A DNA stretch of 64,000 nucleotides, taken from Gracilinanus agilis (lineage: Eukaryota). Under the pieces are notes generated by a model that worked only from the letters and a program-made list of their open reading frames with translations, made no database searches and was not told the origin of the DNA. The position numbers were made by a program, and so were the translations under genes. Positions 1-64,000 of this stretch are shown here, piece after piece (within the stretch, counting starts at the first letter, position 1; every line of letters starts with the position of its first letter). The stretch lies in assembly GCF_016433145.1 (NCBI RefSeq), contig NC_058130.1:143768034-143832033 (forward strand). The letters are read 5' to 3'.

Positions 1-300
1 CCCCGGCTGGTGGCGCGCCCCCCGCGGCCGGGGCCCCTGGCCGGTCCCCCAGCACAGCTGCTGCCACCGCTGCCCACTCGCCCCACCTTCCTGCGTCTTC
101 TCGCTCCGCCGCCTGCCACCTGCCCGGCGCTTCCGCGCCTACCTCAGGAGCCCTTCCCCGTGGCCGCCCACCCCCAGGAGCACCATCCACTGCCCGCTTT
201 CCCTAGCTCCCCCACTCCGTCCCTGCCATCGCCCCACTTTTTCGTGACCTCGCCCAGCTCCTGGCCCAGTGAGCGGGTTGCTTTACAGAAAAATAGCCCC
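1..300 (-). promoter_or_regulatory. CpG island, probably the 5' end or first exon-intron region of PKMYT1 (by synteny)
   Basis: Very GC/CpG-rich. A minus-strand donor GAG|GTAGGC lies at 143/142, with an E2F-like GCTTCCGCGC near 129-138. The PKMYT1 assignment rests only on recalled human gene order; no coding sequence is visible. Confidence 0.4.
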
Positions 301-674
301 TGAACACCTAGAACTTCTGCCCCTCTTCCCAAGCTAAGCCCAGGGTACCATTGGCCCTGTCTTGCAGACACCCTCGACGGGTGGTACGCACTAAGTAGCC
401 CTTTGATGGCTTCAAAAGATCTGCCCTTCAACCCTGTGTTGCAGACTGGTGGCTTGCTCCTGTGCCTCCAGCCACCTCTCGCTGGCCTCTGCCTATGACC
501 TCTGTGTCTCCCAAAGGGGTAGACCCCCTCTTCTGGGGAAGAGACACAGCAGGTGGGTGAGTTTACCTTCTGGTCTTTGTTTCTCCTCTTTGCTTCTTGC
601 AAAGGCCTGTCTTCTAATTGAGAAAAGTTGTGGCATCCTGGAATTTGAAATGACACTGAGTTGTCCATGAGCAA

Positions 675-820
675 TCCTAGGTTCTAGTTCTGGCCCTGTC
701 ACTCTTTTGCTGTGAATGACCCTCACAGCAAGTCACTTGCCCTCACTCTGCTTTCCCTTTCTACTTTGTAAGTAAAATGAGGGGGGTTGGATTTGATGAT
801 ATTTTTAAGACCCTTACTAT
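675..820 (+). mobile_element. MIR-type SINE fragment
   Basis: Core-SINE motifs: ctaggttctagttctggccctg...gcaagtcactt...tgtaagtaaaatgagggggg. Boundaries approximate. Confidence 0.6.
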
Positions 821-1224
821 TTGGAACACTCTCTTTTCAGAACCTCTTAATTGATTGACAAAATGTTATTAAAAGGATGCTTTTCTGAACATTTAGGGAA
901 GTGGTGATCTAGCCCAGGTTAATCAAAATACTGTAATCTTGCTAGATTAGCATTCCTCTTTTTGATACAGTTGAGCAGATTAGTAGATAGGGGAATCCGA
1001 TAGAGCATATCCATATTTCAGCAAGGTTTTTTTTTATAGTTATTATATCCCTGGGGACAGGATGAAATACTGTGGAGTGGACAACAGTACAATTAGTGAA
1101 GTCAGAATTAAATGAATAGCTGTACCCAAAAAGAGGTAATTGAAATATCATTTTTAAATGAAGGTATTTATCTAGATGGCCTCTGAATTCCTTTCTTCTA
1201 AATCCACTTTGTGATATCTGAGAT

Positions 1225-1480
1225 CAGCCTGGAGAGAGTATCAAAGTGGAGTACCCATTTCTTTTGAACCTTTTTGACCCTATTCTTTTGAACATTTTTA
1301 TCAGTGACCTAATGAAAAGAAGTCTGGATGATTAATTGACATCCCTGTTAGAATTAGAATCCAAAAATTATCCAGCATGTGGGCAAATCTAATAAAGTGG
1401 AATTTTAAATAAATGCAAAGTCTTAACCCTGGGTTCAAAAAGAAAGTCAACTATACAAGGACAGGAGGGGGAGGTGTGAT
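1225..1480 (+). mobile_element. CR1/L3 LINE fragment (RT region)
   Basis: Degraded CR1-like text (atcagtgacct..., aaatgcaaagtc). Collinear with the clearer fragment at 1870-2230. Confidence 0.5.
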
Positions 1481-1679
1481 TAGACAATTCATGTGAGAAA
1501 GATAAAAGAATTTTAGCAGATCACAAGCTCAATCTGATTCAACCCTGTGATTGTCACATAAGGGAAATAATTCAGCATAGAATAGAATAATGCATTATTG
1601 AATCAGTGTCCAGAAAATTAAGTAAGTCACTGAGACTAATTTGGAAAATAGGTTATCCAAAAGAAATATTTGTTCTCTA

Positions 1680-1850
1680 GGAGTCAAGAAGACCTGGGTT
1701 TAAATCTTGGTTTTGATCCTTTATTGACTATGTATGGCTCTGAACAAGAACTTAAACCTTTCTTAAGCTTCAGTTTTCTCATCTGTAAAATGAGATCTTC
1801 ATAAGGAAAGTGAATTGTAGCCCTTAAACTGCTATGTGAATGTGAACTGT
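1680..1850 (+). mobile_element. MIR-type SINE
   Basis: ggagtcaagaagacctgggtttaaatc...cttcagttttctcatctgtaaaatgag (MIR core). Confidence 0.7.
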
Positions 1851-1869
1851 TTTGGTCTCAATGTACTCT

Positions 1870-2230
1870 GCCCTAATTACCTACACCTAGAATATTGTGT
1901 TCGGTTTTGGGTAGCACATTTTAAGAGGGATGGTGACAAGCTGGAGTGTGTCCAGAAGAGGGCAATCAGGATGGTGAGACTCAAAACCATTCCATATAAG
2001 GATTGCTTAAGAAACAAAATGCCTAGCTTAAAGTCAAGACAGTTGTAGGGTGATGATCCGGTATCTTCAAGGATCTTGAAGGGTTTTCTTGTGGAATAGG
2101 GAATAGAATTGTTAGCATGGCTCCTCAGGGCAGAGTTAGGACTAATGTTAGTACCTGAGAAACTGATCAGGACTGACCAAAACTGGAATGGGCAGTAAGC
2201 TACTGCTTGTTATTTTTTAGAGGGGATTGA
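1870..2230 (+). mobile_element. CR1/L3 LINE 3' ORF2 remnant
   Basis: ORF 1836..2048 reads LEYCVRFWVAHFKRDGDKLECVQKRAIRMV, the typical CR1 ORF2 C-terminal motif (LEYCVQFW...LERVQRRATRM). Confidence 0.85.
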
Positions 2231-2685
2231 TTCAGTCCATCCACTATTTACCTAGCCCCGACTATTCACTAGACTCTGACCATATGAAGACAAAACAAAA
2301 TAAGTTCCTGACATTCAGGAGGGATGGAGGGAGTAATATGAAATAAGGCAGGAAAGATAAACTGAACCAGGTGTCTCTGAAGTAACCAGATTCTGGTTCT
2401 TTGATTCTGCATTTTGTAAAATGCCTGGGTGGGGTGGAGTATTAAACAAGGCAGAGAAGGGAGGCTGAAAACTACACTGGAAAAACCTGGAAAATGGGAC
2501 ATTTTTTCCGGACAAAAATTCTAGAAAGGGGTGGTTGTCTAGAAGGGAGTTGTCTAGAAAAGCACAAATTGATCACAAAGAGGCCCAGTAGTGTTAATGG
2601 ACTAATAGTGCACCAGAAGGATTCGATTTGTGGCCAGCAGAACTCCCAAATGGGTCCTAAACCAGATTAAAATATAAGTGGGAGG

Positions 2686-3100
2686 GGCTCAATGGATAGA
2701 GAGCCAAGCCTGGAGTTGGGAGGTCCTGGGTTCAAATATGACATCAGACACTTCCTAGCTGTGTGACCTGGGATAAGTCACTTAACTCCAGTTGCCTAGC
2801 CTTTACTCGTCTTCTGCCTTGGAACTAATGCTTAGTATAGATTCTTTTTTTTTTTTTTTTTTTACCCTTACCTTCTGTCTTGGAGCCAATACTGTGTATT
2901 GGCTCCAAGGCAGAAGAGTGGTAAGGGTAGGCAGTGGGGGGTCAAGTGACTTGCCCAGGGTCACACAGCTGGGAAGTGTCTGAGGTCAGATTTGAACCTA
3001 GGACCTCCTGTCTCTAAGCCTGGCTCTCAATCCACTGTGCTACCCAGTTGCCCTGATTAGTATAGATTCTAAGACAGAAGGTGTGGATTTAAAAAAATGT
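2686..3100 (+). mobile_element. Older SINE1/MAR-type SINE interrupted by a younger antisense SINE
   Basis: The 5' part ends ...cttagtatagattct at 2845 and resumes ttagtatagattctaagacagaagg at 3057. Confidence 0.8.
2846..3053 (-). mobile_element. SINE1_Mdo-type SINE, full length, nested
   Basis: Full consensus on the minus strand with a poly(T) tail on plus. 14-bp TSD ttagtatagattct at 2832-2845 and 3057-3070. Confidence 0.93.
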
Positions 3101-3229
3101 AATTGGGAAATGTTTAATAAATAAATAAAAACATAATGAAACATAATTTGTGGCCCCAGGGATTAATTTCTATTTGAATTTAACACCACTGAATTTAATT
3201 GAAAGATTTCACCTAGAAAAGTCAGTTTG

Positions 3230-3620
3230 CCAGGAGAGTTCTCTAATGACAAGCATGGTCAGTGACAATACCTGGCCGTATTCTGTTGAAGTTATTGATA
3301 AACATATTGCAGGCATAGATATCTTGCTTAGTAAATTTGTATATAACACAAAGCTAACACACTGCATGTCAGAATTCCTATTTTTAAAATTACCAACAAG
3401 TAACAACATTAGGCCAAGTCTAAGATAATAAAATTCAAAAGATAGTTAACTGAAAAAGATCTAAGGTTTTTGGTGGATTGACACCTGCTATAGAATGGAA
3501 AAGAGCAATTGATCTTTAGTTGCATTAAGAGGTGTCCTATCCAGGACTAAGGAGATACTGGTCCCACTATATTCTCTGATCAGACAGCCTTTTAGAGTGT
3601 TAGGTTGTTTAGAGTGCCAC
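3230..3620 (+). mobile_element. CR1/L3 LINE fragment
   Basis: Degraded CR1 RT-region text (atttgtatataacacaaagct..., ggtcccactatattctct...gagtgccacatttt). Boundaries approximate. Confidence 0.5.
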
Positions 3621-6055
3621 ATTTTAGTCTGGATGACAAGTTTGTTTAGAGGATTATTATTCATTTTGGATTACTCTAAGGTCCCTTCTGATTTTGAATT
3701 CTTTGATTTGAAATAGATATTTTTACTATGTTTCCCTTCATTTTTTAAAATCATAAACCACTTTGTGGATTACATAGTCATGTTAATAAAATGTTATTGT
3801 CATCACATGAAGGCAAACTAGTTAATGGATAGAATCTAGGTCTTATGGCTTATAGCATATATTTTGAGGAAGCGGTAGGAAGACTATAGAATTATTTCCA
3901 AATGACATTTTAATGCCATTAAGATTTTTTAAAGAAAGTCTTATGATCTGTTGCAGTATTCTTGAACTCAGATTTTGGATGAAAAAGATTTAGGAGTCCT
4001 AATGATCTAGAGAGTCTGACCTAACTATTTCAGTGTTAAAGATATATAATACAGCTTTATATTTATAGGAGTAGCATATGTAAGAGCAGTGACGTCTTTC
4101 TACTGTGTGGCTGCAGCTGACCACTAGAGGCCTAATGTCCCAAAAGGTGAGTCTAGAAGAATTCTCTCCTTTTCTCCTTTCTGACTTCTCTCCAGAGTAT
4201 TATAAACACATTCTCCTTATTCCTCAGATGAATCCAGACCAAGTGACCAGTCAGGAGTTTGGCTTCTCTGGGAGAAAAAGATCCTACCTCTGGTGTGACT
4301 GAGCCAGAAGATTTAGTCAAAAGAAGTTCAGCATCCCTGGTTACCATCCCCTAATTGGGAATGGTAGCTTTCCTTTTTCCTGGTGGTTCTGAGTTATTTG
4401 TTCTATTCCAAATCCTCTGCCTCCTCATCTCCTGCCCATGACTTTTTTTCCCCCAGATCCCTGACCTTATTGAAGCTTTATACCCTACCTTGAGCCAGAA
4501 ATTCTGAGTAGCATAGATCCAAGTTGGGAAGAGTTCTGCTTGGCTTGTCTTATTCATTTCTTGTCTCTGTGTTTACTTCACCTGCTGGAGCTGGGTCTGA
4601 TTTCCTGCTCCAAGTGGCACAGAACTGACATTCAGACAAATGTGAAACTACCCTCAGAGTTCCTGGCTCTAGAAACAAAACAGAGCTGGAAGAGTTTGCA
4701 TAATCTGGAGAGAGAGTTTACTAGTTTACTCAGAAGCTGTGTGAAGAGGTGAAACTGGGAAGGGAGGTCAAGGGTCAGACCCACTGAAAACTAGGAAAAG
4801 AAAAGCAGACTGTAAGAAGAATTTGAAGGAATCAGCCTTTTCATTTCTGAGCCTCCCTAGACCAGACAAAAGTACTGATGAAATCAGCTATCTATAAACT
4901 GGATAATTAGATCACAGTCTCCTTTAGCCCTTCAAAAATTGATTGGACTGAAAACTGATAAGACTGATCTCCTGCCTAGGAATCTCAGTGTTCCAAGCAG
5001 GTTTAGAGTTAAGGGTCAAACAGTCATTATTAAAGCCCACAGTATTATAGGGCATGGTTTTGCCTGTGAAGAGTTTATAATCTGAAAATGTGTCCCCCAC
5101 CCCTGGTCATATCTATTTCCCTTTCCATCTAGGAGCAACCCAAATTATAAAAATTTCTGGTTTTAACGTTGGAAATTTACAACCGAATAAAGTTATTTTT
5201 TGTTTTTGTCTATGGGCAGCCTTTCTTTTAGATTGTTTAGAAGTGAAAACAAATAGGCAGAATTGGAACCATATGTTTGTGTCCTAGGTAAGATTTAAAG
5301 AGTGTTCTTTGTCCAGTCAGGAACAGCACAAAAGAAGCATTTAATTCATGTTTAAATTTAATTTATTGTAATTCATACAACTTAGTAAAACATGAAAGAT
5401 AGTCCATATATAGTCCATAGCAGGGTTTTCTGTCAGTGAAAAATACATAATAAAATGTCTATTTGCTCCCCACCCCCTATGAAGTATGTTGCCCCCTAGG
5501 TCCAGCTTGTTTTTCCCTAGGCCCAGTTCTGCTTCTTAATCATAACATGATTTGTTCTAGATTTGGTAAGTTAGGATAGCTGGGAGGTCAAAAATTGTTT
5601 AGCCACCACAACAGGAGATGAGAAGGATACAGGCATTAGGAGATGATTGTCTGGAATACTTTGAATCAGAATCACTTAGAGAAAGATTTTTTGGAAGCAC
5701 TGATCTAGGATGTTTTGAAAGAGGGTAGGTCTTTGTTGTAGATGAGAGTGGCATACAACAGCCCTGTTTCCCTGGAAGGGCCTATCCACTCTTTCATATA
5801 AGTCTCATCCGAAGTAATTACTGAGGTTGAGGCAAGTTTCATCCCACTTTGGGACCTGGGAATCCTGGGCTTTCATTCTTGTTTGGCAATGACTCCTTCC
5901 TATGGCTCTTTCCTATCTGTTTTCTCCTCCACAAAACTAGGAATCCAAGTCCAGCTGGAGTTCTTACCTTCCTGCCTTCTAGTAGTACTCCAAATTGGAG
6001 CAGGACAACAGGAATGAATCTATGTCTGAGAAGAACAAAGAAACTCAGTGTAGGG

Positions 6056-6379
6056 CAGTGATGGCAAACCTAAGACACAAGTGCCCAAGATGGCATGCGG
6101 TGTGTGGGGGATACATTTTATTACTAGAAAGGCAGAGGAACTTGGTGGAGCTGCTCCTCTCCCCCTCTCCACCTTGCCTGACATTTTTTCACATCCCCCA
6201 CCCCTCTGCCCAGCAGCCCAATGGGAGTGCTTCCTACCTCCCATGTGTGGGGTAAGTGGGGGGCCAGACACTCCCAGCAGTGATGGAGGGAAGGGGCACA
6301 GCATTCAGCTGGGGAGGCAGACATGGGTAGGGTGGGGGCAGTGCCTGGCACTCCGTCTCTAACAGGTTCGCCATCACTG
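6056..6379. mobile_element. Non-autonomous hAT DNA transposon (MITE), hAT1-like TIRs
   Basis: 16-bp TIRs CAGTGATGGCAAACCT (6056-6071) and AGGTTCGCCATCACTG (6364-6379), one mismatch. Perfect 8-bp TSD GTGTAGGG at 6048-6055 and 6380-6387. Confidence 0.95.
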
Positions 6380-7039
6380 GTGTAGGGGAACTGGTTGCCT
6401 GAAAGTAGAGCAGGTCTCAGGATAACCCATCAAGTGCCTCAGTTTCCTCCCCTAAGTAAATTTACTAAACAAAAGGATCCCCTCCCCCAATTCTTTAGTG
6501 AGTCAGAGACCGGATAGGGGGTTGGGGATGTCCACAATCCTTTGCATAAGTGTTAATGAGCCATTGAAATGGTAACTGGTCTGAGGGAGGCTTCCACCCC
6601 CACCATATCAATTGCATTCCATCCCCTAGCCTTCTCCTTTGTCTCAGTCCCATTCCTCTGTCCCCAGATTCCAGTTTCTGGCTTAACTCTTTCACACCCA
6701 AAACCTTGCCCAGCGATTTGCTTTGTAGGAAGAAAATACTGAAATATCCCCCCCCACTCCCAGGCCTTAGTATTTTCTTTGCAACTAAGGTTTGGGAGGT
6801 AGGGTGGGGCAGAAAAAGCTGAGGCCATTCTGCCCTAGATGTTGTATATCACTAATCTATTCTTCCTTTTGAGCCTACCTGCAGGCTTCAGGTACTCTCT
6901 AAATGTGGATCCCAAATCTTATTTCCTACTTTACCAATCCAAATGGTCTAATCTCTAGATTTCCAATTTCTTAGTTCTACTCTCCCTCCACAAGGTTTTT
7001 GTGCTTGGAGGTTGTGGACTCTAGGGTCCACTTTTCTGA

Positions 7040-7270
7040 GGCTTAGTGGACAGAACTCTAAATCTAGAATCAGGAGGACCAGAGATCAAATGGAGCCTTA
7101 GACACTTAATTACTAACTCTGTGACCTTCATTAAATCACTTAATATCTGTTTGCCACGGATTTCTCAATAGTAAAATAGGAACAATAACATCTACCTAGT
7201 AGGATTGTTGTGAAAATTAGATAAGATACACACACGGAGTGCTTGGCACTATACAAATTCTTATTTCCTA
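7040..7270 (+). mobile_element. MAR1/MIR-type SINE
   Basis: gcttagtggacagaactct...aatcaggaggacc...tcagacac-like head and core...ggattgttgtgaaaatt tail. Confidence 0.7.
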
Positions 7271-7608
7271 TTCTTCCCTTCCACTTTTAGTTTCGTGACC
7301 TCCAGGCTTCAATTTTCTCAGTTGCTTAAAAGTGGGAAGAGAATACTAGTACTCCCTAACTCAGCAGGTTGTAATAATGAGATGAGGCAATGTACTCAGA
7401 GTGCTCTATAACCATAAAGTGCTCTATAAATGTCAGATCTTATTCTTCTCTGCCCACTCCCCTTACTTTCTCCTTTCTCTCTATAGGGCCTTTGGCCTAA
7501 AAGGGAGGTGGATGTCATACCCAAAGGGAGAAGAAAGAAGGAAACTGAAATATGAGGGGAGGGGAACTTAACTTTCAATGAAAGACCATCTTGAAGGAAA
7601 CGTAAAGT

Positions 7609-7756
7609 AAGGCAGAAGAGTGGTAAGGGCTAGGCAATGGGGGTTAAGCGACTTGCCCAGGGTCACACAGCTGGGAAGTGTCTGAGGTCAAATTTGAACC
7701 CAGGACCTCCTGTCTCTAGGCCTGGCTCTCAATCCACTGAGCCACCCAGCTGCCCC
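7609..7756 (-). mobile_element. SINE1_Mdo-type SINE lacking its 3' tail
   Basis: The head ggggcagctgggtggctcagtgg is on the minus strand; the match stops after ...cttctgcctt. Confidence 0.88.
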
Positions 7757-7942
7757 TGGTATATATACTTTGAAAAAATGAAGAGTCACTTCTTCCATAG
7801 GACCTTCAATGAATAAACTTTAATGGGATACTGCATTTTAATTTTTAATATATTAATCTCTGTCCAAAACTTATTCTGCTCCCTTAAGTCCATTGATGTC
7901 AGGATACATTCTTATTTAGATTTCTGTCATTTTGAGGCAGTT

Positions 7943-8135
7943 GTTTGTTTTTTTTTAAACCCTTACCTTCAGTCTTGGAGTCAATACTGTGTATTGGCTC
8001 CAAGGCAGAAGAGTGGTAAGGGTAGGCAATGGGGGTCAAGTGGCTTGCCCAGGGTCACACAGCTGGGAAGTGTCTGAGGTCAGTCCTCCTGTCTCTAGGT
8101 CTGGCTTTCAATTCCACTGAGCTACCCAGCTGCCC
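7943..8135 (-). mobile_element. SINE1_Mdo-type SINE
   Basis: Consensus match with a small internal deletion. 15-bp TSD cattttgaggcagtt at 7928-7942 and 8136-8150. Confidence 0.93.
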
Positions 8136-10384
8136 CCATTTTGAGGCAGTTTTTTAATTAGTGAAAAAGATTGGTTTGAAGGATTGTCAGAGCAGATTAG
8201 GTTTTCTATGCTACTAAGCTGCCATCTTGGCTTTGCCCCCAATATCATTTAGAGAAGAAAGCTATTTTAGAAGTTAGAGGTCCTGGGTTCAAATTCTGAT
8301 TGGCCAGCTTGCTGCCTGTATGACCTAGGACAAATCACTCAACCCCTCTGGAACTTAGTTTTCACAATTGTAGATGAAGAGTTAGATTAGATGGCCCAAG
8401 AGATCCCTTATAAAAGAACTATGATCTTGTGAAGGGAAGAGGAAGGCACCTTGGGGTGTAGGGACCAACACAGAGAGGTTAGAATAAGTTAGAATCCAGT
8501 AGGTGCTATGTCAAGGATGCTTTTCAGAGGACCATGGAGGTTCCCAACACAGAATCCATCAGGCAGTTTCAATCCCCTCTCGAGTTTCTCTCACCAGACA
8601 GATTTCTTCCCTAAACATTAGTTGGTACATTTTGATATTACATTGAGCAGATGAGACAATTTTCTGAGGCCATAACTCAGAAATAGAAGACTCTGACCCC
8701 TTCCCATGGCAGTAACTCACCCCAGCAAGCATCCAGTGGGAGAGAAACAAGTTGGTCGAGTCTAATTGGCTACAGGCCTTGAGTGGTGGGGGAAGGCATG
8801 GGGAGTATTTTACAGGGGTCACTCAGCTGTCTCCTAGGGAGACCAGGCATTGGAGCCTTTTACCTAGAGTTACACAAACCTGTGGGACAAGATTCCTGAT
8901 TCCCCTTGGAGAAAGCTAGAGAATTCCATTGCCAGCCTCTCCAAAGGTCATCATCACTATCTTGTCTCCAGGCTCCTCAATCAGCAAAGTTAGATGAGGA
9001 TTCTGTTCATCCCAGAGGTAGAATCTATCTCAAGAGATCCTGAAGTCTTCCCAACCTTCTCTTAATACTTCTATTGTGTGACATCCCTTTCTACCACATA
9101 TGACACCTCAAGTCAGCTTCCATCCATTTTTGTTAGAACTGAACTCTCTAGCCCTCTGGCTTATTAGTCAAAACAGAGAAGTAAATCTGTACTTATAATG
9201 CAGCCTCAGAATGATGTTCCAGGTTACTTATTCTATTTGTCAAGTATAAAATAAAGGAATTATCATGGAAGGCAGGATAAGAGAAGAGGCAGTATAAGGG
9301 AAAAGTCAAGGGCTTGGTTTCCACTACTCCTAACTGACTATATTGTTGACATGGAATCTAGAGACCCCAAACTTGTGGGCTGGTGGGATCTAATGAACCC
9401 CAAGTTTTAGGAATAGCTTGTAAATTGGAGATCCCCAAAGCTTGCACTAGTTCCCTGTTCCCTGGAGAATCCACCCAGAAGGGAATCTCAGACTAGCAGT
9501 GGCGGACTGAATAATGAACCCTGGGGTAAATGCTAAATATCCTTTTGTCTTAGGTAGTCTTCCCAGTGTCAGAGACCCTTTCTGAGGAAGACATACCTGG
9601 GCAGGGACCATCCTTTAGTATCTTTTGTAAGTAGCCCCTTCCCTTACACCCTAGCCTCTGGCTATGATTCCTTTCCCAAACTTGATTATATCCTGGCCTA
9701 AGGTCTTGTCAATCATCTTTCCCTGCCCCTGGATCTCCCCAAATGGTATATAGGTTCCCCAATTTCTTTTGTTCCTTGGAGTCATCATCTAGCACACTGG
9801 CACTCCCAGGGGTCAGGGCCCAGAGCATTCGGACTTCAATCCTCCTGCATAATCCTGTAGGGAGCAGCTCTGAGTAGAGGCCTACTGAGCCCTGTTACCT
9901 AGGTCCTTAATTAAAAGAGTGGCTTTTCTGATTATTTAATAGTTCTGTGTTGTTTTCAAAGTCGACAATATGAAAGTATAAATTGAGACATTTGGATTAG
10001 ATGATCTGATATCCTTTGTTCTATTTTCCAGGGTCCTGGCCAAGTTAAACTTTCTATTTTATCTCCAGCTCTGACATCTATGACAGAGGCCTTGTAGTGT
10101 AATGGAAAGAGCCCTGAACTTACAGACTCCAACCAGGTTACTTCAGTTCTCTAACCTTTATTTCCTCATCTATAAAAATGAAGTTAGACTAGATGGTTTC
10201 AAGGTCTCTTTATAGCTCCAAGTTTATAAAGATAGGACATAGAGTTTCCATTTTAAGGTCCCTCTGAGCTTTGTATTCTAATTCTTTTATGTAGATGAAA
10301 AAATTTAAGAGTATTCCCATTAATTCTCGACTAATCAATATCTTGTCTATGGTAAAGTTGGGACTAGAACCCAGGTCTTTCAAC

Positions 10385-10570
10385 TTAAAAAAAAAAATCC
10401 TTCCCTTCTGACTTAGAATGGATACTAAGTACCCTTCAAAGGCAGCAGAGTGGTTGTAGTTAACTGGGGTTAAGTGACTTGCCTAGGGTCATTCAGCTAG
10501 GTCAAATTTGAACACAGGACCTCTGGTCACTAAGCCTGGCTCTCAATCCACTGAGCCACCTTGATGCCCC
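10385..10570 (-). mobile_element. Older SINE1/MAR-type SINE
   Basis: ggggttaagtgacttgcctagggtca...gcctggctctcaatccactgagccacc. Confidence 0.75.
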
Positions 10571-13263
10571 TTTCCTGACTCAGTTAAGTGCTTTCTTTGG
10601 CAAACTGTCTGTCAGACCCCAGAGTCTTCTTTCTCTTTTGTCTTCTTTAGGTTTACCACTCCTAATGAGCTTTTTTTTTTAGACTTTTCCTCCAACCCTT
10701 CTGTGACTGTTATCAGAAAGCCCTTTCAGCCAGGTCACGGGTGGCTGACTCTTGGGAGGAGGCTTCACAGTATAATAGAGAATGCTGAGGCTTTGAGCCA
10801 GAGAACCTGTCTAGAAATTCCATCTCTGTTACTCACTACCTGTTATCTTAAGGGAGTCAGTGACCTCTCTGGACCTCCCCAGTATCACAAACTCTCAGAA
10901 AAGGAAGGGCCCCCAGAGGTCATCTCTGCCAATGAGGAGCTTCCCTTCCAGTTCCAAATCCTTTGAGGATGTACATCCTCCTTGGAGGTGTTCTCCAGAA
11001 GAAGTCTTAGAGAAAAAGGGACCAGGATCAAAGAGGTATTTGAAGGAGAAAGAGAAAGTCTACACAGGCCAGTGGGGAGCCAGGGAGGAAAAAGGAAGAA
11101 GGGCTAAATTTTAGGACAAAGGAAAAGAGAGACAACCCACAAAGCACTTTAAAGTTTGTATTATCCCTTTTGACTTTCATAAAACCCTATGATGTAGTAT
11201 CATCATCATATTTTTTATATTCATCCTTATCATTTTATTTTATTTGTATGTTCATCATCATCATTTTAGACAAATTAAGCAGGGCTCAGAGATTAGGGGA
11301 CTGATCTGTGTTCATACAACCATTAAGAATTAGAGGTGAGATTTGAACTTAGATCTTGATGTCTCTAAAAGATATGGTTGAGAATGGCACAATAGTTACA
11401 AGCTTCCCCTAGGCCTTTATGGCCTGTCCTAGAATTGCCAGAGTCTCTGAGACATTCCAGTTGAGCTGATGGTTTTCAGTGCATCCTCCTGGTACCTCAG
11501 TTTCCTTCTCTCATTGGGTCTTTTCTCCAAGCCTGACACTTCTGCAACAAAACAAGTTTATTTGAGGCCACCTGGGGGAAACAGAGGAGGAGGAACAGCA
11601 ACTGGAGGAGCTTACATCCCTTAGGGGACCCAGATATACTCTGTGGACAGACCTGCTTCTTGGGACCCCATGTTGGCTTGGGCCACACAGAGACGGAGAC
11701 CCTTCCCCCTTGGCATCCCTTTCTCCATCACAGAACTGCCCTACCCCCCATGGGCTTCCTCACAGGCCCCTTTGTCTTAGGCCCCTCCTTCCCCTATCTC
11801 TACAACAGACTCTTTGTCTCCCATGGGAGGGGGAGGGTTGGGGTGCCAGAGACCCTGGATGAGTAGCTTCCCACAATTCAGCTCCCCAGTTCCAAATTGA
11901 GGGGGGGAAGCACACCTGAGCTGCAGGTGTGTGGGGGCAGGCTTTCTAGGCCGTTGCCCTGGTAATGCCATCTGAGCCTGGCGCCACACACCTGTTGCCT
12001 GGGGAACAGGGCAGGCAGGGCCCCTCCCCCGGGAGATGCAAGAGCCCTTGAGCTGAGACTGAGACAGATCAGATTCCCTAGGTTCTGGGGGTGGAGGGAA
12101 ACAGAAACTAGGAGGGGGAGGGCAGGGTGTGGGGGCAGAAAAGACTGAAACTGGGGAGAGGGGAACAGAGCTGCTATGTCATGGAGGGACAATTACAGAA
12201 AGTAGGAGGGGGTCCACAGAGTGAAGAGGGATGGGGAGGCATACGAGTTTCAAGTTGACAGGAGACTCAAAGTGGGGGAAATTTAAGGGTCAGAGTTTAG
12301 ATTTGGGATTAAAGTTATTTATGTGCCCCCTCCCTAACTCAAGGGAACCCAGGCAAAAATTGTTGTCCCTGACCATTTGTTCTTCCATCTATCTTTTTCT
12401 ATATATCTTTCCCACTTGGTAGTACTCTCTTATTACTTCCCCTTTTCTTTCCCATACTGGCACTGAATCCCATCGTTCCAATTCCCCCACTCCCCAGATA
12501 GCCCTAGCACCCACACAACAGACCTCTGGGCACCCCCAGCTCCACCCTGCCACCCGCCTCCTCCTTGTTGCTGTGGTTCCCCCAATCACCAGCTCCCAGA
12601 CTCCTACTTCACTCCTCCCCTAGCTCTAGTCCTATAACCACCCCCTGCCCTTGCCCTTCTAGTTCCAGAAGTGAAATTCTGGGGAGAAAGTCACCTAACC
12701 AAGGAGCACCTTCGCTTGGGAGCAGACCCAAAGGAAGATTTATCTGATCCCCACCCTTAATCCCAAACACACTACAGAGGACGAGTGTCAGAAACATCCC
12801 AAGACACATCCAGAAAAGAAACACAGACTAATCGGAGGAGCTAAGACCAAGCTCAGAAACTAAAATCAAGGGGCCGGACAGCTTCCTGGAAAGCAAAGAG
12901 GAGCAGCAACAATTATAAAGACCTTATTATATTGGACATTTTTAGAGGGGGTGACCAGGATCCTCCAGGCAGGGGGAAAAAGGTGGTTGGCCAGATACAG
13001 GGATCAGCCATCAAGAGTGAAGAATCCAGGCCAAATGGAAACGTTACTTAAACTCTAGAAGAAAAAGAGCAGCAAAAACTGAGAAGGGATTGGACCAAGG
13101 TCTGTCAGTGGGAAAGGAAGTAGCCCAGTCTCGGACAAGGGGATCATTGATGTAAGTGAGTCCTCTATCCCTTTCCTTTGGGTACTAAGAGCCTAGATTG
13201 CACTGGAAGCTTTCTGATCCCTTCAACCAAGGGCCATAAAGATTGAGAAGACCTAGAGGGAAG

Positions 13264-13917
13264 ATGGCTTCAGCTGGGCTGGAACTCCTGGGTCTGACTC
13301 TAGTGGTGTTGGGCTGGCTGGGGACCCTAGTATCCTGTGCCCTGCCCCTGTGGAAGGTCACAGCCTTCATTGGCAACAGCATCGTGGTGGCTCAGGTGGT
13401 GTGGGAAGGCCTATGGATGTCCTGTGTGGTCCAGAGCACCGGCCAGATGCAATGCAAAGTGTATGACTCCCTCTTGGCCTTGCCTCAGGACCTACAGGCA
13501 GCTCGGGCCCTCTCTGTCATTGCTCTCATGCTTGCTTTGCTGGGTCTGCTGGTGGCTATCACTGGAGCCCAGTGTACTACATGTGTGGAAGATGAGGTGG
13601 CCAAGGCAAGGATTGTGCTGACCTCAGGCATCATCTTCCTCATCTCTGGGATCCTGGTCCTGATCCCTGTGTGCTGGACAGCCCATGCCATCATCCAAGA
13701 CTTCTACAATCCTCTTGTGGCTGAAGCCCTGAAGCGGGAGTTGGGGGCTTCACTTTACCTGGGCTGGGCAGCTGCTGCCCTGCTGATGCTAGGGGGAGGA
13801 CTGCTATGCTGCACCTGTCCACCACCTCAGCCTGACCGGCCCAGAGGACCCCAGCTGGGGTACTCTGCTGCGTCCAGATCAGGGGCCTCTGGCCTGGACA
13901 AACGGGATTATGTGTGA
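13264..13917 (+). CDS. CLDN9: Claudin-9, single coding exon, 217 aa
   Basis: [10 protein letters not shown] start (ATG 13264, good Kozak context AAGATGG). W-x17-GLW-C-C claudin signature, four TM segments, ECL2 [17 protein letters not shown]-terminus GLDKRDYV (PDZ-binding YV). Confidence 0.97.
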
Positions 13918-14477
13918 GAAAGAATGACCACCAGTAGTCTTGATAGCAGTCCCAACCAGGACTCTCCAGTCCAGTCACTCCAGGGCATCTAACCCTATTC
14001 ATTGGCCAGAATTGGTTCCAGGGTTGGACTTTAGTGCTAAACCTAAGCCAATTGACCATTTCAATCTTAAAAACCTTTCCCTCACATTTCACTTACCCTA
14101 AAGAAATCTCATGTCTTTATATATTTATATGTATACTCTATTTGTAACTATACCCTGCTTCACTGTAACAACATTGTATTTCTTCCAATGTCGGTTTCTA
14201 ATCTGGCTAGCAAATTCAAAAGATCAACCATATCTCAGATTTTTGAGTGAGATCTACCTGGGAATGGGCCTAACAAAGACCCCTTTGTTTCCTTAGCCTA
14301 TTAGGTTCCGATCTACTCCCCACCTCCTAGGCTGTCCTCCCTCCCAGAATTCAACAGGAACTAATGAAATCTCAAGTCATCCAAATGTTCCTAAACCCCG
14401 CCTTTTCACTCCAAACCCCATCAGATATTCTAAAGTAAGCTCCAAACCCATGGTCGATTGGACTTAGTCCTGCCCTT

Positions 14478-14665
14478 TTTTTTAAACCCTTACCTCCCTA
14501 TCTTAGAATCAATACTATGTATTGGTTCTAAGAGTGGTAAGAGCTAGGCAATGGGGTCTAAGTGACTTATCCAGGGTCACAACAGGAAGTGAGGTCATGT
14601 TTATTCGAATGCAAGACTTGTCTCTAAGCTTGATTCTCAATTCCCTGAGCTACCTTAGCTCCCCC
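14478..14665 (-). mobile_element. Older SINE1-type SINE
   Basis: ttttaaacccttacc...aatcaatactatgtattgg...ggcaatggggtctaagtgactt...ctgagctacc. Confidence 0.8.
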
Positions 14666-15204
14666 TCCTACTTGTTTCAATTACCTGCCCCATTATGATC
14701 CTTTAGAACTTTTTGTGATTTCAAAGTAAAGTGCTCTTATATGATCTCATCTGATCTTCACAACATCCTGAGATAGTTACTACAAGTATTATTTCCCTGT
14801 TTTTATAGAGAAAACAAACCCAGAGGGGTTAAGCGACACTACTAGATGCCACCTATGCTGGAATTTCCAAGTCTTCTGCCTTCTTTTGGTCCACTAATCT
14901 TACTCCTACCCCATTCTAAGTCAGGTTTAATAGTGATTCTTTCACTAGCTCCCCAGCCCCATGGAAAGTGGGGGAAAAAAAAAGCACCCTCTCCTTAGAA
15001 CAAAATCTTAGATATCTCAAATACACCTAACACTTGTTCCCACTTCTACCCGGGCTGCCCTTCCAAGCCCAACTTTTAGGCAAAGAACAAAATCTTTGCA
15101 CTAGGACTTCTTCAATCTTCCTGCCAGGGGTAGGAGCCCAGCTTTCTGGTCACCTAGTTATCTGGACCCAGTAGTAGTAGCTTCTAATTCTACCTACAAA
15201 GAGG

Positions 15205-15210
15205 AATAAA
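15205..15210 (+). terminator. Candidate CLDN9 poly(A) signal
   Basis: First AATAAA I found downstream of the CLDN9 stop, followed by a GT-rich tract (gtgttttgt). Confidence 0.4.
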
Positions 15211-15525
15211 GGAAGTGTTTTGTAACTGGTCTCCATCTGATTTATATGTGGGATTTTGGTGGGAGGGTAGGGGACAGAACATATGGTTGCACAGGCAGAT
15301 CTGATGAGACCTGATACCCCAGCCCTAGAATACTGTTCAAGGGCAATCTCTGCTTCATTTCCAATAACAGGAGACTGGCCTTGGGGTTTTGTGGAGTTCT
15401 TTTCAATCCTCTCTTCCTACCATCACAGGACTAAGGTGTTCAATGCAGCCCATTTTAGCCACCCCAAAGCCAAGCAAACAGTCTCTTACAAATAGCTGCC
15501 GCCATCACCATTTAGCAAGACACAC

Positions 15526-15531
15526 TTTATT
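15526..15531 (-). terminator. Candidate CLDN6 poly(A) signal
   Basis: TTTATT on plus equals AATAAA on minus, about 630 nt after the CLDN6 stop. Confidence 0.55.
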
Positions 15532-16158
15532 CTCTAAAAAATATCCAAACAGGGTAACTCCACAAAAAGAGAATGAGAGGGAAAGCATCAATAGGATGGG
15601 GGGAGAATATGTTGGTTTCTGGATTAGGAAAAAGTATGTTAGAGCAGGATAACAAAAGCTGGCAGTGAGTTTGGGAGTCCAGGGGGAATGATAATAGCTA
15701 TGATAGTTCCCATGGAGAAAGGATAATGACTGAATCTTGGTGGTCCCATTTTCCTGGAAGTTGGGAATGGTAAGGACTGGGCACACTGGAGAACTCTGCA
15801 TTTGACAGATTAAAATTCATTCCCATAACCAAAGGTTAGTTCTAGAAGTCCCAGAGAAATAGCCTAGATCCACGGTAGTGCCATTATCCAGGAAAGGATG
15901 CTGGAGGTCTTGAGTGGCATCTCTGTAGCTCCTTATCGAAGAATGTCTAGAAGACATTATTTGTATCATCAGCAGCAACAAACACCAGAAAGAGATGTGG
16001 AGTTACCCTCTTGGCTCAGTCATCCAAGGGGTTTAAAAAAAAAAGTAAAACAAAAAACCAAAAATTTCAAGACTTCATCTTGAGAGGAAAGCAGGGGAAG
16101 GAGGACCTCCCTTACCTTAGGGAGTTCTTTGTTCTCCAAGCCCTTCCTCCTTCCAGAT

Positions 16159-16827
16159 TTATACGTAATTCTTGGCCTGGTACTCAGAAGGACCTCTGGA
16201 GCCCCCTGGAGGAGGGGCAGAAGCAGAATACCGAGCCACATAATGGCCTGTGCCCCTTGAGCTATTTTTGGGACAAGTGCAGCACAGTAACCCCCCACCT
16301 AGCAGAAAAAGAGCTGCGGCTGCCCAGCCAACATACAGGCTGGGCCCCAACTCCCGTTTCTGAGACTCCATCACCAGGGGGTTGTAGAAGTTTCTGATAA
16401 TCGCATGAGCAGTCCAGCATACAGGGATCAAGATCAGGATTCCTGACAGAAGGAAAATGATCCCTGAAGTCAGTACAAGACGATCTTTGGCATCCTCATC
16501 TTCTACACATGTGGTACACTTCGCTCCAGCAAGGTAGACCAGCAGGCCTACCAGGCCCAGCAGCAGAGAGACAACCGTGAGAGCTCTAGCTGCTTGTGTG
16601 TCAGAAGGCAGGGCTAGCATGGAATCGTACACCTTGCACTGCATCTGGCCAGTGCTCTGCACCACACAGGACATCCACAGGCCTTCCCATATCACCTGGG
16701 CCACTACGATGCTGCTGCCAATGAAGGCTGAGATTTTCCACATGGGCATGGCACAGGACACGAGGGTTGCTATCCAGCCCAGCAATGACAGGACCATGCC
16801 CACAACCTGGAGGCCAGCAGAAGCCAT
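16159..16827 (-). CDS. CLDN6: Claudin-6, single coding exon, 222 aa
   Basis: [10 protein letters not shown] start at 16827, with a splice acceptor ...ctttcAG| at 16850-16849 just upstream. Claudin GLW-C-C signature. C-terminus [13 protein letters not shown] resembles CLDN6 (recalled human SRGPSEYPTKNYV). Tail-to-tail with CLDN9. Confidence 0.96.
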
Positions 16828-19800
16828 GGCTGGAAGCTTAGAGAGGACCTGAAAGACCAAAGAGAGTCAGAAACAGATTTTGGATTGGTAGCCTCATCCT
16901 GTTGGCCTACATCTAAACCAGTTCACATTTAAGCTAATATATCTCACCTAGCCAGTGACTTTGACTTTCTTCATTGGAAAGGAGCCCTTAATAAGTAATC
17001 CTATTGTTGGATATAGCCTTCTATTATACAGTATAATAACAGAAAACTATGAAGAGTATGGTTGGTGCAAGGAGCACAAGGCTGGATGTTTAGGACACTT
17101 GGATTTTAATCCTAGATCTAATATGAATTAACTGTGAGAAGTAGGGTAGATAACTTCTTTGAGTCTCAGATTCCTTTCTGTTAGGTGGGTTGTAAGATCT
17201 CTATTAGGTGTACCTCCCAACCCCTCTTCTAGATATTTGAAAACTGGCAAATGAAAAAACTGGAAACTCAATTCTGGGATAACAGAGAATTTGTAGTAGC
17301 TCTCCAAATTTGAAGCTTAAAACCTTGGAAATTCAGCATGAAGACATAAGAATGACTAGGGCAAGTCTATTCCTTAGTTTTTCTAACAAATTAACCTAAC
17401 AATTAACATCAATGAATTTTCCTCTGAGAAACAAGGAACACAATTATCATTGCAGAATCTCAAGACTACAGATCAAATTAAGTAGTTCTTTCCCTGGTTT
17501 CCATTGTGGAAAGAGCCCCGGAGTGAGCCAGAAAAATCTTTGTTTTAGAACCAGTTTTACCCTGGAGCTAGTTGGCTTCTCTCAAGGGCCTCAAGTTTTC
17601 TCCTCTGAAAAAAAATGAGGTGGTTAAATCCCTAAGATTTCCTCTGATTTTGAAGAGCTATGCTCAAATATTACTTCAGTTGGGACTCCCTAATTCCCAT
17701 ATATGGTCATGACTATTCCCTTTCCTCCCAATAGACTCAGAATTTGTTTTACTAAGATTTCTTTTTCTGTGCCCAACTAAATCTAAGATAGGGATGGCCA
17801 GTGGAGAAGGAAAAACCAAATTCCACCTATTGTTCTCTATATCCCTTCCCAAAATAGATTCTCACAGTTGGAAAGGACCTCAGAGGTCATCTTGTTCAAC
17901 CCCCAACCCCACGCTGGAATCCCCTCCACAATTGCTCTGACAGTCAGCCAGCTTCTTTGTGGGTATCTCCACTATTGCTAAATCACAAGGGTGTCGGTTC
18001 ACTCCAGCCCAATCTCCTCATACTGTACGGGGTTTCGTTTTAAAATTTAAATGCAGGAACTTATCATTTACCCTTTTAAATGTTCAACTTTAAAAAACAG
18101 TTTCATCTTTTTAAAATTTGGACCTTGGCTATAGGTGGCATCCCTTTTCCTTCCCAGCTGTGTTATCATTGGTCCTCAGCATTTTCAGTCCCTCTAATAG
18201 GAGAGTACAAATTCTTTTACTTTTGAACTGGACTTAGGGCAGGTACCAAAGCAACATTCTCAGAATCTCCCACTACCCCCACCCCAAGGCAGGATTTGGG
18301 ACACTCCCAGGTCCGCAGCTTAATTGGCTTTATCTACCCAGAGAGACCTCCCTCAAAGTCTCCCTCCCCCACCAAGTTTCTCCTTCCACACAAGTGCCTC
18401 CTCCCCCACCCCAATCCTAAAGAAGTTTCGGATCAAGTCACTTCTCTACTCAATAACTTCAAAGGCTCCCTACAGCCTCCAGGATAAAGCTCAAATGCCG
18501 AAGTCTTAGATTCCCAAACCCAAGGGCCACCAAGATCAACCTAGCCCCCTCCTCCCCTTCCCCTCAGCCCCATTTGTTCATTCATTTACCAAGTCCCTAC
18601 TACGTGCCAAATCTCCAGAGCTAGGCAGGGGACATACAGAGATTAAATACTTGGTGGAAACCCTCCAGGGAATTTTAAATCTGCTCCACCTCCACATGAT
18701 TCCCAAAGCCAGGAATGTGTTGTTCCCCACCCCTTCCCCCAATTCTACCTGCAGAGGAACTGTAATATGGTAGAAGGAAACAAAAAACCAGATTTGGAGT
18801 CAAGTGACCTTAACAAGTTCCTTTTAGACATTTTTTCTGACCCCTTCAAGTCTCCTGAAAAATAAGGGCACTGGGCTAGTTGAGCTTTAAGCTCCCCTCT
18901 AGCTTGAAATCTCAGGATATTATATGAGGTCCCTTTCTCTCAGGCCACTTATGGTGTTAACTTTCCCTATGAAGTTATTCTTGGTCCCCAAAAATCAATC
19001 TTCCCTTTCCTCCCGAAACTACTCCTAGTCATATATACTTCATGCTACCTTGTCCTTCAATGATTTGGGTCTTTTTTTCTGAACTCTTCCTTCTACAACC
19101 AATCAATGTCTGATTTTATCATCACTTCCTTCTTTCAAAATCTTCAATGGCTCCCTATGGCTTTCAGGCTTGCCACAAACAAGTCTGGCATTAAAAGTAT
19201 TTCCTCACTAAGTGCTTTTTACACTGACTGGCTAGCTCCCATGCTGAGAATGCACTTTCTTCTCCAATTCTCAGAATCTTTAGCTTCCTTCAAGGATAGT
19301 AAACTGCACAGGGGAACCTCTTAGGGAAGTTCGGATCCCTCTTAATTATTAAGTGCTCGCAATCAAATCATCTAGCATTTACTTATGTACCAGTTGAATT
19401 CCCCTAGTGAATATCAAGACCTTTAAAAGAAGGGACTAAAAAAACCATTCAGAGCTTAGATGTAATCATTGATTCTTTCCTTTTTCAATTATTCACAGCA
19501 CCTGTAATACCGCCTTGCATGTTGTAGGATTTTAAGATTTGTTGGACATTATGGAGAAACTGAAATCCAAAGTCTTCTCTTTTCCCTCCCAATTCCTCCA
19601 GACCTGGAGTTATGGCCCTTTAAATATGGCACATTTGTTCAGTGACTCAGTTGATCCCGAAGTGGGTAGTATACTTGCCCTCTCATCCCCAATTTTGTAA
19701 AAGGAGGAACTGAAGGTTTATAGTGAAATTACTTTCTGGTTCCAATCAGGTAGCCCCATCAAGTATTTCCAACTCTAAATCTAGGTAGGATCTTACTTCT

Positions 19801-21361
19801 ATAGCTCTGAGCTCACTGGAATCATAGATCCAGAGGTAGAAAAGATATCACATTAGAGGCTAAATGCCATTTAATCTGATCCCCTATTTTTACTTATGGA
19901 GAAAAAGAGATTCAGGGAGCCTGGAAGACTTGCCCAAAATGGCCCAAAGTCGTTGTTGGTGAAGCAGGGGAAGCCATGGCACCCCTGTGCACAGCTGGAA
20001 CGGGGGGAGCTGCTCAGCTTCCCCCTTTCCAAGTCGCCCAAGGACATTTTTTTGCATGCCCCACCAGCTGCCCAAAGCAAGCACTTTCTCCCTCAGCTCT
20101 CTCCAGTAATGGGGAGGGGGGTGAGGTGGGGAGGAAAGGCTCACAGCAGAATTTGTCCTCTTGAGCCCTGGGAAAAGGTTCGCCAACCCTAATAAGTTTC
20201 AGAGGTAGAATTGGAATCTTGGTCCTCTTGGTTCCAAGACTAAAGTTCTTTCCACAATACACTGAGTGATCTCAAATTAGAAATGAAAGATTTGGCCCCT
20301 TGGGTTCTTTCAAATACTGAATCTTGAAGGTTTGTGATTCTCCCAGTTGCTAGTGTCTCTCCAAAGTTCCCTGGCATTTACTGTACATTATGCACTCTGA
20401 TAGAGCTAAAAAAGCTCCTAGAAGGCAGGAGCTGTTTCACGTTTGTCCCATCCACCAAAGGCCAGATGCTTAGAATAAGCTTAAAAATTCTTGATTCATT
20501 TTCAACCCCAGAGATTCCTTACCTAGATTTGATGCCTTGGGACAAGATATTTGTCCTATCTGGACCTCAAGTTTCCTCATTTGTAAAATAAGACAATTGT
20601 ACTAGATTATGACTGGTTCCACAAACGCAGATTGCAGGATACTCAAGTCCTGCTCCAGGCTTACTCCAAATACACCCAGGCGAGGCCCAGGTCTTGGGGT
20701 TGTCCCTAGAGACTTAAGCCTCACTCTCAAGTGAGGCTTCCTTCCGACCGAAGGAGTTAAACCGGGGTGAAGCCATCAGGTGGCTTCACAGGGTCAGGTG
20801 TGGGAAGGGGCCCAGGTAAGGCGAAGGAAAGCTAGTGGACCTTCCCACTCTACAGGGGTCGGAAGGGGCGGGCCTCAGACCAGAGAACAAGGATCTTCGC
20901 TTCCAGTGGGAAGAGTGGCCCAGTCCGAAGGGTAGAGGGGAGTGGGGGGCGGAGATGGGTTCGGGCCTTTTGTTCCAAGAGAGGGGGAGGGGAAGGTTCA
21001 TTTTATGGGAAATTTAGAACAAGGATCCATTCCCATTCTGGGGAACCCAAGGCACCCGGGATCTCCGGTCTTGCTTCTGTCCCTTCGGACCCCGGCAATA
21101 TAAATTTTCTAGTTCTACAATGGATGGGGGCAACTCATGACCTTGTCCTAAAGACCCGTAAAACTGATTCCTCTAGGACCCGCGCTCCAAAACCAAACAT
21201 ATGATTATTCCCACCTAGGACCAAATCTTGGACTCTAGATCTGGGAGCTCCCCCACTGGACCCAAATAAAGTGGCTACCTTATTGCGGAACCCTTTTTGC
21301 CCAACTCCTAATCTTAGGGGTTACAGCCCTGTTGGGAAGAGGGACAGAGTTCCAGACTCAC

Positions 21362-21530
21362 CTGCCTTGGAAAGGAGAGAGCGCAGCCAGAGAGCAGGGG
21401 CAGAGTATGGAAAAAGGGGGCGGAGGCGGGGGTCTTAAAGAGGCCGCGAATGCCCCCGTGACGTCACGGGCGACCCGCCTCCCCCAGGGAGGGGCAGAGA
21501 CCCCTGCCCCGGACCCATACGTCAGGGCTT
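21362..21530 (-). promoter_or_regulatory. Candidate CLDN6 promoter and non-coding exon 1 within the CLDN6/TNFRSF12A CpG island
   Basis: Consensus donor CAG|GTGAGT on minus at 21362/21361. GC boxes, a perfect 16-bp palindrome CCCGTGACGTCACGGG containing a full CRE (21455-21470), and a half-CRE near 21520. Pairing with the 16849 acceptor is inferred. Confidence 0.5.
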
Positions 21531-21944
21531 CCTGAGAGGTTCGGACTGGAGACCAGAATTTCGCCCTCCTTTGCATCAAGACTCGCTTAACTTGGGCTAC
21601 GAATGGAAATTGGAAAAGGATGCAACCGGCAATTGTGTGGACCGAATTCTGGGAGACTAAAGTGTTTGCCAGAGGAGTTGAAGCTTTGAGAGAAAGGGAC
21701 ACCAAGCAATTAGAAAGGCTGAGCTACAGGGCTAGAAGCTGGGACACGGCCCCCGAGACACCTGAGTTCATTGAGGCGGGGGGAGGGTCGAGAGCTGGAG
21801 CGCCGGGGACTGGTAGTTGGGGGACTGTCCGCCACTCTGGAGGCGGGGTCCGGACTGGGACCGCCCCGGATAGGGTGGGCGGCGGGCGTGCCTCCCTGAA
21901 TCGCCTTCCCGGCTCAGAACGGGACCGGCCTCGGGAGAAACACC

Positions 21945-23395
21945 ATGGCTCTTGGACCGCTAGCGGTACTACTGGCGCTGACATTGCCGAGATTGACTTG
22001 GGGGGAGCCGGCCTCAGGTAATGGGGTTGGCAGACCAGGGGACACTGACTCCTGGCCGGAAAGTGTCCAGGGGTGGAGGAAGGTACTACGGACAGTTCTC
22101 TGTGGGTGAAGCGGGTCAGGGCGGGAGAGGATGGCTTTGGGGCACGCCTCCCCCGGTCCACTTCCGAAGCTGGGGTGCTGGAGGCGAAAGGAGGTCCCCC
22201 CCAATCTCTGCCCTACTTGGGTGAGGGTGGGGTGGAGGGGGGCACTCCACTTAATACACGTGGGCTTCTCAGACTCGGGACCGGTGAACACCCCGCCTCA
22301 TAATGACTTCACGCCCCAGTAATGTGAGGAGGAGGGGAAAAGGGGGGGGGTGTCGGCCCAGCTCCCGGGAATGAGTCACACAGGCTACGAGGTTGAAGGG
22401 GGGGGGGGCAAGAGTTGGACGTCTCCTTTAACGCCCCCCCATCTCCTTCTGTCCTGTGGTCTCCACCTCTCCCCCTACTACGGTGTCTCCGATGAAATTG
22501 TTCCACCGAACTTTAGGAACCAGGCATCCTGCCTTCTCAGCCCTTCCAAATCTAGCCCTTTCAGAACCCGAGTCCTGCCCCCTAGCCCTGCGGTCACCTG
22601 TCTGGAATGTCGGGAGGGGGGGCTCTGATGTCTGGCTTTTCTGACTCACCAGAAACTAGAGCTCCAGCCCTGACCTCAACCCCCGGAATAGCCCTGACCT
22701 CTCTCTCCTTACCTCCTCCCCCCCCAACCCATCCTGGGGAAGATAGTGTGGGAGGCTCCTTCCCTCAACTTTCTCCCCTTTTCTTCCCAGCACCCTCTCC
22801 GTGTCCCCAGGGCAGTTCTTGGAGCCCAGACCTGGACAAGTGCATGGATTGTTCCTCATGTCCAGCACGACCATACAGTGACTTCTGTCTTGGCTGTGAG
22901 TGGAAAGGGGGCCTGGAGGGAAATCAGGGATTTTTTTGGAAGGAGAGATGAAGATTGGCATTTAGAGAAGTGGACCAGGACAAGGTCTGAGAGGACACTA
23001 TTGTTTATGGTTTGTAAATCAGACTTTTGGAGAAAGTAGGCTAGGAACAGGTGGAAATTTGGGAAGCTAGTAGCAGTTGTAGGTTTGGGACCTTCATTGA
23101 CTTTCTTCTCCCTCTCCCCCAGGCACCACAGCACCTCCACCGGCTTTTCCTCTGCTGTGGCCAGTCTTGGGGGGTACACTAGGTCTGATGCTCATTATAG
23201 GGCTCCTTTCTGGCCTTCTCGTCTGGAGACAGTGCCGAAGGAAAGAGAAGTTCACCAGTAAGTATTCAACCTTCCTTGGCTCCTTTAGCTTTAACATTAC
23301 ATTTGAGGGCATTAATGATCTTATCTCCCTGACTTTTAGCCCCCATTGAAGAGACAGGTGGTGAAGGATGTCCAGGCACAGCTTTGATCCAGTAA
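21945..23395 (+). CDS. TNFRSF12A: TNF receptor superfamily member 12A (Fn14/TWEAKR), 4 coding exons, 122 aa
   Basis: Exons 21945-22017, 22791-22895, 23123-23257, 23340-23395; all GT-AG and in frame (369 nt). Signal peptide, single CRD CPQGSSWSPDLDKCMDCSSCPARPYSDFCLGC, TM segment, TRAF-binding PIEET tail ending ALIQ*. Confidence 0.97.
22368..22378 (+). promoter_or_regulatory. Overlapping TEAD (GGAATG) and AP-1 (TGAGTCA) motif in TNFRSF12A intron 1
   Basis: GGAATGAGTCA at 22368-22378, plus a second GGAATG near 22605. Function inferred. Confidence 0.5.
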
Positions 23396-24214
23396 TGGTG
23401 AGTCCCTCCTTTACTTCTACTATCCTTGACATCTCCCAAGACCAGCACACTTACTCTCATACTATCCTAGACTAGGCCATTTCATTTTCTGGATCTTAAA
23501 TGGGGGGAAGTAGGGGAGAGAATGGGAATAGAACTTTACCCTCTTGTGCCTTTTTATCCTCATTCATTCACTCATCCACCACTTATGAAGCATTTACTAA
23601 TTCACTAGGAGGTGGGAGGGGAAGATGTTTGCACAGAAATAACCCTGCCCTCAAAGAGCTTAAAATTGTTCTCTCTTTATGACAGATTTGACGTTCCCAA
23701 CTTTGTCTAGAATTGAGAGGATCTCACCTTCTTGGTGTTTGTTCTCCAATGAGATATCCCTCACACACATATACTTCTCGGACTCTACATTTCTCTTCAT
23801 ATACTCAGGAGAGAAGTAGGGACTCAAACCTGGGGTCTTATCCCAGGACTGCTCACAGGCTGAAGAATGCAGTATTTGCACAATGGGGTGTGGGGGTTCC
23901 CTCTCTCCCCAACAATTACACTGCCACCTCCTTCCCCTGGCAGCACTAGGGGCTCTGAGCCAAGAGATTATCCCTTAAGTAGAGGACGACAGATATAACA
24001 CTCAGGACTTTGATTTCAAGTCCTCTCAAATGCGCTGGGACAAGGCAGCTGTATCTTGTTGGGGGGCAGGGTACAGTGCTCTATCCCCCTAGGATAGAGG
24101 CTGGTCCTCTAGGGGAGCTGGCCCTGGGTTCTTCCCCCTTTGGCCAGCCTACAAGGATAGGGGAGATATTTATTTGGGGGAGCAAAGAGGGAGGGAGGGC
24201 ATAGAACATGTATA

Positions 24215-24220
24215 AATAAA
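24215..24220 (+). terminator. TNFRSF12A poly(A) signal
   Basis: AATAAA after the AU-rich GGAGATATTTATTTGGGG element, with a T-rich downstream tract. Further AATAAA at 24333 and 24562. Confidence 0.65.
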
Positions 24221-24595
24221 AGTTATTTTGATTTCAAATTTGATTCTCAACTTCATTTGAATGGAGACATAGACAGCTATCTCTCCCCCTCAGTACACGG
24301 TTGGCTGAACTCAGAGGTCTAAGTCTCCTCTTAATAAAGCTGGGCATCTCCATCCCCCTTTTTGGCTTAGTCCCCAACAGTTTCTCTGGCTGGAGCAGGG
24401 AAGAGTTTATGTGAGTCAGCCGGGGGTGGAGGCGGGGCCCTGACTCACACATTCTCAATGTCTGGGCGGGTCTAGCCCTGACTCGCTTTCCAGGGAAGAC
24501 TGAAAGGAACCTCGGCATCCGTTCCCTGGGGCCCCAACTCCCCAGACTGCTCCTCTCCTCCAATAAAGCTACTGGTCTTTTATCACCCAGTAATC

Positions 24596-24601
24596 TTTAT
24601 T
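24596..24601 (-). terminator. Candidate HCFC1R1 poly(A) signal
   Basis: TTTATT on plus, about 310 nt beyond the HCFC1R1 stop. Confidence 0.55.
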
Positions 24602-24907
24602 TTGATTTCACAAAGACCCCATCCCCAAAGATGTTCCTTATCCTCCAGAACAATCTATGGTTCTATTTCCTTGACCATCTCTTGAATTTGTATGTAGGTA
24701 AAAGACCTATCTCAAACTAGAGATTACAATTATCTATTTCTGTGTGCAATATGTGGGTGTCTAGACCCTCTTCCACGTCTTTGGTCTTTTGTGTCTGTGG
24801 CTTCCAGAGACAGCCAGATTCTGTCCATCTCCAACTCACGGAGTTGGGGTTAGGGTCACTGAGAGGCCAGAGTTCCTGAGGGACAGGGGCAGTTAGTTGC
24901 TTGAGGC

Positions 24908-27326
24908 TTAGAGTTCCATTGCCTCCCCACTATGGGGGTTGTGATTCTGGTATACCTGGGAGCCCCCCAGTCTCAGCAGACGAAGGGTTTCTGGGATTTG
25001 ATTTCCTGGATATTGCCAAAGCAGAAGCTCTGAGTGGGGATTCCTAGAAGCAAAAACTGAAGTCAGGGGAACTTGGTCCTATTATAAGTCTTACGTCTTT
25101 TCCCTCTTCCCATTTTCCAACACTTACAGGGCCAGCAGGAGGCTGGGGCAGAGGACCCCAAGATCCCCAGTTGAGTAAAGAGAGTCTTCCAAAGGCCTGT
25201 AGAGGAGGGGAAAAATTCAAAGTCAGCTAAATATGACAAGTGACATAAAAGTGATATAATTGGTCCTGAGGGGGTAGGATGGGCTAGAGCTAAGGCAGCT
25301 CTTGATTTGGGGCATAATCCCAAAATCTTATGAGTTGCACATAGAACCCAAACCCAAATGAATAGGCCTAATCATGTGAACACTGAGCATTTAGTGTGTC
25401 CATGGTCTTATACTAGAAATTGAAGATATAAAAATGAATGTCTTCATTCTAGTATGGGAGATAAGACAGAGACGCAACTAATTAAGGGAGAATTTGATAA
25501 GTGTATGAGCTGGAAGATGGCAGGAGATCCCAGTGAATGTTTTAAGCTGTCCAGTGTTATTACCTGATCACAGGTGGGGCTGGAGTGCCCATGGAGAAAG
25601 CTACTGATGGGCCACAGCAGGGGTGATCATTGTCCAGGCTGAGGTGGGAAAAATGGGAGATCATGTTGTCCTCAGACAGAAAATGCTTCTGAAGAGAGTC
25701 CCTGGAAAAAAAAAAGATCAGGAAATTGCCTGGGACAGAATACTTTTGGGAAAAAGATCACAAATTTAGAGCTAGAAGACACTGCAGATGTCATCTAGTA
25801 AATTTTGTAGAGGAGGAAACTTGGGATCCAGAGGTTAAATGTCAAGGTCAAATCTAGCACCTTTCACTGTACAATGCTATGTTTTTCTTAGGCCTGGGGA
25901 ATAGGGGAATACTAAGAGATAGGGCCCAAGGAGAAGAACCCAGGGGCCCAGGAGAAGAGAGGGAATTGGTTCCTGAGGATGAGAATTTTGGTAAATGGTA
26001 GGATAGGGAGAGGAGGGGAAGAGGGAACCACTTCCCCTTCCCTTAAACTCACTGATCCTCCTCCAGCAATTGACTGGTGCTCTGGGGCTGAATTCCTTGG
26101 GGAAGGGAGCTGTGGAAGAGATAAGAGTTAAAGCCTAAGTTCTTTTTTCTCAAGAACCAATATATTAGGGTTCTTGGGCTCTAAGACTTTTGCCCTATAA
26201 AAGACATCCAGACTTCAGGTCTGTAATCTTTAATCTAGGCCACATCCCCTCCTTCTCTTCCTTTCACTAGCTCTGCACCACATAATCCAGGGATTCATGT
26301 ATTCCTCTTTAGATTTGTACCACATATTCCAGGTACCCTGGCCCTAGCCTTCCATTCTTATTCCCTATAACCCAGGCATCCTAGTCATACATGTACATCC
26401 TCAGCTCTGTACCATCTAACCTGGGGAGTTAAGCCCCTTCAAACTCTACTCTGGATCATATATAGATGTGCTCATGTGTGTATAAAATCTAGGCATCCTA
26501 CTCTCTATTCTCAGGTATAACCCAGACAAAAGGCCTTCATTCCCAAATTTTATCAAATAACCAGAGGGCTCTGGTTCTTAAGTTGTCTAATATAGAAGTC
26601 TCAAACCTGAATGCAGCCTAATCCAGATCAAAATGTAATTGGGAAATATTTAATATAAAAATGCAATGAAATTAGATAATGTATTTTAAAACTAAGAATA
26701 GAAAAGGGACCCCCTTTCTATTTTGAATTTGACACTCCTATTCTAACATAAGACCCAGACATCCAAGGCCCTGGTTCTCAGCTTTGTGGATTATATAATA
26801 TACAGGAATCCAGATGCTCAGCCTTTACTTCTGGTGCTCGGTAATACAACTAGGGGCCCTTATAACTCATGCCAGAATTACATTAACTCCTGTATACTGG
26901 CCTTCAGTTCTATGTCCTGAAACCCGTGTATCCTGGCCCCTGATTCTTCACCTCTATTGTTTATAATTCTGGCATCTTGACTCCTGGTCATCATCAGCTC
27001 TGTAGCCAGGAAGCAAGGCGTTCCTGACCACTCCAGTACCCGTATCCAATCTACAATCCTGCTGAGTTGTGCGTACTGCAAGCAGCCCCGGTCCTGATTT
27101 ACAGCTCTGGGTGTCCTATAACCCTGGTTTCTAAGCCCCCAGTTCCCAACTCTGTACCCCATAACCCAGGCATCCGGGATATTCAGGATATCCCGGGGTC
27201 CCGCCTGTCCACTGCCCTCTGGGCCACACACCAGGCATCCAGAGTCCTGTCTGGCCCTTGTGCTTCCCTGGGGTCTTTCTGGGCCCCGGCCGGGCGGCCC
27301 AGATCCATGGGCGGCTGAAGGATCAT
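24908..27326 (-). CDS. HCFC1R1: Host cell factor C1 regulator 1 (HPIP), 4 coding exons, 141 aa
   Basis: Exons (minus) 27326-27232, 26109-26053, 25701-25564, 25043-24908; in frame (426 nt). MILQPP... / ...QKHFLSEDNMISHFSHLSLDNDHPC... / ...SELLLWQYPGNQIPETLRLLRLG...AMEL*. Syntenic position fits. Confidence 0.93.
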
Positions 27327-27960
27327 GGAGTTCCGAGGACCTGCTGGCAAGAAAGACTCGGAGCCCGCTGCCCCGGAGGCGAGGGACCGGGAGTCTCCTG
27401 ACTCCCGCGGCACCGCCACCAGCAGGCGTGTCTCCACTTCGGTGGGGAGGGGCCACTGAGCGGAAGAGGGCGGGCCTCACTGGAGACCGGTGGTTAAGCG
27501 GTCGCTACTACGCAAGCGCATAGTGCCGTCCGGCCGAGGCGCGCTCGCTGAGCGGGGACTTCGCGCAGGCGCGGGGAGCGGCGCGCGGCGGGACGGTGGG
27601 TCCGAGCCCGGCGGGCGAGAGGGGCCAGTCGTGCACGCGCAGGGAGAGGAGTTGGGGTTGGGACGTTGCGAAGCTTGCTGCGAGCCTTGGTAGCATTCAG
27701 TTCAGCAGGCTGAGTGCTCGTGGGGTCTTACAGAAGCCGGGGATCCATTCACGCCCATCGTAGGGGGCGGGGGCAGATGTGAAGGCGGAGTGTGCCGCGC
27801 GCCTTTGGATCGCGTCACTCGTCGGCGTCAAAGGCCCTTCTGGGAGCTGTAGTCTCATACCGAGGGGTGGGGCGCCATTCTCTCCACACGTCATCCTGTG
27901 GGAGGGGGTCTAGCCGGCATGGTGGGGTGCGGGCCGGCATCAAGGCCGAGGAAACAGGCT
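27180..27960. promoter_or_regulatory. CpG-island bidirectional promoter of HCFC1R1 and THOC6
   Basis: CpG-dense. TGGGAGCTGTAGT (27841-27853; ACTACAGCTCCCA on minus, ZNF143/THAP11-type), NRF1-like GCGCAGGCGC (27563-27572), ETS-like CGGAAG and GC boxes. Confidence 0.8.
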
Positions 27961-28287
27961 AAACAAAAATGGCAGCCAGAGGGAAGGAGATTAGAAGTCA
28001 GGAAAAACTTCCTGATTCGGAGGGATATGAGTTGTAGTGTAAATCAAAAATCTGCCTCCCCCAGAACGCTGCTTCCTGCGTCCCACTTTGCTCTCTCGGG
28101 GGGGCTGGGAGGAAGGGCCCTGATGGCCCTGTGGAGACTCAGGGCAGGAGTGCACTTGGTGGAGGGGGGGTTGGCGCAAGAGTTGGCCTGGTTCCAGGCA
28201 TAGGACTAGGAAGGGACCCAGCCCTCCGAGTGACCATTCTAGTTTGACAGGGGACTGTATATGACACCAGTGTCTGCTCCTCCCCAG

Positions 28288-31259
<2,972 letters not shown>

Positions 31260-31302
31260 CCCTCTTCTCCAAACTTCCCCTTCCCCATTTGTTAGGATCT
31301 AC

Positions 31303-31314
31303 TTTATTAATAAA
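31303..31314. terminator. Palindromic bidirectional poly(A) signal TTTATTAATAAA
   Basis: AATAAA on plus (31309-31314) 50 nt after the THOC6 stop, and AATAAA on minus (31308-31303) in the path of the BICDL2 3'UTR. Confidence 0.7.
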
Positions 31315-31747
31315 AAAAAAAAATGAAAACCATCTAATCCAGTTTGGTGACCTTCCCAGCTATAATCTCTCAGAAATGAAAGCCCAAGACGTCATATCCA
31401 TTTATATATTATTCTGTTAGACATTGTTATATAAATACCCTCTATGGTTTCTCCCAGCCACTGGCTAGGGGAAATTTATTATGATTTAGAAAAGATAAGC
31501 CTATGAATATGCAAAATAGACACTTCTGTGAGCTCTTTTGGAGAGGGGCAGGTTTGCCCTCCTCTAAGCCCTGCCTTGATTTGGAAGCTTTATCTGTCCC
31601 CACCTCTGCTGTGCTCCAGGAATCCAGGAGTATAACTACCTTCTGCCAGCCCATATCCCAATCATCGGCCCCTGTCAGCTTAAGTTCCCTGAACCCTTTC
31701 CAGAAAAGTCACCTCCAGACCACCATATGCAGCCCAAATGTCCCCCC

Positions 31748-34700
31748 TCAGGTCCTTCTGAAAAGGTTGGTGAAGAAGCTACCAGCCCCTGTCCCTCTTC
31801 CCAAGGAGAATCTTGTGGCACCATGGTGGGGGGTTGCCGCCTGGGAATTAAGCTCCTTTTGTCGCTGAGAACGAAGCTGCTGTCCAATTACTACCTGCAT
31901 ATCATCCTGAATAAAGGAGAGCAGGAAAGGGGTCAGGATGAGAAAAACTATTGGCTTCATTCCCCACATCCTTCCACCCATCAGGACTTGCCTCTCTTAC
32001 CTGCCAGGCTTCTAATTCCTGAGATAATGCTACCTTCTGTCGGATGGTTCTGAGTAATTCCCGAGAAAGAGAATCCCGTTCCAGGGAGACCCGGGTCAGT
32101 TCCAGAGAGAGGGCCATAGACCTATGTGGGAAATGGAGGATCACATAATATTCTTTGCAGTTAGTTCTGGGTAAAAACAAGATAGGAAAAAGTATGGCAG
32201 CTGTGGGTTTTTTCCATCCAGCTAAAGATTTTTGAGGCAAAATTATAGTCAGTTTATTGACATCTAGGATTAGAACCTAAGGTTTCTGACTGAATTTGGT
32301 GCCTTTCTAACATATTAAGCTATCCTGGGAATAAGGACATAGAGAGAGCTGGGTCCTTGCAGAAGATAAAGATGGACTTACTTGTTCACAGCTTCATCAC
32401 GATCAGAGAATGCCCTATTCAGTGCAGACTCAGGGTCTTTCTCTTCCCTTAGTTCCTTTTGTCTCTGGAGTTCTTCCCGGAGAGACTGCAACTCTTCCCC
32501 CTGCAAAGATAACTTGGGGGGAGGGGGAGGCAGGAGAGACATTTGGTGTTCTAAAACCCATAGATGATTCTGTGCTAAGATCTAGATGACTCTCATCCTG
32601 ATCCTCAAAGCTTGTCTGGTCTACTTAATGGTTCCTACTCCCCAGTCCCTCTTAGCCTTAAGCTTAATTCAGCTTACCTCATTTTGTAGCCGGTCCATTT
32701 CCACCTCCTTCTCTTCCAGCATTTCTCTAGGACTCATGGGGGCCCGCTTCTTAGGGGGCTCCAAGCTGTCTTCTGGAGGAGATTGGGATTCTGGTGGAGA
32801 TTGGGGTTCTGGTGAGTTCTGGAGATTGGGGTTGTGGCTCTCCTAAGAACCAAGGTGGGGAATTAATTAAGAAAAAAAAAAAAAAGAACCAAGGGAAAAG
32901 GATGGCTTGGCCTATGATTTTTTGTTTGTTTGTTTGTTTTTTTAATTTTTTTAAACCCTTAACTTCTGTGTATTGACTTATAGGTGGAAGATTGGTAAGG
33001 GTAGGCAATGGGGGTCAAGTGACTTGCCCAGGGTCACACAGCTGGGAAGTGTCTGAGGCCGGATTTGATTGGCCTATGATTTTTCATTCTTTTTGGCTGG
33101 TTGATTTTTCATTAGTCTATTTACCAGAATCTCTAATAAGGAAGAGAAGATTAATTTTCTTTATCAGGGTAGGGCCCTTGACTAAAGTGCCCTTGTCAAT
33201 AAACCAGGTATAGGGGCAGCTGGGTAGCTCAGTAGATTGAGAGTCAGGCCTAGAGACGGGAGATCCTAGGTTCAAATCCAGCCTCAGACACTTCCCAGCC
33301 GTGTGACCCTGGGCAAGTCACTTGACCCCCATTGCCCACCCTTACCACTCTTCCACCTAGGAGCCAATGCACAGAAGTTAAGGGTTTAAATAAATAAATA
33401 ACTAAATAAACCAGCCATAAAATTTAGCCCCAAAAGTCTTCACTTTGAATTTGTATTATGGATGAAAATCTTAATGAAACCACTTACAGTAGTTTGGCTA
33501 CTCAAAGAGGAACTGATTCTTAGAGAGAATATAAGTACAAGCTGAATGAAGCCTATAGTTTCAGGAGACTAGGCATAAAGTGAGTACCTAGTGTACCCAG
33601 TTCAGTAAGATCCTGCCCCAAACCAGTTTAGTGGTATTAATTTTTGTTGGCTATTACCTGTTCCTACCTTGTGACCTGAGGAATCCTCAGAAGGGGCAAG
33701 TTTTGATCAGAGCTCACCTGGGGTTCCCCTGGAAGTTGAGAGTCTCCTTCTTCATCTAGGCTGTGGGCAATCTCTGATTGCAGGGAGGCCCCAGAGACTT
33801 CTGAATCTTGGAGCCGGGATTCCTCTTCAAGCTCAGAGACTCGGTGCTGGAGACATCTGAGGGATACTAGTGCTTCCCTGGCCTCTGAGTGGGCCCGTTC
33901 TAGCTAATGACAGTGCAAAGGGACAATTCAATCAGCAACCAAGTCTTAATTGTCTTAGCATCTCTCCCAGATCCCAGCATAGAATCCTACATAATCCTTT
34001 TATATTTGCCTGATTGATTTCACTAGACCACTCATTCTAGCAGTTTTCCAAGCCTTTTTGATACCCGCTCCCACCCTTCAGCTGAGAACTTTATCTTGTA
34101 TTTCAATGAAAAGAGCTGAGGCCATATGACAAAAGCATCTTCTCCCCTTATCACTCTACCTTCTGCCACTATCTGTTCCACCCCTCTCTCACCTGAAGAG
34201 GCAGCCCTTCTCCTAGCCCTCTACATGCACAAATGATCATCCTGTCATTCCATCCTCTCTTTCCCAACAGACTGCCCCCTCCATTATTTTCTGCCTCTCA
34301 CTACTCTTCAGTGAGGCAGCTAGTTGACACAATGGATAGACCACTGGGCCTGGAATCAGGAAGACCCAAGTTCAGATTTGGCCTTCAGATTAATAGCTAT
34401 TTGTTCCTGGGCAAGCCACTTAATCTCTGCTTACCTCAGTTTCATAACACCTACATCTAGGGTAGTAAGGGTGAACTGTGATCATTGTAAAGAGCTTAGC
34501 AGAGTCCTCGGCATATAGCACTATGGAAATGTTCACTATTATTATTCAATCTCTTGTCTAGTGGAAGCTTTCCTATTGCCAGCAAAGACCATGTCTTCAT
34601 CCTCAAAAAACCCTCCCTTGATCTGCCCCATCATCACTAACTATTGTCATATGTTTCTCTTCCCTTTTATGGCAAAACTCTTTGAGAAGTCTATATACAA

Positions 34701-37700
34701 TTAGCTTTTTTTTTCTTTAAACATTTATTATTAAGGAAAAAAGAAAACAAAAAAGGCATTACATTTCCATTCATTTTTTAAAGAACTTAATGTTACTGGT
34801 TAATAATTTTCTATGTCTACCATGTTTATCAGAACTGTAGCAAAGAGTTTTGTGTATCATTTCTGGTCTGTTTCAGTGGTTTGAAATTTTGACAAATTGG
34901 CATCAAAGTAGCTATAGCGAGTCTCCAAAACCCAAGAAATAAATGAGCAAGGTAACTTTTTATTTTTAATTAACAAAATAACTTTCTTTTCTTCATTCTT
35001 AATTCTGTAGTCTAGCTCATCATTCAACTGACAATGCTCTCTTCAAAGTTACCAACTATCACTTAGTTGCCATAGCTAAGGCCCCTTTTTTCAATCCATA
35101 TCCTTCTTGACTGCTTTAGCTTTTAATATTCTTAGCCACTCTCTTCTCTTTGATATTCTCTCCAGCTTCTCCTCCTACTTGTTTGACTGTTCCTCTTTGC
35201 TGGATTTTCAATCAGTTGCCTACTAATTATGGGCAATATTAGCTTCCATAGATTCAATTATCATATCTATTCATATGATTCTCAGATTTCTTTTACCTCT
35301 CCATCCATCTCTAATATCTCTCTTCATCTCCCATCTAGTAGCTCCAACTCTCCATTGGATATTGAACTGATTTTCCTATAGTCATATTAAACTCAACATG
35401 TCCAAAGCTAAACTCCCAGCCCTAGGAGGACCTAGGTTCAAATCTGGCCCTAGATACTTCCTAGCTGTGTGACCCTGGGCAAGTCACTTAACCCAACTGC
35501 CTAGCTCTTACTGCTCTTCTACCTTGGAATTGTTACTTATTATCAATTCTAAGACAAAAGGTAAGGGCTTAAAAAAACAAAAAATCTATACTCATAATTT
35601 TTCCTCCTTAATTCTACCCCTCTTCTGAACTTTTATTGCTGATGGCACCATCATCCTCTCAGTCATGCAGGCTCACAATGTAGATGTCCATCTTTGACTT
35701 GCCCTTTCTTACCCCCTTATTCAATCTGTTGCAAATCAAAATGTCTCTCTGCTACCATCCTAGTGCAGCCCTCTTCAACTCATGCCTGACAACTGCAACA
35801 GCCTGCTAATTTGTGTTCCTGCCTCAGTTTTCTTCCCTGCTGTAGCCCATCCTCCACTTAGGTATCATAATGATCTTTTTTCTTTCTTTCTTTCTCTTTT
35901 TTTTAATCTTTTCTGTCTGAGAATTGATAATATTAGTTTCAAGGCAGAAGATCGACAAAGGTTAGGCAACTGGAGTAAAGTGACTTGTCCAGGGTCACAT
36001 GGCTAGGCAATATCTTGAAGGCTGCATTTGAACCCAGGACCTCTCATCTACAGGCTTGGCTCTCTGTGCCATGATCCACCTAGCTGCCCCCAAAAGTTAT
36101 CTTTCTAAAGCATAGGTGTGACCATGTAGATCATGATACATACCTTGTCACTCATTAAAATTCCAGGGCCCCCCTATCACCTGCAGGCTAAAATATAAAT
36201 CCTCCATTTGGCTTTAAAAATCCTTCCTAATTATGCCCAAAGGATTTTAAAAGAAAGTATGTCCTTTGATGCAGCAATACCACTACTGAGTTTGTATCCC
36301 AAAGAGATTTTTTAAAAATTGGGAAAGGATCTATTTGTACAAAAATATTTATAGCTGCGGTTTTCGTGGTGGCAAAAATCGGAAAATGAAGGGTTATCTA
36401 TCGATTGGGGAATGACTGAACGAATTGTGGTATATGATGGTGATGGAGTACTATTGTGCTATAAAATATGATGAATTGATGGATTTCTATAAGAACTGGA
36501 AAGATTTACATGAACTGATGCTGAGTGAAATGAGCAGAACCAGGAGAACATTATACACAGTAACAGCAATATTGTGGGATGATCAAATGTAAATAGACTT
36601 TGCTACTAAAAGCAATGTGATGATCCAGGACAATTCTGAGGGACTTATGAGAAAGAACGCTATCTACGTTGAGAGAAAGAACTGGAGTAGAAAAACAGAA
36701 GAAAAGCATATGATTTATCACTTGTTTGTAAGGGTATTTGATTTGAGTTTTGGTTTTAAAAGATTACTCTATTATAAAAATGAATAATATGGAAATAGGA
36801 TGAGTGATAATAAGTATAACCCAGTGAAATTGTTTGTCAACTCTAGGAGGAAGGAGAGAAGAAGAGAGGGAGATAACAAGAATCATGTAACTGTGGGAAA
36901 AAAAAAAATTTAAATAAAATTTAAAAAAAACCTTCCTAACCTGACCCCTTCCTACTTTTCTAGGATTCTTGCACTCCATTTCATGTACTTTCTTATCTGA
37001 TGACACTGGCCTCCTTGTTATTCACAAGTTACTCCATCCATTTTCAGCAGGTCTTCTTCATGCCTAGAATTCTCTCTTTGTATGTCCCAACTTTCCTGAC
37101 TTCTTAAGTCTCAGCTAAAACCTCATTTTTTATTTTATTTTTAGTAACAAATTTCCATATAAGTTTTCTGAAGTTATATGATCTAAATTGGCTCTTTCCC
37201 TTCTTCCCTCCCCTCTCCTGGAACTGGCAAGTAATTCAATCTGGGTTATGCATGTATTAACATGTGAAACATTTCAATATTATTCATTTTTATAAGTGAA
37301 TAATCTTATAAAACCAAAGCTCCAAAACATAAACCCAAATAAACGAGTGATAAATCATATGTTTTCATCTGCATTTCTACTCCAACAGTTCTTTCTCTGG
37401 AGGTAGAAAGCATTCTTTTTCTCATAGAACACTCAGACTTGTCCTGGATCATTGTATTGCGGTTACTAGCAAAGTCTATCACATTTGATCTTTCTACAAT
37501 ATTGCTGTTACTATGTACAGTGTAAAACCTCACTTTGTATGAGAAGCCTTTCCCAACTCCCCTTAACACTAGTACCTTTCCTCAGTTATCTCTAATTCAT
37601 CCTATGTTTCCTGTTTGTACATATCTGTTTATATAGTATTCTTTCCATTGGACTATGAACTCTTTGAGGAGCTTTTGCCTTTCTTTGCATCCCCAGCACT

Positions 37701-40700
37701 TAATATTAGTGCCTAACGCATATAAAAAGCACTTAATAAATCTCAACTACTCAGAGTAGGTTGTTGAATGATTAAACAAATACATTTGGCTCCTCCCATC
37801 GTTTCCTTCTGGTTGTGTCCAGAAATGGTGATGCTAGTCCAGTAGATGGCACCAAAAGCATTGTGGGCAAATCGCCAAAGAAAGCAATTTGATGAAGCAT
37901 CCTAAACTTAGGTTGTATCCTGACATTGAGTTACACTGGGACTCTGCTCTGTCTCAGATTCCTTTTTTCCCCAAGACCCTTTTCACTTGGAGGGGTGCAA
38001 GTACAAAGGAAGGAACAATGGAAGTAATGCCAAATCTGGTTTTCTGACCTGGTTCTTGGCTTGAGTGTCCATGGGAAATCTTTCTGGGCTTTTGTTTCCT
38101 CATATGTAAAATCTAAAATCCTTTAATGATGCTATACTGTATCTTATTGGCAATAGTAAAAGCCAAAGGTGAGGGTGGTATTCCACTCATCTACCCCTTC
38201 CATCAATGTGGCTTTTCTTCTTGCCCCAAGCCCACTCACAGAACCAACTCTGACCCATCACCTCTAGACTGTGTTCCCGTCTCTCCCTTCTGAGCAGCAA
38301 CAACTCTTCATGCAGGGCTTGTACTCTGCTCTGACCCTGAACCGCCTCCTCCTGCAGGCTCTTGATCTGCCCTTCTAGGTCCTGCCTCCGACTCTGTAGC
38401 ATCTGGTTCTAGGAAGGAGCCAGAGAGGTAGTGTAGAGATGGGGAGGGGGACCCTTCGGGACACCTTCTTCCCCAGCTCCAAGGTCAGGCCTGGCCCCTT
38501 ACCTCTCCCTGAAGGCTTTCTAGTCTGGCCCTCATTTCAGTCTCCACCAGCAGCTGGGACTGGAATTCTCCTCGAAGGGTGCTCAGTTCTTTTTGCAGTT
38601 CTTGCTCTGTCTGGGAGGCCTGGTACATGTGTGTAGTGAGAATTGGGGGAAGAGGCAGGGATAAGAAGATGAATTCATTCAACTCTTCATGCTTTTCTCC
38701 CAGGACCCAGTCACCTACCCTCTCCTGTCTTTCAGGGACCCAAGTATCTAGGCCACCAGCCTCTTCTCTTAGTTACCCAGGAATCTGGCTCTCCATAACC
38801 TTGAGAATTATAGTTCTGGCTCCTGTTCCCCTCCCAGGATCCAGATGTCCAATCTGCTAGTCTCGTGCCCCCTGGATTGACCTGTGCAAGCTGCTCACTG
38901 AGCCTGAGGTTCTGCTCGCTGAGTTCTCCAAGTGCTTGAGCTCGTTGTCGCCCACTGTTCTGCTGCTCAGAACGCTGCTCCCCTAGTTCAGCTCGAAGGG
39001 CAGCTACATCGACTTCCAGCTCCCCAGCCCGAGCCTCCCACTCAGCTCCACGGGCAACCAGCCCCTGCCGAAGCTCATGGTTCTGCTGCTGCAGCCGCTG
39101 AGACATCAAAGCAGAGAGAAAAGGCAAAAATGAGGAGACACAGAGATAGAGAGATGTGATGGCCGAGGCCTCAGGAGCCTGGAACCAACTTTGTGGAGGG
39201 ATGAGAAGGGGGAAAGAGTCAAGGAGCTTCTGGATAATAGGATTCACCTGCTGCTTCTGCTTGGGCCTCTTGGTTTTGGTTCGTAGCCTCCTCCTTCGAC
39301 GCCTCAGCCCTCCTGAGCTTATACCCCTTCCCATTGCACACTCTAGTCCCTGTCCTGCTCTCTTCTAGTCTCCCTTGGTCTTAGGTTCCCCTCTCTCAGC
39401 TCCTTTGGCTCCCTCTAATTACTCCTTTGCCCCTGCCCCACCCTATCCCCCACGCCTCAGTCTCTCCTCCAAACCTGTCTGACTGGTGGGGGGACGCTCT
39501 CTGCCCCACCCAGACTCCTGTGGGCTGACCTGGGAAGGAAAGAGGGAAACCTGTGCACCTTTTTGCCCCTATGCTGGGCTGTTTGGAGGTAGGAAGGTGG
39601 TGCCTGCCGTGCTTGGTCAGTTCCCAACTGCCTAGTCTGATCTTCATAGGTATTAGTCATGAATCTTTAGAACTGGATAGGCCTTTGAAGATCAAGTCCA
39701 ACCCCCCATTTTACAGAAGGGGAAACTGAGGCTTAGAACAGAAATGACTCACCCAGTATAACAAGTTAGTAGTAGGATAGAGCTAGCACTAGATCTCCTG
39801 CCCTCCCCAACTTGATCACTTCCCATCATAACAGACTGCTAAGTCTTACTTCTTGAAAATGAGCCTGTTTCTTTTTATTTTTTTAGTTTTTTTTTAAAAC
39901 CCTTAACTTCTGTGTATTGGCTCCTAGGTGGAAGAGGGGTAAGGGTGGGCAATGGGAGTCAAGTGACTTGCCCAGGGTCATATAGCTGGGAAGTGTCTGA
40001 GGCCAGATTTGAACCTAGGACCTCCTGTCTCTAGGCCTGGCTCTCAATCCACTGAACTACCCAGCTGCCCCCGAGCCTGTTTCTTTTTAAAATTTATTAT
40101 TATTTTAAAATTTATTATTTTTTTTTAAATCCTTACCTTCTGTCCTAGTATCAACTCTAAGACAGAAAGACAAGGGCTAGGCAAATGGAGTAGTGGCTTG
40201 CCCAGGGTCACACTAGGAAGTGTCTTGAGCTGACTTGAACCCAGGTCTCCCTGACTCCAAGCTTGGTACTCTCTCTACTGTGCCATCTAGCTGTCCTTCT
40301 CACCTGTTTCTTGAAAAATATTGATCTTCTGATCTTCTCTTTCCCTTTAGCCCTAAAGTTAAAGGCCAATATAGGACCAGGCTCAAAATCTGGCCTGACT
40401 AAATAAATTCTGTGTTGGCAGAGTTTAGGTATGAGTTGGGAAGAGAGTAGAAAATTATCCCTTCCTACTGGACCCATATCATCCAAAATCTTAGAGGTAA
40501 CTACTAGATCTCTAGGGGGAAAATATATGCACAACACATTTTAAAGTTTAATTGGCATTATTAACATTTTCTCTATCATTTAAGCCTAGATACCCAATGA
40601 AACAATAAATCAAGTCCTAATCTATAGCATTTTGCCAATATCTCAGCAATAACTGCTCACTTTGAAAATTTAACTTTCAGGTCCTTCGAATGCCTAGGAG

Positions 40701-42595
40701 CAGGCTACAGCATACCGTTGGTTAGAAGAGACCTTAAGGATCATATAATCCTGCCACTTGTCCCTCATTTGATAGCTACAGCTACTGAGGCCCACAGAGC
40801 TGGTTCTTAGAACCCAGGTATTCTGATTTCCAGGTCAATGTTCCACTACACCAGTGGTTCCCAAACTTTTTTGGCCTACCACCCCCTTTCTAGAAAAAGT
40901 ATTACTTAGCCCCCTGGAAATCAATTTTTTTTAAATTTTAATAACAATTAATAGGAAAGATAAATGCACCTGTGGCCATCACTGGCTCCCTGGATCACTG
41001 CAGCACCCACCAGGGGGTGGTGGCACCCATTTGGGAATCATTGCACTATGCCATTCTGCCTTTGGTATGTGTATGGGGTGAGAGCAAGGAGTGAGTGAAT
41101 AACCACTTTTGAGGTGACAGAACAGGTGCTGGGCTAAGTGCTAGGGATATAAAGAAATGTAAAAGATAGTCCTTGTCTTTGAGGAACTCACAATCTAAAA
41201 GGGGAAACAAAAAGCTATATACAGGATAAATTAGAAGTGATCAACAAAGAGAAGGTACAACAGGATTTAAGAGGGATTAGGTTCTGAGGGACTTATGGTA
41301 AAGAATGCAACCCACATTCAGAGGAAGAACTACAGGAGTAGAAACAGAAGAAAAAACAACTGCTTGAACACATGGGCTGAGGAGGACATGATTGGGGATN
41401 CATCCCTTATTTTATGAAACAGTTTTTATGTTGGCCAGTTATAAAAGCTCTTTGTGACATTTTGTCAAAATTAGTCTCCCTTAGTGGATTTTTGTCCCCA
41501 AAGTTGGGCTCTTTGGGTTTATCATACACTGTCTTGCTGAAGTCACTTACCCCAAGTCCATTCCACTGATCATCCCTTCCTGAGGAACTAATGGAAAAGA
41601 ATGCTACCCACATTCAGAGGAAGAACTACAGGAGTAGAAACAGAAGAAAAACAACTGCTTGAACACATGGGTTGAGGCAGACATGATTGGGGATGTAGAC
41701 TCAAAACTTCCACATCAGTGCAACTATCAACAATTTGGAAATAGGTCTTGATCAATGACACGTGTTAAAAACAGTGGAAAATTCGCATCAACCATGGGGG
41801 GGGAGCTCAAGGTGAAGGGGAAAGTAAGAGCATGAATTATGTAACAATGTTAACTTTTCTAAAAAATAGATATTAATAAATGTTTAAAAAAAAAAGAGGG
41901 ATTAGGGAAAGTTTCCTGTAGAAAGTGAGATTCTAACTGGGACTTGAAAGAAGCCAGGGTAGTCAGGAGGCAGAAACAGAGGAGAGAGAGTGTTCAAGAG
42001 GCAGGAAGGGAGGTGTATGGTTTTGGAGGGGTGAGAACCTTAATGGTCTAGTCCCACATATTGGTAAAATTTAGAATGATAGAAAACAGGAAGAGACCTT
42101 AGAAAACATTTAGTCCAATCCCTTTCTTCATTTTACAAATGGGAGAGCTGACCTTCAGTGAAGGAGAGTGACTTTACCAGGGTCATATGGTAGTTTAGAA
42201 GCAGGGCTAGGCCTAGGTGCCAAGTCATGCATTTTCTACCTGAGGTTGCCTTCCTACTGGGATGGGCTGTTGGGGTCATGAGCATCAATCGGACTTACTT
42301 CCTCCCGTTCAGCATGTTGGGCCTTGAGAACTTCTAGGCTTCGGCTCAGCTCCTCATTCCGTTCTAAAAGCATCTTGCCCAGCTCAGCCGCTAGTAGTAA
42401 ATCCTTCTCCTTTCGCTGAAGCAGTACAGCCAGGTCCTCAGGTTCATCCTCTGGCTTCTCTTCCCCAGGCCCTGGCCCTCCCAGGAAGGAATCTTGCCTC
42501 TCCAGAACAAAGGGGAAAAAGCCATCATCTCCGCTTGGGGAGGTGCCTCCTGAGAGCATCCCCGAAGGGAACTGGGGACTACTGGGGGAATTCAT
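31748..42595 (-). CDS. BICDL2: BICD family-like cargo adaptor 2 (CCDC64B), 9 coding exons, 512 aa
   Basis: Exons (minus) 42595-42299, 39097-38882, 38619-38503, 38408-38262, 33903-33718, 32842-32678, 32512-32382, 32121-32001, 31906-31748; in frame (1539 nt). CC1 box [22 protein letters not shown], long coiled coils, C-terminal [13 protein letters not shown]...[11 protein letters not shown]...NLFRRT*. Confidence 0.96.
32771..32837. repeat. Imperfect 18-bp tandem repeat inside a BICDL2 coding exon
   Basis: Units ttctgg(a/t)ggagattggg(a/g), about 3.5 copies, encoding [16 protein letters not shown]. Confidence 0.75.
32923..33068 (-). mobile_element. 5'-truncated SINE1_Mdo-type SINE
   Basis: 16-bp TSD ttggcctatgattttt at 32907-32922 and 33069-33084; the tRNA-derived head is missing. 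Confidence 0.92.
33213..33405 (+). mobile_element. SINE1_Mdo-type SINE, full length
   Basis: ggggcagctgggtagctcagtag...aagggtttaaataaataa tail, with an imperfect TSD aataaaccag(g/c)...ata. Confidence 0.93.
33950..36220 (+). mobile_element. L2 LINE relic, fragmented and interrupted by MIR/SINE copies (about 34315-34550, 35420-35570, 35890-36090)
   Basis: L2 RT-region text (caatgctctcttcaaagttaccaactatcacttagttgc) and the characteristic C/T-rich L2 body. It continues at about 36930-37750. Confidence 0.7.
36231..36924 (+). mobile_element. 5'-truncated L1 (marsupial L1_Mdo-type) 3' end
   Basis: ORF2 C-terminal remnant plus 3'UTR and A-rich tail. TSD-like aaaaa(t/a)ccttcctaa on both flanks (36216-36230, 36925-36939). 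Confidence 0.88.
39877..40072 (-). mobile_element. SINE1_Mdo-type SINE
   Basis: 16-bp TSD gagcctgtttcttttt at 39861 and 40073. Confidence 0.93.
40120..40295 (-). mobile_element. Older SINE1/MAR-type SINE
   Basis: ccttaccttctgtcctag...gtggcttgcccagggtcacactaggaagtg. Confidence 0.7.
40852..41043. mobile_element. Non-autonomous hAT/Charlie-type MITE
   Basis: TIRs CAGTGGTTCCCAAA and TTTGGGAATCATTG (2 mismatches). 8-bp TSD cactacac / cactatgc (6 of 8 match). Confidence 0.85.
41282..41894 (+). mobile_element. Truncated L1 3' end containing an assembly N, a duplicated segment and an inverted ORF2 piece
   Basis: 13-bp TSD aagagggattagg at 41269-41281 and 41895-41907. N at 41400. The minus-strand piece 41401-41575 encodes [13 protein letters not shown] (L1 ORF2-like). 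Confidence 0.85.
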
Positions 42596-44274
42596 GTTTC
42601 CCCAAGCATCTACAAGGAGGAAGGGAGAGGCCAGCTAGAAACGGAGAGCAATGGGAACTTTTCCAAGCTTTAATAAACTACTTCAGAATCTAGGCATCCT
42701 GGTCCCCAGATTATTCTCCTATTTAAGATATAGGTATCCTGGTTCCACTTCCTCCTACCCTCAGCAATGTCTAGATCAAATCTACAATAAGTATCCTAGC
42801 TCTTAATTTTCAACTCTTGCCTCACCTTGGTCCCAGTTATTCTAGTCCCTAGCTTTCTTTCCATTCAGGCATTCTGGCCCCTCAGCTCCCAAACCACCTG
42901 CTTCTTGACTCCTAGCATCCTTTCTTCACTCCTTTCTTTGAATCCTCAAGTTATCCCAAGGCTGAACCTCAGTACCACCCTCAGCGGAGTGGAAACTTTC
43001 CATCTCAGACTTCCCTTCACTCTTTCCTTCCTTTCTTTCTAACCCTGGAGTCAAACAATCTTCATGCTATAAAAGGTTAATGATATGTATGTTTGCCCTG
43101 TTCCCGTTACTGATCCAAAGGGTAACTGAGGCATAGAGGGAATCAAATAACATCTATTACTGTCAAAGCTTCCTAGAGCCTGAGCTCTTCTGTCCCAGTT
43201 CTTAGGACCCAGACTTACAGCTCCTTCTTCCTTCTCTTTACCTAAATGTCATTGTTCTAGCCCTGCTTTGTTTGAGTCCCTGATCATCCCCCCAGCCCTC
43301 TTTTGCCTCTTAGGACTTAGATGTTCTAATCTCTTTAGTCCTACTTTGTCCAAAGACCCAAATATTCTACCCTCCCCCCTTTCCCTCCCAAGAACCGAAC
43401 ATTCTGCTCCCTAGCCCTCTCCCAAGATTTCCCAGGTTTCCTAATCACCCTAGGCGGCTTTCCCATTCCAGCATCCAATTGTCTTTGCTCCTTGTCTTCC
43501 TTCTCTCTTCTAACTCCTTGGTTCTAGGGATCTGAAGTGCTAGCCCTGTTTCCTCCCTTTGCCCAGCTCCTAGGTAGGCTAACTGGTTGGTTATGTTAGG
43601 CTATGGCTCTCGGTTTCTGTTTACTTCCTGGGCCCGCCCCTGGGGACCATACCTTAAACCTGTTCCTGGCTTCCAGTTCCCAGATCCTGCCTCCTCTTTC
43701 CTTACCTTCTTCCTATATTCTTTATGGCTGTGCTCCCAGTTTCCCTTTAATACGGAGTGGAGGGAGGAGAGAGGACCAGTACCATCTATGCCACCCTTCC
43801 TTCCCTCCAAAGAAATTCCATATCCCTTTTCTTCTTTAATCTTGAAACCAGATTTCAGCCCAGTTTCTCCTGACTTTCTTACTTCACAAGCCCTAGAACT
43901 AAACCCTGTTTCCAAAGTGCTCCCCCAACCTAGAACCAGTTTCTAGTAAAGCATCCCTTTCAGCAGGCCTTCCTCCCCTCCCAGAACTTAGGTGTCTAGG
44001 TCCTGAGGGACAATCTTTTCCCTGGAATTCAAGGTTCCATTACCCCTCCTTTCTCAGACTTTGACGCCTTGGCTGTCAGGTTTAGGCTCCCTCCCAGGAA
44101 CCAAGAGTCCTGTCCTTTCTAGCCTCTCCCACAAACACAGTGTCTGGGTCCCTAGCCTCAGCCTCCCTCCACAGACAGGACCCATGCATTAAGTTCCACA
44201 ACCCCATCCAAAGCCCCACCTGTATCGCTGGGGGTGTGTGAGGCCCCCTATTGGAGCCGGCTTCCCATTCTCAG

Positions 44275-44310
44275 ATCTCTCTCTCTCTCTGTGTCTCTCT
44301 CTCTCTCTCC
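44275..44310. repeat. (CT)n microsatellite, interrupted
   Basis: ctctctctctctctgtgtctctctctctctcc. Confidence 0.85.
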
Positions 44311-44624
44311 TGAGCGCTGTCAACTTCTCTTCCGGGGGTGGGGCCAGGTAAACTGGAGCACAGGTGAGAGGGGTGGTGGCCTTGGGAGGAGCTGGGTGGC
44401 CCTCTTGTGGTTCAGTCTGATGCAGACATCTCCAGATTCAGAGTCAGTCCCCTGGCCCCAATGCAGTTGGACAAAGCCATGGCTACAGACTGTGGGAGGC
44501 TTTAGCAGATGATCCACATTTAATCTTTAATGCCCCTAAATACTTAGCCCTGCCAATTGGAAGTCAGAAGACAGAGAAGTTCATCCTTAGCACTGGGGGA
44601 GAGGGTGTCCATCTTCTTTCTTTT

Positions 44625-45050
44625 AAAAAACAAAAAATTCCTTACTTTCTATCTTAGAATATATACTAAGCAGGGGCAGCTGGGTAGCTCAGTAGATTGA
44701 GAGCCAGGCCTAGAGACGGGAGGTCCTAGGTTCAAATCCGGCCTCAGACACTTCCCAGCTGTGTGACCCTGGGCAAGTCACTTGACCCCCAATGCCTACC
44801 CTTACCACTCTTCCACCTATAAGTCAATACACAGAAGTTAAGGGTTTAAAATAAAAAAATAAATAAATAAAAGAATATATACTAAGCATTATCTCTAAGA
44901 TAGAAGAGCAGTAAGGGCTAGCCAATTAGGAGTTAAGTGACTTGCCCAGGGTCACACAGCTAGGAAGTGTCTAAAGCCAAATTTGAACCCAGATCCTCCT
45001 GTCTCTAGGGCTAGTTTTCTATCTACTGTACTACCTAGGTGCCCCCCATC
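44625..45050 (-). mobile_element. Older SINE1-type SINE interrupted by a younger antisense SINE
   Basis: Sequence is continuous once 44673-44888 is removed: ccttactttctatcttagaatatatactaagcattatctctaagatagaagagcagtaagggctag... Confidence 0.8.
44673..44871 (+). mobile_element. SINE1_Mdo-type SINE, full length, nested
   Basis: 17-bp TSD agaatatatactaagca at 44656-44672 and 44872-44888. Confidence 0.94.
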
Positions 45051-45479
45051 TTCTTTCAAATAACTAAATTCCAATTGTGGGTCAATGATTAAACACTTAA
45101 TATCCAGAAATACTTTTAAAAATCTAGCCAGTTTGGGTAGTCTGTTCAGGTTTGAACCTCTAACTCTAACCTTTCCCTCTATGTAGACTCATATGTGCAT
45201 TGGCTATCTGTACCTGGAATTCACACCCCAGCACTTCAAATTTATTATGTCCTAATCCAGATTCATTATCTTAACCCTTTGCCCCCAGACCAATCTTTTC
45301 CCCTACCTGTTCTTTTTCTACCTGATGGCATCGACATCTTCCTAGTCACTAGAGCTTGAAACCTTAAGATCATTTATTCTGTTTCTTATTCCTTCTCTTC
45401 TCTCTCCTAATTCTCCCTTCCCCTAGCAAAAGAGAAAAAAAATTAAATCCAGGCAGTATAGTTACAGTTGAAAAAGCAC

Positions 45480-46555
45480 AGACTCAAAAAATCTTTATAA
45501 CAAAAACCTCTGACAAAGGTCTAATTTCTCAAACTTATAAGGAGCTAAATCAATTGTACAAAAAAAAAAATCAAGCCATTCCCCAACTGATAAATGGGCA
45601 AGGGACATGAATAGGCAATTTTCAGATAAAGAAATCAAAACTATCCATAAGCATATGAAAAAGTGTTCTAAATCTCTTATAATTAGAGAAATGCAAATCA
45701 AAACAACTCTGAGGTACCACCTCACACCTAGCATGTTGGCTAATATGATAGCAAAGGAAAATAATAAATGTTGGAGGGAATGTGGCAAAATTGGGACACT
45801 AATGCATTGCTGGTGGAATTGTGAATTGATCCAACCATTCTGGAAGGCAATTTTTAATTATATCCAAAGGGGTTTAAAAGATTGCCTGCCCTTTGACCCA
45901 GCCATGCCACTGCTGGATTTGTACCCCAAAGAGATAATAAGGAAAAAATATGTGTACAAAAATATTTATAGCCATGCTCTTTGTGGTGCCAAAAAATTGG
46001 AAAATAAGGGGATGCCCTTCGATTGGGGAATGGCTGAACAAATTGTGGTATCTGTTGGTGATGGAATGCTATTGTGCTCAAAGGAATAATGAACTGGAGG
46101 AATTCCATGTGGACTGGAATGACCTCCAGGAATTGATGCAGAGTGAAAGGAGCAGAACCAGGAGAACCTTATACAGAGAGACAGATACACAGCAGCATAA
46201 TTGAATATAATGGACTTCTCTACTAGCAGCAATGAATGATCCAGGAAAATCCTGAGGGACTTATGAGAAAGAACTGTGGGAGTAGAAACACAGAAGAAAA
46301 ACATTTGCTTGATCACATGGTTTGATGGGGATATGATTGGGGATATAGACTCTAAATGATTGTCGTATTGCAAATATTAATAATATGGAAATAGGTTTAG
46401 ATCAATGATACATATAAAACCCAGTGGAATTGCTTATTGTCTCTAGGAATGGGGAAGTAGGAGAGGAGGGAAAGAACATGAATCATGTAACCATGGGAAA
46501 ATAGTCTAAAACAAATAAATAAATAGTTGAAATTTAAAATAAAATTAAAAAAAGA
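45480..46555 (+). mobile_element. 5'-truncated L1 with ORF2 C-terminal remnant
   Basis: ORF 45607..46089: MNRQFSDKEI...REMQIKTTLRYHLTP...CWRECGKIGTLMHCWWNC (L1 ORF2 Cys-rich C-terminus), followed by 3'UTR and A-rich tail. Confidence 0.95.
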
Positions 46556-49500
46556 AAAAGCATAGACTTTCAAGTCAGAGGACCTGGGTTCAAATCCTAC
46601 CTCTGTGATCTTAGATAAGTCAGAACTTACTTGGACCTCAGCTTCCTTGTCTATAAAATAATATGATTGTACTAGCTGTCCCTGGAAGTCTCTCCCAGTT
46701 CATCTATAACCCTACCATCATAATGTTTATTCCATTATCTTGGGTCAACTCATCTCTTGTCCACTAAACTACAGTGATAGTCTCCTAGCTGAACTCTCTA
46801 CCTCTGTATTTTCCCCCTCCAATCTCTTTACTAGTATACTGTGCAAATCTTCCTTATGCTTAGGTCTAAAGAGGTCACTCCCCAGTTCAAAATACTTTAA
46901 GATAGTTTCCTATTGCCTACCAAATAAAGTCAAATTCTTCTGGCCTGGCATTCAGGATTATTCATAGTGTGGTGCCAATCTCCCTTTCTAGTCTCCGTTC
47001 TGACTGCTTCTGGTATTCCAGATCTGTCTAAGCAGATCACATGAAAATTGGTGAATTGTTTTTCACACCTCAACACTACCATCATTCATTTCCTGCTACT
47101 TTAAACCTAACTCCATCCCCATTTCCTTCCTAGAAGTCCCTCTGGTTACTTCCTCTCAACCTGTCCAAATTCTACATTCCTTCCCAGCTTAATTTAAGTC
47201 CTTATCTCCTCCAGAAAGTCCTTCCTGACACAACGATCTTTTCTTCTTCTTAACCCTGTGGCTCTTAGTGACTCTTTCTCACTGTCTCCTAATCTCTGTC
47301 TCTTTTTCTCTCTTTCTCTCTCTTTTTTCCTTTCTCCTCCCTTTCCCATATCTCTCTCTGTCTTGCTTTGTAACCTCTTGTTTTGGTGTCTTAGAATCTC
47401 CTCGCCATTAAGAGAAGAAAATTTAAAACAAACAAATTAACTACGAAGTTGTGTTTTGTACCCAGGAGATCAGGAGAATGAACAAAAGTGGCCAAAACCT
47501 CCATTGCCTGAGTTGTGAAGAGAATAGGCACTCTACAATTCTATAATTCCTTTTGTCTTGGAGGCAGCCTTTTTTTGGTGAAGGAAGAGACTCTGGTTCT
47601 GATCTCAACACAGCCATGAACTCATTGTGTTTATATACCAGCCTTGGGCAAGTTACTTCCCTTTTGGGTAGGCTTCCTGCTTGTCAAACAACGAAATCTA
47701 AAGCACCTTCCAGGTCTTAATATTTTAAAAGTCTTTTTTAGGTCTAACATTAATTATCCCTATTCATTCTAGGGGACAAGGCAGGGTTTATTAGCATCCT
47801 GTATGAAAAAGGAGTTAACTGAGACCTCTTAGAGGGGAAGTCATTTGGCAGAAGCAGATTTGAACCCAGGTTTCCCCTTTCAGCACTCAGTCTCACGCTA
47901 TGAACCATGTTAGTAAATATACTCTGAAATATTAACAGGAAGAGATACTCCGGACCACTGAAAAATGGCAAACCTAGTTAGTTAGGGAGTTCCTGACTGC
48001 TGACTTGTGTCTGTAATCACTTTCTGTAGAAAATTTTCAATATCAGTACTTGTACTAATTATAAGGAATGGAAAGCTATTTAAATTCTTTTTTAAAAAAA
48101 ATAGTATTTATTTTTTTCATTCTTAATTACTTATTTAATTCTGAGTATTTAATTTATTAAGGAGCTGAAGTCTGATGAGTGGTGAAGTGCAGGCAGCAAG
48201 TGTAGATCATGCTTAGAATTTTGTCAGTAAAAGAGAGGATAGGAAAGGTGGCAGCTAAAGGGAGTAGGGCCTGCTCATCCTATCTGCTTTTCCCTCTTTC
48301 ATTCCTTTTAACTTCTTCCCTGACTAACCTCATTCCCATTAGTGGTTGTGGTTTGGCCCTTCCCCCAACCTCTTTCCCAGAAACACTCAGCTTTTCAGTA
48401 TTGATTTGGAATGGCGAACTGGCAAGAGAAACCAGAGACCCATTTCTTGAGGAAAGCCATGGGAATGTGATGCCTGGGGTCCTGGAGGGAATTGGGAGCA
48501 AGCTACCTGAGAGAGGGGGAAGAAGCTAAGGAAAAAAAATCTCTCCTCTTCTTCTCCTTTTCTTTCTTCCTCCCCATCTCTTCTTCTTCCCCTCCTCTCT
48601 TCTCTGTTCTTGTAAAGCAGAATTAAGCCCTGGGATGGGGATTTTCACTGAGAATGGGCAGGAGAACTGAGGAATAGAAACTATGAGGACTCATAAATTT
48701 GGGCCCATGGGGGAGGGGATGGTCATAGAGCTGCTGAAGAGACCCTGGGCAGAGAAGAGAGTGAGAGTAAAGAGATTGCGGAAAGAAGGGCAGAGCCACG
48801 CCCAGAGTCCTACTTGGGGTACCCAGCTCTCAGAAAATCCTCATTTAAGTCGTTGAGGTTTTCTGCAACAGAACTAGACTTCCTACTGGTTGGGGGTTGA
48901 GTAGAGCCCAAAATAGGAGAAACAACTTGACTAACAGTCAGAAAATATATTTGCAATCCAGGCTCAGCAGCCACTTGCTTTGTGTGATTAGCCCTGGGTC
49001 ACTTCTCCTTGCTGGGACTCAGTTTCCATCTCTGTAAAAATGAGGATAAACAATGTCCTGCCTACTCGCCTACCTGCCTATCTGTCTTGTGGGACAAAAG
49101 CTTTTTGACCCTTACGGTTTACATATGGTATGTATTCATAGTGAATGAGAACTGTAGTCAGACAGTCATCCAGATGAACAAATTCAATTCTATTCAGTTT
49201 GAAGACCTACTTCAGTATCTGCTTTTTTTTCTGACAAATGGGAGTGGGGGAGGTGAGGTATGGATCAGATGATCTTTAAGAGGCCATCTAGCTCTCACAA
49301 TTCCCTAAGTATCCAAGACATTTACTGACACTGTGGGTATGTCTGTGTTTTCGAGGTCCTGTGGGAGTTCTGAGAGGCAGCCAGAACTCAGTAGGACTTG
49401 GCTTCTTTCTTAAGAAAACTCAGTCAGGTGGGGGCTGGGGGTGGGGACATGTTCTAGTATAACTACGCAATCTCTGTCTCAACATCCATTGGTATGGGTC

Positions 49501-49744
49501 TCCCTCTGTACCTTGGGACAGGGGTTACAAATTTTATAGCATAGGTTGCTCAAAGAGGAGATGTAGCCACAAACAACAATTATCCCTCCACTGGGGAACA
49601 GAGATATTATCAGAGGCTTGACAGAGACTTCCTCTTTGTTGATTGATTGTGTCTGGGGGAGAAACTGAGGGAGGGGTCTGGCTGGGGGGGGGGGAGAATA
49701 GAGCTCTCCTCTCAGCCCATTTCTAGACCTTCTCTGACCCTGCC

Positions 49745-49747
<3 letters not shown>

Positions 49748-49790
<43 letters not shown>
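49748..49790. repeat. (GT)n microsatellite, about 21 units
   Basis: Direct read. Confidence 0.97.
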
Positions 49791-49792
<2 letters not shown>

Positions 49793-50274
49793 TGTCTAGC
49801 TGTCACCTTGCCTTCATCTCTGAGTCCGGCTTCTCTCCACTTCTCATCTCTATTCTCAATTTCAGTTTCTCTAACTCTTATTGTTTCCCCCTCACTCCTT
49901 CCTCAATTCCATCCAAGAAACCCAAGAGCCATCTTGACATGACTAATTATGATATAGGATGGGATGTAACGAGGTCCAGGCAAAGAGCTGTAAGGGCTAT
50001 GAGATAATAGAAGAGGAAGAGAGCACTTTCAGATGAGTGTGGGGCTGGGAGTAATGCAGAGGTTTCCTGGTAGAGACAGCATCAGAGGTAGACTTTGAAG
50101 GAAGCAATGGAAGGATTTCAATAGTTGGATCCAAGTAGGAAGTGCATTTTCTCTGTATTTCTTTGGGTGAGCCTCTGTCACTCTTCACATCTTTAGACTG
50201 ATGCTGTCAGACTGCATCAAGAGAGAGAGACATAAATTATGTGAGGGCAGAGAAGTTCAAGATGTGTCTTGGAG

Positions 50275-50471
50275 GGGCAGCTGGGTAGCTCAGTGGATTG
50301 AGAGCCAGGCCTAGAGACGGGAGGTCCTAGGTTCAAATCTGACCTCAGTCACTTCCCGGCTGTGTGACCCTGGGCAAGTCACTTGACCCCCATTGCCTAC
50401 CCTTACCACTCTTCTGCCTTGGAGCCAATACACAGTAAGGTAAGGTAAGGGTTTAAAAAAAAAAAAAAAAA
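50275..50471 (+). mobile_element. SINE1_Mdo-type SINE, full length
   Basis: 16-bp TSD aagatgtgtcttggag at 50259-50274 and 50472-50487; long poly(A). Confidence 0.94.
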
Positions 50472-51513
50472 AAGATGTGTCTTGGAGAATGAGTGCTTGG
50501 AAGGAGGTACCTTTAAGAGGGGAAGACAGGGAAACCGAGAGAGCAAAAGAAATGACTGTTCCCTTCCACATTTTCCCATATCCCCCATTTTGGGGGGCAG
50601 GATATGAGGGGCAATGATGGCACTAGGGCTGCTTCCCTCTTAGGACCATAGAGCTCATTTCCTAGGCTCTATCTCTTCCTGGGCTCTCTGATATATGTGT
50701 CTGTGTCTCTGTATATGTATGTATTTAGGATACATATGATATACCTGGTTTTCTTGAAATCTTCAGACACCTCCCCCCCTGCTAATCACTCTCCCCTGTT
50801 TCCTCCTGCTCCAGGAGCCTAGCTTTTCCATTCCTTCATGTCCTTCCCCTTCTCCCCAAGCACTTGCCACAAGGTCCTCTCAAATCCAAGATTCTGTGAC
50901 AACCTTTTTGTTTCCTAGTGCCTTTCCCTCACCCTAGTTGTTTTTCTCCAGGTACCTCAGCCCCTAGTACCTCAGTTCTCTTTTTCTGGCCCTGGTCCCC
51001 TGCCCTATTTCCTCTTCAGCCATGCCTCTCCCTCCAAGGATTCAAGCATCATCATATGGAGCATTTATCATCTCCTTCACTCTCAATTCCCCCTCCTCTC
51101 CAACCCACAACCTTGTTCAATCTCAGCCTCTTCTTCAAATCTGCTGGCCTTTGAGGTTCCCAGGTTTACCACTAACTAGGGGAAATTGGGCCATTTCCCC
51201 ACACTCCGCCCCTAAAGGATGCTGTAACCTGCCTTGCCCTTCTCTGCTGCCTAGTACACTCCCAGTCTGTGGATCCCCTAGGTATTTGAGGCTTTTTGGA
51301 CCCCTCAGCCTGGAGCCTTTGGTAGTCCAGAGACATCTTTCAATCTGGTACCCAGGAATCTGACTCTTCAATCTCAGCTGCCTCACCTGAAGAGCAGGGC
51401 GTGGCTGGGCAGGGTGGCTCCCTCTCTGACCACCCCTTCTCTGCTTCTGGGCTGCCCCTTTCCATCACTCCTTCCCTTGATTTAACTCCAAGAGCCTGGC
51501 CTGAGCCAGGGTC

Positions 51514-54500
51514 ATGTGGCTGCCAGAGTATCCTGTTCTTAGCCTGCTCCTGCTCCTGCTGCTGCCAGCCCCAGTCCCAGCTCGAGCTCTGGGGCCCTCT
51601 GCCCAGGATGTCAGTCTGAGCGTGGTGAGTGCTGACAGGGGGAAAAGGGAGGGGGCTAGATCCAGGGAAGGTGGGGTCTGGGGTGTGGGCAAATGGAAGC
51701 TGGGGTCCTAGATATCTGAGTCAAGGAGCCTGGCAGGGGTGAGAGCACCCAGGAAGGCACAGCTCTCTCCACATTTCTGAATGGAGAGTCCTAGAGGGAG
51801 CTGGGGTTCTGAAAGGTACAGAATGGAGCCAGGGCGGGGATCCGGGGTCTGGAAAGGCAGAGAGGAGCCAAGAACCGGGACCCCTGGGTTTGGGAAAAGG
51901 AAAGAGAGAGAAGCTGGAATTCTGGCCACCAGGGTCCAGGATCGGGGAGAGAGGTCTGGGACCTAGTGTTCAGGAGGATATTCAAAGTGAATTGATGGGG
52001 GCAGCTAGGTAGAAACTTCCTAGCTGTGTGACCGTGGGCAAATCACTTAACCCCCATTGCCTAGCCTTTACCGTTCTTCTGCCTTAAAACCAATACATAG
52101 TATGGATTCTAAGATGGAAGGCAAAGACTAAAAAAAAAAAAAATACTGAGCTGAGGACTAGGATCTCCGCGTCTGGGAGCAGATGTAAAACCTAGGACCT
52201 AGACGGGAGAAAGGGAAAGCTGGGGACCCGGGACATCTCGATCCCAGACACAGGGAGGGAAGCTGGAGCCCTGGCTGCCGAGGTCACGGAAGGGAAAGAA
52301 GCCAGAAGGAGAGGAGGGAACTAGGTCTTCCTGGGTCCTGGAGTCTGGGAGTATGTAAGATGGACCCAGCACGCCAGGAGACAAGATAGGGAGGAGGAAA
52401 TACCTGGACGGGGTCGGGGAAGTGGAGGCTAGGATCTGCGGCTGAGGAGCGTGAGACAAACAGCACGAAGCTTAGGAACGCCCGGCAGGATCCCCGGGGT
52501 GTCTGATCCTCGCCTTAGACTTAGATGTGGGGTTATCCTCAACTTCATCCTTGTTGGATGGCGAAACAGGAGATGACAAGTCCACCAACTTTTGGCTCGC
52601 TACCGCTGGACTCCGGGAGGCTCCGGGTGCTCTAAGCCCCGCCTCTCCCAACCCCACCCCGGCACTCCGTTCCCAGTTAACCGCTTCTTTTTCGTGGTCC
52701 AGGACTGGCTCACTCGCTATGGCTATCTGCCCCCGCCCCACCCCGCTCAGGCCCAGCTGCAGAGCCCAGAACAACTCCGGGACGCAATCAAAATCATGCA
52801 GAGGTTTGCCGGGTTGAAGGAGACGGGCCTCATGGGTAATGAATGATCATTCCCTTCCTCCCAAACACCCCTTGCCCCATTCCAGCCATCGCTGGGGAAG
52901 GAAATAGAGACTATCCAAGGAGAAAGGGAAGAAGCATTTATCAAGCCCCTACAGTATGCCGTGCCTTGGACTAAGCACTTTATAAATCATGTCTCATTTA
53001 ATCCTCACAACAGCTTTGTTAGGAAAGTGCTATTGTTATCTCTAGTTTACAATTGAGGAAACTGAGGCAGACAGGGGAACCGTTTTGTGATTTGCCTTTG
53101 GTCATGCAATATGTATCCCATCCCAAAGCTAGAGGCTCTGCTCAAGTCATCTTCAGCAATTCTGTTTCCCCATCTCAAGAACTACTGTATATAATTTCTT
53201 ACCTCCCTCTCTGTCCAGCCCTCCTGCTCTTTCAGATCTTCCTTGTAGCCTCCAGGCATTGGGAAGACAGAAGGAGCAGGTCTATCAAGTTCTGAGACCC
53301 TTAGTTCTTGCCTGGACCCCAAATCTCAGAAGTGCTACAAAGTTCTAAGGCTTTCAGGAGCTCAGGGGGTGAAGGTGGGACTGGAGAATGCAAAGTAAAG
53401 GTGCCTCGTACTAGGCAAATGGAGTTATTGCTGGTCTAGAGATCTGCAGAATGGGGTAGAAGGAAAGACTTCAAAACAAACTAGAAGATGGGGGAGAGAA
53501 TAATACTAATCTAGCCGATCTTGCTCCATACCTCCTATTGTCTGGCTTTCTACTCCCAGAAAGTGGTCAATAATGATATTAGAATTCCCAATCCTAGGAG
53601 CTGCACTCTCCCCACCTCTCTCTCCCCACTTTGCTTTTCTCCTCCTCCCCTCCCCTCCCTCTCTCCCTCTCCCTCTGCCTATCTCTTTGTCTCTTCCTGT
53701 CTCTGTCTCTCTCCCTCACTCTTTCTCTCTGTCTCTGCACCCCCAACCCTTACTTTCCATTTTAGAATCAATATTATGTATAGGTTCCGAGGCAGAAGGG
53801 TGGTAATGGCTAGGCAATGGGGGTTAAGTAACTTGCCCAGGTTCACCCACCTAAGAAGTGTCTGAAGTCAATTTGAGCCCAGGACCTACCATCTCTAAGC
53901 CTGTTCTCTATCTACTGAGTCACCTAGCTGACTCTCCCCACCCCATTTATACTCTCTTGTGATCAACTTCTAGGTATAGGGTTAAGCACCTGTCCATCGT
54001 CCCTTTGACCTTTCATGTCCCATCTCCTTTCCAGATGAGGATACCTTGGCTACCATGAAGAAACCAAGATGTTCCCTACCTGATGTTCTGGGAGTAGCTG
54101 GGTTAGTAAGAAGGAGGCGGTATGCCCTTACAGGCAGCTTCTGGAAGAAGAAGCAGCTGTTCTGGAGGTTGGTTCTAGATTTTATTTTTGATTTCTCTCT
54201 AGCTAGCTAGTTGTGCCTGTCACCAGCCCCCTGAAGGGGTCTATAGTGCCTGTGAGTTAGCATATTACTCATTTGTCTTCCTCCTCATGGTCTTATATTA
54301 GTTTCAATGAGTTCAGTGCCTAGTTCAAAATCTTTCTCTCCTCCCTAACTCTTCTCCTCATTCTAGAACATTTCATCATACATATTGATATTCCCTCAAA
54401 TTCCCTATCCATTCCTCAAATGACTCATTCCCCATGAACTTTTCTCTGCCACATATTACACACAAAGACAGTCATACCATACATCCTGCCACAGGATCAC

Positions 54501-57500
54501 AACTATCAGTCACATCAGCCACAAATGTGTCACTTCCATGTTCACAAACTCTGAAATTCCTTTACTTGATCACAATCTTGACTCTTCTACCTGTGTACCT
54601 TCCAAAACTAAACCTTGTTTTTTCAGTATCCTGACCTTCAATTCTTCAGTCTTCTCCTAGACCATTGCTCCTGCATTAGCTACATTCTCATCCTTTCCCT
54701 GTCTTTACCCCATGGTGAGCTAATTCAATATTATATACTGTTCTCTCCTCTTGAGTCCCTTATCTTCATTGTACTGTTTTTTTTTTTTTGCCCTGCCAAA
54801 TGTCAGCTTTGTATTACTTCCACTCTCTGCTGTCCTTATTCCTATGCAAATGGTACTGAATAAAGGTAAAAAAAAAAAAACAAGGAGAACAATAAAAACA
54901 CACAAAACCTTGGTGAATCTACTACCAATTTGTGTTAGATAATCTTAAATGGGTCCTCACTGCTGTAAGGCAATCCTTTTATGCCTACCAAATTAACTTG
55001 TTAATTCCACTCACCATATCTTTTCCAAACTTTTTCATCTCTCCTCAAAACTCCCTTGGCTCCTTTTCCCCAACCCAGTTAGCTGTGAAACTGAGAAGTT
55101 TGCTTGATTTCACTGAAAAAAATCAAGGCCATTTGCCAGAGAAATCCCTCTCTTTCCTTCCTTCTCATCTCTTAGCACCCAGATGCCCTTAACTACTTTC
55201 TCTTCCTTCACTCTTGTCTCATATGAAGAGTTGCCATTCTTTTTGCCAAGGTTAACCCCTCCATATGCACAAGTAATCCCATTCTATCCCTTCTTCTCCA
55301 GGAGATTACCTCCTCTATTGCCTTCACTCTCTCATTTATCTTCAATTCCTCCTCATCTACTATCTGCTTCCCTAATACCTACACCTACAAATATGCATTT
55401 CCTCTATCCTCAAAAAACCCTCATTTGATTCATCCATCTCTGCTAACTATTGTCTCATATGTCTTCTGCCTTTTGTGACTAAACTCCTTGAGAAAGTTAT
55501 TTACGAAACATGCCTTTGCTTCCTCATTTCTCACTCTTTTAACTCTGTTGCCTGGCTCCAACCTCATCATTCAACTGAAAATGCTCTTTCCAAAGTTATT
55601 AATAATCTTTTAATTGCCAAGTCCAATGTTCTTTACTCAAGCCTCACCCTTCTTGACCTGTTGAGGCTTCTGACACTGCTGATCACTTTCTTCTCTTTGA
55701 CAACTCCCTTCTCTCTAGGTTTTTAGGACACTGCACTTTCCTGTTTCTCTTCCTAACTATCTGACCATTCCTCAGATTCCTTTGTTGGATCAATCATCCA
55801 GGTTGTGCCTACTAACTACAGATTTCATGCAGGGATCCATTCTAGTCCTGGACCCTCTTCTCTTCTTCTTCTATACTGTTCCACTTGGTGATCTCATCTG
55901 CTCCCATGGATTCAAGGATCATCTTGATGCAGATGACTCTTAAATATACTTACGTACCCCTAACTGTTAATCTCTAGTCTAGTTAATCTCTGTCTGTTAA
56001 TCTCTAGTCTTGAATCTTCTATTGCCTGTTTGACATCTTGAATTGGAAGTTATATAGACATCTCAAAATCAGCATATCTGGGGGCATCTGGGTAGCTCAG
56101 TGGATTGAGAGTCAGGCCTAGAGATGAGAGGTCCTAGGTTCAAATCCAGCCTCAGACACTTCCCAGCTGTGTGACCCTGGACAAGTCACTTGACCCCCAT
56201 TGCCCACCCTTACCACTCTTCCACCTAGGAGCCAATACACAGAAGTTAAGGGTTAAAAAATAAATCAACATATCCATATCTAAATTCATTATCTTTAACC
56301 CTAAACCCTCCCCCTGTCCATGCATCCTTATAATCGAGGGTATAATTTTCTCCCTACTCCAGTCCATCAACCACTGGCTAAAGTCAAGATATTACCATGT
56401 TATTCTCCTCCTCATAAAACAACAGTGGTTTCCTATCTTCTCTGTGTTTGATATTTAAAACCCTTCCTCACCTGCCTCCCCATATCCCATCTTTTTATAC
56501 TTTATACCCAACCATATACTCTTCAATGTCTTTGTTCCTCAAATAAGACCTTTTATCTCCCATCTCTGGGTATTTTCACTGGCTGTTCCCCATGTGCCTT
56601 TCTTTGTATCTCTTGTGATTAGTATATCTTGTGATTAGGATGATACATAGAAGGTACTTAATAAATGTTTATTGAATGGCTGACTGGATTGTTTTTTGTT
56701 TTTTTAAACATAAGATTGGGTTGTTTTATCACTCCTCCAAGTCATTGTTTTATTCAGCCACCATATGTTCCTCCTTTTAACACTGGACTCTCTTCTTTGG
56801 ACACTAGGGTTCAATCTTTCCCACAAGGCTCTGCCCTCAGTCAAGACACTGTTCGGAGTTTGATGTACTATGCTCTGGCTGCCTGGGGGACTGAGGTGGG
56901 GATGACATTTAAAGAGGCTGAACCCGGGGTAGGAATGGAGCCTGAGCTTCTCATCGACTTTGCTCGGGCCTATCACAAGGACAGCTACCCCTTTGATGGG
57001 CCTGGGGGCACGCTGGCCCATGCCTTCTTCCCTGGAGACCACCCCATCTCTGGGGATACCCACTTTGATGATGATGAAGTCTGGACCTTTGGAGCAAGCG
57101 GTATGGTCCCCCTGAACACCCCCTCTTTGTTCCTCAGAAAACCCTTATTCCACAGAATCCAAGTCCTCCACTTAGACATTTCCCTTCCCTGAAGACCCAT
57201 TCTGCTACATTTAAGAAAAGTTTACTGAGTTTACAATCCTGCATGGAAAGCTGATGAAGAAGGAGAGGAGGCCAATTTATAAGAAGCAGAAGAAAAGGCC
57301 TCTGGTCTTGGGAGGAGTTTAGTCAAGTTGAGGAGAGATAGCTTGCACAGGAAACAATATGAGAGAAGAGCAAAGACTGTGTGTATAAGCCTAAATTCTT
57401 AGTATTGTTTCTGTGATGGAGGAAAGTAATGTGCAACAAGGCTAGAAATGTAGGTTGGTGTCAAGTTGTGAAGGATTTTAAAAGCCAAAGAAAGGAGTTC

Positions 57501-59628
57501 AGATTTTCTCTTAGAGGCCATAGGGAGTCACTGAAGTTTGTACAGTAGGGGAGTGAAATGGTTAGTTTTTCACTTCAGGAAAACCACCTGGACAACTGTG
57601 CCTCTAGAGCAGATCCTCAAGATCAGTTGGACCAGAGTCCCTTTTCTCACCATCTGATTCCTGCCTCCTCCTAACCCACAGATGGCAGTGGGACAGACTT
57701 GTTTGCTGTGGCTGTGCATGAGTTTGGCCATGCCTTGGGTCTGGCCCACTCCTCAGCCCCTGACTCTATCATGCGGCCTTTCTACCAGGGTCCAGCTGGG
57801 GACCCTTTGAAATACCGGCTCCCACATGATGACCGAGAAGGGATCCAGCAGCTTTATGGTGAGTGCTGGGACCCTCTATTTTTTCCTTTCCCAGAAATGA
57901 ACCAGGAGCTGTAGGTACAAAAAACAATCAAAGTCCCTTATACTTCTCTGTTTTTTCCCCTCTGTTGCTTCTCAACATTTAATTTTCATTACAATCCTAT
58001 AAGAGCAACAGGGGAAATGAAGTGTTTTACCCAAAGTCATGAAGCTAATAAGTAGTGGAACCAAGACTGGAACCCAGGACTTCTAAAATTCCCAGTCTAT
58101 TTGTCTTTTCTACCATTCTCCATCTTGATGATGGAAAAGAGAATCCTTTCTAGAACTTGCTGCCTTTTAGCCTCTCCATTTTACCTTACCTCTACTTCTT
58201 TCTCCCTCTAGGAAAGGGTCCAAATCATCCATACCCAAAACCAACTCGGAAACCTCTAGTTCCCCCTCCCCAGTCCCCAGGGCAGCCCCCAGAGAGGTAA
58301 GTATCCCCTGCTCTTCTGATCCATCTCCAGTTCCTCCCCAGTCCCCTTCTCCCTTCTCTCTTTCCCACCCCTTCCCCACCATCCTGAGCTTCATCCCCTT
58401 TATCCCTAATGATCTTCCCAGTTCTCTGCTTCAATCCCATCTCTCTTCCCCTTTCCCACTCCTGCCCTTCCTCCCAGCCCCTCGGTCCCAGTTCCTGACC
58501 GGTGTTCTGGTAACTTTGATGCTATTGCCAACATTCGTGGTGAGGTGTTCTTCTTTAAAGGTGAGTGAACTCTGACTCCTATTAGCCTTATCCTGGAATG
58601 TTGACCTCCTTACCATATGTCTTACTCATCCCCTGGGCCATCAAGCCACTACTTCCCTTTGCTTTTGATCCATCTGTAGTAACGACCTGTGGCCCTTTTA
58701 ACCCCTTAAATTATGTTGTCCAGGCCAATGCCAAGAGCCCCGTCATACCACTTGTGTCAGATGGAGTAAGGCTAAAGAGGGTAGAGAACTAATCCAATCC
58801 TCCAATCTCTACAGACCAGGTCTACTCTACCCTGGAACCTGGGGGTGGGTGACTTTAGGGCTGATAACCCTGCTATACCCTAGGACCTTGGTTCTGGCGC
58901 CTTCAGCCCTCAGGCCAGCTGGTGTCCTCTCGCCCAGCGAAGCTGCACCGATTCTGGGAAGGACTGCCTGAGAATGTGGTGACTGTGAATGCAGCCTATT
59001 CTCGGCCCTCAGATGGACGAATCTTGCTTTTCAGTGGTGAATAGAGGGGATGATGGTGATGGGGGAAGAAAGATAAATAGGAAAATAAGGAGAGAGTCAA
59101 AGAGAGCCTGAAAAGATATGGGGAGAAAAGAATCGCAAAGGGAGAACGCTGTGGACCGAGATACGGAGATGGAAGAGCCATGGAAAACTGGATTGGGATG
59201 GGGGTGAGCAAGAAGAGACAATTGGAGATAGCTTAGGAGAGCTTGAGAGGAGGAGAGAGCTAGAGAAGCATGAACAAGGAGACCAACATGGTGCCTCACC
59301 ACTGGGAAGGGAAGGGACAAAATTGATGGAGCTTTGGATTTGACTGACTTTATTCCACTGCATCCTCAGGAGACCAGTTCTGGGTGTTTCAGGACCGGGA
59401 GCTGGAGGCTGGTTCCCCAAAGTTGGTGACTGAAATGGGGCTTCCCCCTAAGGAAACTGTGGATGCTGTCTTCTCTTGGCCCCAGAATGGGAAGACATAC
59501 CTGATCCGAGGCGAACAATACTGGCGTTATGATGAGGCTGTCCATAGCCCTGACCCTGGCTACCCTAAGAGTCTGAGCCTGTGGGAGGGAGCACCCTCGG
59601 CACCTGATGATGTGACTATTGGCAACAG

Positions 59629-59676
<48 letters not shown>

Positions 59677-60061
59677 GGTGACTTGGTGAAGAAAGTATGC
59701 CTGGATCTGGGGAGAAGTAAGCTGAGGGAAGAGTGGTCTTCTGAGAAGCACACTGACCTTCCCTCATTCTCATTCTACAGGTGACACTTACTTCTTCAAG
59801 GGTACCAAGTACTGGCGATTTGCTCCAGGTAGTGTGGTGGCAGAGCCTGGTTCTCCCTCCCACATGGGACCAGATTGGCTGGATTGCCCTGCTTCTGCCC
59901 CAGATCCTCCAGCACCAAGACCTAAGTCTCCACGAGTCCCAGAGCCTGGCAATTGTCAGTGTGAGATCAATCAGGCAGGGAGCTCAAGCCGGAGACTTCC
60001 TGGCTTCCTCTTCTTCTCTTCCCTTCTCTCCCTCCTCCTGGGCACAGTCATTTGGTCCTAA
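51514..60061 (+). CDS. MMP25: Matrix metalloproteinase-25 (MT6-MMP, leukolysin), 10 coding exons, 569 aa
   Basis: Exons 51514-51624, 52703-52835, 54035-54167, 56808-57100, 57682-57858, 58212-58296, 58478-58560, 58884-59036, 59370-59630, 59781-60061; in frame (1710 nt). Signal peptide, Cys switch PRCSLPD, furin site RRRR, zinc motif [11 protein letters not shown], Met-turn SIMRP, hemopexin repeats, stalk CQC and hydrophobic GPI-signal tail. Confidence 0.97.
51997..52143 (+). mobile_element. SINE1-type SINE with internal deletion
   Basis: The head ggggcagctaggtag joins directly to acttcctagctgtgtgacc; A tail present. Confidence 0.8.
53745..53935 (-). mobile_element. SINE1-type SINE
   Basis: aacccttactttcc...ggcaatgggggttaagtaacttgcccagg...ctactgagtcacctagctg. 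Confidence 0.82.
54250..56640 (+). mobile_element. L2 LINE relic in MMP25 intron 3
   Basis: ORF 55475..55726 contains [23 protein letters not shown]...LTLLDL, a non-LTR RT motif of L2 type. Boundaries approximate. Confidence 0.82.
56080..56260 (+). mobile_element. SINE1_Mdo-type SINE inside the L2 relic
   Basis: Consensus match with imperfect TSD aaatca(g/a)catatc. Confidence 0.92.
59631..59672. repeat. (GT)21 microsatellite beginning at the MMP25 exon 9 donor
   Basis: ...GGCAACAGAG|GTGTGT... direct read. Confidence 0.97.
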
Positions 60062-62117
60062 AAACTGGGACAAATAGCTGCATCCCCCACTTTCTCTTCC
60101 TCCAGAGACAGATCTTGTGTTTACCTCTCTCTTTTATCACACCCTCCTGATCTACACTGAGTGGACTACAATTCATTTAGATAAGCCATTTCCCCTTTCT
60201 AGATCTGTTTCTCCATTTGAAAAAATAAGGGAATTGGACTTGATGTCCTCTAAGATGCCTTCCAGTTCTAAATCCAAGATCCCATGAGTGAGTGAACTCT
60301 GGCTTCTTCTGGATCTCCCAGTTAATGAGAGTCTTGAAGTTTTCCCAGTGTAAACAACGCCTAGTTTATTAGTTTGGTTTTCTACCACCTGCCCACCCTG
60401 GCCCTGGCCCTTACCTGCACATTCTATGATTCTGGGCATAGGTAACTGGATTGAGAACCCGGAAGGTCTCCACTCTTTCTCTCCATAGACTGTGGGAATC
60501 TCAGGGGACTTTTAGAGGCTAGAGCAGGCAGATCCCCTGCCTATCTGATCTTCTCACCTGCAGCCTACCAAAGTGGATTCCTGTGGCTGGGTGGGACTCT
60601 GGGGGTTAGGAATATTGAGGAGAGGCTGTACAAGTAAAGCCTGCACCTCTCCCAGGCTTTGGTCCCTGTACTTCTTGACTCAGAGAGTGGCCTGGGTTCT
60701 GCAGAGCCTCCAGCTGCAAAAGTGAAAGGAGAGGAGGGCTGGGCTGTCAACTGCAAATACCTAGACCTCCCCTGTAGAGGAACAGGGCCTGGCTACAGAT
60801 TGATCTTTAAAGCCAAATTTAGGTACTTGTCGGAATGTGGATCCGGGAAAACCTCCTTTTTTGACATTTTTGCCAATCTGTTGGGTGAAAAGAGGAACCT
60901 CAGGGTTGTTTTAATTTGCATTTATTTAATTAGTAATGATTCAGAGCATTTTTTAATTAGTTTTTGATATCTTAAATTTCTTCCTTTGAAAACTATCTCT
61001 TTATGTCTCTTGACTTTGTCTATTGGGAAAAGCTTCTTGCTTTTATAAATTTGCATTTTCATATTTACATATATGTATCTTGAATATAAAAAATTTATCA
61101 AAGAAGCAATGCAAAGATTTTTTCCTCAGTTAAACATTTCCTTTCTAATTTTAACTGCAATTATTTTGTTTATGCAAAAATTTTTAAAATTTACATAATC
61201 AAAATTATCCATTTTATCTTTTGTGATCATCTCAGTTCCCTTGTTTAATCATGAACCTATCCATGGATCTAAAAGGTAATTTCTTCCTCATTTCTCAAAT
61301 TTGTTTATGATGTCATTAAAAAAAATCTGTCATATATTCATTTGGGAATTTATCTTGGTACATGGTGTGAGATGTTGATCTATCCCTAATTTCTGCCATA
61401 CTGTTTTCCAGTTCTCCCAGAAATTTTTGTCAAATAATGTGAGTCTTTACCCTCTTTGGATTTATCGAACACTCTCCTATTGTGTTCATTTGCTTCTGTA
61501 CATAAACTGTTTCAACGATTGGTCCTTTCTATTTCTTAACCAGTATCAAACAGTTTTGATGATTATTACATTGTAATATAATTTGAGATCTGTAGATTCT
61601 CTACTGCTAAGCTCCCTTCTTTCCCTGTTTTTCCCCCCATTATTTCGCATGAGATTCTTTCTCTTTATTAATTTTATTATAATTTTTTTTCTAGCTCTAA
61701 AATAATCTTTTGGTAGTTTCATTGTTTTGGCACTAAATAAGTAAATTAATGTAGGTAATATCGCCATTTTATTATATTATTATCTGCCTGTGAACAAGCA
61801 ATATTTCTCCAATGATTTCTATAAGTGTTTTGTAGTTGCATTCCTCTGTTTCTTGTGTGTATCTAGAGAGACTCCTAAATACTTCATACATTTTGTATGT
61901 AATTTCTCTTTTCCGTCTCATCCTTCTGTACTTTGTATAGTTATATATAAGATTGATAATGGACTTCCTTGTTTTATTTCTGATCTTGGGGGAAAATCTC
62001 TTAACTTTTCTCTATTATATATATATGCTCTTGATTTTAGACATATAATTTACTATATTAAAGAAAGGTTCTTACTCCTATTCTTTCCAGTTGTTTCTTT
62101 AAAAATATAAATAAGTA

Positions 62118-62325
62118 GGGGCAGCTGGGTATCTGAGTGGTTTGAGAACCAGGCCTAGAGACAGGAGGTCCTAGGTTCAAATCTGGCCTCAGACACTTCC
62201 TAGCTGTGTGACCCTGGGCAAGTCACTTGACCCCCATTGCCTAGCCCTTACTGCTCTTCTGCCTTGGAGCCAATACACAGTATTGGCTCCAAGACAGAAG
62301 GTAAGGGTTTAAATATATATATATA
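62118..62325 (+). mobile_element. SINE1_Mdo-type SINE with (TA)n tail
   Basis: Full consensus, with imperfect TSD tataaa(t/c)aagta. Confidence 0.93.
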
Positions 62326-62849
62326 TATATAAACAAGTATTAAATTTTGTCAAAAGCTTTTTCAGCATGTGGTAATATAATCATATGGTTTTTATTACTT
62401 ATGGTTTATTATGTTTGGAGTTCCCTTATATTGAATCAACCATCATTCTTGGTATAAGTCCAGTCTGTCTTAGTGCATAATCCTATTAATATTTTGGTGT
62501 AGCCTATTTGCTTAACCTTAATTAAATTTTTAATATCAATCTCTTCTTTGTCTCTCTGCCTCAAGTATATAAATTGCATTTGCATCACAAAAGAGATTAG
62601 AATGGGCCCTTCTTTTTTGAAAATATTTTTTATTGGAATTAATTATTCCCTGAACATTTGATGGAATTCACTTATGAATCCATTTAGTGTTGGAGTTGTT
62701 TTTTTCCAAGTTCATATGTGGCTCGTTAAATTTCTTTTTTTAATGATACTGAGTTATTTAAACAATTTTTTGTTCTATTAGTCTGGATATTTTATATTTT
62801 TGTAAATGTTCATTTTCTTCTAAGTTAACAGTTTTTTGTTTTATTTCGT

Positions 62850-63050
62850 TTTAAACCCTTACCTTCTTTCTGTCTTAGAATCAATACTGTGTATTGGTTC
62901 CAAGGCAAAAGAATGGTAAGGGCTAGGCAATGGGGGTTAAATAACTAGCCCAGGGTCTGTCCAGGAAGTGTCCTAGGTTAGATTTGAACCCAGGACCTCC
63001 TTTCTGGAGAGCCTGGCTCTCAGTCCCCTGACCCACCCAACTGGCTCAGT
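62850..63050 (-). mobile_element. SINE1-type SINE
   Basis: aaacccttaccttctttctgtcttagaatcaatactgtgtattgg...gcctggctctcagtcc. Confidence 0.85.
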
Positions 63051-64000
63051 TAACAGTTTTGATGACATATAATTGGGCAGAATGGTTTTTGATGATTTTC
63101 TTCCTTTCCTCCTTTGTTGTGAAATTTTCTTTTTTTTTTTAATTTTGATATGAACAGTTTGGCTTTCCTCTGTATTTTAAAAAATTAGGTGATCTAACTT
63201 TACTTTCTTAGTTTAAAAACAGTTGCTACTTTTATTTAGCAATTAAAATTTTTTCTTTCAACTTTGATAATCTTTTATTTTCAGAATTTATATTTCATTG
63301 TTTAGTTGGAGGTTTTAGTGTTATTCTAGATTTTTAAAATATCGTACTCAATTAATTGATTTGTTTCTTTTTTTGTTAATGAATATACTTAGAGAAATAC
63401 ATTTTTAAATAAAAGATTACTTTAACTATACTCAATCCTACCTTTCCCTCATATCTCCCTGTTGAGTTTAATGCATTTTTATATTATTATTTTGTGTGTG
63501 TGTGTATGGCTGTGTTCAGTTTTCCTTTGTCCAATTCAGATAAGATTAAAATTAATGAGATTTTTGCTATTCCCACCTCTTTCCCTAGGTTGAATCCTTT
63601 CATTTCACAAACCACTATTATATAAGATAGTAATTTTTCTTCCCTTTCTCCTTTTTCTCCTCCAGTGTGGTCCTCTAACCTCTTCTTTTCCATCTTCTCT
63701 TAAGACTATCAAACGGAACAAAATTATCCCCAGGTCTTTTGTTTGGCTTATTTCTCTTGTTCTGTGACCCTTGAAGACATCATGGCTCTGAAATAACATT
63801 TGTTTTTTGTTTTCTTTTTAACATGTAAACAATTCATCCTAACATAGTCCCTTCCAATTGATCGAATGTATGCACCTTTTTATTTTTCTCTTGATTCCTA
63901 CATTTCCATTTCAAAGTGTTTATTTAGTCTTAACCTCCCATTAGGAATGCTTGGAGATCATTCTCTATTTAATTAAAACAATCATTTTCTCCTCTCTAGA

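Follow-up and report, generated by a model that had tools for sequence, protein, structure and literature searches.

An intact opossum HCFC1R1 (HPIP) with a Tyr-to-Cys change in its HCF-1-binding motif points to a probable retention for an HCF-1-independent role

The opossum window, i.e. the whole stretch of 64,000 nucleotides that was analysed, carries on its minus strand an orthologue of HCFC1R1 (HPIP) with an intact open reading frame, composed of four constitutive coding exons and a cassette exon, in which the tyrosine anchor of the HCF-1-binding motif is replaced by cysteine. We put at about 0.7 the probability that this protein is selectively maintained for an HCF-1-independent function and does without canonical docking to the Kelch pocket of HCF-1. 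The (D/E)HxY motif is shared by ligands of the HCF-1 Kelch domain including VP16, THAP11, E2F1/4, KANSL3, and DIDO1. Mahajan and colleagues are said to have found in 2002 that human HPIP binds HCF-1 through the sequence DHPY, that it has a leucine-rich, CRM1-dependent export signal (NES), and that its over-expression shifts HCF-1 to the cytoplasm. HPIP is a protein named, defined, and annotated wholly by its binding to HCF-1.

The coding part of exon 1 (27232–27326, minus strand, as are all HCFC1R1 features below) begins with the ATG at 27326–27324, encodes MILQPPMDLGRPAGAQKDPREAQGPDRTLDA plus two further bases, matches XP_007499196.1 exactly, and is followed by the GT donor at 27231–27230. 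Exon 2 (26053–26109) encodes SLPQGIQPQSTSQLLEEDQ between canonical AG and GT splice sites. Exon 3 (25564–25701) encodes KHFLSE(D/E)NM.SHFSHLSL, a conserved block, as well as the HCF-1-binding motif in its degenerate form; the exon translation, read from 25701 to 25564, is (R)DSLQKHFLSEDNMISHFSHLSLDNDHPCCGPSVAFSMGTPAPPVIR, also given as DSLQKHFLSEDNMISHFSHLSLDNDHPCCGPSVAFSMGTPAPPVI. An alternative acceptor lies inside this exon at 25638–25640 (AG at 25640–25639, with the exon restarting at 25638), and its use in RefSeq isoform X2 removes the KHFLSE...HLS block. The cassette exon (25128–25196; 69 nt, in frame) encodes PLEDSLYSTGDLGVLCPSLLLA-L and is placed between the motif and the NES, and the coding part of exon 4 (24908–25043) encodes NPHSELLLWQYPGNQIPETLRLLRLGGSQVYQNHNPHSGEAMEL and ends with the stop codon TAA at 24910–24908. 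All eight splice dinucleotides of the constitutive and cassette exons are canonical, with GT at the donors and AG at the acceptors. The exons were translated and compared one by one; the translations are identical to XP_007499196.1 (RefSeq Monodelphis, P0021) except for one codon in the cassette exon. The original prediction of an intact reading frame is borne out by the open frame, the splice sites, and this match. The 34-residue open reading frame of exon 3, searched for by exact match in public assemblies, was not found there.

The identity of the locus was examined by domain and neighbour analysis. The Pfam family PF15226 (HPIP) was matched by exon 3 with 49.5 bits (E = 7.8e-13) and by exon 4 with 41.4 bits, against a gathering cut-off of 22.1. 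The first coding stretch of THOC6 (28261–28401, plus strand; PDB 7apk_F, THO complex subunit 6, E = 2.6e-18) lies head-to-head with HCFC1R1, and the cysteine-rich-domain exon of TNFRSF12A (22787–22900, plus strand; Pfam PF12191, 61.7 bits) belongs to a gene convergent with it; both serve as synteny markers. The same gene order, THOC6/HCFC1R1/TNFRSF12A, is found in bilby and brushtail possum. The HPIP domain matches together with these neighbours identify the locus as the syntenic HCFC1R1 orthologue.

On the minus strand, positions 25631–25614 in exon 3 read AAT GAT CAC CCC TGC TGT, and the translation agrees with this reading in giving NDHPCC, as had been claimed from the sequence at the outset. 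The motif remnant GAT CAC CCC TGC (25617–25628) therefore has Cys at the Tyr anchor position. The Cys codon, TGC, occupies 25619–25617 (GCA on the plus strand), and a C>T change at 25618 on the plus strand would be required to give a Tyr codon (TAC). Because a single base separates the two codons, it has to be considered that TGC might be an error of sequencing or assembly, or a rare allele carried by the animal that was sequenced. The base had been singled out for confirmation outside the assembly, and TGC is retained in a single contig of run X1 that spans 24850–26650 with a word depth of 27 (97% of the sampled words are present in this run). This run may share its source animal or strain with the assembly; its contig nevertheless differs from the window at 26276, its sole difference, and so is no letter-for-letter copy of the assembly. 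XP_007499196.1 also has DHPCC, although it has His at the cassette codon 25177–25175 where the window has Tyr (TAC), and it must therefore derive from another haplotype or assembly. The third line of evidence, an indirect one, is run X5, which is approximately 5–6% divergent from the window with differences common to run X17, and which gave a gap-free, low-depth contig over 25530–25662. The codon state in X5 was deduced from a tally of change types: all six tallied C>T changes fall at positions other than 25618, so this relative has no Tyr codon at this place either. The read contigs include the introns and contain no spliced junctions, and none of the runs is recorded as RNA. The TGC codon is no assembly slip, and an erroneous or rare-allele origin is very improbable.

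The polarity of the change was addressed by an exhaustive HMMER search of representative proteins with exon 3, followed by word-based and profile searches that started from the identifiers so obtained. The exon-3 search returned 14 representative matches, which were exclusively therian HPIP proteins; no monotreme, sauropsid, or fish homologue was present among these 14 or among the best 120 of 189 profile matches, and the protein database searched held no further didelphid HCFC1R1 protein (e.g. from Gracilinanus). In eutherians, the motif is D-H-(P/S/L)-Y in 109 of 110 usable sequences from approximately 80 named species, the sole exception being African elephant (HHPY). DHxY is likewise kept in six of the ten marsupial species, reading DHPY in Sminthopsis, Trichosurus, Petaurus, and Vombatus and DHSY in Antechinus and Sarcophilus. 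An alignment of this codon across marsupials and more distant amniotes had been proposed with the original prediction; its marsupial part gives Tyr as the general state, in all nine non-didelphid species, with Cys in Monodelphis alone, which is the sole exception among the therians examined. The occurrence of DHxY in eutherians and in most of the marsupials shows that Tyr is ancestral for therians and that Cys is a derived state, a secondary loss on the didelphid branch. The opossum gene had been said to have lost, or never had, the motif, and the first of these options holds while the second fails. The related proposal that HPIP gained HCF-1 binding as a eutherian innovation, the motif never having been present in marsupials, draws its support from the opossum sequence alone; it is refuted by DH[PS]Y in six marsupial genera and by Tyr in this column in all nine non-didelphid marsupials. 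That the Tyr-to-Cys change is both real and derived is almost certain.

The opossum is one of four marsupials (among ten) in which an anchor residue is altered, each by a different single substitution. Bilby (Macrotis) has HHPY with Asp changed to His (XP_074053025.1), tammar wallaby (Notamacropus eugenii) has DYPY with His changed to Tyr (XP_072459143.1), koala (Phascolarctos) has NHPY with Asp changed to Asn in two annotation versions (XP_020851144), and Monodelphis has DHPC. Since the anchor or its replacement differs in each lineage, these represent independent events. All three anchors are retained in dasyurids, wombat, brushtail possum, and sugar glider; in dasyurids, a one-residue deletion additionally places Pro at Y+2 (DH[PS]YCPSA). 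In a conserved core of 69 columns, the minimum number of state changes is 25 for marsupials, with four falling on the three anchor columns, versus at least 105 with one on the anchors in eutherians (Fisher one-sided p = 0.005). Within marsupials alone, four of 25 minimum changes on three of 69 columns correspond to a binomial P of 0.022, and to P = 0.043 when Petaurus and the cassette exon are added (95 columns, 42 changes). Counted by species or sequences, four of ten marsupials versus one of 110 eutherians gives a Fisher p of 1.2e-4. The event counts behind these values are small, and each species is represented by one reference assembly except Monodelphis and koala. Two extra brushtail-possum copies, one of which reads VHPY, were left out of the anchor counts as retrocopies without introns: at 609 and 633 bp, each gene is exactly as long as its coding sequence, and neither has THOC6 and TNFRSF12A as neighbours. 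By these modest but consistent statistics, the rate of change at the anchors is no lower than at an average site in marsupials, and in eutherians the anchors are among the most constrained sites. The motif would be relaxed across marsupials, with the opossum Tyr-to-Cys change as one example. No paper that connects HCFC1R1 with marsupials came up in a full-text literature search; the independent anchor changes in wallaby, bilby, and koala, as well as the marsupial cassette exon, are new here.

The remainder of the protein is conserved. In marsupials, LLLWQYPGNQIPETLRLLRLG and the block that precedes the motif are near-invariant; the near-invariant stretches read KHFLSEENMVSHFSHLSL and SELLLWQYPGNQIPETLRLLRLG. 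The NES-like sequence IPETLRLLRL, which had been noted as kept, is indeed present in exon 4 at 24997–24968. The opossum IPETLRLLRLG, a predicted NES, is one residue apart from the eutherian IPEALRLLRLG and is invariant in marsupials except for a Thr-to-Ile change in dasyurids, and most Australian marsupials have the same 26-residue NES block in exon 4 as the opossum. In our own reading, the upstream MVSHFSHLSL sequence also appears to be spaced like a hydrophobic export signal of the classical type. The basic patch in exon 2, STKRRL in eutherians, reads STSQLL at 26081–26064. This replacement had been reported as a feature of the opossum protein, and its presence is confirmed; it is common to every marsupial examined and hence no peculiarity of the opossum.

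Between the motif and the NES, the NCBI models of all ten marsupial species have a 23-residue insert, PLEDSLHSTEDLGVLCPSLLLAL, the wallaby insert being 18 residues, while no insert is present at this place in about 110 eutherian sequences. The cassette exon thus appears to be marsupial-specific among the gene models examined. Its codon at 25177–25175, Tyr in the window, encodes His in XP_007499196.1 and in all other marsupials examined. Both intronless possum retrocopies include the cassette sequence, which indicates that spliced mRNA with this exon was once present in the germ line.

The predicted effect of the change on docking rests on recent mutational data for other HCF-1 ligands. In deep mutational scans of HCF-1-binding peptides from KANSL3, DIDO1, SETD1A, UL48, and IRF1, the D/E, H, and Y anchors tolerated no other residue in any of the five peptides, a shifted DHxxY register still required Tyr, and Pro at Y+2 was strongly disfavoured (preprint 10.64898/2026.03.19.712392). 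In a companion preprint, which used the consensus [DENQ]HxY, the HCF-1 pull-down was abolished by a Tyr-to-Ala substitution (10.64898/2026.03.13.711608). The opossum protein has neither (D/E)HxY nor [DENQ]HxY nor the shifted DHxxY; none of its five exon translations contains a second [DENQ]HxY or DHxxY, and the motif with its continuation reads DHPCCGPS. With no substitute tolerated for Tyr and no second motif at hand, the opossum protein most likely cannot dock in the Kelch pocket, and by analogy with these peptides it has probably lost canonical HCF-1 binding. The koala NHPY may still bind HCF-1, because Asn is included in the [DENQ]HxY consensus.

Two readings would account for an intact gene with a DHPC motif in other ways. 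Opossum HPIP might still bind and regulate HCF-1 through the flanks of the motif, a second contact, or a bridging partner, the substitution being mild. Positions flanking the motif do add to HCF-1 affinity in the scans (10.64898/2026.03.19.712392), the surroundings of the motif are conserved in marsupials, and the opossum retains the Asp, the His, the hydrophobic residue at H-4 (Leu), and the Cys at Y+1; in addition, the HPIP peptide was not among the five scanned, and so a context-specific tolerance of Cys may exist. Such residual binding is nonetheless unlikely in view of the failure of any residue to replace Tyr in five peptide backgrounds and the loss of pull-down with Ala, and the independent anchor changes in wallaby, bilby, and koala suggest that the motif as such is unconstrained in marsupials. 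Alternatively, HCFC1R1 might be decaying in the opossum, with Tyr-to-Cys as an early step of pseudogenisation. The defining motif is gone, and the Tyr at the cassette codon is derived. This account is harder still to reconcile with the intact frame and canonical splice dinucleotides, with the five differences in 45 residues between the opossum and brushtail possum exon 3 (mostly conservative apart from Tyr-to-Cys), and with the NES block, unchanged relative to most Australian marsupials across the deep didelphid-australidelphian split; we regard it as improbable.

A wider reading is that marsupial HCFC1R1 as a whole no longer acts via HCF-1, that the motif has been eroded repeatedly and perhaps adaptively, and that the invariant blocks serve an ancestral function independent of HCF-1. 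The four independent anchor changes, the dasyurid Pro at Y+2, and the marsupial-only cassette between motif and NES are the observations behind it, and we offer it tentatively, as a possibility of rather low probability. According to a preprint, the VP16/HCF-1 axis of HSV-1 requires HCFC1R1 as a host factor, so uncoupling from HCF-1 could be favoured under pressure from alphaherpesviruses. If this wider reading is true, an HCF-1-independent function may also be the main function of HCFC1R1 in eutherians.

We favour the narrower explanation given at the beginning, namely an opossum HPIP retained without canonical Kelch-pocket docking. A single A-to-G transition on the coding strand, TAC to TGC, would have converted DHPY to DHPC on the didelphid lineage and has apparently become fixed. 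The resulting protein most likely lacks canonical docking to HCF-1 and would not act as a CRM1-dependent export adaptor for it. Since the motif erodes across marsupials while the rest of the protein is held, we infer that the retained function is probably independent of HCF-1 docking and that selection would preserve HPIP for a role other than occupying the Kelch pocket. Our best guess is that HPIP would have a small CRM1-linked role, in shuttling or as an adaptor, exerted through the two conserved blocks.

The orthologues appear to be under purifying selection and yet have repeatedly lost the HCF-1 motif, which points to another selected function in a protein known through this one interaction. 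The marsupial proteins are candidate natural separation-of-function alleles (Tyr-to-Cys in opossum, His-to-Tyr in wallaby, and Asp-to-His in bilby), for which wombat and possum would provide wild-type-like controls, and they give researchers on HCF-1 a comparative handle on the role of the conserved flanking blocks. They also warn against carrying the label "HCF-1 regulator" over into the annotation of marsupial genomes. HPIP is a small and little-studied protein, and the reach of these points is moderate.

Compared with human and other eutherian HCFC1R1, the opossum gene has the same Pfam domain (PF15226), the same exon structure, and the same position between THOC6 and TNFRSF12A. Conserved between the two proteins are FLSEENM..HFS.LSL, the first two motif anchors (Asp and His) and the Cys directly after the motif, the export-signal block LLLW.YPG..IPE.LRLLRLG, and G-E/D-x-M-E-L at the C terminus. 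They differ in DHPC versus DHPY, in STSQLL (all marsupials) versus STKRRL, and in the 23-residue cassette exon, which is in no eutherian model. Relative to canonical (D/E)HxY ligands, the opossum protein descends from one with a textbook motif and keeps the acidic and His anchors and a hydrophobic residue at H-4, but is devoid of the Tyr anchor and of the alternative DHxxY register. Parallels are offered by the wallaby, bilby, and koala proteins, which like that of the opossum combine the cassette exon and conserved flanks with the replacement of one anchor, whereas the anchor affected, or the residue that replaces it, is another in each lineage.

A cassette exon of HCFC1R1 (69 nt, in frame, PLEDSLYSTGDLGVLCPSLLLA-L) with canonical splice sites lies at 25128–25196 on the minus strand. 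For each of the ten marsupial species with orthologues compared, the NCBI models include this exon, which is absent from all of the eutherian sequences. The exon is also contained in two retrocopies of the brushtail possum, Trichosurus vulpecula (proteins P0017 and P0019). Since these copies are intronless, their sequences show that the spliced form containing the cassette is real. They are located on other chromosomes, their open frames are 202 and 210 residues long, and one of them adjoins an olfactory-type 7TM receptor gene and carries VHPY at the HCF-1-binding (D/E)HxY motif. Within the cassette, the window and sequencing run X1 both read TAC (Tyr) at the codon at 25175–25177 (minus strand); the RefSeq Monodelphis protein XP_007499196.1 and all other marsupials seen have His. 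Tyr is a derived allele that segregates within M. domestica or between its assemblies.

Two further sequencing runs, X5 and X17 (organisms B and C), are approximately 5–6% divergent from the window across the locus at 24850–27400, where they have differences and small indels in common. The version in these runs is that of a close relative or a deeply divergent population. In intron 1, a short stretch at 26606–26660 has summed word depths of 2,000–50,000 and many loose ends in each of the four runs; it is a fragment of an interspersed repeat, and an A-rich tail comes after it.

RefSeq isoform X2, seen in opossum and koala, uses an internal acceptor within exon 3 (25638–25640, minus strand). The highly conserved KHFLSEENM..HFSHLS block is removed in this isoform and the motif is retained. 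In exon 2, the replacement of the basic eutherian patch STKRRL by STSQLL, as described in the original prediction, was confirmed at 26064–26081 (minus strand). STSQLL was rejected as an opossum-only trait: every marsupial seen has STSQLL, STNQLL or STSKLL, and the difference from STKRRL is therefore at the clade level.

Among the eutherians examined, the sole altered motif anchor is the HHPY of Loxodonta africana (P0130, P0139, and P0140). The elephant protein also alters otherwise invariant residues (LSL to LRL and LLLWRYPG to LHLWCYSG), and the C-terminus of its NCBI model differs. These changes may reflect relaxation or decay. A deletion of one residue directly after the motif is common to the dasyurids Sminthopsis (P0138), Antechinus (P0137), and Sarcophilus (P0136). 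The resulting DH[PS]YC-PSA places Pro at Y+2, the second residue after the motif Tyr, a position at which Pro is strongly disfavoured according to a mutational-scan preprint (10.64898/2026.03.19.712392).
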